DNA of 64,000 nt from an uncultured virus (IMG/VR IMGVR_UViG_3300035682_000007) (Duplodnaviria; Heunggongvirae; Uroviricota; Caudoviricetes). Positions 1-64,000 of the stretch are shown in pieces (position 1 is the stretch's first letter; each line of letters begins with the position of its first letter). Where the stretch lies: the IMG/VR virus record IMGVR_UViG_3300035682_000007; one strand, written 5' to 3'. A program made the position numbers and the translations under genes. The notes under the pieces are model-generated. The model saw nothing but the letters and a program-made list of their open reading frames with translations. It did not search any database and was not told where the DNA came from.

Positions 1-1409
1 TTACAGGATTGACATATTCCACCAGCTATTAAACCACTAATAACTTTTTTAACCCTATTAATTTCACTTTCTTTGATAGCTTTATCAGTTGTTTTTTGAT
101 TCAAATCTTTGGTTAAAACATAATGTTTATCCTCATCAAAATCTACTTCACCGATATTAGCTATTTTAGCTTCTATACCCTCTTTTTTTTCTTTTAACGC
201 AATACCTTTAGTTTTTAAATCAACAATATCACCTTCTAATTTAGATGGGTTTAATTCAAAGATAGTAACATCAACATTTTCTTTACTGTTAAGTAATCTA
301 TCATTTTCAACACTAAGGTCAGCCATTTCTTTAATAGCATCACCAAGTATTTTTTCTAATGTACCTTTTAATTCAGTATTTAATACAATTTTTTCTTTAT
401 GGTCAGCAATTTCTTCACCCAAAGTTATTACATCATAATTATTTGATTTCTTTTTCTTAGCAAACTCATTATACATACCTCTAACGGCAGCTTCTTTAAG
501 TTCTAGTATCTCTAGACCTATAAGTCTAGTTAGTACCTTACCAGACTCCGTAGTAGTTAACCCTATTAAATCATCTAAGTTTTTCTCAGTAGCTAATACA
601 AGCATTTCGAAATCTTTCTCTGTACCTATTGTTTCTCTAAGTTTTTTAGTTGTTTGTTTAGCATCTTCTTCATTCTGCAATTCTTCAGTATCATCTGGAA
701 GTAGCTTATAATAATTTAACTTGTTAGTAACAGTCCACCCACCACCTTTTTTAGCTGAACGTTTCATTTTACGTTCAATGATAGTTTCCTCACCTTCAAT
801 ATCAATCATTCCACGTACAGTCAATTCGTTTCTATCACTGTATAAATTGAAGACTTCTTCATTTCTATCTGTTTTGGTTGTTGTACCATGTAACAAAAAT
901 TTAATAGCATCAATCGTAAGGGTCGTTTTTCCACCCTGGTTTGCTGGGATTGAGTTTACGATTGTTAACCCTCTCAATTTACTGAATGGGGCATAATTAT
1001 TTTCACCAAATGATAAAAAATTATCTACCATAACCCATTTGATTGACCATGAACGATGTTGTGATTCATTTAAATCAATATTTAATTCACTATTAACCTT
1101 ATCATCCAATGCTAATATACGACTAAAATCTACTACTTTGCCATCTCTATCAATAACTTCCTTCATAAGGGCTCTTTGATAATTGACATCCATAATATTT
1201 TCTATACCTGCACCAGATACTTCAATCATATCACCATTGGCATTCTTTTTTACCGCTTTAAATGTAACACTAATGTTTGTTTTTGGTATACCATACTTAT
1301 TCGCAAAGTGATTGATAACTCTTGTCTGATTAGCTCTACTGTAGTTTTCTGACCTATCCAACCATTCTACTTTTACTTTAGAATACGGTGGTATTGTATT
1401 ATTCGCCAT
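1..1409 (-). CDS. sbcC: SbcC/Rad50/gp46-like recombination ATPase, runs off the window start
   Basis: Manually translated from ATG 1409 (absent from the ORF track). Contains WVMVDNFLSFGENN, Walker A-like ANQGGKTT, coiled coil and zinc-hook GICQSC at the window edge. Has a ~115 aa N-terminal extension. Confidence 0.9.
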   Translation of the reverse strand, partial: MANNTIPPYSKVKVEWLDRSENYSRANQTRVINHFANKYGIPKTNISVTFKAVKKNANGDMIEVSGAGIENIMDVNYQRALMKEVIDRDGKVVDFSRILALDDKVNSELNIDLNESQHRSWSIKWVMVDNFLSFGENNYAPFSKLRGLTIVNSIPANQGGKTTLTIDAIKFLLHGTTTKTDRNEEVFNLYSDRNELTVRGMIDIEGEETIIERKMKRSAKKGGGWTVTNKLNYYKLLPDDTEELQNEEDAKQTTKKLRETIGTEKDFEMLVLATEKNLDDLIGLTTTESGKVLTRLIGLEILELKEAAVRGMYNEFAKKKKSNNYDVITLGEEIADHKEKIVLNTELKGTLEKILGDAIKEMADLSVENDRLLNSKENVDVTIFELNPSKLEGDIVDLKTKGIALKEKKEGIEAKIANIGEVDFDEDKHYVLTKDLNQKTTDKAIKESEINRVKKVISGLIAGGICQSC

Positions 1410-1749
1410 ATAAATCTATTTTGTTGTTTTTTTGGTCTCTTGCTGAGATTTCTTTATTAATTGTTTTTACTTCAGCTTCAATTTTATTTTTAACTTTTTT
1501 AACCGTAGCAGTGTGTTTTTTGATATTTTCTGGAACTTCCAAACTGATTGGGTTGATAACTTCAACTGACACTTCTGGGGTCACCTTATTAGTTTTACCA
1601 GGAATTATTGGTGTCGCACCAAATTTTTCAATAGTAAAACCTTGTCTAATAAGTCTCACTATGAACTCGTCTATGTTGGTTATATTATTGGCTCTGCAAT
1701 AATCCCAAATATCATCTTTAAGTTGTTTCGGTATCTCCATTTTCGTCAA
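1399..1749 (-). CDS. hypothetical protein (116 aa)
   Basis: ORF overlaps both neighbours in the operon; no recognised motif. Confidence 0.7.
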   Translation of the reverse strand: MTKMEIPKQLKDDIWDYCRANNITNIDEFIVRLIRQGFTIEKFGATPIIPGKTNKVTPEVSVEVINPISLEVPENIKKHTATVKKVKNKIEAEVKTINKEISARDQKNNKIDLYGE

Positions 1750-1981
1750 AGTTTAATTGTTCCAAGTCACCTAACAAAATGTTTTTCACATCTTCGTCAG
1801 TTTGATGAAGGAACTGTACGTCATTAGTCTTCTGGTCAACATAAATAGTCATGATTGAATTATTTTTCATGATAAATGTGTTGCCATCTTTATCCAAGCA
1901 AAACTCACCGTTTACTGCTTCGTAATTGTCCATGTCTTCAGGTATTGAGTTCACGAATGTTTTTAATTCTCCTAGTGTCAT
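1718..1981 (-). CDS. hypothetical protein (87 aa)
   Basis: Coupled ORF; MTLGELKTFVNSIPED start resembles small phage proteins. Confidence 0.7.
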   Translation of the reverse strand: MTLGELKTFVNSIPEDMDNYEAVNGEFCLDKDGNTFIMKNNSIMTIYVDQKTNDVQFLHQTDEDVKNILLGDLEQLNFDENGDTETT

Positions 1982-2205
1982 TATAAATTTGTTATTTTTT
2001 CTTTCCCTTCTTCTAAATCTTCAAGGGATGTTATTTTAAATTTGTAAAACGGTGAATAATTTTCAACATCGTGTTCTGTAAATGTTTTGGTTTCAATATC
2101 CCATAGTAAAAAACCATGTTTGGTAACGTTTTCACCAAAGTTTTGTTGAATCAAACTTGATGGCATTACGACTTTAATTATTTTTTTAATTTTTATTTTT
2201 TTCAT
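1981..2205 (-). CDS. sbcD: SbcD/Mre11-like nuclease, C-terminal fragment
   Basis: VVMPSSLIQQNFGE...HGFLLWD is the motif that normally follows GDIH in SbcD (YxGSxxQxxFGE...G). Preceded by a basic tag MKKIKIKKII. Confidence 0.85.
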   Translation of the reverse strand: MKKIKIKKIIKVVMPSSLIQQNFGENVTKHGFLLWDIETKTFTEHDVENYSPFYKFKITSLEDLEEGKEKITNL

Positions 2206-3107
2206 TTATTTTTTAATTTATTAAACCAATTTATTATTTTTTCATATTTTTTAGTATTATACATAAAATTTATTTTATATTCAATACCTATATTTTTAAA
2301 AAAAATTAAAGACGCTTCACATTTTAATTTAAAAATATTTTCATCATCAATATACCCTTTTACTTCTTCAATTATTTGATGATTTTCAAATTTAATTAAA
2401 AAATCTGGTAAATATCTTTTATTTATATTATTATGAATAAAATTTATAACATATCCATGTTTTTTAGTCCAAAAAATAACTGATTTATCATTATCTAATT
2501 CTATCATTCGTTCTTTTTCCCATGAAGAATGATAATATTCTTCATCTTTAGTTTTTTTACTAATATACCACCCTCGTTGACATGAATTATACGCACCATA
2601 ACTTGGGTTACTTAACATTCTACTTATATTAGCTGAAGATATTTTATCTCTAAATAATTTATTTTGAAAATCAAAACTACCATCATCTATTCTATGTCTA
2701 TCCAGAAAATCTAAATGTTTTTTTAACCTTTCTGGATTTTGCCATGATTTTTTAATTTTTTCACTAATTTCAAGTCTCTTATCGTTATCGTGATAGCCCC
2801 ATTTATTTTCTTTACCATAATTCCCATTATTCTCTCCTAATTGATAAAATTTTTGCCACTCAATTTGACATTCTTTAGAACAAAAACGTTTTTCTCTATC
2901 AATAGATTTTGCTGAATTTATTACATGAAAAACATTGGTACACCCACTAAATTCACATATTTTCTCTTTTTTTTCAAATTTTTGACTATTAGAACTACAT
3001 TCTCTAGAGCAAAATATTTGCTCTTTTTTATACGTTTTAAAGTTATTATTACACTCTTTACATTTTTTTTCCATTTTTGCTATAGTTATTTTTGGTGATA
3101 CCCACAT
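2202..3107 (-). CDS. free-standing putative homing endonuclease (Zn fingers plus TnsA-like PD-(D/E)XK domain)
   Basis: Two Cys-rich ...FCSxEC fingers; C-terminal HSSWE...YLPDFLI...EEVKG; lies between the sbcD halves. Confidence 0.85.
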   Translation of the reverse strand: MWVSPKITIAKMEKKCKECNNNFKTYKKEQIFCSRECSSNSQKFEKKEKICEFSGCTNVFHVINSAKSIDREKRFCSKECQIEWQKFYQLGENNGNYGKENKWGYHDNDKRLEISEKIKKSWQNPERLKKHLDFLDRHRIDDGSFDFQNKLFRDKISSANISRMLSNPSYGAYNSCQRGWYISKKTKDEEYYHSSWEKERMIELDNDKSVIFWTKKHGYVINFIHNNINKRYLPDFLIKFENHQIIEEVKGYIDDENIFKLKCEASLIFFKNIGIEYKINFMYNTKKYEKIINWFNKLKNK

Positions 3108-3136
3108 TATTTTATTATAAATATCTCCAAAAATAA
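3086..3136 (-). promoter_or_regulatory. start-codon-enclosing hairpin overlapping the putative late promoter ATATTTAT
   Basis: Arms 3086-3100 and 3122-3136 (14/15 complementary) flank ATG 3107-3105; motif at 3117-3124. Confidence 0.7.
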
Positions 3137-3145
3137 GAAAAGAAG

Positions 3146-3826
3146 TTATTCATCTATCTCCCAACCCATTTTAAGATATTTATCCAAATCATCTTCATTT
3201 ATTTCTTTAACCTCTTTAAAGTTTAAAGTACCTCTTTTGTGAATATCCCCACACATTACAATATCGCAACCATTAAATATTTCTAAATCATATCCGTGGT
3301 CTATCACATAACCAATATCAGTACTTGAACCAATTAATGGACCATGAAATAATCCAATATATGACTTGTCATCACCAAATTGTGCTCTGGCTGCTTCAAT
3401 ATCAGGTCTTGTATTTTCTTCAAATATTGAATAGACGCACCATACAATATTATCATCCAAATAACACTTAGATTCTTTGAAATAATTAATTTCTTTATCT
3501 GGTAAGAATTGAACCATCGGTGTTATTGAATCCATACGGTCTTTATTATTCTCTAAAAGGTCATGATTACCTGCAATAACAACTACAGAACCAAATTCTT
3601 CTAATTTACGTAAAAACCATGTTCCTAACAATAATTGTTCGTTAGAGATAACAATTTTTTGATGAACAAGGTCACCAGCAACCACAATTCTAATTTCTTC
3701 TCTTTTATAATCAGCTAACAAATCAGTTAGGTCTGAAAAAAAGTTGATAAATACAGTTTTGTATTCATCATGAAGCCTCATTGTTCTAATGTGTATATCA
3801 GCTACGTGTACTACTTTTTTTATCAT
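3146..3826 (-). CDS. sbcD: SbcD/Mre11/gp47-like metallophosphoesterase nuclease, N-terminal fragment
   Basis: ADIH, AGD, GNHD, FHG and GDIH motifs; ends in acidic tail EINEDDLDKYLKMGWEIDE. Confidence 0.9.
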   Translation of the reverse strand: MIKKVVHVADIHIRTMRLHDEYKTVFINFFSDLTDLLADYKREEIRIVVAGDLVHQKIVISNEQLLLGTWFLRKLEEFGSVVVIAGNHDLLENNKDRMDSITPMVQFLPDKEINYFKESKCYLDDNIVWCVYSIFEENTRPDIEAARAQFGDDKSYIGLFHGPLIGSSTDIGYVIDHGYDLEIFNGCDIVMCGDIHKRGTLNFKEVKEINEDDLDKYLKMGWEIDE

Positions 3827-5205
3827 TATATTACAAATAATTTATTTTTTGCTCTTGTTACAGCAGTATACAAAAGCTTATTTCGTTCTTTTTTATCTTG
3901 TACACGTTTAATATCACAATTGATTACGATGGCATTGTCAAATGTACTACCTTGTGATTTATGTACTGTCAAAGCGTAATTATACTTTACATCAGCATAT
4001 TTACCCAATAGGTTAAAATACTTAACCCACGCATTTCTTCTTAACATTGGAGAAGCTTTACTAGCTTTCTCTTTTAAGATTTTTAATTCTTTTTGAAATG
4101 CTGATTCTGATTTTTCAGCTAATAACTTTATCGTTTGTGTTTTACCATTACATAAAACCTTAACCGCATAATAAGAAAACTTATAAGCAGTTGTTTCAGT
4201 TTTCATTTCATATGAAAGTACTTCAAACTCATCATTGTTATTTAATAGTATTCTTTTTCTACTATCAGTAATTGGTTTATTACAAACCATTTTTTCACCA
4301 ATATTTAATACACCACATTTTTCACCATAAATCATTCCTCTGATTTTATCATTGTAATAATCTACTGCTCTATTTGTCCAAGCTAACACCTTAACAAAAT
4401 TAGGATTTTTATTAAAATTTTCAGATTTAAAGTATTTTTCCAATAAAGGCATTTCAGTGTTTATCTTTAAAAAGATAACACCATTGTTTTCCTCATCAAC
4501 TATAGTTTCTTCTTTAATATCTTCATTGGTTCTAATCTTTTGTGCTATCTGAATAATTGGATTACCACCAGCTTGTCTGATAATTTTGGTAAGGTTAAAA
4601 CTATTTTCTAATTTTTCAGTAAATAACCTAGATTCACCTCCATTTACTGGTGGTATTTGACCTCTATCACCGATGAATAACAATAAAATATTATTGTATT
4701 CAGCACTACTTAATAATTGCTCGTATAATTCATTATCTAACATTGAAACTTCGTCAACCAATACAATATTAAATTCACCTATTTCACCACCACCGAATTC
4801 TGCTTTATATTCTTCTTTACCTTCAGAAGTTATAACTCTTTTCAATCCAAGTAATGAGTGAAGCGTATTAAATTCAACTCTGGAATGTGTTTCACAAATT
4901 GATGATAAGTTTTTCAATACTCTTACTGCTTTGTTTGTTGGTGCCGTAATAGCTATTTTAACACCTTTGTTTTGATAAAGAATCTCTTCAATTATCTTTG
5001 TAACTAAAAAGGTTTTGCCAGTACCAGAATAACCAGTTAAAAGACTTTGAGAGAAAGTATGCAGTTTGATAGTTGTTATCTTATCAAATATTTCTTTCTG
5101 TTCTTCATTCAACATTGAAACATCTGGTTTAACAATACTATTGGTAACCTTTTCGATTCGTTCTTCTTTAATTAATTTTGGTAACACTAAAAATTGTTCA
5201 TTCAT
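3826..5205 (-). CDS. Dda/RecD-like SF1B DNA helicase
   Basis: GYSGTGKT, APTNKA, DEVSM, GDRGQIPPV, YALTVHKSQGSTF, YTAVTRA. Confidence 0.92.
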   Translation of the reverse strand: MNEQFLVLPKLIKEERIEKVTNSIVKPDVSMLNEEQKEIFDKITTIKLHTFSQSLLTGYSGTGKTFLVTKIIEEILYQNKGVKIAITAPTNKAVRVLKNLSSICETHSRVEFNTLHSLLGLKRVITSEGKEEYKAEFGGGEIGEFNIVLVDEVSMLDNELYEQLLSSAEYNNILLLFIGDRGQIPPVNGGESRLFTEKLENSFNLTKIIRQAGGNPIIQIAQKIRTNEDIKEETIVDEENNGVIFLKINTEMPLLEKYFKSENFNKNPNFVKVLAWTNRAVDYYNDKIRGMIYGEKCGVLNIGEKMVCNKPITDSRKRILLNNNDEFEVLSYEMKTETTAYKFSYYAVKVLCNGKTQTIKLLAEKSESAFQKELKILKEKASKASPMLRRNAWVKYFNLLGKYADVKYNYALTVHKSQGSTFDNAIVINCDIKRVQDKKERNKLLYTAVTRAKNKLFVI

Positions 5206-5215
5206 ATCTATTTAT

Positions 5216-5998
5216 TTATTTATTTTTCATTAAATTATAATGGTGCATTTCTATTAATTTACGTGCTTCGTGCTTGAGGTACATTACGTGAATCTTTTCA
5301 AAAGATTCTTTTATTTTATCCCAATATAAAATGACAATTTGACGACATTTACGTTTTGGGAATTCTAGTTCATACATATAAGCATAAACACTTAACTGTA
5401 AGGTATAAATTGACCATTGACATGATTGTAAGTGGTCAAATGGTTTATATAGGGTTTCATACCCATAAGGATTAAAGAAATTGAATACTCTATTGGTTTT
5501 GTGGTCAAGAACATCGAAATAAACATCATCAATATCTATAATTAAATCCGACATACCAGCCAATTCATATTCTTCAGAAAAAAGAATACGTTCTGGCCAT
5601 ACAGCAATACCCTCATCAATTTCTAATGAGTTATATCCATCAATAACTTTTTGTTCAAATTGACCTTCTTCATTATTTGGTGGGAAATACCATTTATTTG
5701 CCAATAAATAACGTTCAACAATATCATGTACCATAGTACCGTAAACATTAGCTTCATCATTAAGCATTTGCCAATAATCAAGTATTTGTTGTTGATTCAT
5801 ACCAATATATCTTTCTTGTTTATTGGCATCTTGTTGTTGTACAATAGCTGCAGAAACAGCTTCTGAATCAAAGTGTGGTTCTATGGATGATAATGTAGTA
5901 GTAACTGATTTATATATTTTACCAGTTTCTCTATGATGGTATTTATGTTCAATGGGTTCTAAGTATACTGGCCCAACCCATAATTTTGCTTCACTCAT
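5216..5998 (-). CDS. PD-(D/E)XK exonuclease
   Basis: SVTT, GTMVH, E...AGMSD...DHKT, QLSVY motifs. Confidence 0.85.
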   Translation of the reverse strand: MSEAKLWVGPVYLEPIEHKYHHRETGKIYKSVTTTLSSIEPHFDSEAVSAAIVQQQDANKQERYIGMNQQQILDYWQMLNDEANVYGTMVHDIVERYLLANKWYFPPNNEEGQFEQKVIDGYNSLEIDEGIAVWPERILFSEEYELAGMSDLIIDIDDVYFDVLDHKTNRVFNFFNPYGYETLYKPFDHLQSCQWSIYTLQLSVYAYMYELEFPKRKCRQIVILYWDKIKESFEKIHVMYLKHEARKLIEMHHYNLMKNK

Positions 5999-6010
5999 AT
6001 TTTTTTATTG

Positions 6011-6041
6011 CAAACTTACTAAATAATTACCAATATAACAA
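6011..6041 (-). promoter_or_regulatory. Bacteroidota-type sigma70 promoter
   Basis: TAAGTTTG at 6018-6011, TTG 20 nt upstream. Confidence 0.7.
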
Positions 6042-6048
6042 CTTAAAA

Positions 6049-7005
6049 TCAATAAAAATCCATTGGAGACAATTTATATGAACTTTTTAATAGTTTAATA
6101 ATACCCTTATTACCTAATCTTTCAAATATCTTTGATGGGTCAAAATCCTCTGGGGGTACACAAATACGAATTCTACCTAGTAAATCTCCAAAACTTAATT
6201 TTTTATAAAGTATTTTAGCATCTTCATATGCATCACCATCTAGTACTATAACGATAAGACCTTGTGCCTTATCATGAAGTTGTTCTATTAGTTTATCTGA
6301 TATGAATTTACCTAGCAATGGTATTGAATTTGGTGTAACTATATGGTCTGTAACACCTTCCACGATATAAATTGTTGCATCCCAGTTTATCTTATTTTCA
6401 TTAAAGATAATTTCTTGTTTTTCAGCAGTGGGGTTAATGTATTTTAATTTATTGTATTCTTTAGGAAACCATCTAGCAATAAAGTAGTTTAATTTCCCAT
6501 CAATATCATATGATGGAATAATAATTCTATTATAAAAAGGTCCTTTGGTTGTATAACCTATATCAAATTCTTTAATTATCCAATCAGTAATACCTCTACT
6601 TTTTAAATAATTTATAGCAGAATAATAATTATATTCTTTACCAGTACATTCTGATAATTTTTTATAACCTTCTGGTAGTGTGACAATTATTTCCTCACGT
6701 TCTTTATTAACAATAACGTCAGCATCTGGTTTTACTAGTAAATAATCTCTAAGGTTTTTAGGTGTTGCATGTTTTTTAAGTAGTCTTACTACTGGACCAT
6801 GCATATGGTTAGTATCAGGACATGCCCAACACTTAAACATGTTTTTATTATAGTTAATTTCTAAGTTTCCCTTTCCATCACCATTAGGTAAGTTTTTTTC
6901 AGCAGAACACACGGGACAATCAAACGCTGCTTGTCCTGTGTCTTCATTATGTTTCTTAATATCACCAAGAAATGACTCTAATATGTTTACTAATAAACTC
7001 GACAT
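6049..7005 (-). CDS. dnaG: DNA primase (Zn-binding plus TOPRIM)
   Basis: CPVC...CWAC, YLKSRGI, RIIIP, KYINP, VEG, LDGD. Confidence 0.9.
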   Translation of the reverse strand: MSSLLVNILESFLGDIKKHNEDTGQAAFDCPVCSAEKNLPNGDGKGNLEINYNKNMFKCWACPDTNHMHGPVVRLLKKHATPKNLRDYLLVKPDADVIVNKEREEIIVTLPEGYKKLSECTGKEYNYYSAINYLKSRGITDWIIKEFDIGYTTKGPFYNRIIIPSYDIDGKLNYFIARWFPKEYNKLKYINPTAEKQEIIFNENKINWDATIYIVEGVTDHIVTPNSIPLLGKFISDKLIEQLHDKAQGLIVIVLDGDAYEDAKILYKKLSFGDLLGRIRICVPPEDFDPSKIFERLGNKGIIKLLKSSYKLSPMDFY

Positions 7006-7021
7006 TATTTTAATTTTTATG

Positions 7022-7034
7022 CAAATATACTAAA
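7022..7034 (-). promoter_or_regulatory. Bacteroidota-type -7 element for the primase gene
   Basis: TTTAGTATATTTG; -33 element not obvious. Confidence 0.6.
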
Positions 7035-7052
7035 TATTTTTAATTTATTTAG

Positions 7053-7089
7053 TTTTTATCCGATTTTTTGATTTTTATCCGATATTTAT
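7053..7089 (+). promoter_or_regulatory. 12-bp direct repeat (putative operator) overlapping ATATTTAT
   Basis: TTTTTATCCGAT at 7053-7064 and 7072-7083; ATATTTAT at 7082-7089. Confidence 0.6.
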
Positions 7090-7105
7090 TAATAAAACAA
7101 ATATT

Positions 7106-7345
7106 ATGGGAAGACCAAAACTAGAAGAAAAAGAAAAAAAAATAAAATTAGGTATAACTATTTCTAACCATTCATTTACCATGTTAGAAATACTAACAAA
7201 TAATAAATCAGAATTTATTGAAAACTTAATTAATAATTATTTAAAAAACGTAACAATAACAAACAACATTGAAATTAAATATGATAAAAATAATAATTAT
7301 GTTGGTAGTAAAACAACTAAAATAATTGATATCAATGATAATTAA
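7106..7345 (+). CDS. small ribbon-helix-helix-like DNA-binding protein
   Basis: MGRPK..EKKIKLGITIS...NKSEFIENLI pattern typical of CopG/RHH proteins. Confidence 0.65.
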   Translation: MGRPKLEEKEKKIKLGITISNHSFTMLEILTNNKSEFIENLINNYLKNVTITNNIEIKYDKNNNYVGSKTTKIIDINDN

Positions 7346-7976
7346 ATCTGGAATTTATAAAATAATAAATAAAAATAATGGTCGTTATTATATTGGTAGT
7401 TCTATAAATATTAAAAATAGATGGAATGAACATAAACGCACATTAAAACAAAATAAACATGATAATAATTTTCTTCAAAAATCATGGAATAAACATGGTG
7501 AAGAATCATTTTTATTTGAAGTGATTGAATATGTTTTAGATTTAAATAAATTATTAGAACGTGAACAATTTTATTTAGATTTAATAACATACGATAAAAA
7601 AATGAGTTATAATTTATGTAAAACAGCTGGTAATATGCTAGGTTTCAAACATAGCGATGAAACAAAAAATAAAATGTCTAAAAGTCGTATTGGTAATAAA
7701 AATAGTTTGGGTAATAAACATACTGATGAAACAAAAAATAAAATGTCTAATTCACATATTGGTCTTAAACATGAAGAAAAAACAAAAATTTTAATGATTA
7801 ATAAAAGTAAAAAAGATATTTTAAAATCAATAAAATACAAAACTAAAATCTCTAATGAAATAAGAACAGAACTATTAAATAAATATAGTTCTGGTTCTTA
7901 TTCAACTAGGAAATTAAGTGAATTATACGGTATTAGTAAATCAACAATATGGAATATAGTTAGAAAAGATAATTAA
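7335..7976 (+). CDS. GIY-YIG homing endonuclease with NUMOD3 repeats and C-terminal HTH
   Basis: SGIYKI...YYIGSS...RWNEH, ERE; KHSDETKNKMS-type repeat twice; start placed at ATG 7335. Confidence 0.92.
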   Translation: MIIKSGIYKIINKNNGRYYIGSSINIKNRWNEHKRTLKQNKHDNNFLQKSWNKHGEESFLFEVIEYVLDLNKLLEREQFYLDLITYDKKMSYNLCKTAGNMLGFKHSDETKNKMSKSRIGNKNSLGNKHTDETKNKMSNSHIGLKHEEKTKILMINKSKKDILKSIKYKTKISNEIRTELLNKYSSGSYSTRKLSELYGISKSTIWNIVRKDN

Positions 7977-7978
7977 CT

Positions 7979-8635
7979 TTATTTTTCCAAATTTCTTTTA
8001 TTAAAATATGCCAACCCACATACATAGGCATCTGACATATCGAATGTTTCTTTTTTTAATTTGTTTTTCTTATCAAAAAACCATGTAATTTGTGGTTCAA
8101 GTTCAGCAACTTTTTCCCAAAGAACATATTTTTTATCTAAATCAAATGGATAACCACCAAAAAGTACTGGTGTGTTTTTAGCTATTGCTTTTGCATCTAA
8201 TGCTGTCCCGTCCTTTTTAAAGGTTCTTACAGCCATCAATTCTGGAAAAGCATACTTACGAGCATCATAAGAAGAAATGAACGTAGGAACGACTCCTAAT
8301 GTGTCGTACACTGATTTGGATATCATTCCATTGAATCGTAAAAGAGTTGCGATTGTATAAACGTTATTTGATTGTAAAAGAGGTTCTTCAATTACAACAG
8401 TAGTAATATTAAAATTGGTGTAGTTTTTAAGGAATTCTTCTTCAAATATTTCCACCTTACGAAATAATTCTTCCATTTTACTACTTGGAAGTGGTTTAAC
8501 TTTAGGGCTAACGTGGTGAAGTAATTTCAAATCACCTTTAGTCCCATCATCTTCAAATAAAGCGATACCTATTGTAGAGGTGGATACATCCAGACTTAAA
8601 AGAAATTCTGGTTCTTTTTCTATTTTATTTTCCAT
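7979..8635 (-). CDS. RuvC-like Holliday junction resolvase
   Basis: LSLDVSTSTIGIALF, VVIEEP, DMSDAY (RNase H-fold acidic residues). Confidence 0.75.
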   Translation of the reverse strand: MENKIEKEPEFLLSLDVSTSTIGIALFEDDGTKGDLKLLHHVSPKVKPLPSSKMEELFRKVEIFEEEFLKNYTNFNITTVVIEEPLLQSNNVYTIATLLRFNGMISKSVYDTLGVVPTFISSYDARKYAFPELMAVRTFKKDGTALDAKAIAKNTPVLFGGYPFDLDKKYVLWEKVAELEPQITWFFDKKNKLKKETFDMSDAYVCGLAYFNKRNLEK

Positions 8636-8705
8636 ATTATAAAAATTTTTATATAAATCTAAACCAGAATTCTAAAAAATAAATACTATAATGATATTTT
8701 AATAC

Positions 8706-9320
8706 CTAATTTACATAAACCCATTTAAATCCATGTGCTGTTTTACGTTTATCATTTAACACTAAATTAATGTTGCTTTGATTAAACCCTAAACTTTCAA
8801 CAACATCATAAGTTCCTTTCCAATATTTAATAACTTCATTATTAATATTTAATTGTAAAATTGGTTTTTTCGGTTTAACTGGTTTACCTTTTTTATTTTT
8901 TAACATTAGATTTTTAGTTTCTTCAGTATCTTTTTTACCATAAAATGGGTTTTTATCACCAATTCTAAGTTTAGCGTTATCAGATATTTTTTTCTTATGT
9001 TCTTCACTTAGTTTAACACCTAATGTATTACCAGCTATCTTACAAATATTATAGTCTGGCTTTAAATTATCTAAATAATATTGTTCACGCTCTAAAATTA
9101 AACTAGTATCATTAATTAATTCAATTATTTCAAATTTAAAATTATCCGAACCGTATTTATTCCATGATAATTGTAAATGTTTATTATGATGAACATTTCT
9201 ATTTAAATCACTTTTATGTTCATTCCAACGTTTTCTAAAACCACCATTACTGGATGCACTACCAATATAAATTTTATTATTTACTAAATTAAATATTTTA
9301 TATATTCCTTTATTATCCAT
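8706..9320 (-). CDS. GIY-YIG homing endonuclease (NUMOD3/NUMOD1)
   Basis: GIYKI...IYIGS, EREQ, YN, SEEHKKKIS, C-terminal KTAHGFKW. Confidence 0.92.
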   Translation of the reverse strand: MDNKGIYKIFNLVNNKIYIGSASSNGGFRKRWNEHKSDLNRNVHHNKHLQLSWNKYGSDNFKFEIIELINDTSLILEREQYYLDNLKPDYNICKIAGNTLGVKLSEEHKKKISDNAKLRIGDKNPFYGKKDTEETKNLMLKNKKGKPVKPKKPILQLNINNEVIKYWKGTYDVVESLGFNQSNINLVLNDKRKTAHGFKWVYVN

Positions 9321-9322
9321 TA

Positions 9323-10531
9323 TTAAAGGCTTATTTTAATCCCTAAGGCAATAAATTCATTAACATTTTTAACTATATGACGGTCAGTTTTAGCTATTGC
9401 TATAAGATTACCTAAATCATCATATAACCCAATTTCACTAATTCTTGGGTTATCACCAGCACCTATTGTAATATTTGTTGATGTACCAAATTCACCTCTA
9501 TCAGCAATACATGTTATATTTTGATAAATATCTGTTGATACGCTATCAAATGTTATTGTGGTTCCTGTTGTTGTTCCTGAAGTTAACTCACCAATACTAT
9601 TAACAATTGTTGGATGAGTTAATACAATTATACCTTTATCTAAATAAGCAACACCAACAATAGTATCAGCTGTAAGGCTTAAATTAGTATTTGTTTGAAA
9701 ATTAAATAATTGTTTTTTGTTAAGACTAAAAGGTTTATGTGTGTTCCAACCAGTTGCCCATGACAAGGTTGAATCGCCATTTGGTTTATTAATATCATCA
9801 CAAAACAAAAATGTTATATTATCATCAATATTTTTAGAATTTATTGATGTATCGTAGATATTAGCATCTTCAATATTTAATGCAATATTTTTATTTTCAT
9901 ATGTACCGTAAATTGTAAATGTACCAGCAGTAGTTGGTAAATCCATTTTAATAGTTTTACCAACTATTGTTTCACCATATGTTGTATTATCGATAGCAAA
10001 AACACCAATATTAGTAGTAGCTAAACCACTAAATGCCGTATCAGCAAAACCACCATTTGTGTTAGTTACTGCAGTATACATATAATCATTATTTGCATTT
10101 AAGGGTAAACCAAATGAATAATATAAATTAACATAACTATTAGTATCGTATGAATTTCTATCAATAACTAATCTAGTTAAATTTGTTCCACTAACAGTTG
10201 TAAATCCATTAAATATACTTTCGGTTACTATATTAACAGATTGTGATTCAACATTTTTTTTAGTAATACCTTGTCTATTAACATATAATAAACTTTTTAA
10301 CACTATATTATCTGTTACTCCATTACCTACTGAATTTAATGGTCCAATATCACCAGCTAACGATGGTACTTCACCACTATTTAAAGGATATGCTGTATAA
10401 TAATTAGCATCTGAATCACCTAGGCTAAATGTTGTTATTAAAGCGTTATTTGTAGAAACTAATCTTTTTCTACCTAAAGGTGTCAACTTAGCTACTAAGT
10501 TAATTGACGGTGTTATACTATTAAATCCCAT
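9323..10531 (-). CDS. virion structural protein, tail collar/fibre-attachment-like
   Basis: N-terminal KLTPLGR...LGDSD and C-terminal ISEIGLYDDLGNLIAIAK. Confidence 0.6.
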   Translation of the reverse strand: MGFNSITPSINLVAKLTPLGRKRLVSTNNALITTFSLGDSDANYYTAYPLNSGEVPSLAGDIGPLNSVGNGVTDNIVLKSLLYVNRQGITKKNVESQSVNIVTESIFNGFTTVSGTNLTRLVIDRNSYDTNSYVNLYYSFGLPLNANNDYMYTAVTNTNGGFADTAFSGLATTNIGVFAIDNTTYGETIVGKTIKMDLPTTAGTFTIYGTYENKNIALNIEDANIYDTSINSKNIDDNITFLFCDDINKPNGDSTLSWATGWNTHKPFSLNKKQLFNFQTNTNLSLTADTIVGVAYLDKGIIVLTHPTIVNSIGELTSGTTTGTTITFDSVSTDIYQNITCIADRGEFGTSTNITIGAGDNPRISEIGLYDDLGNLIAIAKTDRHIVKNVNEFIALGIKISL

Positions 10532-10532
10532 A

Positions 10533-12674
10533 TTAAAAATCCATGCTTAATTCTAAAGTTGTTATGTTTGATGCCTTTAAAGGAACTGGCGTACTAAGTT
10601 TTCCAATACAAACAAGATTTTTGTTTGCATCATAAATTCCAACCTCACTTACTTTTATGGCACTTGGGTTTGTTGATAGTTCGTTACTTCTAGTCGGATT
10701 TGTTGTAAATTTAAACTCATTAGTAATTTCAATATCAAATATTGTTTTAAAAATAGTAGCCCCAATATATGTGTTTATATTCCCATAAAAAAATCTTTCA
10801 TCACCAAATTGTAAATCATCTGGTGAAAGATTTGGTGCCATTGACATTGATGAGGTAATATCAAATATTGTTGATGCTCCATCATTTATTAAATTTAAAT
10901 TAAACCCATTTACAAATGGTGTTTGATTTTCTAATAATTTAGGGTCAATAGTTTCATTATTATTACCAGTTATACTAGTAGATGTAAAATTATATGTTTT
11001 CCATAAATTTGAACTTGGTCTAATAGACGCATCAGAAACTTTTTGATAAACTAATTTAAATTTATGTGCTTGAAATCCTAACCCATCATAATCAAATGAC
11101 TCAATCTTACGCATGTATGGTAATAAATCAGTACCTATTAATCTAAAATCAATATCTTTAGGTGCTGAAGTATTGTTGGTTATTTTAACATAAGTTTGAC
11201 AAGGAATGCTAGTTCTTAAATTATTAATAGGGTTATTATCTTCTAAACTATACGTTAAATACATTGTTTCATTAACACCTAAAATACCAGTAGAAGTTCC
11301 ACCACTAGGAGCGGCTAATGTTGCTGATAATTCTGGAAGAGTCCAATTTCTATTTGATTTATAAGATAATGCAGAAACAATTTCATCATTATCAAAAATT
11401 ATCATTTTTAATTGTGGGAAAACTTTACCCACTGATACTGGAGCTATAGCTGAAGATATCATACTAGAATCTTCCATTAAGTCTATATATTGAATTTCAC
11501 TATTTCCAATTAATTTTGTATTACCTGAAGCAATAAAATTCATACCCATTGTCATTCCACTAGCAGTTTTAAAATCTCGTCTATGATACATTAATTCTGG
11601 AAGAAATACCTCAACTATTTTATTTTTTGTTGCATCAACATATAAAAATTCACCATATAAATTGGAAATACTATTATTTGTAAAATGAATAATAGATATA
11701 GATTTTTTTACTTCATCGATATAACTATTACCAACTGAATTACAATAAGTAGTTACAGTATCGGCTGATACTTCTGAAAGATATTCACAATAAGGATTCA
11801 TAAAACCTAAAAATGGATATGAACCAAATTTAGTAAAATCTTCATACGTATTTAAATTACTTATACCTGCTGGGTTTTCTCTCCATACATTATTCATATT
11901 CCAAACTGGAACATCGTGGCATGTTACATTATTATTTGATTGAAATGCAAGTGTTCCTGTATCCCAGTAAGCAACAGTAGTACCTGTTGCTATTGTATCA
12001 TAAACTTCACCACTTTTATAAATTATGATTTGTGAATTAACACTATCAACAGGACTATTTGGTAGATTTCTATCTAATGTTACGTTTGTTGATGTTTTTT
12101 CTTTTATTTTAAACCATAAATTAGGTATTGGTCTAGTTGTTTCATCAACAACAACATTACCTAATGTGTTATTACCTAATTTAAGTAACATAAAGTCACC
12201 TACACTAAATAATGTTGTATTACTTAGTTCTAATTGAGTTCCACCTGTTAATTTGTTACTAATAATACTTTGAGTATATGGAGTATAAGTGGAACCAGTA
12301 AGTGTAGTATAAATACCATTATTATTAACAAAAAAACCTCTTTCTTCTGCTTTATTATTTACAACAGCTTTAATAACATTTTTTTGACCGTTTTTAAATT
12401 CATTATAAATTGTGCTATTATTTGTAGTAATAAAATACTTAAGATTTGGTTGTTGGTCAAATGGTTTAAGTATTCTTGTTGTTGCTGTTAATGAACCAAT
12501 AGGTGGAACGGTAGATGTTGCAACATCAACGATAGCTTCTCTATCGTAATTTATTTCAGAATCACCAATTCCCCAATAAGAAAAAGTTAATTGACCTAAT
12601 GATAATTGTTGTCTACCAATTTCTGTTAGTTTTATACTAACGAAAGGACTTGCGTTGTTTATAATGTAACTCAT
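10533..12674 (-). CDS. virion structural protein, paralogue of the adjacent gene
   Basis: KLTEIGR...IGDSE and C-terminal VSEVGIYDANKNLVCIGK. Confidence 0.6.
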   Translation of the reverse strand: MSYIINNASPFVSIKLTEIGRQQLSLGQLTFSYWGIGDSEINYDREAIVDVATSTVPPIGSLTATTRILKPFDQQPNLKYFITTNNSTIYNEFKNGQKNVIKAVVNNKAEERGFFVNNNGIYTTLTGSTYTPYTQSIISNKLTGGTQLELSNTTLFSVGDFMLLKLGNNTLGNVVVDETTRPIPNLWFKIKEKTSTNVTLDRNLPNSPVDSVNSQIIIYKSGEVYDTIATGTTVAYWDTGTLAFQSNNNVTCHDVPVWNMNNVWRENPAGISNLNTYEDFTKFGSYPFLGFMNPYCEYLSEVSADTVTTYCNSVGNSYIDEVKKSISIIHFTNNSISNLYGEFLYVDATKNKIVEVFLPELMYHRRDFKTASGMTMGMNFIASGNTKLIGNSEIQYIDLMEDSSMISSAIAPVSVGKVFPQLKMIIFDNDEIVSALSYKSNRNWTLPELSATLAAPSGGTSTGILGVNETMYLTYSLEDNNPINNLRTSIPCQTYVKITNNTSAPKDIDFRLIGTDLLPYMRKIESFDYDGLGFQAHKFKLVYQKVSDASIRPSSNLWKTYNFTSTSITGNNNETIDPKLLENQTPFVNGFNLNLINDGASTIFDITSSMSMAPNLSPDDLQFGDERFFYGNINTYIGATIFKTIFDIEITNEFKFTTNPTRSNELSTNPSAIKVSEVGIYDANKNLVCIGKLSTPVPLKASNITTLELSMDF

Positions 12675-12706
12675 GTTTATAAATGTGTTTTATGTTTATT
12701 TTAATT

Positions 12707-12714
12707 ATAAATAT
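12707..12714 (-). promoter_or_regulatory. putative late promoter ATATTTAT
   Basis: Recurrent intergenic motif upstream of the start at 12674. Confidence 0.6.
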
Positions 12715-12730
12715 ACAATAGTAAATAATA

Positions 12731-14203
12731 TTAGTAACTATTAATAGAATTAATTTGAATTGTTATTGGAATAATATCACTATACGTTACAGCACTTATT
12801 GAATTACCGCAAAATGTAATGTAATTTTTTTCATTTTTTATTCTATAATATAATTGAGTACCTACATTTCCACTTATATTAAGTGGAATTCCATATGCTG
12901 TAACACCAACTGAATAATTAGTTGTAGCCGTAAATATAATATTATTAAATGATTTTGAATCACTTGTTTCTAATGTAAATAACCCATTTATTTTTTGTGG
13001 TGGTGAGGCTATTGAAAAACTAACCAATGGGTTAGCTTCTATAACACCATTAATTATTGCTACTTGAGGATAATATGCTATAGTTATTATATCACCAATA
13101 ACTAAATCACCTTCTAATATTAATCGTTTTTTATTACTTGTAGATTGATAAAAATCTATTTCATTTGCCAATGTAACACCATTAATCATTACTATTATTG
13201 AATTACTATCATTAGTTTCAACACTAGTAAATAATTCAAATTTGTTAGAATTAGTATTGAAATAATATCTGTTACTACCTTCATTGGATGTGTTTCCACT
13301 TATGATTGGATTATAAATAAAAATATTATCTGTTATTAAACTATTTCCTTGGCCATTGGTAGTATATATAACCGTAATTATGTCATCAGGTAATATATCA
13401 CTATTAAGTGTTATTAATGTACCTGAAAAAGTATAGTCAGCATCTGGTGATAATGTTAAACCATTTAATGTTATAACAAAATTACCTGAATAATCACTTA
13501 TAGCAAATGTTCTATATGGTGTTGCTGGTATTAAATTATCATTATCATCATACTCTGGTTCTGGAAAACTTAATACTATTGTTTGTTGTCTTAATGTATT
13601 ATCTGGATAATTATTTGAATTATTTAATAAAAAATTTGGTGAATCTGGTTGTTGTATAGCCGAGAAATAATAATCAACATTACTGTTATATAAACCATAT
13701 TCACTACCATTTTTATAAGCTAATGTATTTATTTTTTTACCTAATTTATTTAAAAAATTGGTACATACATCAAAATCATAATAACCTTTAATTAAATATT
13801 CACCATCTAAAGATAAACCACTTACTGGAATGTTTTCTAATGTTGTGTTTGTCCCACTAAAAGCTGAATAATTAATAATATTAGATTTATATACTGGTGT
13901 TTTATCAAAAGAACTAATAGAATCACTATACTTATAAATTTCATATTTAAAAGAAGCACTAGTTGCTGAAAAACTATCAGTATTACCAGTAAATTCAAAT
14001 GTTAAAGGTATTGTAGATGTTGATGTGGTAATATAAGTACCACCACTAGTTGAACCCGTGCAATTAATTTTAGTAGCACCATTTACGTTAAATAAAGGTG
14101 CATTAAATACACATATATCAGAAGACATGTTAACATTAACATTATTTCTATTTCTCAAAGCACTATTATTGTTTTGTATGTATATTTTTTGTTGATATCT
14201 CAT
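12731..14203 (-). CDS. virion structural protein with repeated beta modules
   Basis: Two V..NG.TL...D(Y/F)...L....D.I...Y repeats; structural module context. Confidence 0.6.
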   Translation of the reverse strand: MRYQQKIYIQNNNSALRNRNNVNVNMSSDICVFNAPLFNVNGATKINCTGSTSGGTYITTSTSTIPLTFEFTGNTDSFSATSASFKYEIYKYSDSISSFDKTPVYKSNIINYSAFSGTNTTLENIPVSGLSLDGEYLIKGYYDFDVCTNFLNKLGKKINTLAYKNGSEYGLYNSNVDYYFSAIQQPDSPNFLLNNSNNYPDNTLRQQTIVLSFPEPEYDDNDNLIPATPYRTFAISDYSGNFVITLNGLTLSPDADYTFSGTLITLNSDILPDDIITVIYTTNGQGNSLITDNIFIYNPIISGNTSNEGSNRYYFNTNSNKFELFTSVETNDSNSIIVMINGVTLANEIDFYQSTSNKKRLILEGDLVIGDIITIAYYPQVAIINGVIEANPLVSFSIASPPQKINGLFTLETSDSKSFNNIIFTATTNYSVGVTAYGIPLNISGNVGTQLYYRIKNEKNYITFCGNSISAVTYSDIIPITIQINSINSY

Positions 14204-14445
14204 TAATAATCTATTTGTAATGTAATCATTGGAATGTTATGTGGGTTTTTTAATCCATACGCTAAAGGCATCGTCAAAGCTTCTGTATATTCAGTTTGTT
14301 TAAGATTTTGTAGATAAGCAACATAACCATATAAATTAATATAATCTTCTTCTTGAATAAGTCCAGTAATAGATGTAACATAAAACACATTTCCTACAAA
14401 ATATGGTTTTACGTTAGCTTCTATTTTTTTTATTAATTGTGGCAT
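14203..14445 (-). CDS. hypothetical protein (80 aa)
   Basis: Coupled ORF in the structural operon. Confidence 0.65.
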   Translation of the reverse strand: MPQLIKKIEANVKPYFVGNVFYVTSITGLIQEEDYINLYGYVAYLQNLKQTEYTEALTMPLAYGLKNPHNIPMITLQIDY

Positions 14446-14483
14446 GTTTTTATTATAATTATCTAATTTATTATTTTAATTTT

Positions 14484-15455
14484 TTAAATTATTGGTCCGC
14501 TAATATCAAAACTACACGAAAGTTCAAAAGCAGTAATAGTATTACCAGTAAATGTTGCAAAAGTACTAATATAACCTTTGTAACCATCTTTAAAATGTAT
14601 AGTAGGGCTACTACCACCACCTAATGGTATTGTTGAAAGATTAAGAGTTTGAGTTGATGTTACCCCAGTTATATTATAAGCACTTGATAAGGTTTTTCTA
14701 ATTAAATTATTTCCACCACTATCAAACGTAAATAAATATAATCCATTATCTTGAAAATCAATATCTGTGTAATTACCACTTGCTGTATAATTTAATGTTC
14801 CACCAGTTATCACCCATGGGCTGCTCAATGTATATCTTGCTGTTGTAGTTCCAAGTAGTATCATATTTAACCCATCAGAACTAAATTTAATTGCTTTTAC
14901 ACTAGAACCTGTTGTTCCAGTATATTCTAATGTAGAAGAATTTAAAGTCATTGTATTTATATTCCAAGCAGTACTCAAAGTATATTTTTGTATAAGACCT
15001 GTTTGACCACCACATGTAAATATTTGTAAACCATCTGGAGAAAAATAATGACCAAGTGTTTGAGTTTCTCCTATCGAATATGCTGTATTTATAGATATTG
15101 CCGCTGGATTTACAAATGGGAAAAATGGTGCATTAGAACCATTTGTGGTGCCAGTTATTATAATACTTGACACATTCCATGGAGTAGTTAAATTATAAGC
15201 TATAATAGGGTCTCTAACACTACCTCCAGTTAAACCATTGTTATGTTGTGTAAGATATAATTGCGTACCATCTGATTTAAAAGATGAATAACTACGTACT
15301 CTTAATTGATTGAATGTTTCTAAATTATTTCTTGTTTGTGGAGTACAACTTGTACATACATCATCAGTCAACGCAAAACTATAACCAATTGAATCTCCTG
15401 TAACACAAGCTGTATCTCCAGCAACTCTAAAAATATCCCTTTTAAAATTCCACAT
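14484..15455 (-). CDS. beta-propeller-like protein, possible adhesin
   Basis: Repeated F(S/K)xDG...YxLSxxW blades; directly downstream of the fibre gene. Confidence 0.65.
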   Translation of the reverse strand: MWNFKRDIFRVAGDTACVTGDSIGYSFALTDDVCTSCTPQTRNNLETFNQLRVRSYSSFKSDGTQLYLTQHNNGLTGGSVRDPIIAYNLTTPWNVSSIIITGTTNGSNAPFFPFVNPAAISINTAYSIGETQTLGHYFSPDGLQIFTCGGQTGLIQKYTLSTAWNINTMTLNSSTLEYTGTTGSSVKAIKFSSDGLNMILLGTTTARYTLSSPWVITGGTLNYTASGNYTDIDFQDNGLYLFTFDSGGNNLIRKTLSSAYNITGVTSTQTLNLSTIPLGGGSSPTIHFKDGYKGYISTFATFTGNTITAFELSCSFDISGPII

Positions 15456-15458
15456 AAA

Positions 15459-18400
15459 TTATGCTTTTAAATTACCTAATAATTGGTAAACATTGCTTGA
15501 ACCAACTTGTTCAACATATGCATTATAATTTTGACCTTTTATTTTTAACATACTACCTGGTGAGTTTATTGTAACACCAACACCACCAACAAAATTAACA
15601 TCTGCAGTTCCTTGTTGAATGAAACCAATACTTATTTTTTGTAATAAACCAGTTGGTATTGTTATGGTAACTGGTGTTGCATTATTATTAATTAATATTG
15701 TATAATTATTGTCAAGACTACTTGCTGTATAATTTGATGTAATTGTTTTTTGTAAATTTATTAATGTTACGACATTACCACTTAAATCAACACCAATTGG
15801 TTCTCCATCATTTGTTACCCCAGTTAATCTTTCAAGTCTTAATCCTGATGTATTAGCAGATTGACTATAAATATGAAGTGTATTTGTTGGATTAACCACA
15901 TTAATACCAATTCTACCTTGTGTTTGTCCTGTTATACTTGGATTACCTGTTGTTATTTCATATGTATTTTTTCCAAATAAAACACCACCTAAGTTAATAC
16001 TATTTGTTGTTCCTGAAGGTAATGATATATTTGTACCGATTATTATATTATTTGAACCAACATTATTATTGGTAAAAGACCCACCAACTTTATAACCAAA
16101 GAAATTTGAATAACTAGCATTTGTTGCTTGATAACCAGCTTCATAACCCATGAAGTTTGAATCATTAGCACTTATTGCACTATAACCAACACCATTACCA
16201 AAGAAATTTGAACTATTAGCACTATATGCACGGTTACCAGCACTATCACCAAAGAAATTTGAATTACTAGCATTTGTTGTGTTATAACCAGCTCTATCAC
16301 CAAAGAAATTTGAACTAGAAGCACCTGTTGCACCATAACCAGCACTATTACCAAAGAAATTTGAATTATAAGCATTTGTTGCTTGAAGACCAGCTTGATA
16401 ACCTAAGAAATTTGAATTATCAGCATTTGTTGCTTGATAACCAGTATTAAAACCAAAGAAATTTGAATTATTAGCAAGAATTGCCAATTGACCAGCACTA
16501 TTACCAAAAAAATTAGAGTATTGAGCTAAATTAGCACCACTACCAGCTTCGTTACCCATAAAGTTTGAATTACTAGCTTGATTTGTTAAATAACCAGCGT
16601 TATAACCAAAGAAATTTGAATCGTTTGAAAAAACACTTTTACCACCAGCACCATTACCCATGAAATTAGATTGGTAAGCACTTGTTGCACCACTACCAGC
16701 ACCAGCACCCATAAAATTTGAATCATAAGCACTTGTTGCACTATAACCAGCATTTTGACCTATGAAATTTGATTTATCAGCATTTGTTGCTTGATAACCA
16801 GCATTTGTTCCTTGGAAATTCTTTCCATTAATTAAATCATGGTTATAATCCAATACTTGTTGTAATGAAGGTGTTGACCCACTTGCACTACTTCCAGATA
16901 TTGTAACAACATTACCGCTTAAATCAACACCTATAGCTTGACCAACACTTATCGGACTACTACTAATAAGTCTTTCTAACCTTAATCCTGATGTATTAGC
17001 AGATTGACTATAAATATGAAGTGTATTTGTTGGATTAACTACGTTAATCCCAATTCTACCTTGTGTTTGTGCAGATATACTTGGAGTACCTGTTGTGGCT
17101 GAATATGTATTTTTTCCAAATAAAACACCACCTAAGTTTATTGAATTTGTTGTTCCAGCAGGTAATGATATATTTGTTCCAATAATTATATTATTTGAAC
17201 CTAAGCTACCTAAAACACCACCATTACCAACATTATAACCAAATAAATTTGAATTGCTGGCACCTGTTGCTTGATAACCAGCATTTCGCCCTAAGAAATT
17301 TGATTGGTTAGCACTTGTTGCACTATAACCAGCATAAATTCCAAAGAAATTTGATTGATAAGCATTAGTTGCTAAATAACCAGCTTCATAACCCATAAAG
17401 TTTGAATATTGAGCACTTGTTGCATAAGCACCAGCTCGATTACCAATGAAATTTGAATTACTAGCACCTGTTGCTCCAACACCAGGTAGATAACCTATAA
17501 AATTTGAAGTACTAGCATTTGTTGCATCATAACCAGCATAAGCACCAATAAAATTTGAATTGCTGGCACCTGTTGCTTGATAACCAGCATATTGACCCAA
17601 GAAATTTGAATCATTAGCGTTTCTTGCATAACCACCAGCATATTGACCTATAAAATTTGAATTACTAGCACCTGTTGCCAAATAACCAGCATCAGTACCT
17701 AAGAAATTTGAATAAGTAGCAGCTGTTGCACCAAAACCAGCATTTTCACCAAAAAAGTTTGAATTATTAGCATTTGTTGCTTGATAACCAGCTTGTAAAC
17801 CAAAGAAATTTGAATTATTAGCATGGGTTGCTTGAGAACCAGCTTGATACCCCATAAAATTTGAATGAGAAGCACCTGTTGCACCATTACCTGCAGCATT
17901 ACCCATGAAGTTTGAATAACTAGCATTTGTTGCACCATAACCAGCATCAGTACCTAAGAAATTTGAATATGATGCTCCTGTTGCACCATAACCAGCATAT
18001 TGACCCAAGAAATTTGAATTAGCAGCATCCGTTGCACCATTACCAGCATTTTCACCTAAGAAATTTGAGTATTCGGCATTTGTTGTTTGATAACCAGCAA
18101 AATCACCCAAGAAATTTGAATTATTTGCATTTTGTGAATTCCAACCAGCATGATTACCTAAAAAATTTGATTGGTAAGCACCTGATGCATATTGCCCAGC
18201 ATTATTACCAAAGAAATTTGAATTATAAGCAGCTGACCCACCCCAACCAGCTTGAGTACCCATGAAATTTGATTGGTAAGCACCTGATGCATATTGCCCA
18301 GCATTATTACCAAAGAAATTTGAATTGCTGGCACCTGTTGCTTGATAACCAGCAGCATTACCAATGAAATTTGAATATGATGCACTTTTTGCTCCACTAC

Positions 18401-18995
18401 CAGCATCAGGCCCAAAAAAGTTTGAATATGACGCACCTGTTGCTTGATAACCAGTACCAACTAATCCAGTTGAAAATAAACTATTGGTATTTTCAACTGT
18501 TATTGGCGATGATGTTCCACTAGCAAACCCACTTACATTAAATATTGTACCACTATTATTAGTAAAAGTAGCAATACCAGTATTTTGATTATAAGTACCA
18601 CCAGTAGTAAATGTATCTGTATATCCACTACTAAAACCACTTACACTAAATGTTCCACCACTATTATTGGTAAAACTAACAATACCCGTATTTGAATTAT
18701 AAGTTCCACCAGTAATAGTCATATCAGTAGCTAATATACCTAAATTTTGTGTAAAATTGGTATTATCATTATTTCTAATTGTTAAATCATAATTACCTTG
18801 ATTAAAAGTAAAACCAGTTACATAAGTATTAGACCCAGAAAAAGTGACCTCGTTTTCTATTAAATCAATTATTTGTTGCATGTCTGCTTTATATGAGCTA
18901 CCATTAGGGTCTTGTGAAGTATCATTAATTAATACAACATGCATAATATCTGTTAATGTAAGTCCCGATGCTTTTTGTCTTTCAGTTAATTTCAT
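15459..18995 (-). CDS. tail fibre/adhesin with 17-aa beta-solenoid repeats (autotransporter-head-like)
   Basis: ~24 plus ~14 repeats SNFxGxxAGxxAxxAxx; duplicated neck RIGINVVNPTNTLHI; C-terminal beta domain. Confidence 0.8.
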   Translation of the reverse strand: MKLTERQKASGLTLTDIMHVVLINDTSQDPNGSSYKADMQQIIDLIENEVTFSGSNTYVTGFTFNQGNYDLTIRNNDNTNFTQNLGILATDMTITGGTYNSNTGIVSFTNNSGGTFSVSGFSSGYTDTFTTGGTYNQNTGIATFTNNSGTIFNVSGFASGTSSPITVENTNSLFSTGLVGTGYQATGASYSNFFGPDAGSGAKSASYSNFIGNAAGYQATGASNSNFFGNNAGQYASGAYQSNFMGTQAGWGGSAAYNSNFFGNNAGQYASGAYQSNFLGNHAGWNSQNANNSNFLGDFAGYQTTNAEYSNFLGENAGNGATDAANSNFLGQYAGYGATGASYSNFLGTDAGYGATNASYSNFMGNAAGNGATGASHSNFMGYQAGSQATHANNSNFFGLQAGYQATNANNSNFFGENAGFGATAATYSNFLGTDAGYLATGASNSNFIGQYAGGYARNANDSNFLGQYAGYQATGASNSNFIGAYAGYDATNASTSNFIGYLPGVGATGASNSNFIGNRAGAYATSAQYSNFMGYEAGYLATNAYQSNFFGIYAGYSATSANQSNFLGRNAGYQATGASNSNLFGYNVGNGGVLGSLGSNNIIIGTNISLPAGTTNSINLGGVLFGKNTYSATTGTPSISAQTQGRIGINVVNPTNTLHIYSQSANTSGLRLERLISSSPISVGQAIGVDLSGNVVTISGSSASGSTPSLQQVLDYNHDLINGKNFQGTNAGYQATNADKSNFIGQNAGYSATSAYDSNFMGAGAGSGATSAYQSNFMGNGAGGKSVFSNDSNFFGYNAGYLTNQASNSNFMGNEAGSGANLAQYSNFFGNSAGQLAILANNSNFFGFNTGYQATNADNSNFLGYQAGLQATNAYNSNFFGNSAGYGATGASSSNFFGDRAGYNTTNASNSNFFGDSAGNRAYSANSSNFFGNGVGYSAISANDSNFMGYEAGYQATNASYSNFFGYKVGGSFTNNNVGSNNIIIGTNISLPSGTTNSINLGGVLFGKNTYEITTGNPSITGQTQGRIGINVVNPTNTLHIYSQSANTSGLRLERLTGVTNDGEPIGVDLSGNVVTLINLQKTITSNYTASSLDNNYTILINNNATPVTITIPTGLLQKISIGFIQQGTADVNFVGGVGVTINSPGSMLKIKGQNYNAYVEQVGSSNVYQLLGNLKA
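15838..17201. repeat. ~221-bp intragenic direct duplication (15838-16058 / 16981-17201)
   Basis: First 59 nt identical; offset 1143 nt, in frame. Confidence 0.9.
16090..18455 (-). repeat. two arrays of degenerate 51-bp coding tandem repeats
   Basis: Recurrent aagaaatttgaa...taaccagc units at about 16090-16820 and 17235-18455. Confidence 0.9.
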
Positions 18996-19009
18996 TTCTT
19001 TGTTTATTT

Positions 19010-19017
19010 ATAAATAT
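19010..19017 (-). promoter_or_regulatory. putative late promoter ATATTTAT
   Basis: 14 nt upstream of the fibre ATG. Confidence 0.6.
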
Positions 19018-19046
19018 TATAAAATACGTAATGTTTTAATTTTTAT

Positions 19047-21206
19047 TTAAATAATATATGTTGAACTGCTATACGTTGCTACACCACCTGAATAACGATA
19101 TGCTAATACATAAGGCCCACTATAATTATAGTTAGATATTGGTCTAGCATATATTTCATAATCAAGATTATTTAGTAAATTAGGTAATCTAATTTCAAAT
19201 TGACCTAATCTTTGTACATTAGTCAAAGCATTATTATATGGTAATGAATCAATATATGAAGAAGTAATTGCAGATAAACTAGGTATCAAAGTACTTGTCC
19301 CAGAATACGGATACATTTTATTTCCATATGAATTATAAACTACATATGAATCAAACAATGTAGATGCTGTAGCTCGACCAGTAGTAGATGGATTATTTGC
19401 AACTTGTATCCTAGCAAAAGGTCTATCTCCTTTAAGACCAACATTACTTATATAATTATTAGCAGTAGCACCTGTTGTTGAACCATTGATTAAATTAATA
19501 ATATAATTAAGATTACCTTGACAATTAATTTGACAATTAGTAAAAGAAAAATTATTTGCTGGTGGTAATCTTGGTTGTGTTACTGTTAATGTATAATTTG
19601 ATGCACTCATACCACTACTTACTATCATTGTTGGTGGGTGTAAATAAAAATCTGTAGCACGACTATTATCTCCACATATTGTTAAAGGAGAATTTATACT
19701 ACTATAATAATGTCTAAGATAAACAAATCTATAATAACTAATTATTGCAGGATTTGTAGTACCACTATATAAAAATACTTTTATTGCTGAATCGTAAGAA
19801 TTTTTAAAATCAAAATAATTAGAAAATTCCATATAATATGTTGCAGCTGAGGTAATAGCATTGTATGTCCTATTAAATATCACAGTATTACCTGTTGAAA
19901 CGCAATTAAAAGTACCAATATCTGGTAGATTGGCGTTATTACATACACTTTGACCACTTAAATTCATATCACCATAATTATCATTTGAATTTACTGGTGA
20001 ATGTTTACTAGCACCACCACCCAAATAATTATAAATTTGAGGTAACGCTATTGGTCCACCTATTAATTTTGCCGTATAACGAATATATCCACAAGTACCA
20101 ATAATAGGAGTTATAGTACTGGCACTAAGTTTAAATGATGTATTTTTATATGCTTCATAATCACCTAATGTTGTGTCAATAGTATCAAAACATTTTAAAC
20201 TTAAATTCCATGATGTATCAGGATTAGTTGTATTTGGTGTTACATCAATTGTTAAAAAATCATTAGGTGTTATAGTTAAACCAGTTAAACACAAAACTTT
20301 TGGGTAACTTACCAAATAAATTTGCCTAGGTATTGTTGATGGGTTTATATAAGAAAGACCACCATTAGTATTTAATATCATATTTTCTAAAACTACTGGA
20401 TTAGAATAATTAACACCTGAAAACGTTATTTTAATTGTATCAGGTACACTAATACAATTAAAAGATAATGCAAAATAATTTGTAGCACCAGTTAATAAAA
20501 ATTTAGCTTTTAAAGGTGTTGGTAATACCCCATTTGATTTTGCATCAAAAGTCATTGTATGAGAATAAGTTGTTGCTGAATTACCATTAGAACAATTAAA
20601 ATCTTGAACAGTTACATTAGGTAAACAATTTAAATCAGCAAGTACTTGACCTGTACCACCTGTTGATGAAAATGTTACCCCACTTGTTGGTGAAGATGTT
20701 AGACCAGTAAGGATTATTTTTTGTAATCTTGGTCTATATACACCTCCAACTTGTATTAAATCACTGAAAGGTTGTTGATACCCGTAAGTGTATTTTGTTC
20801 CTTTTCCAGAAGTAAAAGCTAAATTTGTTAAACTATCTGGTCCATACCAATTTATTAAATAATCACTAATATTTGTATGACATGACCCTGTTAATTCACC
20901 AATACTAAGTTTACCAATACTATTAGTGTTGGTAAAAGCACTAAAATTTAAATTACAAACATCACAAACTTGATTACATGAAATATCAATATAGACACAA
21001 TAATTATTTGTTGACAATATTTTAATTTTTGTTGTTTCATCTGGTATGTTATTTATAACATATGGACAATTACCTCCAGTAATAGCAGATAATGATAAAG
21101 TACCAAATGAGATGTTATAATTATCACTATCCGAATAAAGAGTTAACGGATTTGTTAATATAGTTGTTCCTGTATATGATAAACATGTTGATGCTGAAAA
21201 TGGCAT
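19047..21206 (-). CDS. Cys/Thr/Ser-rich putative virion protein
   Basis: Composition and position in the structural module. Confidence 0.55.
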   Translation of the reverse strand: MPFSASTCLSYTGTTILTNPLTLYSDSDNYNISFGTLSLSAITGGNCPYVINNIPDETTKIKILSTNNYCVYIDISCNQVCDVCNLNFSAFTNTNSIGKLSIGELTGSCHTNISDYLINWYGPDSLTNLAFTSGKGTKYTYGYQQPFSDLIQVGGVYRPRLQKIILTGLTSSPTSGVTFSSTGGTGQVLADLNCLPNVTVQDFNCSNGNSATTYSHTMTFDAKSNGVLPTPLKAKFLLTGATNYFALSFNCISVPDTIKITFSGVNYSNPVVLENMILNTNGGLSYINPSTIPRQIYLVSYPKVLCLTGLTITPNDFLTIDVTPNTTNPDTSWNLSLKCFDTIDTTLGDYEAYKNTSFKLSASTITPIIGTCGYIRYTAKLIGGPIALPQIYNYLGGGASKHSPVNSNDNYGDMNLSGQSVCNNANLPDIGTFNCVSTGNTVIFNRTYNAITSAATYYMEFSNYFDFKNSYDSAIKVFLYSGTTNPAIISYYRFVYLRHYYSSINSPLTICGDNSRATDFYLHPPTMIVSSGMSASNYTLTVTQPRLPPANNFSFTNCQINCQGNLNYIINLINGSTTGATANNYISNVGLKGDRPFARIQVANNPSTTGRATASTLFDSYVVYNSYGNKMYPYSGTSTLIPSLSAITSSYIDSLPYNNALTNVQRLGQFEIRLPNLLNNLDYEIYARPISNYNYSGPYVLAYRYSGGVATYSSSTYII

Positions 21207-21249
21207 ATTTTTATTTTATTTATTATTATGTTATTTGTAAATTACCTAC

Positions 21250-24200
21250 TTAACCACCTACTTTACCTAAAAATTCAGAACCAGCACTTATTTGCGATAA
21301 ATAAATAGTATCATAAATGGTTTTATTTACTACGGTATTAGTTGGGTTATTAGTTGAAGTAATATATGTTGTTATTATTTCAATATTTTTATTTTCACAA
21401 AAAATAACTTTAATTTTATTTGTTTTATTTAATTCAAGTTTTGTATCACAATCATTTGTTTTACAAAAGATTGATGTGTATTCTTTATATTTAAATTTTT
21501 GTTCATCAAATATTGTGTTTGTGTGTATTTTAACACTACCCCAAATACTAGTAGATGGAATTACTTGTTCTATTATATCTATCCAATAATCACCTACAAG
21601 ATTAGAAAAGTTATCCATAGTAACATAATTGAAAGCTGAACTAGTAGTATTCACATAATTAGCACTAATTAAATATCTTTCATAAATCGCTCTAAGTGTT
21701 GGGTACGAAGATATCGTTTGTCTATTTTTAGCATCAATTAATTCTGAAAGTATCATATTTTCAAAATCATTAGTGGTTTTAATTGACGATAAATCAGTAG
21801 TAATTATTTCAGTAAAATCAAGACTACCATCACCACAACATGCCGTATTTTGATTAATTTTACCATCCATAAAAATATATGAAAAATCATTCATGAAAAG
21901 AAAACATTCATCATCTTGAAAATTTTTAATCAAGTCTTCACACGGATTACAATAAGTTACACCGCTTAATAAACCACTATTATCATTTAAATAAGTCCAC
22001 ATATCTGTTTCAATTGCTGAAGCAATACTAATATTTAAATCAATTTCTTTTGAATTTATTATTAATCTATCATCATTTAAATCATAATTAGTTTGTCTAA
22101 ATGGATTATCCCCATTATTTTTAGCAATAAGAAACTCTCTACTAGTTTGAGTAGTTATATCAGACCATGATTTTTTATTATCAACAACTCTTTTTAAATC
22201 AAAACCTGGATTTTTTGATATTAAAATATCATTTCTATCATAAAATTTACAAACCTTATCTAATACTATATTATCCAATAAAACACAAAAATCAACACAT
22301 GAAAAATTAACTTTAAGGGTCATTTTTATTTTTTTATTAGTTATTAAACTAATAACTTTTGGGTCACTAATTACTGTTGTATATGTTAACCAATTTGAAC
22401 CTAAAGCATTTTTTGGTAGTGTTTTTAAATCAATATTTGGAAATAATGTTTCAATAAGTGAATTACAACTAGTAGTATTTGGGGTTTCTTCAAAAGTATT
22501 ATTTATTGTTAAACTTGTACAATCTGACAATCCAATATCAGTATTTGATGGGTCACCACAAATATAAAAACCACTATCACCAGATGTAGTTAAATAATCA
22601 TATAATTTGCTAGTTTTATTAATAGCTGGAAATGTTACTGCTGAAAACGCAATTTTAGTTTCCATATCATCATCAATATAATCTAAATGCATTTCTATAT
22701 CTAATGATTCTAATGCCTGAGTTGCCGTACTACATGTAGAGTTAGATGTAACACCTGTTTCAATATTGCTTTCTAAACTAATTAATGCATTTTGTTGTTT
22801 AGTTAATTTATCTTTTAAATTAGTTAAATCAATCATTAAACTATTTAATTGATTTAACAAATTAGTTTTTGCACCAAAAGGTGTATCACATGAATAAATT
22901 AAAAGATTAGTATCTGATGATTGAGTCACTATTTGTTTAACGTCATTACATGTATATGAATTAGGGTCACCTTGTATAAATAAATTATATTTTTCTACAC
23001 CTAATATATTTTTCCAAGTAACTAAACCAGCCTCTGTTAAACAATAATTTACCTTAGTATATGTTGTGGTATCTGTTTTATAAACACTAGTATTTACTAA
23101 TGTATTATCAATTGTTTTTGAAGCAAAACCGCTATTATCAAAAGAAGATAATTTACCTAAGGTAGGAAAAACACCAGGTGTTGTAGTAATAACACTGGTA
23201 CAACCAGCTTTAGATTCAAAATAATCACCAGCTTCAATTTTAACCCCAATAATATCTGCTTTATATCCTCTAGCACAAAAAGTATAATATTCACCAAGAC
23301 CAAGTGGTTTAAATGTCTGACTTTGAGTTAGCCCATTACAATCCTGATATGTTAATGTTCTAGAAGTATTAAAAGGTTTAAACATATAGGTTCTACATGG
23401 TTTATCTGGTGGACATATTCCATTATTAACTATTGTTGCACTACTACTTGGATTTACATTTCTCGCACAAAATTTTGTACCTGATGTGGTATAAGGTATA
23501 CGGTATCTTGGAACAATTAATCCATTACAATCAGTTATAGTAACATCTTCACCATTTGTATTAGTTGTAGTTACAATAAATTCATAACATGTAGTTGAAG
23601 TGTCTGGTACTATACATGATTGGGTTTCAGTTGTTACTGGACATGATGTACCACCGTACATAGGTTCAGTTAAAATAGGTCTAATTCTAGTTTGTGAAGA
23701 ATTAACACACGTTGACCAAGCTGACCAATCACCAACAACACAATTAACTGGTAAATCAGGAGTTACTATTTGAAAGTTATCACATATAATTGAATATGGT
23801 GTAATCGCTATTTCTTCATTTTTAGAAATAATAGCGTTAGTTGTAACTTCTATTTGAGAATTTAATGTTTCAATACTTTGTTGAGTAGTGTTTATTTGAG
23901 TTAGAGTTGCCTCGCTAACATAGTTTGTTGTAATTGTTGGGTTAGTTATATTATTTAAACTTTCACATTTAATTTTCAATAAATAATCAAAACTAATTTT
24001 TAAATTACACGTTTCATTTTCAAAATCATCAACAAAAAATAAAGTACCGTCATTACCTTTAGGGTTAATAACAAGATTAATAGGTTCACTAAAACCACAT
24101 GTTATAGGTACATTAGACCATTTACATTTTTGAGTATTAATATCAAAAGAATATGTAGTGTCTAATGTTTTACAACATTCTAGTGTTAATTGTACTGGAT

Positions 24201-24321
24201 ATAAATCAAGTGTAGAGTTTTTATAAAATACACTAACAGTTCCATCGCTATTTTTTTGAACTAACCCTTTATTTGCCTCAATTTCACTTTTAGTAAAACA
24301 ATTATTTTGTGTGTCTGCCAT
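21250..24321 (-). CDS. putative virion protein with thrombospondin type-1-like domain and coiled coils
   Basis: NCVVGDWSAWSTC...QTRIR.I...P..GG..CP...ETQSC. Confidence 0.65.
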   Translation of the reverse strand: MADTQNNCFTKSEIEANKGLVQKNSDGTVSVFYKNSTLDLYPVQLTLECCKTLDTTYSFDINTQKCKWSNVPITCGFSEPINLVINPKGNDGTLFFVDDFENETCNLKISFDYLLKIKCESLNNITNPTITTNYVSEATLTQINTTQQSIETLNSQIEVTTNAIISKNEEIAITPYSIICDNFQIVTPDLPVNCVVGDWSAWSTCVNSSQTRIRPILTEPMYGGTSCPVTTETQSCIVPDTSTTCYEFIVTTTNTNGEDVTITDCNGLIVPRYRIPYTTSGTKFCARNVNPSSSATIVNNGICPPDKPCRTYMFKPFNTSRTLTYQDCNGLTQSQTFKPLGLGEYYTFCARGYKADIIGVKIEAGDYFESKAGCTSVITTTPGVFPTLGKLSSFDNSGFASKTIDNTLVNTSVYKTDTTTYTKVNYCLTEAGLVTWKNILGVEKYNLFIQGDPNSYTCNDVKQIVTQSSDTNLLIYSCDTPFGAKTNLLNQLNSLMIDLTNLKDKLTKQQNALISLESNIETGVTSNSTCSTATQALESLDIEMHLDYIDDDMETKIAFSAVTFPAINKTSKLYDYLTTSGDSGFYICGDPSNTDIGLSDCTSLTINNTFEETPNTTSCNSLIETLFPNIDLKTLPKNALGSNWLTYTTVISDPKVISLITNKKIKMTLKVNFSCVDFCVLLDNIVLDKVCKFYDRNDILISKNPGFDLKRVVDNKKSWSDITTQTSREFLIAKNNGDNPFRQTNYDLNDDRLIINSKEIDLNISIASAIETDMWTYLNDNSGLLSGVTYCNPCEDLIKNFQDDECFLFMNDFSYIFMDGKINQNTACCGDGSLDFTEIITTDLSSIKTTNDFENMILSELIDAKNRQTISSYPTLRAIYERYLISANYVNTTSSAFNYVTMDNFSNLVGDYWIDIIEQVIPSTSIWGSVKIHTNTIFDEQKFKYKEYTSIFCKTNDCDTKLELNKTNKIKVIFCENKNIEIITTYITSTNNPTNTVVNKTIYDTIYLSQISAGSEFLGKVGG

Positions 24322-24322
24322 T

Positions 24323-27001
24323 TTATCTTGTTATATTTCTTATTTTTAATGTTGAACAACATCCTACGTTACCATCTCTTTTTTGTTTTAAGAAAATTGC
24401 CATTTCACTGTATTCACCCTTTTTTAAATCTTCTAATCCGTTTTGAGTTAATTTACAACCATAACCTTTTTCACCAGTGTATGGGTCTAAAGTATTAGGT
24501 GTTGGTACTGTAAAGTTAGCTTGGCCTATTAAACAATGTGAACCATCTGGTGTTACAACACCTAGACTACCATCTTCTTTTATGAATTCCATATAGTTAT
24601 CTTGTTCTACAGTATTTAACGGTAATAATATTGGTTGGAAAATTGGTGACCATTTACAAGCAACATTACAACCACAATTACCTATTGTGTCACTAGTTTT
24701 GCAACATACATACCCTGTATTTTTTATTTTATTATTTTCCATTATACTATAAATAGTTGGAAAACCAGCATTTGCTTTACAACATTCTTTAGTAGCATAA
24801 ATACTAGTATTAATAATTGGGTTATGATTAGCATCATAAAATATATTTTTATCTTTGTCATATGTATTATATTTAAAAGATAAATAACCATAATTAGTTA
24901 TTTCAGGGATAGATGCCATATCATAACAAGGTAGAGGTTTAACATATTCTTTAATATCTATACAAATACTCAAAGCATCATCATCGCTTGCTGGTGAACA
25001 ACCACATTCATTTGTTGTTGGTTGTGGATTTGGGTCTGGAATAACACTACTCGTTACTACTATACAATTACCAATATCTGAACCATCATCATTGATTGAA
25101 TCTACATAAGTTTTACCACTATAATTAGTTATATCACCAACATTATAATTAGTAAATAATTTAGTACTACCAGTTGTTATTGTTTCAGATGTAAACGTAA
25201 CAGCTGAAAAATTAGGTATTAACCCTTTAAATTGATTAATATATGCATATCCACCATCATATGGTCCTAAATGTGGGTTATTACCAGCGATAATATCACG
25301 AACTGAATTTGAACCACCTGTTTCTCTAAACCAAAGACCGTAATTTTGATAGTATAAAGAACCAGTATCTTCTAATGGATATGGATAACCTTCATTGTCA
25401 ATAGGATATATTGTTAAATCAGTATTATCTAAACCATTTAAATCTAAAGTCGCCCTAAATAAATCCATATCTATTGGGTTATCAGCTTTATATATGTATT
25501 CATTAAAAGTAACTAAACCTAATGGAATACCTATAAATTTAAGTAAAAATTCTATAGATTTACGTGCACCTTTTGATTTCCATAACCATGGTGAGTTTAA
25601 TATTATTCTTCTCCATAATTCGATATCAGCTTCAACAGCTGTTAAACCAACTGATTGACCTTCGTAAGTGGAATTAGATGTTGTTACATAACTAGATAAT
25701 AAACCATTTTCAATTACTGAAGATGTTAATTCCCAACCTAAAACTCTAGCTAAGTTTTTAATATAAATGTCAGGTATATTATTTTGTTTATTATAAGAAA
25801 CAGTATTAGCAAATGAAATACCATCAATAAAATTATTTATTTCATCAAAACTCCTACCATATATTCTAAGTGTTTTTGTTACTTTTTGACCTGTAGAATC
25901 TTTATCTAAATCATATAAATTAATAGGAGCGGTATCAAAAGATGATATAGAATCTGATACTAAAACCCTATTCATTAAATCACTACTACTTAAATCATTA
26001 TTACTTGATATATCTAATAATTTTGTTGCGTAATCAACATATGCATCAGTGTCAAAATCAATATTATAACCATCAGTTGTTGGCCAAGTTACTGAATCTG
26101 TAACATATAAAACAATACCAGCATCTGATTTAATTGAATAATTAAATGTTGCTGTGTATTTAGGCATAATTAATCTATTCAGTAAATAATATTCAAAATC
26201 TGGTAATTCATTAAAGAATGTTTCTTCTTTAAGTTTATTAGGTTTTATATGATATGATATATTTGATGTTGAAACACCTGAAAATGGGTCTCCTTTAACA
26301 TTGAAATATATGTAATCATTTGTTGGGTATGTTGCACCAGTAAAGTTTAATACTGAATATTCTGTATTATTAATTAAAACAACATACGATTCATAATTAA
26401 CTGTTACATTTCTTAAATCATTATTAACATTAAATGTATCAATAATACTACCACTTTTAAGTATATTTAATTGATAATTATTATTAATGAAATTTGTATT
26501 TATTCTAAATGATGATGTATCATTTGTTAAATCATAAATGTAATTATCATAAGTATTTCCTACAATAGTATTATTGTTAGAATTTAATGCAGTATTTTTA
26601 ACATATAAAGATGCTGGCCAATTAGTTATTATATTTTCTAAAGAAACCCTTACAAATTCATTTAATGAACCAAATTGAGCGTAGAATTTTAAATTACCCT
26701 TATCTAAATTAAGTAAAACACCAGCATTATCAGTAAGCAATTTATTTGCATCAGCAAGAGTTAAATCTAAATCAGTTAATGATACAAAATTAGAAAATTT
26801 ATTTGTGACAAAAAATTTATCACTTTTTGGGTCCATATTGGTAGTAATATTGAAATTACCCATGGTAAACAACGGGGTTCCACCTTCACTAGCTACTTGT
26901 AAACCAACTAGGTCAGGGGTAAAATTTCTATATTCGATACCGTTACCAAAAAGTTCTCTTTTTGCGTAACCAACTACCTTAACCCTAGGATTATCACTCA
27001 T
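24323..27001 (-). CDS. baseplate/tail protein with P2 gpI-like domain
   Basis: LARVLGW...WRRIILNSPWLWKSKGARKSIEFLL; Cys-rich C-terminus. Confidence 0.65.
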   Translation of the reverse strand: MSDNPRVKVVGYAKRELFGNGIEYRNFTPDLVGLQVASEGGTPLFTMGNFNITTNMDPKSDKFFVTNKFSNFVSLTDLDLTLADANKLLTDNAGVLLNLDKGNLKFYAQFGSLNEFVRVSLENIITNWPASLYVKNTALNSNNNTIVGNTYDNYIYDLTNDTSSFRINTNFINNNYQLNILKSGSIIDTFNVNNDLRNVTVNYESYVVLINNTEYSVLNFTGATYPTNDYIYFNVKGDPFSGVSTSNISYHIKPNKLKEETFFNELPDFEYYLLNRLIMPKYTATFNYSIKSDAGIVLYVTDSVTWPTTDGYNIDFDTDAYVDYATKLLDISSNNDLSSSDLMNRVLVSDSISSFDTAPINLYDLDKDSTGQKVTKTLRIYGRSFDEINNFIDGISFANTVSYNKQNNIPDIYIKNLARVLGWELTSSVIENGLLSSYVTTSNSTYEGQSVGLTAVEADIELWRRIILNSPWLWKSKGARKSIEFLLKFIGIPLGLVTFNEYIYKADNPIDMDLFRATLDLNGLDNTDLTIYPIDNEGYPYPLEDTGSLYYQNYGLWFRETGGSNSVRDIIAGNNPHLGPYDGGYAYINQFKGLIPNFSAVTFTSETITTGSTKLFTNYNVGDITNYSGKTYVDSINDDGSDIGNCIVVTSSVIPDPNPQPTTNECGCSPASDDDALSICIDIKEYVKPLPCYDMASIPEITNYGYLSFKYNTYDKDKNIFYDANHNPIINTSIYATKECCKANAGFPTIYSIMENNKIKNTGYVCCKTSDTIGNCGCNVACKWSPIFQPILLPLNTVEQDNYMEFIKEDGSLGVVTPDGSHCLIGQANFTVPTPNTLDPYTGEKGYGCKLTQNGLEDLKKGEYSEMAIFLKQKRDGNVGCCSTLKIRNITR

Positions 27002-27010
27002 TATCTATAC

Positions 27011-27961
27011 TTATATTGTTGTTATTGTACTAAATGTTTTATTGAAATCAACACTACTTCTTTCTTCCCTTACTTCAAATAATGGAGTACCAGTATATAC
27101 GTCTTTTATCTCGTATAAGTTGTATTGTTTATAAATATCATTATTAAAATTATATATAGTATAAATTCCATCATCAAGGGATTTTGTTTGATTTCCAAAC
27201 ATAGCAAAAGCAAGTGTTTCAACATCATGTTGTACCATTTCAATTTCAACCATCAAAGGATTAAAAAAAGTATTGGTAATTATTACTTGTTGATTTGGTT
27301 GTCCTATAAACGGAAACACATTTGGATTAACACTAGAAGATGAACTCGGTGTTACTGTACAATACGTAAGTGTTGAATTGTCATTGAATCTATAACGAAT
27401 AGCTTTTTGACTTGTGTTAGTAAGATTTTGATTAACTGGTTCAGCTCTATTATTAGATGTAATTACTCTATAAAAATTATTTATTTTATTATCTGTTGTT
27501 GATGTATTTGTATTCAAATATTCAATTCTATAACCAACCAACCCATTATTTTCAAATCTATTAGCAAATGCGGTTGGAACACTTGCAATATCAAATACTA
27601 AACCTTTGGTATCTGGATAGGCTGATAATACACCTACATCAACAATTCTAGTACGAATTTCAATTGGTTTAATAATGATTGTATAAAAACCTTTTGTACC
27701 AAAAGTAGCTGTTGGCAATTTAAGTGTATACATACCTCCAAAAACTTCAAAACCAGCTGTATTTGAATTTAATCCAGTTGATACATTTGATTGACCTCTA
27801 TTTGGGTTATTTATTTTAATTAGATAATCACTACTTGGACTTAATTTTTGTAACGTTGTGTTACCAATACTATCTCTAGACGCTGAAAAATGATAAAATA
27901 TTTCTACATCATCTGGTGTTATATCTGCTGGTCTTACTATACCAAAAGTGCCTACGCTCAT
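27011..27961 (-). CDS. putative structural protein (316 aa)
   Basis: Long ORF in the baseplate module. Confidence 0.55.
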   Translation of the reverse strand: MSVGTFGIVRPADITPDDVEIFYHFSASRDSIGNTTLQKLSPSSDYLIKINNPNRGQSNVSTGLNSNTAGFEVFGGMYTLKLPTATFGTKGFYTIIIKPIEIRTRIVDVGVLSAYPDTKGLVFDIASVPTAFANRFENNGLVGYRIEYLNTNTSTTDNKINNFYRVITSNNRAEPVNQNLTNTSQKAIRYRFNDNSTLTYCTVTPSSSSSVNPNVFPFIGQPNQQVIITNTFFNPLMVEIEMVQHDVETLAFAMFGNQTKSLDDGIYTIYNFNNDIYKQYNLYEIKDVYTGTPLFEVREERSSVDFNKTFSTITTI

Positions 27962-27995
27962 TGCTTTATTTGTTTTTTAATTATGTTATTTTTTA

Positions 27996-28115
27996 TTATT
28001 GTTTATTTAATGTATAAAATCCATTACCATAACGTGATAATTCATTTAAATTTTTTATTTCTGATAATCTTAAATGTTTATCAATAACTGAAGTTATCCC
28101 TCGTTCTATAAATAC
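27996..28115 (-). pseudogene. stranded copy of the last 39 codons plus stop of the 29047-29955 gene
   Basis: Reads VFIERGITSVIDKHLRLSEIKNLNELSRYGNGFYTLNKQ*; 110/120 nt identical to 29047-29166. Confidence 0.9.
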
Positions 28116-28117
28116 TT

Positions 28118-28180
28118 ATAAATATTTTTAAATTACATATATTTATAAATATATAAAAAAATTAAATATGTGTAATTTAA
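28118..28180. promoter_or_regulatory. bidirectional ATATTTAT motifs plus a hairpin sequestering the endonuclease ATG
   Basis: Arms 28128-28144 and 28164-28180 (17 bp, one G-U) include ATG 28168; palindrome ATATTTATAAATAT at 28139-28152; extra minus-strand copy at 28118-28125. Confidence 0.7.
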
Positions 28181-29061
28181 CTAAACTAAATAAATTTATA
28201 ACAAAAGCAAAAAAAATACATGGTGATAAATATGATTATTCATTATGTGAATATATTAATTCAAACGTAAAAGTAAAGATAGTATGTAATAAACATGGAG
28301 TTTTTGAACAATTGATGGTAAAACATATAAATAGAAAACAAGGTTGTTCATTATGTAATGGTGGTGTAAAATTAACCACTAATGAATTTATAACAAGAGC
28401 AAAAAAAATACATGGTGATAAATATGATTATTCATTATGTGAATACATTAACTCAAAAATAAAAGTAAAAATAATATGTGATAAACATGGGGTTTTTGAA
28501 CAAATTGCTAGTAGTCATACTGACCAAAAAACTGGTTGTCCAATTTGCTCAAAAAAACATAATTATAATAATAGTGAATTTATTGAAAAAGCAATAATCA
28601 TTCATAATAATATATATGATTATTCTGATATAGAATATAAAAATAATTACACAAAAATAAAAATAAAATGTAATAAACATGGGGTTTTCGAACAAACACC
28701 AACAAACCATTTAAATGGTAAAGGATGTCCTATTTGTAAAGATTCAAAAGGTGAGCGTGAAATAAGACAATATTTAAACCAAAATAATATTAATTTTATA
28801 TACCAACACACATTTAGTGATTGTAGAAATATAAAATTATTACCATTTGATTTTTATTTACCTAATTATAATATATGTATAGAATTTAATGGCGAACAAC
28901 ATTATAAACCAATTAAATGGTTTGGTGGTGAGAAAACATTAGAAGGTATTAAAAAAAGAGATAAAATAAAAATGGAATATTGTCAAAATAATAATATCCC
29001 ATTAATAATAATTAACAATGATAATTATGATTTACAAAAAAAATTATCATTGTTTATTTAA
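28168..29061 (+). CDS. putative homing endonuclease, three Zn-ribbon repeats plus Vsr-like PD-(D/E)XK domain
   Basis: KYDYS...I.C.KHG.FEQ....H....GCP.C three times; SKGE, PFDFY, IEFNGEQHY, RD..K. Confidence 0.88.
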   Translation: MCNLTKLNKFITKAKKIHGDKYDYSLCEYINSNVKVKIVCNKHGVFEQLMVKHINRKQGCSLCNGGVKLTTNEFITRAKKIHGDKYDYSLCEYINSKIKVKIICDKHGVFEQIASSHTDQKTGCPICSKKHNYNNSEFIEKAIIIHNNIYDYSDIEYKNNYTKIKIKCNKHGVFEQTPTNHLNGKGCPICKDSKGEREIRQYLNQNNINFIYQHTFSDCRNIKLLPFDFYLPNYNICIEFNGEQHYKPIKWFGGEKTLEGIKKRDKIKMEYCQNNNIPLIIINNDNYDLQKKLSLFI

Positions 29062-29955
29062 TGTATAAAATCCATTACCATAACGTGATAATTCATTTAA
29101 ATCTTTTATTTCTGATAACCGTAAATGTTTATCCATAACTGATGTAATCCCTCGTTCTATGAAAATTTCACTTTTTACTTCTGGTGGAAAAATTATACCA
29201 AATAAATATTCTTCTTTTGTTATTGCCGATAATGAACTATTTAATAAATTAATACCCTCACAAACATAACTAAATTGAGTGATTGGAATTCTATAATTAA
29301 CACCATTTAATATTACCTGTCTAGTTTGACCTGTATATTCAATATATTGTAAACCATTGACTTGATTAGTTGTTCCAAGTGTTGAACCAGTTGGTGTGTC
29401 AAACACATAAATTCTAGGTTCAGCCATTGAATGAATTCTACTCACACCTAAAATAGAAGCATTAACATAGTTATAATAATTAGCTTTTTCCATATCAAAA
29501 CCAATTTTAAATGGAGTGGTAACATCATATGACCTTAAATCTTCTATTTTACTATCAGTATAACCTGTAATTTTAAAATTTAAAGAGTTAACTCCTGGAT
29601 AATTACTATAACCAGAAAGCGGTATTTGTGGTATTCTTAATATTTCTTTATTTGTAAGGTTGTAGGGGTTTGTTGTATATGTACTACCCGTATAAAAATT
29701 AAAATCAGTTATATTTAAATTAAATAATTTTTCTTTTAATATTTTATAATCAGGAATTGAACTAATATCAGTTTTAGGAAAATATTCAATATCAGCAAAA
29801 ATACCCATATTATCCATAGATTGAGTTAACATGATATTTACATAAAAAGTATCCGCTGTCATTTTTCCCCATTTTAAATTAGTGGTTCCATCTGGAGCAT
29901 AAGCAGTTCTATCAATAAAATCTTCTAATAATATTTTTTTTGTTAATATTTCCAT
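29047..29955 (-). CDS. putative structural protein (302 aa)
   Basis: Coupled ORF in the structural operon. Confidence 0.6.
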   Translation of the reverse strand: MEILTKKILLEDFIDRTAYAPDGTTNLKWGKMTADTFYVNIMLTQSMDNMGIFADIEYFPKTDISSIPDYKILKEKLFNLNITDFNFYTGSTYTTNPYNLTNKEILRIPQIPLSGYSNYPGVNSLNFKITGYTDSKIEDLRSYDVTTPFKIGFDMEKANYYNYVNASILGVSRIHSMAEPRIYVFDTPTGSTLGTTNQVNGLQYIEYTGQTRQVILNGVNYRIPITQFSYVCEGINLLNSSLSAITKEEYLFGIIFPPEVKSEIFIERGITSVMDKHLRLSEIKDLNELSRYGNGFYTLNKQ

Positions 29956-30836
29956 TAAGTTGCTTGTATTTGATATAGGTTTACTATTATTTCATTATTA
30001 GAATAACTTACATTATGTTTTTTAGTAATAGTTTTACCATTTTCATCTAAGTTTCCATTTCCTTGGTAGGTATCGTCAATAATATAATAATAACCAGTTG
30101 TATTTCTAATTAATATATATCTAGTATATAATTCATGTACTAATGAATCTACAGGTAATGCATAATTTTTTGTCATAAGGTTAATCGACCTACCAGTTTT
30201 AGCGTTTTTAAAACTAGCTCGCATATATAAATATTTAGTTTCATTAATATTCAATTCATCTTTATAATCATATAAATAATAACCTTCAGAAAAACCTTTA
30301 GGTTTAAGTATAGGGTTTTCAACTACAAAATGTAATTTTACCTCATTTGCTGGTACTGGTTGACCTGGAATACCGATTACTGAACCATAAGATTTTGTTT
30401 GAGCACTTTCAACACCTAAAAAATCATTAACGTTTAATTTAGAAAAAATAGTAGTATATGTGATTAGTCTTTGTGTCATTGGATTAGGTGAATCATAAAA
30501 ACCCATATAAATAAAGCTTTCTTTAAAACAACTTTTTTCATATTTAATATCATCATCAGCAAAACCTATTGCTTTATAATCTGTTAAACCACTTAATTCT
30601 AAATTATATGTTATTGTTATTAATGGTTTATTTTTTAAATTTAAAGGTAAAAACCTAACTTTTTCATAATCTGAAATAGGATTTATTGCATTTTCTACTT
30701 GTACATCAACAAATACTTTATCAATTAATTCAGATTGGCCAATTTCTTGACTTTCTAAACTAATAGGTATGTTTATAGTTGTTGCTGTTGTAGTAGCACT
30801 TAAAGTCGTTAAATTTATTTGATATCTAGCAAACAT
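29955..30836 (-). CDS. putative structural protein (293 aa)
   Basis: Coupled ORF. Confidence 0.6.
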   Translation of the reverse strand: MFARYQINLTTLSATTTATTINIPISLESQEIGQSELIDKVFVDVQVENAINPISDYEKVRFLPLNLKNKPLITITYNLELSGLTDYKAIGFADDDIKYEKSCFKESFIYMGFYDSPNPMTQRLITYTTIFSKLNVNDFLGVESAQTKSYGSVIGIPGQPVPANEVKLHFVVENPILKPKGFSEGYYLYDYKDELNINETKYLYMRASFKNAKTGRSINLMTKNYALPVDSLVHELYTRYILIRNTTGYYYIIDDTYQGNGNLDENGKTITKKHNVSYSNNEIIVNLYQIQAT

Positions 30837-32643
30837 CTTCTTCTGAATTAATTGTAAATTTATTAGTTAATTTTTCACCTATTGGGTCAGATGGAAAATT
30901 GGTATGAAATAAATCCCACGTATTAAATGGGTCTTGTCTTTTTAAATAAAAACAAAAATTATCATATAAATAATGACTACCATTAAGAAATGGGTAATCT
31001 AATGGTTTAATATTAGTTTCAGCAAAACCTAAATCTAACAAATCTCTCCATACAAATCTTCCATCACCTAAATCTATAGCATAAGTTGGTTTATCTACAG
31101 TTGCTGCATCACCAACTTCAATATAACTAGAAAAATTTCTAATTTTCATTATATGATGAGCTTTATAATAATATCCTTCTTGTCTTGGCCCTAAAACTAT
31201 TTTTTCTGTAGTTAAGGTAGCTGCTGAAGCTTGGAGTTTACTTACTGCTTCTAAAGTAGCTGGTGTTTCTCTATTTAAAGTATTAAATCTATGATGAACT
31301 TCCCCTAAAACATATTCAATCAAATTATTATTATTAAATTCCACTAAATCACCATAAAATAAATTATTATTAATTAAAATATTTGACTCTAAAGGTGTAT
31401 AAGAAGGAAATGGTAATGATGTTGATGAATAACCGCCATCGTGTATTTTATTAATAATGGGTAATTTTTTTAAATAATCATAACTTCCCCCATTATTGTT
31501 AAAAACTTCAAAAAATGGAGTTTCTAAACCTGAAGACACATTACTAAATAATTTATTACTATCTGTTTTTATTATACTTAAATATATTTCACTTAATGGT
31601 CTTCCTAAATTATCAGTTAAATTACTAACATCAATATCTTCATTAAAAACAAATTGTACTATTTTATCATAATAAATATTTTCACTAAAACCTAAACCAT
31701 ATGTTTCGTAATCATCTGTTTCAATAATTGGTGTAGTTTTTGTTTTTATTTTTTTAAATTGTCTAAAATAATATTGAGATTCTATCCCATTTATTACTTT
31801 AACCATTCTGGTATCATTATCAATACTACCCGTATTTGGTATATCCAAAACAAAATAATAATCTTTTAAATCACCATTATCTAAACCTGTTCTAACAACT
31901 ACTCGTTGACCATCAAAATCTGTACTACCAGTAATTTTAACAATATCACCAATTTTAAGATTATGTTTACACGCTAAACCAAAACCTGTCATAGGTCTTG
32001 TTGCTATTGTACACGTAACTTTATCTACTATTAATAAACCACCATTAACCATATAATGTGTTGTATCTGCAGATACTGGATATGTTATTGTTAATTCCCA
32101 ATTTTTAACTTGTGTTGTTGTATCAGCAGCTTGTTCTGATGTTGGAGAAAAAGGATTTGTATCTGGAATAAAAGAAAAACGTTCTCGTTTTGGTTCCATA
32201 TCATAAAAATTACAAAAACCTGAACGTGTTTTATCTGGGTTTTTATGACCAAACCAACCATTCATTTCAAGCAAATTATTTTTAAGTGATAATTGATACG
32301 TATAATCGGTTTTATCAGCTACATCATTATCTTTTGGGTATGATGTATCCAAAAATGAAATATCGTTGAATGTGGACCATGTAAATGCGTTTAATTTATC
32401 ATTATTATTTAAATTAAATAATGGATTAGAAACTGTTGGATTTATTGAACCTATTATCCTGTAATAAGAGCTACGATTTCTTTCAGTATCAAATCTATCA
32501 CCTGCATTAACTGTTTTATTTTTTTCATCAGGTGGTAATAATCTTTCTTTCGTATTTAAATTAATTTTTAAATACGTATCATCATTCACAGCTTTTTTTG
32601 ATGTGAAACCATTAAGTCTTTGTTTTAATCTTTCTATATCCAT
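30826..32643 (-). CDS. putative structural protein (605 aa)
   Basis: Coupled ORF; HNLKIGDIVKITGS beta-barrel-type insert seen in baseplate proteins. Confidence 0.6.
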   Translation of the reverse strand: MDIERLKQRLNGFTSKKAVNDDTYLKINLNTKERLLPPDEKNKTVNAGDRFDTERNRSSYYRIIGSINPTVSNPLFNLNNNDKLNAFTWSTFNDISFLDTSYPKDNDVADKTDYTYQLSLKNNLLEMNGWFGHKNPDKTRSGFCNFYDMEPKRERFSFIPDTNPFSPTSEQAADTTTQVKNWELTITYPVSADTTHYMVNGGLLIVDKVTCTIATRPMTGFGLACKHNLKIGDIVKITGSTDFDGQRVVVRTGLDNGDLKDYYFVLDIPNTGSIDNDTRMVKVINGIESQYYFRQFKKIKTKTTPIIETDDYETYGLGFSENIYYDKIVQFVFNEDIDVSNLTDNLGRPLSEIYLSIIKTDSNKLFSNVSSGLETPFFEVFNNNGGSYDYLKKLPIINKIHDGGYSSTSLPFPSYTPLESNILINNNLFYGDLVEFNNNNLIEYVLGEVHHRFNTLNRETPATLEAVSKLQASAATLTTEKIVLGPRQEGYYYKAHHIMKIRNFSSYIEVGDAATVDKPTYAIDLGDGRFVWRDLLDLGFAETNIKPLDYPFLNGSHYLYDNFCFYLKRQDPFNTWDLFHTNFPSDPIGEKLTNKFTINSEEDVC

Positions 32644-32644
32644 T

Positions 32645-35600
32645 TTATCCTACAATATTAAGTACACAACCATTAGCATCAGTAACTGCATCAACATATA
32701 TCAAACTAGTATTATTTATTGTAAATTCTTTACCGCTAGTTATTGTTGTACCATTTGATATTTTTAAAGGTGCTATACCACCAGTAACTGTTATTTTTTT
32801 AGAATATGGACCAGTACCATTAGTTGAAATATTATAACTCAATGCAGCTGTTGGTAATTTGATTCTAGGGTTATACCAACCAGTTGTTGGGAATACACAT
32901 CCTTTATTATCAGTTATTCTAATATAAAAATCGACATAATCATCAGTAGCACCATTTTTAATATTAGTATTTTTAACTCCAGTCAGTGTTACTAAACCAC
33001 TATAATGCGTTAAAGTTTTCATCGTTGAGTTTAATATTGTTTCAACATGATAATCAATTGTATAAGGAGTTCTACTAGTTAAACCTATATCTAATTGATT
33101 AATACTAAATTTATATGTGGCAATATCAGCATTACATTGTTTTTTATTTTGATATATTAATTCCAATAATGGTGAATCGTTAGTAGCTAACCCATCTTTT
33201 ATGTATGTACCAGTTAATATTGGTGGCAATGCCATTTCATAAACCTCATAAGAAATTTCTTCTGAATAACATGGTGGTAGTCGTACATTATTTTCATCAT
33301 AACGAATAATATTATCAGACCAAATTCTAAAAATAACACCATTATCTGCACTAACACTATCTTTAGATAATTTTATTACATATCTATTATTTGATGAAGA
33401 TTCTATAATTGGATTACTAGCCCAACCTTCACCACCATTTAAACTATATTGGATATTTGGTGGACCAGAAATAATGTCAAAAGGTATATAATAATTATAT
33501 GGGTCACACTGTTTTGATACATCTTCATCTGGAGCTTTTTCAATTTTTAATTCTAGGTTATCAAGTGATACATTAACGGATAAAGTTTTTGCAGAAGCAA
33601 CACTATCAAGAACATTTATTGTGTATTGACCTGTTTTTAACCCACTTGAAACTTCATCATATGAAGAATAATTGTCAGGACCACTAATAACAATTTCATA
33701 TGGTTCTACACCACCAGCTATATTTAATTTTATTTCGCCATCATCTTCACCGAAACAATGAACATTTTTCACTTTAGCTGTTATGTTTAAAACACTAGGA
33801 CCAATAATTACTAAATCACTAGTAATACATTCTTGTCTTGGTGTTGATTCATCGTAAACAGTTAATGAATAACCAAGGCTATCACCAGACAAATTATTAA
33901 TTATTAAATTAGTTGTTGCATTACCAAAATTAATAATAGTACCTTTTGAATTTTTAAGTTCATATTTTAATACACCTAAACCACCTCCAACATTTTGTAA
34001 TGTGATAGCACCATCACTAGTTTTATCATGACTTAACATAGCGGAAACATTTGCAAAACAATATAATGGTATTGGACCATTAACTGTTATAGTGTCACTT
34101 ACAATAGTACCTAATGAATCTGTTGCATCTATTGAATAAATACCAGAATATAATTTACATATTTTAGTATCTAAATTACTAGTACTAGCTGAACCAACTA
34201 TTGGTGTAATGTTTAATGGAATTCCTTGTAAATCATTTAAACCAGTAATAGTATAATTAAATGGACCTACACCACCAATAAATGAAAAAGTTATGCAACC
34301 ATTCCCATCTTTTAAATTATCTGGCGTTGAATTTGATTCAATTACAATATCATCTCTTCGTGGTTGTATACATGAAGCAAAGAATTTTTTATTCATTTTA
34401 TCTAATCCAGTAGAACCAGGTTTAAGTCCAAAATAAAAATAATATGAATGGTCTGGTTGTCCAAATGTTAAAGGGTCAGGTGTTGAGTTGCTGAAACTAT
34501 AATTTCTAAATTTACTATAATCATTACCATTATCAATATTATTTACAAAATTATATGTTCCCACATCTTTTATGTTAAAATCACTACTATATGGTAATGA
34601 TAAACTATTCACTCCTTTCCATGGTGTTTTTGAATTATTTAAACCTAAAAATACATCTCTAAACCATTTTCCATTTAATTCATCAATATCACTTATACCA
34701 ATATTGCAATTTGGTCCTTTTACAATTACATTATTAGCATCATAAATAGCTTCGTCAAGATTTACACCCATTTCACAAATATGTCTAACGTTAAGTATTT
34801 GGGTGGTATTAGAATGTAATCCACCACAGTTAATACTAAAAAATAAACCACATGGACTACTTATATTTGCCATACCTGAAACTACTGGTTTTTCATTATC
34901 ATCTACTTCTTCATCATCTGGTGGTAAATTATATGTTGTTGATAATAGTAATTGTTGTATTTTAGGTATTCCTTGCCAATCACATTCAAATACTGAACCT
35001 AAATTAATTAATTCAGTTGTGAATAATTTAATATTTGTAGTTTTGTCAGTTGCCGCATAATAAAAATCATCATTATATTTTTTAATCAAACCTTCTTTTA
35101 AATTTACACCTCTAGTTTGTTTTTGTGAATCGCCACTACCAGTAGGTATACACGTATCTAAAACGATACTTTTGTTACAATCATTACCACTACCAAGTGC
35201 ATCATCGCAATTATATTCACAAAATTTTTCTTTTTTGTTTTTTTTCTTTTTATATTTTAATAGAAAACCATACAAAGAACCATTTATCCAATCATTATAA
35301 AAATCAAATTGGAACATATTTAAAACCCTAGCCAACTGAAAAAGAAAACATTTTTTTAACTCATTTGTGTTTGTGTTAGAATTATCAGTTATCCCACAAC
35401 CACTACAACCAGGTTGGTATTTTATACTTGGGTCACCGCAGTTGATAGGTATACAGTCAACACATTTTATTTTAGGCCAAAGAGTAATTCTAAATAAACG
35501 TTTAACCCTTATAACTCTAGGTGGTATATGATTTAAAAGTGAAATTATACCATTTAGACTTTTAACGATTAAGGAATTAATACCAGATACTATAGTTACT

Positions 35601-37012
35601 ATAATTGTTATTATAATACATAGTATAAGAAATAGTGGACTTGTTTCAGTATTTACTTTATTATATGGAAATGGTGTTTTATTACCTTCTGGCCCATCTA
35701 CATCTTTAATTCCAATAGTTGCTCTAGTTAATGTTGGAGTCCATTTGTTATTACTTTGAAATCTACTTATAAAATTACTTACTGTATATATTTTATTCCA
35801 CGATAAATCTCTAAAACTTGTATCACTAGTTTTATTACCAAATTCATAATCAATATCACTAACTAGTTTAGGGTTATTTGGAACTAAATATCTAGCTCTG
35901 GTTCTTATTCTACCCTCACCTCCATCATTATTCATACCAATATTAAACCTAACTCTAGCTCTAGTTGGAATTCCTTTATCAGGGTCTTGAGATAAAATCA
36001 AATTACCACTTTCATCAGTTACCATATAATCCAAATTCATAGGTATTTGATAAGCCCATGCACCATTTTCATCAATTAATTCTGAACCTTCAACATTAAA
36101 TTCTTCGATTTTATTATCAATAGTTTTTCTAATCATACGAATAGTACCTTCACCAGATATTTGTTCTTTTAATTCACCTAATTTTTTTCTAGGTCTACAA
36201 TTTTTATTTACGCTATTTTTACCATGGTCACCAAAAATACTACCCATAAAGATAGCCGATGGTGTTATGTCATAATTTAAATCTAAATCTAATCTAGTAA
36301 TTCCAATTTCATAACTTTCAATATCACCCCAAAATGGTTGTACGTTTACACCAGCATCTAGGCTTTTTACTTGTACTAATTTATCTAAGTTAGTACCAGT
36401 TGAAAATTTAGTTGTTGAATCAAAACGGGATACTGGAACACCTTTAGAAATCATATCATAAGGTCTTTGCGATGCAATACCAATATCTGAAATATCTGCA
36501 TCTAAATGTACTGTATAATTACCTAATGGTACACCAAAAATCATAAAATCCCCAGCATGATTAGTAGTTGTTGTAAATTTATAATATTTACAATAAACCT
36601 CTAACATGGTATCATTATCTAAAACTTCTCTTTTTGTAGGAAAGGTTCCAATTGGAGAAAAACATTCATTTTGTGAATCAGAATCTTTTGTTAATAAATT
36701 ATATCTTATACCATCACTATTTTTATCACTAACTTTTTCGTAAGGATATAATCCTCTTTTTAATGTATCTTTTTTATCAATATCATCTAACGGTATAAAA
36801 ACACTAACTTTTGCATTTGGAACTCCAAATCCATTATTAATAATTACTCTGCCAACAATCACACCATAATCTGAAGAAAATCTTTTATAGACATCTTCTT
36901 GATTAATATTTAATGATAAAACTTCTAAAAAATCAAAATCTTGTTCTAATTTAATTTTAATATATTTATCACCACCATTGGGTGTTGTTTTTATTCTTAT
37001 TGCTTTTGACAT
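32645..37012 (-). CDS. large Cys-rich protein with central hydrophobic segment and SprB-like repeats
   Basis: PLFLILCIIITIIVTIVSGINSLIV; VHCFGEDDGEIKLNIAGGVEPY...GLKTGQYTINVLDS; VTDANGC. Confidence 0.7.
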   Translation of the reverse strand: MSKAIRIKTTPNGGDKYIKIKLEQDFDFLEVLSLNINQEDVYKRFSSDYGVIVGRVIINNGFGVPNAKVSVFIPLDDIDKKDTLKRGLYPYEKVSDKNSDGIRYNLLTKDSDSQNECFSPIGTFPTKREVLDNDTMLEVYCKYYKFTTTTNHAGDFMIFGVPLGNYTVHLDADISDIGIASQRPYDMISKGVPVSRFDSTTKFSTGTNLDKLVQVKSLDAGVNVQPFWGDIESYEIGITRLDLDLNYDITPSAIFMGSIFGDHGKNSVNKNCRPRKKLGELKEQISGEGTIRMIRKTIDNKIEEFNVEGSELIDENGAWAYQIPMNLDYMVTDESGNLILSQDPDKGIPTRARVRFNIGMNNDGGEGRIRTRARYLVPNNPKLVSDIDYEFGNKTSDTSFRDLSWNKIYTVSNFISRFQSNNKWTPTLTRATIGIKDVDGPEGNKTPFPYNKVNTETSPLFLILCIIITIIVTIVSGINSLIVKSLNGIISLLNHIPPRVIRVKRLFRITLWPKIKCVDCIPINCGDPSIKYQPGCSGCGITDNSNTNTNELKKCFLFQLARVLNMFQFDFYNDWINGSLYGFLLKYKKKKNKKEKFCEYNCDDALGSGNDCNKSIVLDTCIPTGSGDSQKQTRGVNLKEGLIKKYNDDFYYAATDKTTNIKLFTTELINLGSVFECDWQGIPKIQQLLLSTTYNLPPDDEEVDDNEKPVVSGMANISSPCGLFFSINCGGLHSNTTQILNVRHICEMGVNLDEAIYDANNVIVKGPNCNIGISDIDELNGKWFRDVFLGLNNSKTPWKGVNSLSLPYSSDFNIKDVGTYNFVNNIDNGNDYSKFRNYSFSNSTPDPLTFGQPDHSYYFYFGLKPGSTGLDKMNKKFFASCIQPRRDDIVIESNSTPDNLKDGNGCITFSFIGGVGPFNYTITGLNDLQGIPLNITPIVGSASTSNLDTKICKLYSGIYSIDATDSLGTIVSDTITVNGPIPLYCFANVSAMLSHDKTSDGAITLQNVGGGLGVLKYELKNSKGTIINFGNATTNLIINNLSGDSLGYSLTVYDESTPRQECITSDLVIIGPSVLNITAKVKNVHCFGEDDGEIKLNIAGGVEPYEIVISGPDNYSSYDEVSSGLKTGQYTINVLDSVASAKTLSVNVSLDNLELKIEKAPDEDVSKQCDPYNYYIPFDIISGPPNIQYSLNGGEGWASNPIIESSSNNRYVIKLSKDSVSADNGVIFRIWSDNIIRYDENNVRLPPCYSEEISYEVYEMALPPILTGTYIKDGLATNDSPLLELIYQNKKQCNADIATYKFSINQLDIGLTSRTPYTIDYHVETILNSTMKTLTHYSGLVTLTGVKNTNIKNGATDDYVDFYIRITDNKGCVFPTTGWYNPRIKLPTAALSYNISTNGTGPYSKKITVTGGIAPLKISNGTTITSGKEFTINNTSLIYVDAVTDANGCVLNIVG

Positions 37013-37380
37013 TATTTATTATCTTTATTTGTTATATCTTCAACATTTAACATTATTAAATCTTCTTCATCTAAAAATTCATAATCATCATCGTCATCAT
37101 CGTCATCATCTTCATTTTGAGCGTCAGTTGTTTTTTTCATACTTTTGGCTAAATGTAGTAAAAAAGGTTTGATATCTAAATCTCTAGTTAATACTATTGT
37201 TGTAAACATATAATATATTATTACACCCATAATAATAGGTGTAGTTAATAAAACTATCAAAAATAAAATAGTTTTACTAGTATATGATTTTATTTCATCT
37301 ATTATTTTTTTCTTAGGTATTATAATTTCTTCATTAGGTAAAAAATCAATATCTTTTTTTGTTTTACATCCACAACCCAT
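37012..37380 (-). CDS. small membrane protein (MGCGCK start, one TM helix, poly-Asp tail)
   Basis: ILFLIVLLTTPIIMGVIIYYMFTTIVL; EDDDDDDDDD. Confidence 0.7.
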   Translation of the reverse strand: MGCGCKTKKDIDFLPNEEIIIPKKKIIDEIKSYTSKTILFLIVLLTTPIIMGVIIYYMFTTIVLTRDLDIKPFLLHLAKSMKKTTDAQNEDDDDDDDDDYEFLDEEDLIMLNVEDITNKDNK

Positions 37381-37443
37381 TTTTAGCTTTTTTTAGTATT
37401 TATTATTTAGGTCAATATAATTAAAATAATAAATAAGGAAATA

Positions 37444-39264
37444 TTATTTTACTCTAACTATTATATCAGTAGTAGGGTCTTTAACCTCAAACATACTAAT
37501 TGGTTCACCAAAAAGAGTATAATCAGTTGAAATATCTACTTGTCTAGTTGTAGCATCAGAATATGGTTGTGATATCTCATTAAGACTATATTTACCTTGT
37601 CCTACTTTATTATATACTCTTAAATCAATAACATTTAACACACCACCAACATTATTGATAGTTTCAATCAATGATGATAAATAAATATTATCACCCATTT
37701 GATATTTGTTAATATCCATGTATGTTTGTACATCTGAAATTACTTGACTTATAATTTGACCTTGTGGTTGTTTTTTATCAATCATTAAATCAATTTGAAA
37801 ACCTAAATTAATAATTCTACCATTTGTTACTTCAACATAGTCATTAATCATTCTATAATCAGCTAAATATGTTGATATATTATCTCTAAGTACACTAGTT
37901 GATTCGTTGGTTAATTTTGAATTTGCATCTAGGCTAAGAATATAAACCTTAATTTTGTTTTGTTGTTCTAAAACACCACATCTAAATGGAACACCAAAAT
38001 TACCAGGCATTTGAGCAATTCTTGTTTGATAATCTTTAATTGTAACCGCTCTATTTTGTGATGAAAAATTATATCTTACTAAATTTCTAATTTCTTCAAC
38101 ACTGGGAGCGTTTTTACCACCCAAAGCTGGAAATGCGTTATTAACTTTAATTGAGTTTTTAACGGCAGCATTTATTGATGGATTGGAACCATTAACGTTC
38201 ATATTCATTAACCCAACACTAGTTAATACGTTTGGACCAACATTACTATCAGAACCACCACCTACTCTATATTTAATGAACATAGTAGTATTTGATGTTG
38301 GAGTAATACCTAAAGACATATTGTTAATAAAATCACCTATTTGATTAACCAAAGCGGCATTGGTATCAAAATCAGTAAGGCTACTAGTATCTTGTGTACC
38401 ACCACCTAGAATTATTTTGGTAAAACCTAAATCTGTATATTCTTTAATAAATTTTTTATTAGTTGAAATCCATTTACCTGGTCTAACACTTGAACTATCA
38501 CTAATTTTAGAAGTATCCTCAATAAAAACTTTATCTTCAGCCAAAGCATCCATTTCAAACCATCTATTATCTAAATTAAGAAAATCATCAAGTGTTGGTT
38601 GTTTTGTATAACTTGTTCCTGGTAATGTAATTACAGATTCTATAGAAATTACATTATCTTCTGGAAGAATTATTTCTAAAAATGGTTTTACATCAGCACT
38701 GGTTAAAACTCTTTTAAAAACCTTAGAAGTACCATTTGAAACGATTTCTCTTTTTGTAAGTGTGTAATTAACTAAATTACCATTTGAATCAACATTTGGT
38801 ATTATAAGTCTATTAGGAATTCCATTAATATTAAATGGGTTACTAAAATCAATATCATTATTAACTTCAAATACTTTTCCAGCACCATTAACTTGTGAAC
38901 CTGTTCTAATAACAGGTGCATATGAAATATCATATGAATCACCATAAACTGGTACCGTTACTGAAAAATCTACAATTGTTACACTAGGTCTTTTACCTGG
39001 TATTTTTAACCCAAAAGTTCTAGCCATTGAAAGTATTGATTTTCTTTCTTTTGCATAATCAATTTGTGTTTCTTGAAACATTCTATCAGTATTGGTTGAT
39101 AACATATCACCAACAGCTGCATTTAATTCCAAAAGCATCATACCTACTGATGCATCATTAAAATCCCCAAAAATATCTGGATAATATTGTTTTACCATAT
39201 TCACCAAATCTGTACGTATTTCCGCAAAATTCCTACTAGTGTAATGTATTCCGTTGTTTGCCAT
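37444..39264 (-). CDS. baseplate wedge subunit (T4 gp6 / baseplate J-like)
   Basis: YTSRNFAEIR...DFNDASVG, YRVGGG..SNV, SQNRAVTIKDY. Confidence 0.88.
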   Translation of the reverse strand: MANNGIHYTSRNFAEIRTDLVNMVKQYYPDIFGDFNDASVGMMLLELNAAVGDMLSTNTDRMFQETQIDYAKERKSILSMARTFGLKIPGKRPSVTIVDFSVTVPVYGDSYDISYAPVIRTGSQVNGAGKVFEVNNDIDFSNPFNINGIPNRLIIPNVDSNGNLVNYTLTKREIVSNGTSKVFKRVLTSADVKPFLEIILPEDNVISIESVITLPGTSYTKQPTLDDFLNLDNRWFEMDALAEDKVFIEDTSKISDSSSVRPGKWISTNKKFIKEYTDLGFTKIILGGGTQDTSSLTDFDTNAALVNQIGDFINNMSLGITPTSNTTMFIKYRVGGGSDSNVGPNVLTSVGLMNMNVNGSNPSINAAVKNSIKVNNAFPALGGKNAPSVEEIRNLVRYNFSSQNRAVTIKDYQTRIAQMPGNFGVPFRCGVLEQQNKIKVYILSLDANSKLTNESTSVLRDNISTYLADYRMINDYVEVTNGRIINLGFQIDLMIDKKQPQGQIISQVISDVQTYMDINKYQMGDNIYLSSLIETINNVGGVLNVIDLRVYNKVGQGKYSLNEISQPYSDATTRQVDISTDYTLFGEPISMFEVKDPTTDIIVRVK

Positions 39265-39281
39265 AACTATTAATTTTTATT

Positions 39282-39289
39282 ATAAATAT
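39282..39289 (-). promoter_or_regulatory. putative late promoter ATATTTAT
   Basis: 17 nt upstream of the gp6-like ATG. Confidence 0.6.
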
Positions 39290-39302
39290 ATGTTAATAAA
39301 AA

Positions 39303-39346
39303 AATTAATAAATATTTGTTTAATTAATAAATATTTGTTATATTTG
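39303..39346 (+). promoter_or_regulatory. Bacteroidota-type promoter embedded in an 18-bp direct repeat
   Basis: TTTG 39315-39318, 20 nt, TATATTTG 39339-39346; AATTAATAAATATTTGTT at 39303 and 39322. Confidence 0.6.
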
Positions 39347-39374
39347 TAATAATTATAATGAAACACCATAAAGT

Positions 39375-40997
39375 ATGAAAAAGAAAACAACACAAGAATT
39401 TATTAAAGAAGCAAATATCATACATAATAATAAATATGATTATTCATTATCAACATATAAAACAAATAACACTAAAGTTAAAATAATATGTCCTATACAT
39501 GGTGTTTTTGAACAAACACCCGTAAAACATATATTAGCAAAACATTGTTGCCCTAAATGTTCTAATATAAAATTACATAATATTCAAAGAAAGGATAAAA
39601 ATACATTTATTTTGGAATCAAAAAATATACATAAAGATAAATATGATTATTCATTGGTTGAATATATTAATAATAGGACAAAAATAAAAATAATTTGTCC
39701 TATTCATGGTGTTTTTGAGCAAACACCAATTAATCATTTAAAAGGTAAAGGTTGTAAATATTGTGGTGGTACATCTAAATTAGACACTAATTTTTTTATT
39801 TATAATGCTAATAAAATACATAATAATTTTTACGATTATTCATTAGTTGATTATTTAGATTCTAGAACTAAAATAAAAATAATTTGTCCTATTCATGGTG
39901 TTTTTGAGCAAACACCTAATAATCATTTATCAAAAGAACAAGGTTGTTTCAATTGTTTAAATAAAATACATGATAATATTACTTTTTCAAATTATTGTTC
40001 ATTATTACATAACAATAAATATGATTATTCATTAGTTAATTACACATTAATCACTAATAAAGTTAAAATTATTTGTCCAATTCATGGAGCATATGAACAA
40101 AGAGCCGATTCACATAAAAATGGTAATGGTTGTAATAAATGTTCTAATAATGGTGTTTCTAAAGAAGAAAAAGAATTAAATAATTGGTTGAATAGTTTAG
40201 GTATTATAACTGAAACTAATGATAAAAATACATTAAATGGTTTAGAATTAGATATTTATATTCCATCACATAATTTAGCTATTGAATACAATGGTTTATA
40301 TTGGCATTCTGAAGAATTTATAGATAAAAATTATCATATTAATAAAACTGAATTATGTGAAAAACAAAATATTCAACTTATTCATATATTTGAAGATGAA
40401 TGGTTATTTAAAAAAGATATTGTTAAATCAAGATTAATGAATATACTTGGATTAACAACGAATAAAATATATGGAAGAAAAACTGAAATACGAGAAGTAA
40501 GTTCTAAAAAATCAAAAGAATTTTTAGATGCTAACCATATTCAAGGTAATGTTAACTCTAAAATAAAATTAGGTTTATACTATAAAGATGAATTAGTTAG
40601 TATTATGACTATAGGTAAAAGACCTATGATAAATAATTATGAATATGAACTTCTTAGGTTTTGTAATAAACTAAATACTAATGTAATTGGTGGGGCTGAT
40701 AAATTACTTAAAAATTTTATTAAAACATATGAACCAAAACAAATCATAAGCTATGCCGATAGAAGATGGTCACAGGGTAATTTATATGAAAAATTAGGTT
40801 TTAATTTTAAAAATAATTCTATAATTTCTTTTTCATATATTATTAATAAAAAAAGAGTAAATAGATTGAATTTACAAAAACATATATTAGTTAAGCAAGG
40901 TTTTGATTCTAATAAAACTGCTAAACAAATAATGTTGGATAGGAAAATATATAGAATATATGATTGCGGAAGTAAAAGCTATGAACTAATTTTTTAA
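39375..40997 (+). CDS. Hef-like putative homing endonuclease (four Zn-ribbon repeats, Vsr-like core, C-terminal extension)
   Basis: YDYS...IICPIHG.(F/Y)EQ four times; ELDIYIP...IEYNGLYWHS; NHIQG...ISYADRRWS.G.LY..LGF. Confidence 0.88.
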   Translation: MKKKTTQEFIKEANIIHNNKYDYSLSTYKTNNTKVKIICPIHGVFEQTPVKHILAKHCCPKCSNIKLHNIQRKDKNTFILESKNIHKDKYDYSLVEYINNRTKIKIICPIHGVFEQTPINHLKGKGCKYCGGTSKLDTNFFIYNANKIHNNFYDYSLVDYLDSRTKIKIICPIHGVFEQTPNNHLSKEQGCFNCLNKIHDNITFSNYCSLLHNNKYDYSLVNYTLITNKVKIICPIHGAYEQRADSHKNGNGCNKCSNNGVSKEEKELNNWLNSLGIITETNDKNTLNGLELDIYIPSHNLAIEYNGLYWHSEEFIDKNYHINKTELCEKQNIQLIHIFEDEWLFKKDIVKSRLMNILGLTTNKIYGRKTEIREVSSKKSKEFLDANHIQGNVNSKIKLGLYYKDELVSIMTIGKRPMINNYEYELLRFCNKLNTNVIGGADKLLKNFIKTYEPKQIISYADRRWSQGNLYEKLGFNFKNNSIISFSYIINKKRVNRLNLQKHILVKQGFDSNKTAKQIMLDRKIYRIYDCGSKSYELIF

Positions 40998-41371
40998 ATA
41001 TTTATTATTATAATATCTGATTGTGTAAAGACATCATCTGTTATTGTATATTTTATTGTAACTACTGCAGCATATTCACTTTCTTCAGATTCAACTACTG
41101 ATATTTCATTAATATCTAATTTAGGTAAATATCTTTTTACTACTGTGGTTATTTCTGATTTAATACCTGCAAGAGTTAAACTATCATTAGGTTCAAAGAT
41201 AAATTTTAATAAATCAGTACCAAAATCTGGATTATAAAGTCTTTGCCCTTTTCTAGTTAAAATAAGGTGCAGCAAATCACTTTTTATAGCTTTTTCATCA
41301 GTAGATGTTAAATCTAAGAAAAAACCTTTAGGACTATCTTTAAATGGGTAGTTTATGTTAATATATTTCAT
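40994..41371 (-). CDS. baseplate wedge gp25-like protein
   Basis: IKSDLLHLILTRKGQRLYNPDFGTDL..FIFEP. Confidence 0.92.
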   Translation of the reverse strand: MKYININYPFKDSPKGFFLDLTSTDEKAIKSDLLHLILTRKGQRLYNPDFGTDLLKFIFEPNDSLTLAGIKSEITTVVKRYLPKLDINEISVVESEESEYAAVVTIKYTITDDVFTQSDIIIINI

Positions 41372-41387
41372 ACTTATTCTTTTTTAG

Positions 41388-41395
41388 ATAAATAT
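41388..41395 (-). promoter_or_regulatory. putative late promoter ATATTTAT heading the baseplate operon
   Basis: 16 nt upstream of the ATG, just downstream of the nrdA terminator. Confidence 0.65.
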
Positions 41396-41430
41396 AATAA
41401 TAATTTATTTTTATAAGTAAATATGGAAAT

Positions 41431-41457
41431 AAAAAAAGGGGCCATTTAGGCCCCTTT
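41431..41457 (-). terminator. intrinsic terminator after nrdA
   Basis: AAAGGGGCC-5 nt loop-GGCCCCTTT followed by a T-run on the minus strand. Confidence 0.9.
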
Positions 41458-41465
41458 AATTTTTA

Positions 41466-42080
41466 TTATGATGAACACCCGAAGCATTCAAATTGACTGT
41501 CTTGCGGTTTTTCTGGTTTATTCTTATCCATATCAATCGCCAAGTGTTTAGCTTTATTATCTACAGACTCACTTCTTAGATAATATTGGCCTGTTTTAAG
41601 ACCTAATTTCCAAGATAAGGTATGTGAAGTTGTTAACTTACCAACTGTTGGTGTAGAGAAGAAAATATTAAGACTTTGTGATTGGTCAATAAATGGTCCT
41701 CTATCAGCAGACATTTCAATAAGGGCTTTTTGTGATATCTCCCAAACTGTTTTATATCTTTCTTTAATATCTTCACTTATTGTTGGGATATTTTGAACAC
41801 TACCATCATTCTTCATTAATTCTTGAAGTGTTTCTCTATTCCAAATACCAGCTTCTTCTAATTCTCTAACCAAGTGTTTATTTACCATTGCAAACTCACC
41901 ACCTGTTACTCTACGAACATATAAGTTGGATGTAAATGGTTCAAAAGCTTCGTTTGACCCAATTACACGAGCAGAATTATGACTAACACAACCATTTTCC
42001 ATTATATAATTATGAACATTTGGTACTTCAATATCCCAAGTTGGTTTGACACCATTTTTAGTTATACTTTTTATTTTCAT
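41466..42080 (-). CDS. nrdA: split-intein C fragment (35 aa) plus ribonucleotide reductase alpha C-terminal part
   Basis: MKIKSI...WDIEV..VHNY...VSHN|SARVIGSNEAFEP; IDQSQSLN, KTGQYYLR, C-terminal CFGCSS. Confidence 0.95.
   Translation of the reverse strand: MKIKSITKNGVKPTWDIEVPNVHNYIMENGCVSHNSARVIGSNEAFEPFTSNLYVRRVTGGEFAMVNKHLVRELEEAGIWNRETLQELMKNDGSVQNIPTISEDIKERYKTVWEISQKALIEMSADRGPFIDQSQSLNIFFSTPTVGKLTTSHTLSWKLGLKTGQYYLRSESVDNKAKHLAIDMDKNKPEKPQDSQFECFGCSS
41976..42080 (-). mobile_element. IntC of a naturally split intein
   Basis: Blocks F and G, terminal His-Asn, +1 Ser. Confidence 0.93.
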
Positions 42081-43137
42081 TTAATTTTTGTTTTATTATT
42101 TTATTTATTTTTTCTTTATTTATAACTTCACTATCTGAAGACCATAACTCTAAGTAATCAAAACCATTTTTTAATGCTAGTTGTTTTTTATTTTTATCTT
42201 TAGTGATTGATTCTTCTAAATTTAACCTAAAGTATTTTCCCCACGCATCTTCTTTTAATTTACTTACACCATATTTTTGGATATTTGGGTGGAATTTTTC
42301 ACCATGATATTCTATAATTATATTTAATGATAGAATAGTTAAATCATATGAAAAAGTTAAATTATTTTCTAAATCATGTAGTCTATATTCGTATGAGCCA
42401 CTTACACCTAAAAAAATATCATTTCGTTCAACACCGTTTTTACGTAAATGTTTATATAATGGAATAAAATATTTTAAAGATTCTTTAGATGCTGTAAAAA
42501 ATGAAACATCTCTTTTCTTGAGTTCTTCTATTTGCAATATTTTTGCTAATTTTAAATCACCATTAGTTTTCTTTAAAAAGAAATTAATACTCATACAATC
42601 TTTTTTTAAAGAAAACTTTTGATACAAGTCAATCGCTTTTTTTCTATCACCATTTGTTTTTTTTAAGAAATAATTCATTGACGAACCATCTTTATTTTTA
42701 TTTATTTCATTTAATTTAGTTTTAGCAATATTAATATCACCATATTTTTTAATTAATTTTTCTAAACTAACTACAACACTTTTTTTACGCTCAATCAACA
42801 TTTCATTAGCAATATTAATATCACCATTAGACTTTTTTAACGCCCAATCTTTACTGTTTGAATCTTTCGTTTTTAAATATTCAAACCATTTATTTGTACC
42901 ATCAACTTCACCATATTTAAAGACAAATGTTTCTAAAGTATGTTTACTTTTATCACAAAATTCTTTATATTTTATTAAACCATCAACTTCACCATGATTA
43001 AAAATAAAACTTTCTAAAGTTCTACCACATTTTAATTTGTGGATTTTTACTTTATCAATCGCTTCATTTTCAGAAAAACCTTTACCTAACCAATATTCAA
43101 TTTTAAAAGGTGTTGTTTTACTAGATATTTTTTCCAT
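42058..43137 (-). CDS. free-standing putative homing endonuclease (helical repeats plus Vsr-like domain) between the intein halves
   Basis: SKES...YDL...IIEYHGEKFH...D..K...A...GF..LELWSSD. Confidence 0.85.
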   Translation of the reverse strand: MEKISSKTTPFKIEYWLGKGFSENEAIDKVKIHKLKCGRTLESFIFNHGEVDGLIKYKEFCDKSKHTLETFVFKYGEVDGTNKWFEYLKTKDSNSKDWALKKSNGDINIANEMLIERKKSVVVSLEKLIKKYGDINIAKTKLNEINKNKDGSSMNYFLKKTNGDRKKAIDLYQKFSLKKDCMSINFFLKKTNGDLKLAKILQIEELKKRDVSFFTASKESLKYFIPLYKHLRKNGVERNDIFLGVSGSYEYRLHDLENNLTFSYDLTILSLNIIIEYHGEKFHPNIQKYGVSKLKEDAWGKYFRLNLEESITKDKNKKQLALKNGFDYLELWSSDSEVINKEKINKIIKQKLNENKKYN

Positions 43138-43168
43138 AATTTTCTTTATTATAAATATCTAGTAAAAC
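43115..43168 (-). promoter_or_regulatory. perfect 16-bp hairpin enclosing the endonuclease ATG, overlapping ATATTTAT
   Basis: GTTTTACTAGATATTT 43115-43130 / AAATATCTAGTAAAAC 43153-43168; motif at 43151-43158. Confidence 0.8.
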
Positions 43169-43181
43169 TTTAAACGACCAA

Positions 43182-45326
43182 CTAATCTTCAAAAATATTT
43201 AAAATATCGTCCGTGGTTAATAAATCTTCAACTTTAACCCAAATATTAAAATCATCACGTTTAACTTTAAATTTATGATTTCCTGTTGCTTCAAATATTG
43301 AACCATCTTCCATTTCTATTTTATACACTTCAGAGTGACCATTATACCTAATTTGCGTTACTGTTTCCCACCCTGTTTCTGTTTTAACATCAATGGGTTC
43401 TAATTCAATCCAACTAGGTATATTTGATTTTTCATACCATTCATAATCAACATTGTTATCAACTAAAATATTTTTAAACGATTTTATTCCATTATCTGTT
43501 ATAATATCAGTATTAATAACTTGGCAACTTGCTGTTGGTGGACATGTCGTTACCAAAGAATTTCTAACACCATATTTTTTAATATCTTCACGTAATTGTT
43601 TCCAATCATACATTCCAGATAAAATTTCTTCTTTAATATCCCACATTTCCCATTGAAAAATACCTTGTGATATAGGTGAACCTTCAAAACCACTATAGGT
43701 TAATCCACTTTCTTTAGCTAACCTACATGATTCAGTTAAAGCATTAAAATAAATCGTTTCAAATATATTTTTATTTATTTGTCTTGCTTCTGGTGATGTA
43801 AAAGGCAATTTAAGCAACGCAAATACATCAGCTAAACCTTGGATACCAATTCCTAAAGCTCTTTGTTCTAAACCACCTTTACGGCCTTCCTCAGTTGAAT
43901 ATTCATTAATTTCTAAAGCAATATTAAGTGATTTGGTAATTGAACGAGCAACACGACCTAATTCATTATAATTATAAACACCATCATTTACAAATTTTTG
44001 TACTGGAATACTAGTAAGAGTACAAATAGCTGTTGTATTAGCATTAGTTGTCTCCATAATCTCGCTGCACAAGTTACTAGAATGGATAACACCCATATTC
44101 TTTTGGTTAGATTTGATGTTTGCTGAATCTTTAAAACACATATAAGGCATTCCACTTTCAATTTGTGCTTCAAGTATCTTAAGCCATAAATCATGTGCTT
44201 TAATTTTGGTACCAATACCTAATTCTACAGCCTTATTATATTCTTCTTCATACTCAGCACCATAAATTTCATAAAATGGTTTTAAACCAGCCATTTTGAT
44301 ATCATGTGGACAAAATAAATACCAATCAGTGTTTCCTTCTACTGCTCTCATAAAATTATCTGGAATCCAAAGTGCAGAAAATAAATCTCTTGCTCTAAGT
44401 GTATCATCACCAGTTTTCTTTCTCATATCCAATACATCAAAGATATCTTTATGCCATGGTTCAATATAAATAGCACATGAACCAGGTCTTTTACCTCTTT
44501 GATTCCAAAATCTAAGAGCTTCATTTATTACTTTAAGGTATTTGAATATACCACCAGCTTTACCATCAGAATTACCAACGTTGGTTTCTCTAGAACGAAT
44601 ATTTGAAACAGCTAAACCAATACCTTCAGCTTTAGAAGATGAAATAGAAATTCTACCTAACATGTTTAATAACCCTTCAGTTGAATCATCTGGTACTATT
44701 GATAAATTACATGATGCAATTTGACCAATCTTGGTTCCAATATTTATTTTTATTGGTGTTGCTGGAGATTCTTTTTGGTTACTTAAATCATTATATTTCT
44801 CTCTGAAATCATCAGCATTGTTTGTTACCATAAGAGCAACTCTAATGTATAATTGTTGTGGTCTTTCAACCAACTGACCATCTTTAGTTTTTAAGAGATA
44901 AATATCTTTAAGTGAACACCAACCAAAATAATCAAAATGATAATCTCTTTTATAATCAATTACAGAATCAATAAGTTCAATATTTTCTTTTACTTTATTA
45001 TAATAGAAATCATTTAACAAACCTGCATTATATTGTTTTTTGGTTGCTTTCATGAAATTATCTTCAGTTTCTTTATGTAACTTACTAATAGAAATATTAG
45101 AAGCTAATATTGAATAATCTGGATGATTCATTGATAATGATTCAGCAACAATTGAAATTAAATCATCAACTTCATTTGTTGTCATGTTATCAGCAATTCC
45201 TTGTGTAACTTTTAAGAACAATTCATCAGGGTTAACTTTTAACCCATCTGATTGTTTTTTTATTCTTAATAAGATTTTATTTGGATTAAAATCTATTTTC
45301 TGTCCGTTTCTTTTTATTACTTGCAT
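43182..45326 (-). CDS. nrdA: class Ia ribonucleotide reductase alpha N-terminal part (600 aa) plus split-intein N fragment (114 aa)
   Basis: ATP cone VIKRNG, ASC, NQRGKRPG, SNLCSEI, PTAS|CQVINTDI...ATGNHKF. Confidence 0.95.
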   Translation of the reverse strand: MQVIKRNGQKIDFNPNKILLRIKKQSDGLKVNPDELFLKVTQGIADNMTTNEVDDLISIVAESLSMNHPDYSILASNISISKLHKETEDNFMKATKKQYNAGLLNDFYYNKVKENIELIDSVIDYKRDYHFDYFGWCSLKDIYLLKTKDGQLVERPQQLYIRVALMVTNNADDFREKYNDLSNQKESPATPIKINIGTKIGQIASCNLSIVPDDSTEGLLNMLGRISISSSKAEGIGLAVSNIRSRETNVGNSDGKAGGIFKYLKVINEALRFWNQRGKRPGSCAIYIEPWHKDIFDVLDMRKKTGDDTLRARDLFSALWIPDNFMRAVEGNTDWYLFCPHDIKMAGLKPFYEIYGAEYEEEYNKAVELGIGTKIKAHDLWLKILEAQIESGMPYMCFKDSANIKSNQKNMGVIHSSNLCSEIMETTNANTTAICTLTSIPVQKFVNDGVYNYNELGRVARSITKSLNIALEINEYSTEEGRKGGLEQRALGIGIQGLADVFALLKLPFTSPEARQINKNIFETIYFNALTESCRLAKESGLTYSGFEGSPISQGIFQWEMWDIKEEILSGMYDWKQLREDIKKYGVRNSLVTTCPPTASCQVINTDIITDNGIKSFKNILVDNNVDYEWYEKSNIPSWIELEPIDVKTETGWETVTQIRYNGHSEVYKIEMEDGSIFEATGNHKFKVKRDDFNIWVKVEDLLTTDDILNIFED
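43185..43526 (-). mobile_element. IntN of a naturally split intein
   Basis: Cys1, block B TGNH, acidic end WVKVEDLLTTDDIL. Confidence 0.93.
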
Positions 45327-45333
45327 AGTTTAT

Positions 45334-46287
45334 TTATATTTCTTCATCAAATGAAATAGCACCAGATAAATCAGCCGCTTTATACTCTGAGGACCTTCCT
45401 TCAAAGAAATTTTGTTTTGTTTTAAGTGTGATTTGATTCATAAACTCAAAAGGATTTTTTGAATTAAATTCTTTTTCACATCCTAATTGACCCAATAACC
45501 CATCAACAACAAATTCTAAATATTGTTTCATTAAATCAGCATTCATTCCAATCAAAGAAACTGGTAAAGACTCTGTAATGAATTCTTTTTCTATTTCTAA
45601 TGCCGATAATAAGATTTCTCTAATTCTATCTTTAGTTGGTTTATTTACAATATGATTATTCAATAAATGTATTGCAAAATCAGCATGTAATGCTTCATCT
45701 CTAGAAATAAATGTATTTGAATCACAAAGACCTGGCATAAGACCTCTAGATTTCAAATAGAAAATACTACAGAATGAACCTGAAAAGAAAATACCCTCTA
45801 CAGCTACAAACGCAATTAATCTTTCTACAAATGAGTCTGATTCAATCCATTTAAGTGCCCATTCAGCTTTTTTCTTAACTGGTGGCATATATTCGATAGC
45901 TTTGAAACATTCATTTCTTTCTTTAGTATCTTTGATGTAAGTATCAATAAGAAGTGAATACATATGACTATGAATATTTTCCATCATAATTTGAAATCCA
46001 TAAAAGAACTTTGCTTCTGGGTATTGTACTTCATTTAGAAAGTTTATTGCTAGGTTTTCATTTACGATACCATCTGATGCCGCAAAAAATGCTAATACAT
46101 TTTTAATAAAAAATCTTTCATTATCATTAAGTTTTTTATTCCAATGGTCTAAATCTTTGGATAAATCAACTTCTTTTACTGTCCACATTGCTTCTTGTTC
46201 TATTTCATAATAATCCCACAAATCTTGGTGTGTGATTGGGAAAATAACAAAACGCTCTGAATTTTCTTTTAATATTGGTTCTATCAT
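45334..46287 (-). CDS. nrdB: class Ia ribonucleotide reductase beta subunit
   Basis: [20 protein letters not shown] (radical Tyr), [21 protein letters not shown]. Confidence 0.97.
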
Positions 46288-46304
46288 TATTTTTATTTTA
46301 ATTA

Positions 46305-48824
46305 TTAATTATTTGGTTTTTCAAATAGGTCACTATTTAATAGACTATTTTTAGTTTGTATAGCACCTATTACTGTATTTACTCTAGTTTGCTCTTTAAT
46401 CTCTACATTTTTTTTATATTCACTACGACTAGAACCATGTTTATTCTCACCCATTTCTATTTGAATTCTAGCGTTATCAAATATAATATCTTCAAATACC
46501 TTCCCAGATTGACCAAAACGAGATTTAAGAATAGCCATAGTTGCAGTACTTTTTTCTTTTTGGTCCAGTGTTTTAGCAATAGATACTACAAAGTGTCCAA
46601 TTTGTGCTTTTTTAATGGAACCACCCATTTGGTCAGCTTCAACTACATCAGCTTTAATAGAGCTTCTATTACCTTGAACAGCTGTCCAACCAGCAATATC
46701 TAATTCGGATAACATAGTTTCAAATTGTCTCATTACACTACCCTCACCAGCATTCACATCATCAAATCTTCTTGAAGGTTCAACACAATCAATATAATCT
46801 AATACTACTATATCAGGTCTGAAACCAGTAGCAATTAATTTTCTAATATATTGTCTAATTATTGGTATTGTTGTCCCATCACTAGAGAATTTTTTAAGTC
46901 TTAATTCCCCACCATTACTCTTTTCCATCATATTTTTAATCATCTCTTTTATCTCTTCTTTATGAATTGATAAACTATTAAGGTCATATTCTGACCAGCA
47001 TGATAAGTGTTTTCTTTGAATTACCTTAGGGTTATCCTCAAAAAATATTTGTAAAACTTTATTACCATCAGACATAGCAGTATTAGCTATTTTAGTCATC
47101 ATTGTTGTATTATGTGTAACAATAAAATCATCGGTAATAAATAAATGTTCATCATTATCAACCATTATACACGTAGCTTCTTCATCGTGTGAATATTCTA
47201 TTGATTTTATAAATTTATTGTTATCATATTTAACTCTATTAATTACTCTATCATTTTTTCTAGTTAATTTGAATGGTATTATATTATTTTTTTCTGGAAA
47301 AGATATAGTTAATTTATAAGCTTTTTTTCCAATTTTTTTAACACCTTTATAGGTATAGGTTGGTAATTTACTAGATAATTTACAAAACCCACCCAATGAT
47401 AAAACTAACCATCTAACATTTTCAATTAATTCTTTTGATGTACTGACATATTCAATCCCACCATTTTTTCTAACATTACCATCGGTATCTAATAACCCCC
47501 TAAGTAGTTCTACCCTATTTTCTATTGAATTGAATAAATAATCTCTAGGTATAAATTTAGTATCAGATTTTTTATCATATAAACCCAAAGATTTTAATTT
47601 ATCAGTAATCCCATAAATACAAACATCAAATAAACACTCTTGAACTAAAACATCACCTTTATCAATATCTCTACATCTTTCTTTAATTGAAACGTTTACT
47701 GAATTAGTTCTACTAACTTCATCAGCTATTTCAATATCTTTAGTTGTAAATCTAGATGATTTCATATAACCATCACCTAACATAACACCTAAAACATATG
47801 GATTTATTAGTAATTCTTTTTCATTAAATTCAACTGGTTCCACTATTGGTATCTTAAAATTTAACGATTTTTTGGTTCCAAAGGTTAGTTTATTAATTAA
47901 ATCTGATGTTTTAATTACTTTAAATGAATTATCTGGTTCTAATTTAATTCTTTTTCCATCTTTCCACGATGAACGATTTCGTTGGTTGATACTATTAACT
48001 GACCACAAATGTTCTTCATCACAAAAAGTAAAAGTATCATCATTAAAACTAATCTTAAATATTGGTCTATTACCTTGTGGGTAAACACCAATAACATTAG
48101 TTTCTTTACCGTTTCTACCAAATACTTTATCATTAACTTTTACATCACCCATTAGTTTGTAACCTTCAGGTGTGTAAATTTTATTTGAATTTGGTAACGC
48201 TTTACCTACTCCGAATGGTGCTAGAATTATTGCTAATTCAGTTTTTGATAAACCACCATCCATTATTTCATCTAATCCTTCGATACCTGTACGTATTGGT
48301 TTTCTAAAATCGTCAGCCAAAACTGAATCTATATCATTAAATACACTCATACCATCATCTTTACTATCACCGTGTTCCAGTGCTTTTCTTAATTTACTTT
48401 CACATTCTTCATAATTATCAATATCACCTTTGCTTATGATTTTATTAATTTCAGCAAGAGCTTTCATAAGCTCATGTTGTTTACAAAATTTCATTGCAGT
48501 TTCTTGTACCCAAAGAGTGTCGTTTAAATCAGCTTCTTTTATTTTTCTGATTTGTGTTAAAGCATAACGTCTTTGAGTGTCATCTTTAACTTCTTCGAGT
48601 AATCTAAATTCCAAACTATTAATATCTGGGATTATATCATCTTTTGCTTTAGCGTTTTTAATACCACCAACAACAATTCTTAAGTATTCATCTTCGAAAT
48701 AATTTGGATTAACAATATCTATTATAGCATTACCGAATTTTCTATCGGTAAGTATTTGTGCTATTAATCTAAGTTGATAATCCGCACCTAAATACCCTAA
48801 ATTACTTCTGTCTATTTTTGCCAT
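46305..48824 (-). CDS. dnaB: DnaB/gp41-like replicative helicase with intein
   Basis: APFGVGK|intein|[24 protein letters not shown]. Confidence 0.92.
47109..48200 (-). mobile_element. class 3 (Ala-start) intein with LAGLIDADG endonuclease, 364 aa
   Basis: ALPNS start, [23 protein letters not shown] and LRGLLDTDG. Confidence 0.92.
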
Positions 48825-48855
48825 ATATTTTCCTTTCTTTTAAAACTTTGTTATT

Positions 48856-48863
48856 ATAAATAT
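48856..48863 (-). promoter_or_regulatory. ATATTTAT motif upstream of the helicase
   Basis: Intergenic copy of the recurrent motif. Confidence 0.5.
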
Positions 48864-48877
48864 GCAAAAGTGTCGAA

Positions 48878-49405
48878 TTAGTTCGACACTTTTGCATTAT
48901 TTTTTACACTTAAATAATATCTTATTTCAGTGATAATTTCTTGGATAACTTCTCTAATATCAACATTGATTTTAGGGTTTAACGTAAAATATTCGTTAGG
49001 AAATTCAACTTTAAGGATTGATTGAGTATCAACTTTAACCTCAAATTGAAACAAATCACCTTTCTTTGGCGGTGTTTTATAAGAATCTTCATTTTGAGCA
49101 TAATATGGTTTATAATTATCCCATAAATAATCAATTGATTTTCTTTTTAAGAAATTTGGTATAATACCATAATCTACACTTGCAACTGAATCAGCTAATT
49201 CTTTTAAGGTAGCTATTTTATCTAATTCTCTATTGATATTAGATTTATAATTTCTTGCACCATATTCATCTAATGGTGCTAACTTTTCATCAAAATCTCT
49301 AATTTTGAAATATCTCTGACAAATAATATTATCATTTACGAAGAATGAAAATTCAAATCTTTCCACTTCTACTCTTTTTTGCGTATCTACTGTTGTTTGT
49401 GACAT
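48878..49405 (-). CDS. hypothetical protein (175 aa)
   Basis: ORF in the replication operon. Confidence 0.7.
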   Translation of the reverse strand: MSQTTVDTQKRVEVERFEFSFFVNDNIICQRYFKIRDFDEKLAPLDEYGARNYKSNINRELDKIATLKELADSVASVDYGIIPNFLKRKSIDYLWDNYKPYYAQNEDSYKTPPKKGDLFQFEVKVDTQSILKVEFPNEYFTLNPKINVDIREVIQEIITEIRYYLSVKNNAKVSN

Positions 49406-49422
49406 ATCTTTTTAATTTATTT

Positions 49423-50475
49423 TTATTTATTTTTTTCTTCTCTATCGATTAACTTTTTAAAAGGTATTAAATACTCTGGATATCGATATTCTCCTATTTC
49501 TTTATCTATTCCATGAATTTTCATCATTTCAAAGACCTTTTTAAATTCCCTATTTTCAGGTAGTAGAGAACCATTTTTAAGTAGTTCTAACGCTCTTATG
49601 CCGTCTTTGGTCATCATAGGTTTAGATAAATTAACCAATTGCTCATTGATTTGATATATCTTCTTACCTTGAACTCCATCTGTTACGCCATCTATGATAT
49701 TTTGTAATACCTTAAGAGGTTTCTGTTTTTGTGCGATTCTTTCTTCTTGTTGTTTACTAGCTTGTTCTATAATTTCATTTAAAGTTACTTTTCTTTCTAT
49801 CAACTCAGGAAAATGTGTTAGTAGTGTTTTTTCACCCAAACCTTTAATTCCTTTAATACTATCTGCTGTATCACCAATCATTGATTTAATCAACATTGAA
49901 TTTTCTTGGTTATGGTGAAAGTACGAAGAATAATTGGTTTTACCAACATAATTTTTAAAATTTAAAAAAAATATTCTTACGTCTTCATTTATTAATTGAG
50001 CCATATCACTATCATTTGTACAGATAGTTATCTTTTCATTTTTGTTTTTGGTAAGACAATAATATGCTATAAAGTCATCACCTTCGATAACTTCATCTTT
50101 TAATTGTCTGATACATAATTCATTTAGATAATCCCAAACGATTCTGCGTTGTTTTAATTCTGATTCGTCAATTGGCTGAGTGCCGTTAATGTAGTCTTTA
50201 CCACGAGCACTTTTGTATGGCTCATATATTTCGTATCTTAATTTGCCACTGAAATTACCATCCCAGAATACATATACTCTGTGATACATTTCTTGTTCTA
50301 GCAACATACGAAGTGTTGTAAGGAATTGATATACCCCACCTATGTGGGTACCATCTTTGTTGTATAATCCTTTAGCACCAGAAAAGCCCCGTTTAAATAG
50401 GGCATTTCCGTCTACTAAAAGTGTGTTTTGAATTTCTTCTCTTATTTCACCATTTTTTGGTGGTCTTTTATTCAT
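49423..50475 (-). CDS. 5'-3' exonuclease / flap endonuclease (T4 RNase H / PolA-N-like)
   Basis: LLVDGN, VFWDG, YKSAR, EGDDFIA, DSDMAQL, GDTADSIKGIKGLGEKT. Confidence 0.93.
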   Translation of the reverse strand: MNKRPPKNGEIREEIQNTLLVDGNALFKRGFSGAKGLYNKDGTHIGGVYQFLTTLRMLLEQEMYHRVYVFWDGNFSGKLRYEIYEPYKSARGKDYINGTQPIDESELKQRRIVWDYLNELCIRQLKDEVIEGDDFIAYYCLTKNKNEKITICTNDSDMAQLINEDVRIFFLNFKNYVGKTNYSSYFHHNQENSMLIKSMIGDTADSIKGIKGLGEKTLLTHFPELIERKVTLNEIIEQASKQQEERIAQKQKPLKVLQNIIDGVTDGVQGKKIYQINEQLVNLSKPMMTKDGIRALELLKNGSLLPENREFKKVFEMMKIHGIDKEIGEYRYPEYLIPFKKLIDREEKNK

Positions 50476-50518
50476 TTTAAACCTTTTAAAGGTTAATACT
50501 TGTTTTTGTTACTATACC

Positions 50519-51637
50519 TTAAAGTTCTCTAGTGTCACCACCTTCTATTTCTCCTTCTGTTTCTTTAAACGTTAATTCTGCATCATAACTAACATTTAAA
50601 GCATCGTGGATAAATTGTCTTTTTTCTTTCTTATAAACATCTAACTCAGTTGGGTTTATAAACCCATGAGGTGTTGATGCTATAACACCGTTTCTTTCAA
50701 TACCAGTTACGTGATTTTTTTCACATCTAATTTTAGCCTCAGTACCAAATTGAAAGTCTTGTCCTAATGCAACAGCTGTTAATTTTTTTGTACCGTGTGT
50801 TAAAATACCACCTATATGAACAATAATTCTAGAATTAAAGAACATAAATTCTCCACCTTTGTGTTTAACAACAGTACCATTCATATTATCTAACCATATT
50901 TTTTGTACACAAATCATTGTGTTGGTATATAAACTGTCAAGGCTTCTGCTTGATGGTATTTTAAAATTAACAATCGCTTGAAAACAATTCATTGCACCAG
51001 CATTCCATTGTGCATTGCTTGAATTTGACGTTGCTGATTTATAACAATTAAGAGTACCAATTGAATCCCAAAGGAAACACATATCTCTTGATATCAGACC
51101 ATTTTCTTGTTTTTGTAACATTTCACTAATAAATAATGAAACATCTTCAATAACTGGTTCACCCCTTGTTGGTTTTGTCGTCATTTTACTAGCTGAATGG
51201 TCATAATTTTTATACATATTGTATAAATCTTTACTCCTAACTAAAATAAAACCATCTGGTTTTTCAATAATTTCACCAGTTTCTTTATCAACAACTTCTT
51301 TGAATTTAACACCTATTTGTTTAGCATGTTCTTTATTCCAGTTACCCTCTGTTTCAATTACAATCGCTAAATCGCCAATTTTTTGACTTCCAGCAATTGC
51401 TTCATAAAACGCTGTTGATTTACCCGTATTTGAATACCCTCTTACTAAAGATAGATAACCACGTGGAAATCCAGGTAATTTTAATGCATCGTGCCATGCT
51501 TTTGATATTGGAACCCAAGATAATTCTTTATCTTTTGGTTCTGAATTTATATTTTCTGATTCTAAAAATGCGTCTAAATCAAATGATACTTTAGCTATTG
51601 CTGGTTTTTCACTTTCTTTTTTTGGTTTTACTGCCAT
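50519..51637 (-). CDS. RecA/UvsX-like recombinase
   Basis: GFPRG...RGYSNTGKST, IETE, WDSIG, KGG, EKNH. Confidence 0.85.
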   Translation of the reverse strand: MAVKPKKESEKPAIAKVSFDLDAFLESENINSEPKDKELSWVPISKAWHDALKLPGFPRGYLSLVRGYSNTGKSTAFYEAIAGSQKIGDLAIVIETEGNWNKEHAKQIGVKFKEVVDKETGEIIEKPDGFILVRSKDLYNMYKNYDHSASKMTTKPTRGEPVIEDVSLFISEMLQKQENGLISRDMCFLWDSIGTLNCYKSATSNSSNAQWNAGAMNCFQAIVNFKIPSSRSLDSLYTNTMICVQKIWLDNMNGTVVKHKGGEFMFFNSRIIVHIGGILTHGTKKLTAVALGQDFQFGTEAKIRCEKNHVTGIERNGVIASTPHGFINPTELDVYKKEKRQFIHDALNVSYDAELTFKETEGEIEGGDTREL

Positions 51638-51669
51638 TTAATTTTTAATTTTATTTCTCGTTATTTTAG

Positions 51670-51703
51670 AAAAAAAAAGAAGCAATTTCTCACTTCTTTT
51701 TTT
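51670..51703 (-). terminator. probable intrinsic terminator after the SSB gene
   Basis: Minus strand GAAGTGA-GAAA-TTGCTTC (two G-U pairs) followed by T9. Confidence 0.7.
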
Positions 51704-51720
51704 ATTATTTAGTACCATTT

Positions 51721-52635
51721 TTAGAATGGGAGGTCATCCTCTTCATCTTGTGTTGTGGTAGATACTGGATTTGTAACTGTTTCAGCTTGTGTTACGTTAG
51801 ATTTAACGTTTTCAACAGCCATAGTTAATTCAGAATCTAATTTAGCATCAGTATTCTCTGATTCAACCATTAATTCTTTAGCTACGAAACATTTATTTTC
51901 TTTATCCCAGATAGGCGTATAACCTCTTACGATAATCGCTAAATAATCATAATTTCTTACTGAATAAACATCTTCCCAAGTTCTTTCATCAGCTAACCAT
52001 TCAGCATATTTGGTTTCATCAGTAGTTAATACATCAGAATCTTGTGCAACGATAGAAGAAATAATTGGAATACCAGTTTGATTTCTATTAATCATAATAG
52101 TTAAATCACGACCTTCAGTTGGACTTGAAATGTTTTTGTTTTTCTTAAGACCAGCAACAACACCATGAATTAAATCGAAAGCACCTTTCTTAGTGTAATC
52201 GTTGTTAAATCTCCAAAACTTAACTCCTTCATCTTCGTTATTTCTATCGATAATTTTAGCAATATACATTTTTTTAGGATTGTATTTTTTCGCTAATTCT
52301 TTGTCACCAGCATCGCCAGTTGCAAGTAAAGCTTCACGAGCTTCACAGAAAGGACATGCAGTACCTTTTTCGTGTTGTAAACATGGGAATGTTTTCTTTT
52401 GTCCATCGACAATAGCCGTGTGGCCATAAAATTCAACTAACGGAGAACCACCTTTTGGGTTTGGTAAGATTCTGATTTCTTTAGTTTTAGATTGTTCATC
52501 TTTTTCTAAATCGTAAGTTGTAAAATAATTTTTTAAATCATACGTTTTAGCGGTTTCGCTTTTTTCGTACTTTGGTTTGTTGTTAGCTTCATACTGTGCC
52601 AACATTGCCGTTAAGGCATCTTGTTCATTACTCAT
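51721..52635 (-). CDS. gp32-like single-stranded DNA-binding protein
   Basis: IRILP, H...C...CPFCE, GRDLTI, acidic tail EEDDLPF. Confidence 0.88.
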   Translation of the reverse strand: MSNEQDALTAMLAQYEANNKPKYEKSETAKTYDLKNYFTTYDLEKDEQSKTKEIRILPNPKGGSPLVEFYGHTAIVDGQKKTFPCLQHEKGTACPFCEAREALLATGDAGDKELAKKYNPKKMYIAKIIDRNNEDEGVKFWRFNNDYTKKGAFDLIHGVVAGLKKNKNISSPTEGRDLTIMINRNQTGIPIISSIVAQDSDVLTTDETKYAEWLADERTWEDVYSVRNYDYLAIIVRGYTPIWDKENKCFVAKELMVESENTDAKLDSELTMAVENVKSNVTQAETVTNPVSTTTQDEEDDLPF

Positions 52636-52701
52636 TGTTTCTAAATTTATTTAATTAATTGTTATTTTTCTAAGTTATTTTTCTAAATTCTTTTTGATAT
52701 A

Positions 52702-52814
52702 CAAATATACTAAAAATTTTCAAAAAGTCAAGTGATTTATTCACTTATTTTTATTAATTGTGATTATTAAATCTTAATTTTTACAAAACTACAACTAATA
52801 ATTACATTTAACAA
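52702..52814 (-). promoter_or_regulatory. two tandem Bacteroidota-type promoters heading the replication operon
   Basis: TATATTTG 52709-52702 with TTG 19 nt upstream; TAGTTTTG 52791-52784 with TTG 20 nt upstream. Confidence 0.75.
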
Positions 52815-52843
52815 GTTTTTATTTTTATTTTTTTAAATAAAAT

Positions 52844-52869
52844 AAAAAACCCTTGATTATCAAGGGTTT
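52844..52869 (-). terminator. intrinsic terminator
   Basis: AAACCCTTGA / TCAAGGGTTT stem followed by a T-run on the minus strand. Confidence 0.85.
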
Positions 52870-52891
52870 AGTTAATATAATTAATTTATTA

Positions 52892-53686
52892 TTAAATATC
52901 TTCTTCTTCATATTCATCTGGTTTTACAGCAAAGCTTTGTTTAATATCGTTTTCACTATAATCGTAATCAACAGTATCTTTATCCAATACATATTCTTCT
53001 TTTTTATCATTACCCATTACATCATATGCACCATGTTTATCAGCCCAATAATCTGTTAATTTTTGAGTGTAAGGACCTGAATGTAATGATTGCATTTCTA
53101 ATTTTTCAACGTTGGTTGGGTTTCTTTTCACTATTTCTTTTTCAAGAGCATCAATTTTACCACTAACAGCATCCATACTAGCAATACGTGATTCTAAATC
53201 TTCTAATTTTTTCATAAGAAGTTTAGTATTGTGACTTGCTTTATCAGCAGCACTTTTAGCTTCATCAGTTGAATCAACTAAATCAGTTACATCTAATTCA
53301 ACTTCATCACCTGCTGGTTCTTCCATAGGAACTTCAGGAGCAGCTGGTGTTGGTTCCATAGGTGGTTCTGGAGCTGGTACTTCTTCAGCATTAGCTGGGT
53401 TTGGTTCAGCTGGAGGAAGTGCAGCATCACCTGCTTGAGCATCGCCACCAAAATCTGCTGGTGCGGCTGCTTCTTCACCTGGAGGTGGAACACCTAAATC
53501 TTTTGCAATTGCATCACCTGCAGCTTCTGGGTCTTCATCAGCTTCATCTAAATAAGGACTATTACCTAATATCAGGTCGTCATCATCTAAATTTCTTTCA
53601 CGCATACCAAAAGAATATTCATTAATAGATTTAAATCTATTAAGTTCTTCTTTAAGTAATTCTGGGTTAAATTTTGTTTTCTTCAT
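52892..53686 (-). CDS. acidic Pro/Ala-rich coiled-coil protein, possibly head-assembly or internal protein
   Basis: Low-complexity P/A/E/D linker followed by a coiled coil; function inferred only. Confidence 0.6.
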   Translation of the reverse strand: MKKTKFNPELLKEELNRFKSINEYSFGMRERNLDDDDLILGNSPYLDEADEDPEAAGDAIAKDLGVPPPGEEAAAPADFGGDAQAGDAALPPAEPNPANAEEVPAPEPPMEPTPAAPEVPMEEPAGDEVELDVTDLVDSTDEAKSAADKASHNTKLLMKKLEDLESRIASMDAVSGKIDALEKEIVKRNPTNVEKLEMQSLHSGPYTQKLTDYWADKHGAYDVMGNDKKEEYVLDKDTVDYDYSENDIKQSFAVKPDEYEEEDI

Positions 53687-53868
53687 TAGAATAATAATTG
53701 TCTACCATCTTCTGTTATGATTTTTTTGTTGATTCTTTCAACTAGGCTTTTATCACCTTTAATCACACAAACACCTGATGTACAATCCATGTTTGGGTCT
53801 TTACTTTCATTATTTAAAAAACCTTCTAAGGCTTTATCTAATTTTTCGTTTTTAATATCTTTTTCCAT
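53686..53868 (-). CDS. hypothetical protein (60 aa)
   Basis: Coupled ORF; ATATTTAT at 53900-53907 upstream. Confidence 0.7.
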   Translation of the reverse strand: MEKDIKNEKLDKALEGFLNNESKDPNMDCTSGVCVIKGDKSLVERINKKIITEDGRQLLF

Positions 53869-53917
53869 AACTAATTTATTTAAGTTTGTTATTTTATATA
53901 TAAATATCGAGAAATGA

Positions 53918-54319
53918 TTAAAAAACTCTACTTATATTTAAAATCTTAACTTCTTTATCTTTAAGTAGTATAAATTTATCTTGATATTCTTCCCAATTGA
54001 TTTTAATTTCTTTATAATCTATATTACCAATAGATGTTTCTGTTTTTTCTTCAATTAGTTTATTTAACGCATTTATAGTATATAATGCATTACCTTTTTT
54101 ATGGATAATAACTGCACTAGGGAATAATTCTTTAAAATTTAATGATTTATCGTCTGGTATTGTAATTTTGAAGGTTAGTATAAGTTTTGATTCATCTTCA
54201 TTATCTTTATAGCAGAATACTTTTTCTTTACCGATAAAAAATTTAGCTTCTAAATAACTTAGAAACCATTCAACTCTTTCTGGGAAAATAAATGATGCTA
54301 GTAGGTTTGTTTTACTCAT
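53918..54319 (-). CDS. hypothetical protein (133 aa)
   Basis: Overlaps the upstream gene. Confidence 0.7.
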   Translation of the reverse strand: MSKTNLLASFIFPERVEWFLSYLEAKFFIGKEKVFCYKDNEDESKLILTFKITIPDDKSLNFKELFPSAVIIHKKGNALYTINALNKLIEEKTETSIGNIDYKEIKINWEEYQDKFILLKDKEVKILNISRVF

Positions 54320-54911
54320 TGATTATTGATACTAAATATGGAATATATCGAGCTTGAAGGTCCATTTCTTCTAAGTTCTTTTTATATTCTATAAGTATCT
54401 CATCATCTGTCAAAAAGACATTACTAATCGATTTAATTTTTGTAATTAATTTCTTATTATCCATTCCAACATATCTAGTTAATTTTAAATCTATTCCAAA
54501 TATTAAATTATCACTATAAATATATATCATATCATTATGAATATATGTGGTAATATGTTTAAATTCACGTATTTTTTGGATAACACGTTTAAGAGTTCTG
54601 GTTTTATTTTGAATAAGGTCAATAAAATAGTAGGTTACGCCTTTAAGTAAATCATAATAAACTTTATTAATGAAAAAGTTTAAATCTTCAGCATATTTGT
54701 CACGTTTCTGAGTTTTTTTAAATGTCCAATAAACATTTGGTGCTAAACAAATATCTGTAATGTCAAAATCAGGGTATAGTTTATCAGCATGGTTTAGACC
54801 TACTATTAAAGTAGGAAGACCATGTTGTATTTCATCCATGGTCTTTACTACATTAAAAATTTCCGAAACGTCTATTGTATTATCTGAAACTATGTTTGCA
54901 ATCTTTTTCAT
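54312..54911 (-). CDS. hypothetical protein (199 aa)
   Basis: ORF with its own sigma70-type promoter. Confidence 0.7.
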   Translation of the reverse strand: MKKIANIVSDNTIDVSEIFNVVKTMDEIQHGLPTLIVGLNHADKLYPDFDITDICLAPNVYWTFKKTQKRDKYAEDLNFFINKVYYDLLKGVTYYFIDLIQNKTRTLKRVIQKIREFKHITTYIHNDMIYIYSDNLIFGIDLKLTRYVGMDNKKLITKIKSISNVFLTDDEILIEYKKNLEEMDLQARYIPYLVSIINE

Positions 54912-54915
54912 TTTG

Positions 54916-54946
54916 CAAATGTACTAAATTATTTTTAAATATCAAA
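54916..54946 (-). promoter_or_regulatory. Bacteroidota-type promoter
   Basis: TTTG 54946-54943, 19 nt, TACATTTG 54923-54916. Confidence 0.75.
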
Positions 54947-57900
54947 TTTCTTTAGGAAAATACCATTTTTTAGTTTTAATCATATTACTAATGTCAGTTG
55001 CATATGTGACTCTTTTATTATATGTATTATCTATTTTATTCATCTGCGTTAATCTTTTTTCAACTTGTTCTGAAGTAAAACTACTCATCCCTAAACTACC
55101 ACTTTCATAAGTAATATAAAATATCTTAGTAGCATTTGCAATATCAGTATTTGATGCTAAATTTTTACCAGTATATTTCCAACTACCATTTAATTCATAT
55201 TTTAAATATTGTATTTGGTCTTTATATGATGTTTTATCTAAATTATTAGTTTTTAACCAATTTAAAAGGTTTGTTTTTCTTTCGTTAACCCATTGTACTA
55301 ATCCATAATCACCACCATCAGAATTTAATGCTGTTGGTTTGAATTTACTTTCTTGATAAATATTACCCATAATGGCAGCAATTGCCACATCACCATATCC
55401 TAATTGTTTTTTTAATTCTTCATATATAAGTTTAGTTTCTATTTGTTCTCCGTTATCTACTGTTCCTTGGTCATTTTTAGTAAAAACATATTTACAACCA
55501 TTATAAATAGCTGGTTTTCCGTCTTTACCTTTTGGATTTTTAACAATATCAATTTTTTGTGTTTGTCTTGGTAAAATTGTAGTCTTATATCCACCAACAG
55601 TTAGTGGGTTAGTTTCCATTATACATTTAGCGGCAGTACCATGATATTCATAATGCCAATATTCATTATATTTTCCTTTACCATCTCTAATACCAAAAGG
55701 TGATGCAAAACCATATTTCCATGAATTAGCTAATAACCATTCTAATGCTGGGTTATTTGCAATTTTAAACCATTTTAAATTTTGTTCTGTTGGAATTAAA
55801 TTACCTTTTTTATCTGCCATTTTAAAATCTATAGCAATACCGTATTGGTGGTAAGAAACTCCTGGTGCTTTATTAGCACCTGAGTTTGCTTGGTCTTCAG
55901 GACTTCTAAAAGCTGATGTTATTTGAGCATAATACGTGTTATTATCATTAGGGTATTTAAATCCACTAAATCCAGCTTCATTTTTCATCCAATCAACCCA
56001 TGCCTTCAACATTTCTTCTAGTGGTTTAATTGCTTCACTTATTAATCTATTTTTACTAGTACTTGATGATATTTGACTTCTAATTCCAGGTATTGCTGGT
56101 ATAGCTGTCATAGTTATATAACCAGCTTCAATATTAGATGGTATACCACCATTTTCATCAATTGTACCAATAATAGGTGGTACACTTTTACTACCAACAG
56201 TACCAGTTGCATTACTAGCATTTGCTGAAAGTTCCATACTATCTAACATTCCCATATAAAAATCAGAACCACTTAATAATTCAGTTTTTGGGTATCTAAC
56301 CCTAACACCATTAAATGTTGTTAACATGTGGTTTGGTTTTATCGAGTGTTTTACACGTGTAATAAGATATGCACCATGAAACATAGGGATATTATTTAAT
56401 TGAAAATGCATCATTGGTTGAATCATCGCATTCCCCATCATTTCAACTTCAGCCTTGTAACTTCTAACAGAATAAACACTATATATGTTCTGACCACCAA
56501 GACTTATATTATTTTCAGAAGCTGTATGTGTTATGGAGTCAGTTATTTTTAATGATTCATCAGTTTCACCAAATTCACTTTGGTCAAGTGTTATATCTTT
56601 AAATATATTTTGATTTTGTTGTGAATAATTTACTGAAAATACAGCAACATCATTTTCATAATCATTACTACTACCAACAAAATCAGATGGGACATCTAAA
56701 ATATCTTTACCAGATGGACCAACACATTGAAAATCAACACCATCATTTGGATATTCTGATTCTGAAAAATCTAAGTGTTTTGAAGATTCACCAGCATATA
56801 CACTAACAAAACTAGGTCCACATACAGCATTTTTTATTTCATTATAATTAGGATAAGTATCAAACATTGACGCTAATGTATCTGGGTCATTATAATTAAT
56901 AAATGTTGGTAATGGTATAAACGTGAAATGATTTGATGCTAATAATTGACTAATGGCATCAAATATTGATGTATTAGGGGTATTCATTAAATAATCATTA
57001 ACTGGTACAGGATTCATATAAAATAATTTACCTATATCATTAAATGCTCTATCAACAAACCTAAAACTATCAATTAATCTAGTTTTAGTGTCATTTGGTC
57101 GATATTTTTTTTGTAAACCTGTATCAACGGTATTTGTTACACCACCACACTGAAAAATAATATTATTTGCATTATCAACACCAGCAAGCCATTTATCATT
57201 TATATTTTTACATGTTTTATATAATTGAAATTTAATTGCATCGGTATCACTAGTTCCAAATATTTCTATTTCTGCTTTTGCTATATCAGCATTTATTGCA
57301 TTTGTGAACCATTTATCATTTATTATTTTAATTGCTGTATTAAAATAAGCATCAAAATTTGTTTTATTGGTCTTTACTGGGGCATATTGTTCTTTTGAGA
57401 TTACAGGGTCTTTCCAAATTTGAAAACCAGTGTTAGCTAATATAACTTCTTCATTCATCATAGCAACAATCATACCTACTGGTGATGTTAAATCATTTGC
57501 ATAACCATTAAGCATTAAGTTTATTTGACCAAAATCTTTTCCATCAGAATTTTTAAAATTTTCATCACCAATTAATGGTACCATCCATTGGTATTTATCA
57601 ACATTATGTAAATTTCCTGTTATACTAGTAGTCTTAATATAATTAATACCATCAATTTCTTGTGCTTCGTTTTCGTCTTCTATATGTTTTTGGATTTCAC
57701 CCCATTTTTTATCAAATGTTTCTAATTTTCCATCTGAAACTATTTGAAGCATATCATTTAATGTATTAAAATCTAAATCACTTTCACTATTATCACCTTG
57801 TATTGTAGAATTTTTATGTACAAAATTAAAAAATATGTTTTTAAAAACATTTCTTACATTATAGGGTAATGCAAATAATACATAGGGTAAATCAGTATAA

Positions 57901-60900
57901 TCATCAATAGATGTTGCATATACTAACATTTTACTAATATCTTTATTGATTAGTGGTTTTTGATAATCATTTATACCAAGATAACCACGTCTATATGGGT
58001 GATATATATCAACAACGTTTTTATTTTTATCACCTTTAGCAAATTTTAAAGGGTCACTAGCACCAGCACCAGAATTAGCATCATTTATTAAACCATCTGA
58101 ATCCAATTTTACATCACCAGCATCTCTCCTCCATATTAAACCTCCAACATATGCTGCCCATAATCTAGGAACATGTATAAAACCATTTCTTATATTAAAT
58201 AATTGTTTAATTTCTGGTTTTTCAAAAGGCATACCATTCCATGGGAGAGTACTTAAAAATAATAAAGCTTTAGAATATAATGGAAAATCAGATGTACTTT
58301 GAGCATAATAAAATCTACTACCAAATAAACTATAATTAAAGTTTGATTTTCCAATATATAAAGGTGATTCATCAATATTATAAATAGCATCCGAATAAGT
58401 TGCATCAACAAATGGATATGAAGTTGTTTTTAAATCTAGATTAGCCATTATTGACCAATTACTACCAATTTTATCAAATTTATTTTGAAAAGCTTTATCT
58501 CTTATTTTTGTTGGGTCCCACCAATTCAAAGTTATTCCACCATAATCATAATATGGGCTAAGACCTTTATTAAAATTAATTAAATCATAAGATGTTGTTG
58601 AACCTTTTATTAAAGCTAAACCTATTAGACTTTCTTCTTTATAAAATAAATTTCTTAATTTTAAATCTTTTAAGGTGTCATCACCCCAATCCATATTTAC
58701 AAATTCTTGCATACCATGTATTCCACCAAAAGGGTTAAAATTAGCATCAATCACTTGTTTAGGTGTTGTTAAAATTTTTTTAATTTTTTCAAGTATTATA
58801 TAATTATCATCTATTTTAACATTTGCTGGTTTAACACTAGTATCTAAATTTGGTGTGTTATTAAATTCTGAAGATTTGATTTCTTTTAAATAAATAGCAC
58901 CATCATCAGTATTTTTGTAATTGTTACTATAATAAATAAAAGTTTCCCCATTATCCATCTTTAAAGTTTTTTTCTCTACACTATTTTTGTAATTACTTAA
59001 AAATATAGTATCAGTACCACTATTTACATAATGTTTTTCATCTTGGGTATTATAATCCCATATTCCTGAAAAACCATCACTAATTGGTAAAATAATTTGA
59101 CCTTCTACTTGATTAGTGGGTGGTGCATACCCTATATAATCATATTTATACTTATCATCAATAAAAAACTTTCCATCTGGTGATTGGTTTTTAGTTATTG
59201 CATCACCCCTTAATTGAAAAAAATTATCTGGTGTTTTATAATTATTAAATATCGTATGTTTAATGTTAGTATCTTCAATAGTATTAATCATTGTCATGGT
59301 ATCTATTTCAGCCATTTCTTGTATTTCAGTAATATCTAATAAATCATTATAACCTAAAAAAGTCATAGCTCTAATTAACATTAAATTAACTATTTCTTTT
59401 TCTGATGAAAATCCATTTTTACCGATTCTAGCATAAGGTGTTGTTGGTACAAATAACTTACTGTCTGCTGGATTTACTGGAAACCAACTATTTTCTGCTT
59501 GATTTGTAATATTTATAGCATTTTCAGTTTGTTGTTCAGCTTTTATAAAACCATTTAATAAATCTTCTATAAATGCTATTTCATTTACATCCGATGGTTT
59601 TTCCAATATTGGTGTTGGTTTTAAAGAACCTAAATATTTTTCAACATAACTTTCTTTATTATCTACAGTTTTTGCTTCTCTATAACCAGGCCATGAAAGA
59701 ATATGTTTATCAGTATCTTTTACATTTTTGATATCAACACTTTTTTGGTTTTGAAATTTTTTATTAATTTGGATATTTCTTAATCCACTTGAATCTTGTT
59801 CTGCCTCACTTGAAACTTGATATATTGATTCCATAAATACTTCAACTGCTGTTGTAAAAATTTCAATTATGTTTCTAATTGTAGGGTCTAAACCAAGTTT
59901 AGTTTTAATATTTTTTCTAACTGCTTCACCTAGATTTTTTTCAGCTATTTTTTGTGATTCCTCTAATAAGGGTCTAATTCTATTTATTTCAGCAAAAGCG
60001 TATGTTAAATTCCATGATTCAAATTTTGTTGTATCAGTCATTACACCAGTAAGGTTATTATCAACATTATGGATATATTCTATTATTTGATAACCTACAG
60101 TACTAGAAGAATTTTGAGTATTCTTAATAATTTCATTTAATCCATCTACTGTAGTCTCACCAAGATAAGAATAAGAACCATATGATATATCAAAAAATGT
60201 AGTATTTATTTGTATATTTGAATTTGTATTAAAATCTGTTAATAATTTATCAATATTTGTTTTATAATCAGCAATGTATGTATTAGCTTTTGTTTCATGA
60301 ACACTTGGTTTAATAATATAATTAAAATTAAGTGGTAAATTTGTTTGTCTTATATCTAATTGACTACCTAATCCAGTTATAGCATCTTTTATATCGTTAA
60401 GTTTTGATATTTTATCTTTAGTATTTGTTATTTCTATAGCGTTAACATCGTCAGCGGCTAATTTTTTAACATCTCCATTAATATTAGAGATAGCAATCAT
60501 TAAATCAGTTAAAGTCATAATTTTACCTAATCCATCTAAATTCCTAACATTATTAATATCCTGATATTTTTGTCCACCAATTGTAGTAAATGGAATTGCT
60601 TTAAGATATCCAATAAGCATATCAGACATCATAGCATATGTAAAACCAATAAAATTAGCAGTAATTTCAAAATTACCAGTTTGAGAATTAAATTTAGAAT
60701 TAAATTTTGTCATATGTAGACAATATTCAACAGGTAAACCATAATATCCTTTAATTGTTAATCTAAATAAAGGATATGGTAATTGAAAAAATGTAGAATA
60801 TTTATTTTTTCCACCTGTAATATTTGCTTCATTTTGAAATATAGCTGACCCTCTCACATCAATAAAATTGATTGTGATTAATGGTGCTTGTTGCGAATTA

Positions 60901-61256
60901 AAGTCAATATCAATACTAGTAATACCTAAACTCTCACCAGCATTATTTGTTGCATTATCATCAAATATTGTTGTTAAATCAGTATAATTTGTTGTAAGTA
61001 CTTTTTTACCATTAACGTTACTACCATCAATGAAATTAATACTTATATCCCCTTGAGTATTAAATGTACCAGTAGTATTATTAGTAGCAGTTAAAATGGT
61101 TCTACCTTTTTTATATGTACTTAAAATAACTGAAATTGTTAAATCTTCATTATTTACTGGTATATTACTAAATGAATCATTACTATGTATTTTATTTGGG
61201 TCAATTATTTTTAATCTCCCACTTTTGCAACTTATTTTATCTTCACTATTCGCCAT
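54942..61256 (-). CDS. giant baseplate-hub-like protein with M15 (VanY-like) peptidase and tail lysozyme domains
   Basis: GITSIDI...ITINFIDVRG and VEMMGNAMIQP....L hub-like ends; TSAFRS...SYHQYGIAID...EYWHYEY; AAIMGNIYQES...GLVQW...R. Confidence 0.8.
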   Translation of the reverse strand: MANSEDKISCKSGRLKIIDPNKIHSNDSFSNIPVNNEDLTISVILSTYKKGRTILTATNNTTGTFNTQGDISINFIDGSNVNGKKVLTTNYTDLTTIFDDNATNNAGESLGITSIDIDFNSQQAPLITINFIDVRGSAIFQNEANITGGKNKYSTFFQLPYPLFRLTIKGYYGLPVEYCLHMTKFNSKFNSQTGNFEITANFIGFTYAMMSDMLIGYLKAIPFTTIGGQKYQDINNVRNLDGLGKIMTLTDLMIAISNINGDVKKLAADDVNAIEITNTKDKISKLNDIKDAITGLGSQLDIRQTNLPLNFNYIIKPSVHETKANTYIADYKTNIDKLLTDFNTNSNIQINTTFFDISYGSYSYLGETTVDGLNEIIKNTQNSSSTVGYQIIEYIHNVDNNLTGVMTDTTKFESWNLTYAFAEINRIRPLLEESQKIAEKNLGEAVRKNIKTKLGLDPTIRNIIEIFTTAVEVFMESIYQVSSEAEQDSSGLRNIQINKKFQNQKSVDIKNVKDTDKHILSWPGYREAKTVDNKESYVEKYLGSLKPTPILEKPSDVNEIAFIEDLLNGFIKAEQQTENAINITNQAENSWFPVNPADSKLFVPTTPYARIGKNGFSSEKEIVNLMLIRAMTFLGYNDLLDITEIQEMAEIDTMTMINTIEDTNIKHTIFNNYKTPDNFFQLRGDAITKNQSPDGKFFIDDKYKYDYIGYAPPTNQVEGQIILPISDGFSGIWDYNTQDEKHYVNSGTDTIFLSNYKNSVEKKTLKMDNGETFIYYSNNYKNTDDGAIYLKEIKSSEFNNTPNLDTSVKPANVKIDDNYIILEKIKKILTTPKQVIDANFNPFGGIHGMQEFVNMDWGDDTLKDLKLRNLFYKEESLIGLALIKGSTTSYDLINFNKGLSPYYDYGGITLNWWDPTKIRDKAFQNKFDKIGSNWSIMANLDLKTTSYPFVDATYSDAIYNIDESPLYIGKSNFNYSLFGSRFYYAQSTSDFPLYSKALLFLSTLPWNGMPFEKPEIKQLFNIRNGFIHVPRLWAAYVGGLIWRRDAGDVKLDSDGLINDANSGAGASDPLKFAKGDKNKNVVDIYHPYRRGYLGINDYQKPLINKDISKMLVYATSIDDYTDLPYVLFALPYNVRNVFKNIFFNFVHKNSTIQGDNSESDLDFNTLNDMLQIVSDGKLETFDKKWGEIQKHIEDENEAQEIDGINYIKTTSITGNLHNVDKYQWMVPLIGDENFKNSDGKDFGQINLMLNGYANDLTSPVGMIVAMMNEEVILANTGFQIWKDPVISKEQYAPVKTNKTNFDAYFNTAIKIINDKWFTNAINADIAKAEIEIFGTSDTDAIKFQLYKTCKNINDKWLAGVDNANNIIFQCGGVTNTVDTGLQKKYRPNDTKTRLIDSFRFVDRAFNDIGKLFYMNPVPVNDYLMNTPNTSIFDAISQLLASNHFTFIPLPTFINYNDPDTLASMFDTYPNYNEIKNAVCGPSFVSVYAGESSKHLDFSESEYPNDGVDFQCVGPSGKDILDVPSDFVGSSNDYENDVAVFSVNYSQQNQNIFKDITLDQSEFGETDESLKITDSITHTASENNISLGGQNIYSVYSVRSYKAEVEMMGNAMIQPMMHFQLNNIPMFHGAYLITRVKHSIKPNHMLTTFNGVRVRYPKTELLSGSDFYMGMLDSMELSANASNATGTVGSKSVPPIIGTIDENGGIPSNIEAGYITMTAIPAIPGIRSQISSSTSKNRLISEAIKPLEEMLKAWVDWMKNEAGFSGFKYPNDNNTYYAQITSAFRSPEDQANSGANKAPGVSYHQYGIAIDFKMADKKGNLIPTEQNLKWFKIANNPALEWLLANSWKYGFASPFGIRDGKGKYNEYWHYEYHGTAAKCIMETNPLTVGGYKTTILPRQTQKIDIVKNPKGKDGKPAIYNGCKYVFTKNDQGTVDNGEQIETKLIYEELKKQLGYGDVAIAAIMGNIYQESKFKPTALNSDGGDYGLVQWVNERKTNLLNWLKTNNLDKTSYKDQIQYLKYELNGSWKYTGKNLASNTDIANATKIFYITYESGSLGMSSFTSEQVEKRLTQMNKIDNTYNKRVTYATDISNMIKTKKWYFPKEI

Positions 61257-61566
61257 ATAATTGTTTATGTGTTGTTACTCCTGTTGTATATCTACTTAAT
61301 GCACTATCATAAGGAAATGGTATCCTTATAATGGTAGAATCAGGTATGTTAAATTCTAACCCACCGAATTCTGGATTAGCTAACATAATTAACCACCCAC
61401 TATAAGGGTTATTATAATACGTATTACTTAATTTGTCAAGTCTACTGCTAATTTCTTTATACACAACGTATTTATCTGCAGGGTCTACAGGTATAGTAAT
61501 ACCTGGTATTGGTTTAATTTCAGAATTAATTCTGAATTTGTTATATCTATCAAAGTAATTTGCCAT
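61246..61566 (-). CDS. LysM-like baseplate protein (gp53/gpX-like)
   Basis: RLDKLSNTYYNNP..GWLIMLANP.....I...IRIP. Confidence 0.8.
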   Translation of the reverse strand: MANYFDRYNKFRINSEIKPIPGITIPVDPADKYVVYKEISSRLDKLSNTYYNNPYSGWLIMLANPEFGGLEFNIPDSTIIRIPFPYDSALSRYTTGVTTHKQLYGE

Positions 61567-61578
61567 AATTTATTTTTT

Positions 61579-64000
61579 TTAAAGTCCGAATGATTCGCCA
61601 AAACCTACGTTATTTTTTATACCTGTTTCCCATTGAATTGATAATGATGAATTAGGTAATTTTATTGCTTTAGCAACTATTTCATTTTGTGTATCATCTA
61701 AATCTAAAACAACACTCCAATTTAGAGCACTATTCATATCTTGTAAAACTATAATTTCTTCACCAACTACAGCTCCAAATACTACACCATTATCAACTCC
61801 ATTTGAACGAACCGATATATAACCTAGATTAGTCATTATTTTATTATCTTCATTTTTAACATAAATTTGACCTTTATATGTTTTAACCGCACTAGCATCT
61901 AAATTAAATGTTTTTATTACACTATTTGGAGAAAAATTAAATACTAAACTTAAAATAGGGTTATCAAAAGTATAAGTTCCAAAACCTACAAAACCTATTC
62001 TACTAATAACTGCTTTATCATCAATGGTACCTGCAGATACAGTTAAAGGTGTTGTTGTTTCTTGTGGTGAATTAAGTATTTCAAGTTCTTGTGCTAATTG
62101 CTCATCGATATTTGGTGGGTTTAAATCTAAATTAGTAAGAGTTTTTTCTTCACTCCTATTAATATAACATGGGTCGCCATCATTAAGATAATATCCAGAT
62201 AAACTATCTGCATTAGCATAGGGTTTATCTTTAGAAATATAATCAGCTCTAGCGTCATAAACTTGTGTATTTGCAAAATAATTAAACGATAATGCATTTT
62301 GAAGTTTATTAATTGGTCCCATAAGGCTTGACCCTCCAAGAAATTTAAATGATATATTAACATTTGCAATCATTGGTTGAACTCCGATTCCTTCTGGGTT
62401 TAAATCCCAAACCAATGGTTCATAATCAATATTAACACTATCCATAACAATTTTAGTGTTATAGAAATCACCTATTCTAAGAATACATACAGGTGGTCTA
62501 CCAAAAGCTAAATTATTAGGCCCTTGGGCTTCATATGTTGGTCCTTGTCTTGTACATTGCAACAAAAAGTTAAGTCTAGAATTAAGACCTTCAGGTGTTG
62601 TTGAATGGAAAGCTGGGTGAAAATATCTTATCTTTTCTCTAAATGAATCAAACACTAAAGGGTCAATATCAGTTAATTGGTCAAAATATAATGTTTCATT
62701 ATAAAATCTATCCGTTATTTTAGTATTAAATGTTTTTTTCCCAACTTCTGTAACAATATCTGGTAAAGGTATAGATTCTGCTACTAATTCATTAGAAAAT
62801 TTAAATGTTACTTCAGCACGTCTATCTACTTTACAAGGTTTTTTATCAATAGCAATTTCATCACCTGGTTTACAGTCTGGATTATTTGGTACTTCACCTT
62901 TAAGTCTTTTAAATCTAGCATCTCTTTCATTTTCTGGTAAAAATTTAAATAAATATTTTTTTAATTCAGTAACTAATACTTCTGCCCTACCAACTACTAA
63001 ATCTTTGTTTGATTTAACAATACCTTGTTGACTAGCAAAACCTTTTACTTCACAAATACAATTTGGACATTTTTCTTTTAAATGTTTTTCAACTTCAACT
63101 AATAAAGTACTTCTATCTTGCCAACCCCAATATTCAACACCATTAAATTTAATAGGTGTTGCATGATAACTATGACCATTTAAACCATAATTTGTGTTAT
63201 CATTCCAACCTGTTTTTTGATGTATTCCTGGTGTAAAACGAGCTGGGTAATTATCAATACCATATCCTTGACCTTCTGGATTTACTGAATAATCTATTCT
63301 TTCAGTAATGCTAGTACCACTCAAACCATTTTCATATTTTTCAGGTAAAGTAATATTATCATTAGGAAAATAAACTTTTAAATTTATATCTGGTTTTGGT
63401 TCATTTTTTGGTGTAATTTTTTGAGGTGTTCTTATTTCAAGTTTTTCATAACTAGTTTTTTCTGTTGATGTTAATAAATTGCTATCTGGTGGAATACAAC
63501 CAGCCCAAAATGAATTTACATAATGGTCATCTACCTTATTTTTTCCAGTTCTAAATGAATTAGCATAACTAGGGTGGTCTACAACTACCTTAAATGATAA
63601 ATTACCACTTCTTTCTGTATTATTATATGTATATACTGGTTCACCTCTACCAATAAAATTAGTAGACTCCCAACTAACATTATTACTTTCACTAAAATTT
63701 ATATCATATGGTGGAAACCACATAATTCTTCCTTTTTTATTATTAATTAAATCACCAGAACCAATTTCAGCTAATGGTAAATCACCAATATTATCAGCCC
63801 ATGCTAAGTTTTCAATTGAAAACATGTATCTTTTAGGGTCAGTAGTATCACCTTCAGTATAATCTTTAGTGAAAGGTGTTATTTGTGGATTACCATATTT
63901 ATCTAATATAGAACCAATACTCTTACCTTTTGTATGTCTATAATTTACTTTATCATTTCCATAAATACCATTTATACTTTCACCATCACCACTACCATGT
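61579..64000 (-). CDS. tail tube-initiator-like protein with OmpA-like insert; starts upstream of the window
   Basis: Frame is open from the window end. FSE...W....IGRGEPVYTY...R...LSF and PP...LRIGD tube-like motifs; VYF...GFAS...N..L...RA...RR OmpA-like motif. Confidence 0.65.
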   Translation of the reverse strand, partial: HGSGDGESINGIYGNDKVNYRHTKGKSIGSILDKYGNPQITPFTKDYTEGDTTDPKRYMFSIENLAWADNIGDLPLAEIGSGDLINNKKGRIMWFPPYDINFSESNNVSWESTNFIGRGEPVYTYNNTERSGNLSFKVVVDHPSYANSFRTGKNKVDDHYVNSFWAGCIPPDSNLLTSTEKTSYEKLEIRTPQKITPKNEPKPDINLKVYFPNDNITLPEKYENGLSGTSITERIDYSVNPEGQGYGIDNYPARFTPGIHQKTGWNDNTNYGLNGHSYHATPIKFNGVEYWGWQDRSTLLVEVEKHLKEKCPNCICEVKGFASQQGIVKSNKDLVVGRAEVLVTELKKYLFKFLPENERDARFKRLKGEVPNNPDCKPGDEIAIDKKPCKVDRRAEVTFKFSNELVAESIPLPDIVTEVGKKTFNTKITDRFYNETLYFDQLTDIDPLVFDSFREKIRYFHPAFHSTTPEGLNSRLNFLLQCTRQGPTYEAQGPNNLAFGRPPVCILRIGDFYNTKIVMDSVNIDYEPLVWDLNPEGIGVQPMIANVNISFKFLGGSSLMGPINKLQNALSFNYFANTQVYDARADYISKDKPYANADSLSGYYLNDGDPCYINRSEEKTLTNLDLNPPNIDEQLAQELEILNSPQETTTPLTVSAGTIDDKAVISRIGFVGFGTYTFDNPILSLVFNFSPNSVIKTFNLDASAVKTYKGQIYVKNEDNKIMTNLGYISVRSNGVDNGVVFGAVVGEEIIVLQDMNSALNWSVVLDLDDTQNEIVAKAIKLPNSSLSIQWETGIKNNVGFGESFGL

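Follow-up and report, generated by a model that had tools for sequence, protein, structure and literature searches.

In the lake-water phage DNA analysed here, a stretch of 64,000 nucleotides referred to as the window, the gene for the DNA-repair nuclease SbcD is divided into two pieces by a free-standing endonuclease gene. Each piece carries a short extra segment at the break: an acidic tail ends the N-terminal piece (N-piece) and a basic head begins the C-terminal piece (C-piece). We propose that a homing cassette split sbcD and that the tail and head (together, the tags) help the two pieces to co-fold, with no splicing involved. We put the probability of this reading at about 0.7.

According to this model, a free-standing homing-endonuclease cassette would insert in phage sbcD at the tip of a short β-hairpin right after motif V (GDIH). 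The cassette would have three parts, namely a 21-codon acidic tail that closes with a stop, the endonuclease gene, and the 9-codon KKIKIKK head with a new start codon. SbcD would then be made as two separately translated polypeptides that need the tags and co-fold without RNA or protein splicing. Through tail and head, each strand of the native hairpin would grow from about 5 to about 12 residues, the two strands bearing opposite charges, and a small helix plus a short strand would form the cap. Most likely, tail and head would keep the broken hairpin, and hence the histidine of motif V, in position, or make co-folding faster. Judging from its family and distribution, the endonuclease presumably cleaves a conserved site of intact alleles (for instance in alleles of the L007 type, around GDIHKRQTFNHKG). 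By recombinational repair the cassette would then spread, and with it the tags and some 40 codons upstream of them.

Anatomy of the split sbcD locus

The N-piece (3826..3146, minus strand) encodes 226 amino acids that comprise the phosphoesterase motifs I–V, with GDIH at residues 193–196, and the tail. It matches the Pfam family Metallophos (E=1.2e-10) and positions 27–221 of the PHROG profile phrog_100 ('SbcD-like'), and is 89% identical to the intact 270-residue gene product of the related locus L007. The C-piece (2205..1981, minus strand; 74 amino acids) matches positions 223–277 of the same profile (E=0.0025). Since the match of the N-piece ends at profile position 221 and that of the C-piece begins at 223, the pieces abut in the family profile. 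Both this profile and the alignment to intact 270-residue relatives identify the two same-strand open reading frames as jointly one conserved enzyme, and in its fold the protein of the relatives corresponds to Mre11/SbcD (Thermotoga maritima Mre11, 4o43, E=1.3e-8). Beyond the head, the remainder of the C-piece (1981..2178, minus strand, stop codon included) runs from IKVVMPSSLIQQNFGE... to ...ITNL and supplies core β-strands of the phosphoesterase fold; in the complex model described below, residues 32–37 are predicted to pair with residues 3–8 of the N-piece. Matches are contained in 24 lake or freshwater DNA sequencing runs, and no RNA run is among those listed.

The endonuclease ORF (3107..2202, minus strand; 301 amino acids) lies between the two pieces. 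Its stop codon and the start codon of the C-piece overlap in an ATGA, leaving no non-coding DNA downstream. Upstream, an AT-rich spacer (3108..3145, minus strand) separates the stop codon of the N-piece from the first ATG of the ORF. The first-pass annotation had counted 38 non-coding nucleotides upstream and none downstream, and this holds for the ORF as it reads. However, the endonucleases of relatives start at the equivalent of M12 (window position 3074), so the true spacer may measure 71 nt, and M12 is likely the true start in the window as well. By eye, a box in the spacer resembles one conserved in relatives, and the spacer could be a promoter that the cassette brings along.

The same annotation had described an sbcD gene broken by an endonuclease gene without intein or intron, and our searches bear this out. 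A Pfam search detected no Hint or intein domain in either piece. A search of positions 1300–4300 returned 0 Rfam matches at E≤1, and no ribozyme core was recognised around the endonuclease ORF. Non-coding sequence amounts to 38–71 nt upstream and 0 downstream, and no sign of a group I or group II intron was detected. The borders are not those of a split intein either: a V follows ...FKE at the start of the tail and IKVVMPSS follows the head, and both a Cys/Ser nucleophile at the tail start and an HN followed by C/S/T before the C-extein are absent. The nrdA gene of the same window does contain a real split intein (Intein_splicing, E=1.3e-5), which ends in ...VSHN followed by S.

Alignment with uninterrupted homologues delimits the tags, as had been anticipated. 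Compared with intact relatives, the host sequence extends to ...GTLNFKE (equivalent to QTFNHKG) and resumes at IKVVMPSSL (equivalent to TVIAYPSSL). These borders fix the true extra segments as a 21-residue tail and a 9-residue head. The acidic and basic segments noted earlier at the break are thus present, but the SbcD domain does not stop just after GDIHKR as had been stated; it continues to ...GTLNFKE. The tail, VKEINEDDLDKYLKMGWEIDE (3149..3211, minus strand; stop codon at 3146–3148), has 8 acidic (D/E) and 3 basic (K) residues and a net charge of about –5. The head, MKKIKIKKI (2179..2205, minus strand), has its ATG in the overlap with the endonuclease stop codon, and combines 5 lysines with no acidic residue, for a net charge of about +5. 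The DNA encoding the head is A-rich and of low complexity.

The endonuclease itself has Cys-rich, zinc-finger-like repeats in its N-terminal part and a probable TnsA-like PD-(D/E)xK nuclease in its C-terminal part. It scores 21.5 bits against PF08722, below the cutoff of 26.5 bits; its homologue in L001 scores 27.2 bits, and many of its 67 homologue clusters carry a precomputed PF08722 assignment. Across 16 aligned sequences, residues P234, D235, E248 and K250 never vary (motif YLPDF…EEVKG). A PDB profile search with this type (alignment A7) found no related chain, the only match being an IF-2 homologue at E=0.97. A second endonuclease type, found in relatives, has the zinc-finger N-terminus alone in common with that of the window (27% identity over 157 residues, E=1e-6). 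In L008, L010, L086 and L090, its C-terminal motif reads IEADGDYWH…ND…RFWE and gives weak Pfam matches to Vsr and DUF559; a PDB profile search (A8) found no Vsr-like chain, only a zinc-finger protein at E=0.074. The window endonuclease looks TnsA-like and not of the Vsr-like (EDxHD) kind. Among the matches listed from titles and abstract openings of the open-access literature, we found nothing on a TnsA-like homing endonuclease in phage. The TnsA-like PD-(D/E)xK family with zinc-finger N-termini joins the candidate free-standing phage homing endonucleases.

Distribution and probable mobility of the tags

Distribution was counted over 78 related viral loci. The gene is continuous in 62, with a spacer of 14–20 residues and neither tail nor head. 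It is split in 12, all with tags, where the N-piece ends 29–31 residues after GDIH. In 2 further loci, representing one allele, the gene is continuous with a 48-residue spacer in which both tags are fused in frame; the remaining 2 are uninformative. The extra segments, absent from 62 of 78 loci, are conserved wherever the gene is split, in line with the earlier description. That this tail and head recur, in 12 split loci, 2 fused ones and others beyond the 78, is not due to chance.

Across these sets, 18 distinct tag-bearing alleles can be told apart. A TnsA-like endonuclease accompanies the tags in 8 (the window, L065, L071, L001, L106, L108, L111 and L112) and the second endonuclease type in 5 (L008, L010, L012, L086 and L090). 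In L069, a 3' remnant of the second type still lies between the tags; 3 alleles (L014, L081 and L100) have tags without any endonuclease, and 1 (L023) carries them in an in-frame fusion that looks like a secondary re-fusion. The tags themselves vary to some extent. L081 and L112 share a tail variant without GW (…DLSKYPNAEIVI), and the head of L010 is shorter (MIKMKKV), which means that an allele can do without the full KKIKIKK. A possible origin of the tail is a 'YLxxGW' motif in which some phage homing endonucleases end.

It had also been suggested that the tags are a dedicated module usable in other host genes. This part of the proposal found no backing: a degenerate DNA pattern for the tail matched sbcD in 16 of 19 viral-contig hits, and the other 3 were internal in unrelated ORFs. 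Within this search of viral contigs the tags occur only in sbcD, which gives no hint of a general portable module.

In a tree built from 58 distinct N-cores, 9 rows carry the tag label. This label requires 7 changes, and well-supported branches force at least 5 of these. Alleles with tags are nested within tag-free clades; the window has the intact L007/L009 as its sister group (support 100/99), and L010 has the intact L049 (100/98). The sequence just upstream of the tail is mosaic. Between the window and its nearest intact relative, L007, nucleotide identity falls from 92% over codons 2–155 to 74% over codons 156–198 (3233..3361, minus strand); between the window and the cassette-bearing L008 it rises from 77% to 83% over the same intervals. 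The same pattern is seen when L010 is compared with L049 and L008. The row for the window and L012 was out of register and was dropped from this comparison. The mosaic flank fits co-conversion and can be read as a tract brought in with the cassette. The scatter of tag alleles on the tree, together with this flank, indicates that the tags move as part of a homing-endonuclease cassette. The overall pattern, sporadic occurrence at one site of a conserved gene with co-converted flanks, is that of a homing element, and the distribution suggests that the tails arrived with the endonuclease insertion.

Predicted pairing, selection and possible origins of the tags

Structures were predicted from alignments A3–A6; MAFFT mixtures of whole genes and pieces (A1, A2) misplaced the tails and heads and were left unused. 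AlphaFold2 places the hairpin strands of the intact L007 protein at E199–203 and E206–210. For the fused L023 protein, it predicts E200–211, H212–220, E224–228 and E233–244, with a pLDDT of 77–85 across an insert whose columns lack alignment depth, L023 being their sole carrier in alignment A3. The tail-equivalent residues of this model make up the strand end, helix 212–220 and strand 224–228. The tags are accordingly modelled as a lengthening of the native β-hairpin just after catalytic motif V.

The two-chain model of the window pieces reached an ipSAE of 0.91, the best of 3 controls giving 0.00; 116 of 157 solved complexes attain this mark, as do 2 of 215 mismatched pairs. Contacts agree to at least 98% across the three runs, and the partner pLDDT is at least 84. 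The predicted interface includes tail residues 199–212, 214, 217 and 220–226 and head residues 1–11; every residue of the head lies within it. The earlier suggestion that tail and head pair with each other is thus in agreement with the model. Of its roughly 196 contacts, the most confident lie in the native core, and the result may reflect likeness to solved structures, the pieces being halves of such a fold.

Selection on the two tags differs. Over 8 codons in 6 sequences, the head has a pN/pS of 0.02 (pS 0.86, pN 0.016), which points to very strong purifying selection: it appears to be kept as protein while synonymous sites differ. Over 17 codons in 9 sequences, the tail has a pN/pS of 0.36, compared with 0.33 and 0.29 for the flanking host cores. 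The tail's ratio is not below that of the flanking gene, and the argument from selection is strong for the 8-codon head only, itself an A-rich stretch of low complexity.

These results bear on the question of whether the tags do anything at all. They could be neutral baggage, cassette DNA with stop, start and regulatory roles that happens to be translated, the pieces associating through their native interface alone. The predicted interface does consist mostly of core contacts, the head DNA is typical of this genome's A-rich, low-complexity spacers, and the ratio for the tail equals that of its flanks. Moreover, the tails of the split Aeh1 NrdA are unnecessary for heterodimer formation (Crona et al. 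2011, PMC3045599), and by analogy the SbcD pieces might associate without tags. We nevertheless consider baggage unlikely. What is conserved in the KKIKIKK head is its protein sequence. The tail core is 11/17 identical between the window and L001, whose host genes are 35% and endonucleases only 33% identical. The tags stay intact after endonuclease loss in L014, L081 and L100 and after re-fusion in L023, and no tag-free split allele occurs among the 12 split loci of 78 or among further split loci. Purifying selection, predicted pairing and retention after endonuclease loss give indirect support to the view that tail and head may be required for activity or assembly of SbcD.

A second possibility, to which we give little credence, is that the tags pre-date the endonuclease as a 33-residue accessory loop of SbcD, as in L023, that later became an endonuclease target. 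L014 and L023 have tags and yet an 'intact-type' upstream flank (HA..NAKTDIGYE..HGA...VML), and two different nuclease types sit at exactly one point. The continuous insert is, however, confined to the 2 of 78 loci with the fused allele and is not an ordinary loop of most intact homologues. The junction in L023 is 7 nt shorter than that of the endonuclease-less split L014, which merges the frames and suggests re-fusion, L069 retains its endonuclease remnant between the tags, and the tag alleles are nested in tag-free clades.

About as improbable is an origin of the tags as the residue of a split intein that kept the docking strands near the split site and lost the splicing blocks. The IntC of the window's split-intein nrdA begins MKIKSITKNG, and similar starts (MGIKIRKL…, MGLKIIKR…, MMLKKILKIEE…) are published for IntC sequences of fractured genes (Dassa et al. 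2009, PMC2677866). Split inteins dock via charged antiparallel strands, according to the same paper. The same idea was raised for Aeh1 by Crona et al. (PMC3045599). Against it stand the lack of a Cys/Ser at the tail start, of an HN with C/S/T and of a Hint-domain match, and the need for two precise deletions; in addition, the published IntN ends, G(Y/W)V.A.(D/E)L…D.L, are by eye not collinear with EI.E..L..Y.K.GW.ID. Segments of 21 and 9 residues are too short for a statistical test of intein origin.

Bypass elements can travel with endonuclease cassettes, as in T4 gene 60. That the split gene is a pseudogene, or is rejoined by an intron, trans-splicing or ribosomal bypass, is highly improbable: nothing beyond the interruption itself speaks for it, and against it are the 0 Rfam matches, purifying selection on both pieces (pN/pS 0.29–0.33), an own ATG directly before the head in the C-piece of 9/9 split or fused loci examined, the persistence of split alleles without endonuclease, and the fused L023, in which the tags are read as protein.

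Significance and comparison with known systems

To our knowledge, splicing-free splitting of essential genes by homing endonucleases is known from few cases, of which Aeh1 NrdA alone has been tested at the bench. The open-access literature from 2010 on, searched by titles and abstract openings, yielded nothing on a split sbcD among the matches listed. The sbcD locus and its relatives provide a much richer natural data set, a series of states, for this kind of splitting. This series makes it testable whether the tails are required, how they work structurally and whether a split gene can heal.

A further-reaching and tentative interpretation, which we hold somewhat less probable than even, is that the 21- and 9-residue pair forms a self-contained docking element in trans, a charged β-zipper with a small helix cap, kept over a long time as the 'antidote' of the cassette while two unrelated nuclease domains were swapped on. 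If so, the relatives would record a cycle from intact gene through fission and endonuclease decay to a stable two-piece state and re-fusion, with a new 33-residue insertion as the outcome. Homing endonucleases would then not only split genes but also give rise to small domain insertions in enzymes, and the tags could serve as very small split-protein tags.

The closest known locus is the intein-less SbcD-like gene from the Lake Gatun metagenome reported by Dassa et al. 2009 (PMC2677866), with a Vsr-like endonuclease and 25 + 9 extra residues. As far as the available text goes, a single SbcD-like locus is covered there and its extra residues are assigned no role. Both loci have an N-terminal ORF, a free-standing endonuclease ORF and a C-terminal ORF overlapping the endonuclease end, without a split intein, and both come from freshwater. 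Extra residues sit at the fracture in each, 25 and 9 there and 21 and 9 here, the two sets not having been compared letter by letter. The window locus is likewise an intein-less fractured gene, its endonuclease ORF overlapping the C-piece and its extra residues absent from intact homologues. The endonucleases differ, being probably TnsA-like PD-(D/E)xK in the window and Vsr-like in the locus of Dassa et al.; L008, L010, L012, L086 and L090 probably carry the same Vsr-like type as the latter. Its prototype among homing endonucleases is I-Bth0305I (EDxHD; Taylor et al. 2011, PMC3239194). That enzyme resembles the second type in its two-domain layout with a presumably DNA-binding N-terminal region; the window endonuclease has another nuclease domain.

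Split-intein fractured genes, such as those of Dassa et al. 2009 and the window's nrdA, have the same gene order as the split sbcD. Their C-pieces also begin with a basic M-K-I-K-type strand, and docking relies on antiparallel strands of opposite charge. There is overlap in the endonuclease families too: in L144, a TnsA-like relative adjoins an IntC. Unlike these genes, the sbcD tags lack splicing blocks, and the two polypeptides must therefore remain unjoined.

In mechanism, the nearest parallel is Aeh1 NrdA-a/NrdA-b, split by mobE (Crona et al. 2011, PMC3045599). Its oppositely charged, mobile-element-derived tails are essential and act in dimerising heterodimers. In both systems, a free-standing endonuclease splits an essential enzyme of nucleotide or DNA metabolism near its active site, without splicing, and leaves C-terminal and N-terminal tails of opposite charge that intact homologues lack. 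The polarity is reversed: in Aeh1, the tail of the N-piece is basic and that of the C-piece acidic. The Aeh1 endonuclease MobE is of the HNH family, and the Aeh1 case is a single occurrence attributed to a transposition-like event, whereas the sbcD tags are widespread and conserved. The Aeh1 tails are experimentally essential; for the sbcD tags, the models predict direct pairing that extends a hairpin. The locus had been put forward as the best candidate for an undescribed system. Since the same SbcD-like arrangement appears in Dassa et al. 2009 (PMC2677866) and the mechanism in Crona et al. 2011 (PMC3045599), it is not a new kind of system but a well-documented new example of an arrangement and an idea that have already been published.

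The split sbcD gene and its charged tags

A run of minus-strand genes in the window opens with a Dda/RecD-like helicase (5205..3826) and continues with a 226-aa ORF (3826..3146), a 301-aa endonuclease ORF (3107..2202), a 74-aa ORF (2205..1981), two small ORFs (1981..1718 and 1749..1399) and an SbcC-like ORF (1409..3) extending past the window edge. The 226-aa ORF matches Pfam Metallophos (calcineurin-like phosphoesterase; E=1.2e-10). Because the 226-aa and 74-aa ORFs give abutting matches to the same PHROG profile, 'SbcD-like subunit' (positions 27-221 and 223-277), we regard them as successive segments of a single SbcD/Mre11 nuclease, the N-piece and C-piece. The first-pass annotation described this gene as broken without intein or intron, and that description holds: a Pfam domain search found no intein domain in either piece, and an Rfam scan of window 1300-4300 gave no match. 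The tight spacing it reported was also recovered: 38 nt separate the N-piece from the first ATG of the endonuclease ORF, whose stop overlaps the C-piece start as ATGA. Gene organisation differs between clades: that of the window keeps SbcD (270 aa) and SbcC as individual genes, along with two short conserved ORFs (about 75-140 aa), while a distant clade (loci L074-L082, L001 and L111) encodes a single SbcD-SbcC fusion protein of 1042-1141 aa.

Scanning viral contigs with the N-piece as query yielded 78 loci, which we classified by gene state. The gene is continuous in 62, with 14-20 residues from GDIH to the (P/S)S(L)IQQ motif (exactly 15 in 53 of them, GDIHKRQTFNHKG-TVIAYPSSLIQQ) and a usual length of 269-272 aa. 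It is split in 12, where the N-piece ends 29-31 residues past GDIH. Two further loci, L023 and L025, share one allele with a 48-residue spacing in a continuous gene, and two are uninformative. Alignment to intact genes delimits the acidic and basic extra segments already noted at the break as a 21-aa tail on the N-piece (VKEINEDDLDKYLKMGWEIDE; net charge about -5) and a 9-aa head on the C-piece (MKKIKIKKI; about +5).

The tail core of the window is identical at 11/17 positions to that of L001, a 484-kb uncultured phage, against 35% for the surrounding gene. Pooled pairwise counts gave a pN/pS of 0.02 for the head (pS 0.86; 8 codons, 6 sequences), which suggests striking constraint, though on few low-complexity codons. 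The tail value of 0.36 (17 codons, 9 sequences) lies beside 0.33 and 0.29 for the adjacent cores, and constraint on the tail is no stronger than the enzyme's own. Exceptions are L010, with a shorter head, and L081 and L112, whose tail variant lacks GW (…DLSKYP(N/G)AE…).

Predicted docking of the two pieces

In the model of the intact L007 protein (pLDDT 85), a tight hairpin (E199-203 and E206-210) lies directly past motif V. The naturally fused L023 protein (pLDDT 83) resembles Mre11/SbcD structures and has E200-211, H212-220, E224-228 and E233-244, with the insert at pLDDT 77-85 and its alignment columns consisting of the L023 sequence alone. Comparison of the two models predicts that the tags make both strands of the hairpin longer and cap its tip with a helix plus a short strand.

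A two-chain model of the window's pieces, each with a separate alignment, supports the binding proposed in the first-pass annotation. The ipSAE was 0.91 (best control 0.00), on a benchmark whose mark is reached by 116/157 solved complexes and 2/215 mismatched pairs; runs shared at least 98% of contacts, with partner pLDDT of at least 84. The predicted interface takes in the whole head and most of the tail. Each piece is half of a fold for which structures have been solved, and that likeness may account for the high score. Moreover, the model is most confident about contacts between core strands (N-piece 3-8 paired with C-piece 32-37), so the tags may not be needed for the pieces to associate.

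Endonuclease types and probable mobility of the cassette

The 301-aa endonuclease has N-terminal Cys-rich repeats and a C-terminal YLPDF…EEVKG motif, and weakly matches TnsA-like endonucleases (PF08722; 21.5 bits, cutoff 26.5). Alleles of this type occur in the window, L065 and L071 (57% identical to the window's), L001 (33%, with the host gene at 35%), L106, L108, L111 and L112. A second type, in L008, L010, L012, L086 and L090, has a zinc-finger N-terminal region in common with the first (27% over 157 aa, E=1e-6) and a C-terminus, IEADGDYWH…RFWE, with only weak Vsr/DUF559 matches. Most TnsA-like relatives outside this site occupy intergenic positions, and two sit shortly before an intact sbcD. 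Such a position is seen in L113 and L115, where more distant TnsA-like genes immediately precede an intact sbcD(-sbcC) instead of lying inside it, a placement resembling that of mobE, which most T-even-like phages carry between nrdA and nrdB. An AT-rich box, T(A/T)TTTAT(T/A)AATAAATAATG, is conserved in L008, L010 and L012 in the gap that separates the tail's stop from the endonuclease gene, and a similar box lies in the window (3108-3145). It may serve as a promoter or other control element travelling in the cassette, that is, the endonuclease gene with tail and head.

A maximum-likelihood tree was built from 58 distinct N-cores, 9 rows of which bear tags; on it the tag state must have been gained or lost 7 times, and well-supported branches force at least 5 of these changes. 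Intact L007/L009 form the sister group of the window (support 100/99), and intact L049 is sister to L010 (100/98). DNA identity between the window and L007 is 92% at codons 2-155 and just 74% at codons 156-198, whereas against cassette-bearing L008 it rises from 77% to 83%. L010 follows the same pattern (95% to 78% against L049; 77% to 85% against L008). Downstream, the mosaic tract is merely a few codons long. The upstream mosaic is the pattern expected from co-conversion of the flank in homing and, judged from these sequences, the tags move together with the mobile cassette. Three continuous, tag-free 270-aa genes (L033, L045, L050) have flanks with features that otherwise mark alleles bearing the cassette (HGP…G, HGY/HGV, VMC before GDIH, (I/V)(V/A)MP after the site), and may be either alleles that lost the cassette precisely or target variants that resist cleavage.

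Altogether there are 18 distinct tag-bearing alleles. In L069, the last ~25 codons of a second-type endonuclease remain between the tags (VVRFWGDDIKKKNFKYKLFNTIKEYG); L014, L081 and L100 have tags without endonuclease. The L014 junction reads stop, 5 nt, ATG, and that of L023 is 7 nt shorter, which merges the frames into an in-frame fusion (…GWVVDDDKNSAKINIKKV…). Given this series of endonuclease-bearing, remnant, endonuclease-less and fused states, the most economical sequence of events would lead from an intact gene through invasion and splitting, endonuclease decay and endonuclease loss to re-fusion.

Split inteins and known fractured genes

The window holds a genuine split-intein fractured gene, nrdA (41469-45326, minus strand). 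Its N part (45326..43185) carries a terminal IntN (Intein_splicing E=1.3e-5), a 359-aa ORF without Pfam match follows (43137..42061), and the C part (42080..41469) starts with the IntC MKIKSITKNG…CVSHN before S, the MKIKSI beginning previously recorded. IntC sequences begin with a basic M-K/G-I-K strand resembling the head, hence the proposal that the tags are leftovers of a split intein. This origin is very improbable: compared by eye, the tail does not line up with the ends of IntN sequences, splicing residues are missing from the tags, and the segments are too short for testing likeness to inteins. In L144 (579-881), a TnsA-like relative lies directly 5' of an IntC-like start (…NHNFFCNGSLIHN, then C) and dUTPase-like sequence; the family is therefore also present in split-intein fractured genes. 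Elsewhere in the window, an 839-aa DnaB-like helicase ORF (46308-48824, minus) contains a LAGLIDADG_3 domain, probably marking an intein with homing endonuclease. Two GIY-YIG/NUMOD3 endonuclease genes (7326-7973, plus; 8709-9320, minus), together with treble-clef zinc-finger ORFs (28168-29058 and 39375-40994, plus), suggest that homing endonucleases are abundant in this genome.

The best reading is that SbcD reassembles without splicing, aided by the charged tags (probability roughly 0.7). This much of the first-pass docking interpretation is supported; the system is not an undescribed one, and use of the tags in other host genes is unsupported. The viral collection was searched with a degenerate DNA pattern encoding Y-x-K-(M/I)-G-W-(E/V)-x-D; of 19 hits, 16 were in sbcD at this site and three were internal to two unrelated ORFs. 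Neither this search nor the surroundings of TnsA-like relatives revealed a second host gene with these tags.

Dassa et al. 2009 (PMC2677866) describe one Lake Gatun locus with an SbcD-like gene that a Vsr-like endonuclease fractures with no intein involved, bearing 25 C-terminal and 9 N-terminal residues absent from SbcD proteins: the same arrangement as in the window, apparently at a matching position. Crona et al. 2011 (PMC3045599) report that oppositely charged tails are essential for Aeh1 NrdA activity and arose with the mobE insertion, and predict like tails in other fragmented genes. In light of both papers, the window locus is a well-populated further case of a known phenomenon. Relative to the open-access literature, four things appear new: a nuclease of TnsA-like type, the swapping of nuclease domains on a common N-terminal region, tags that stay conserved between distant lineages, and the endonuclease-less and re-fused states.
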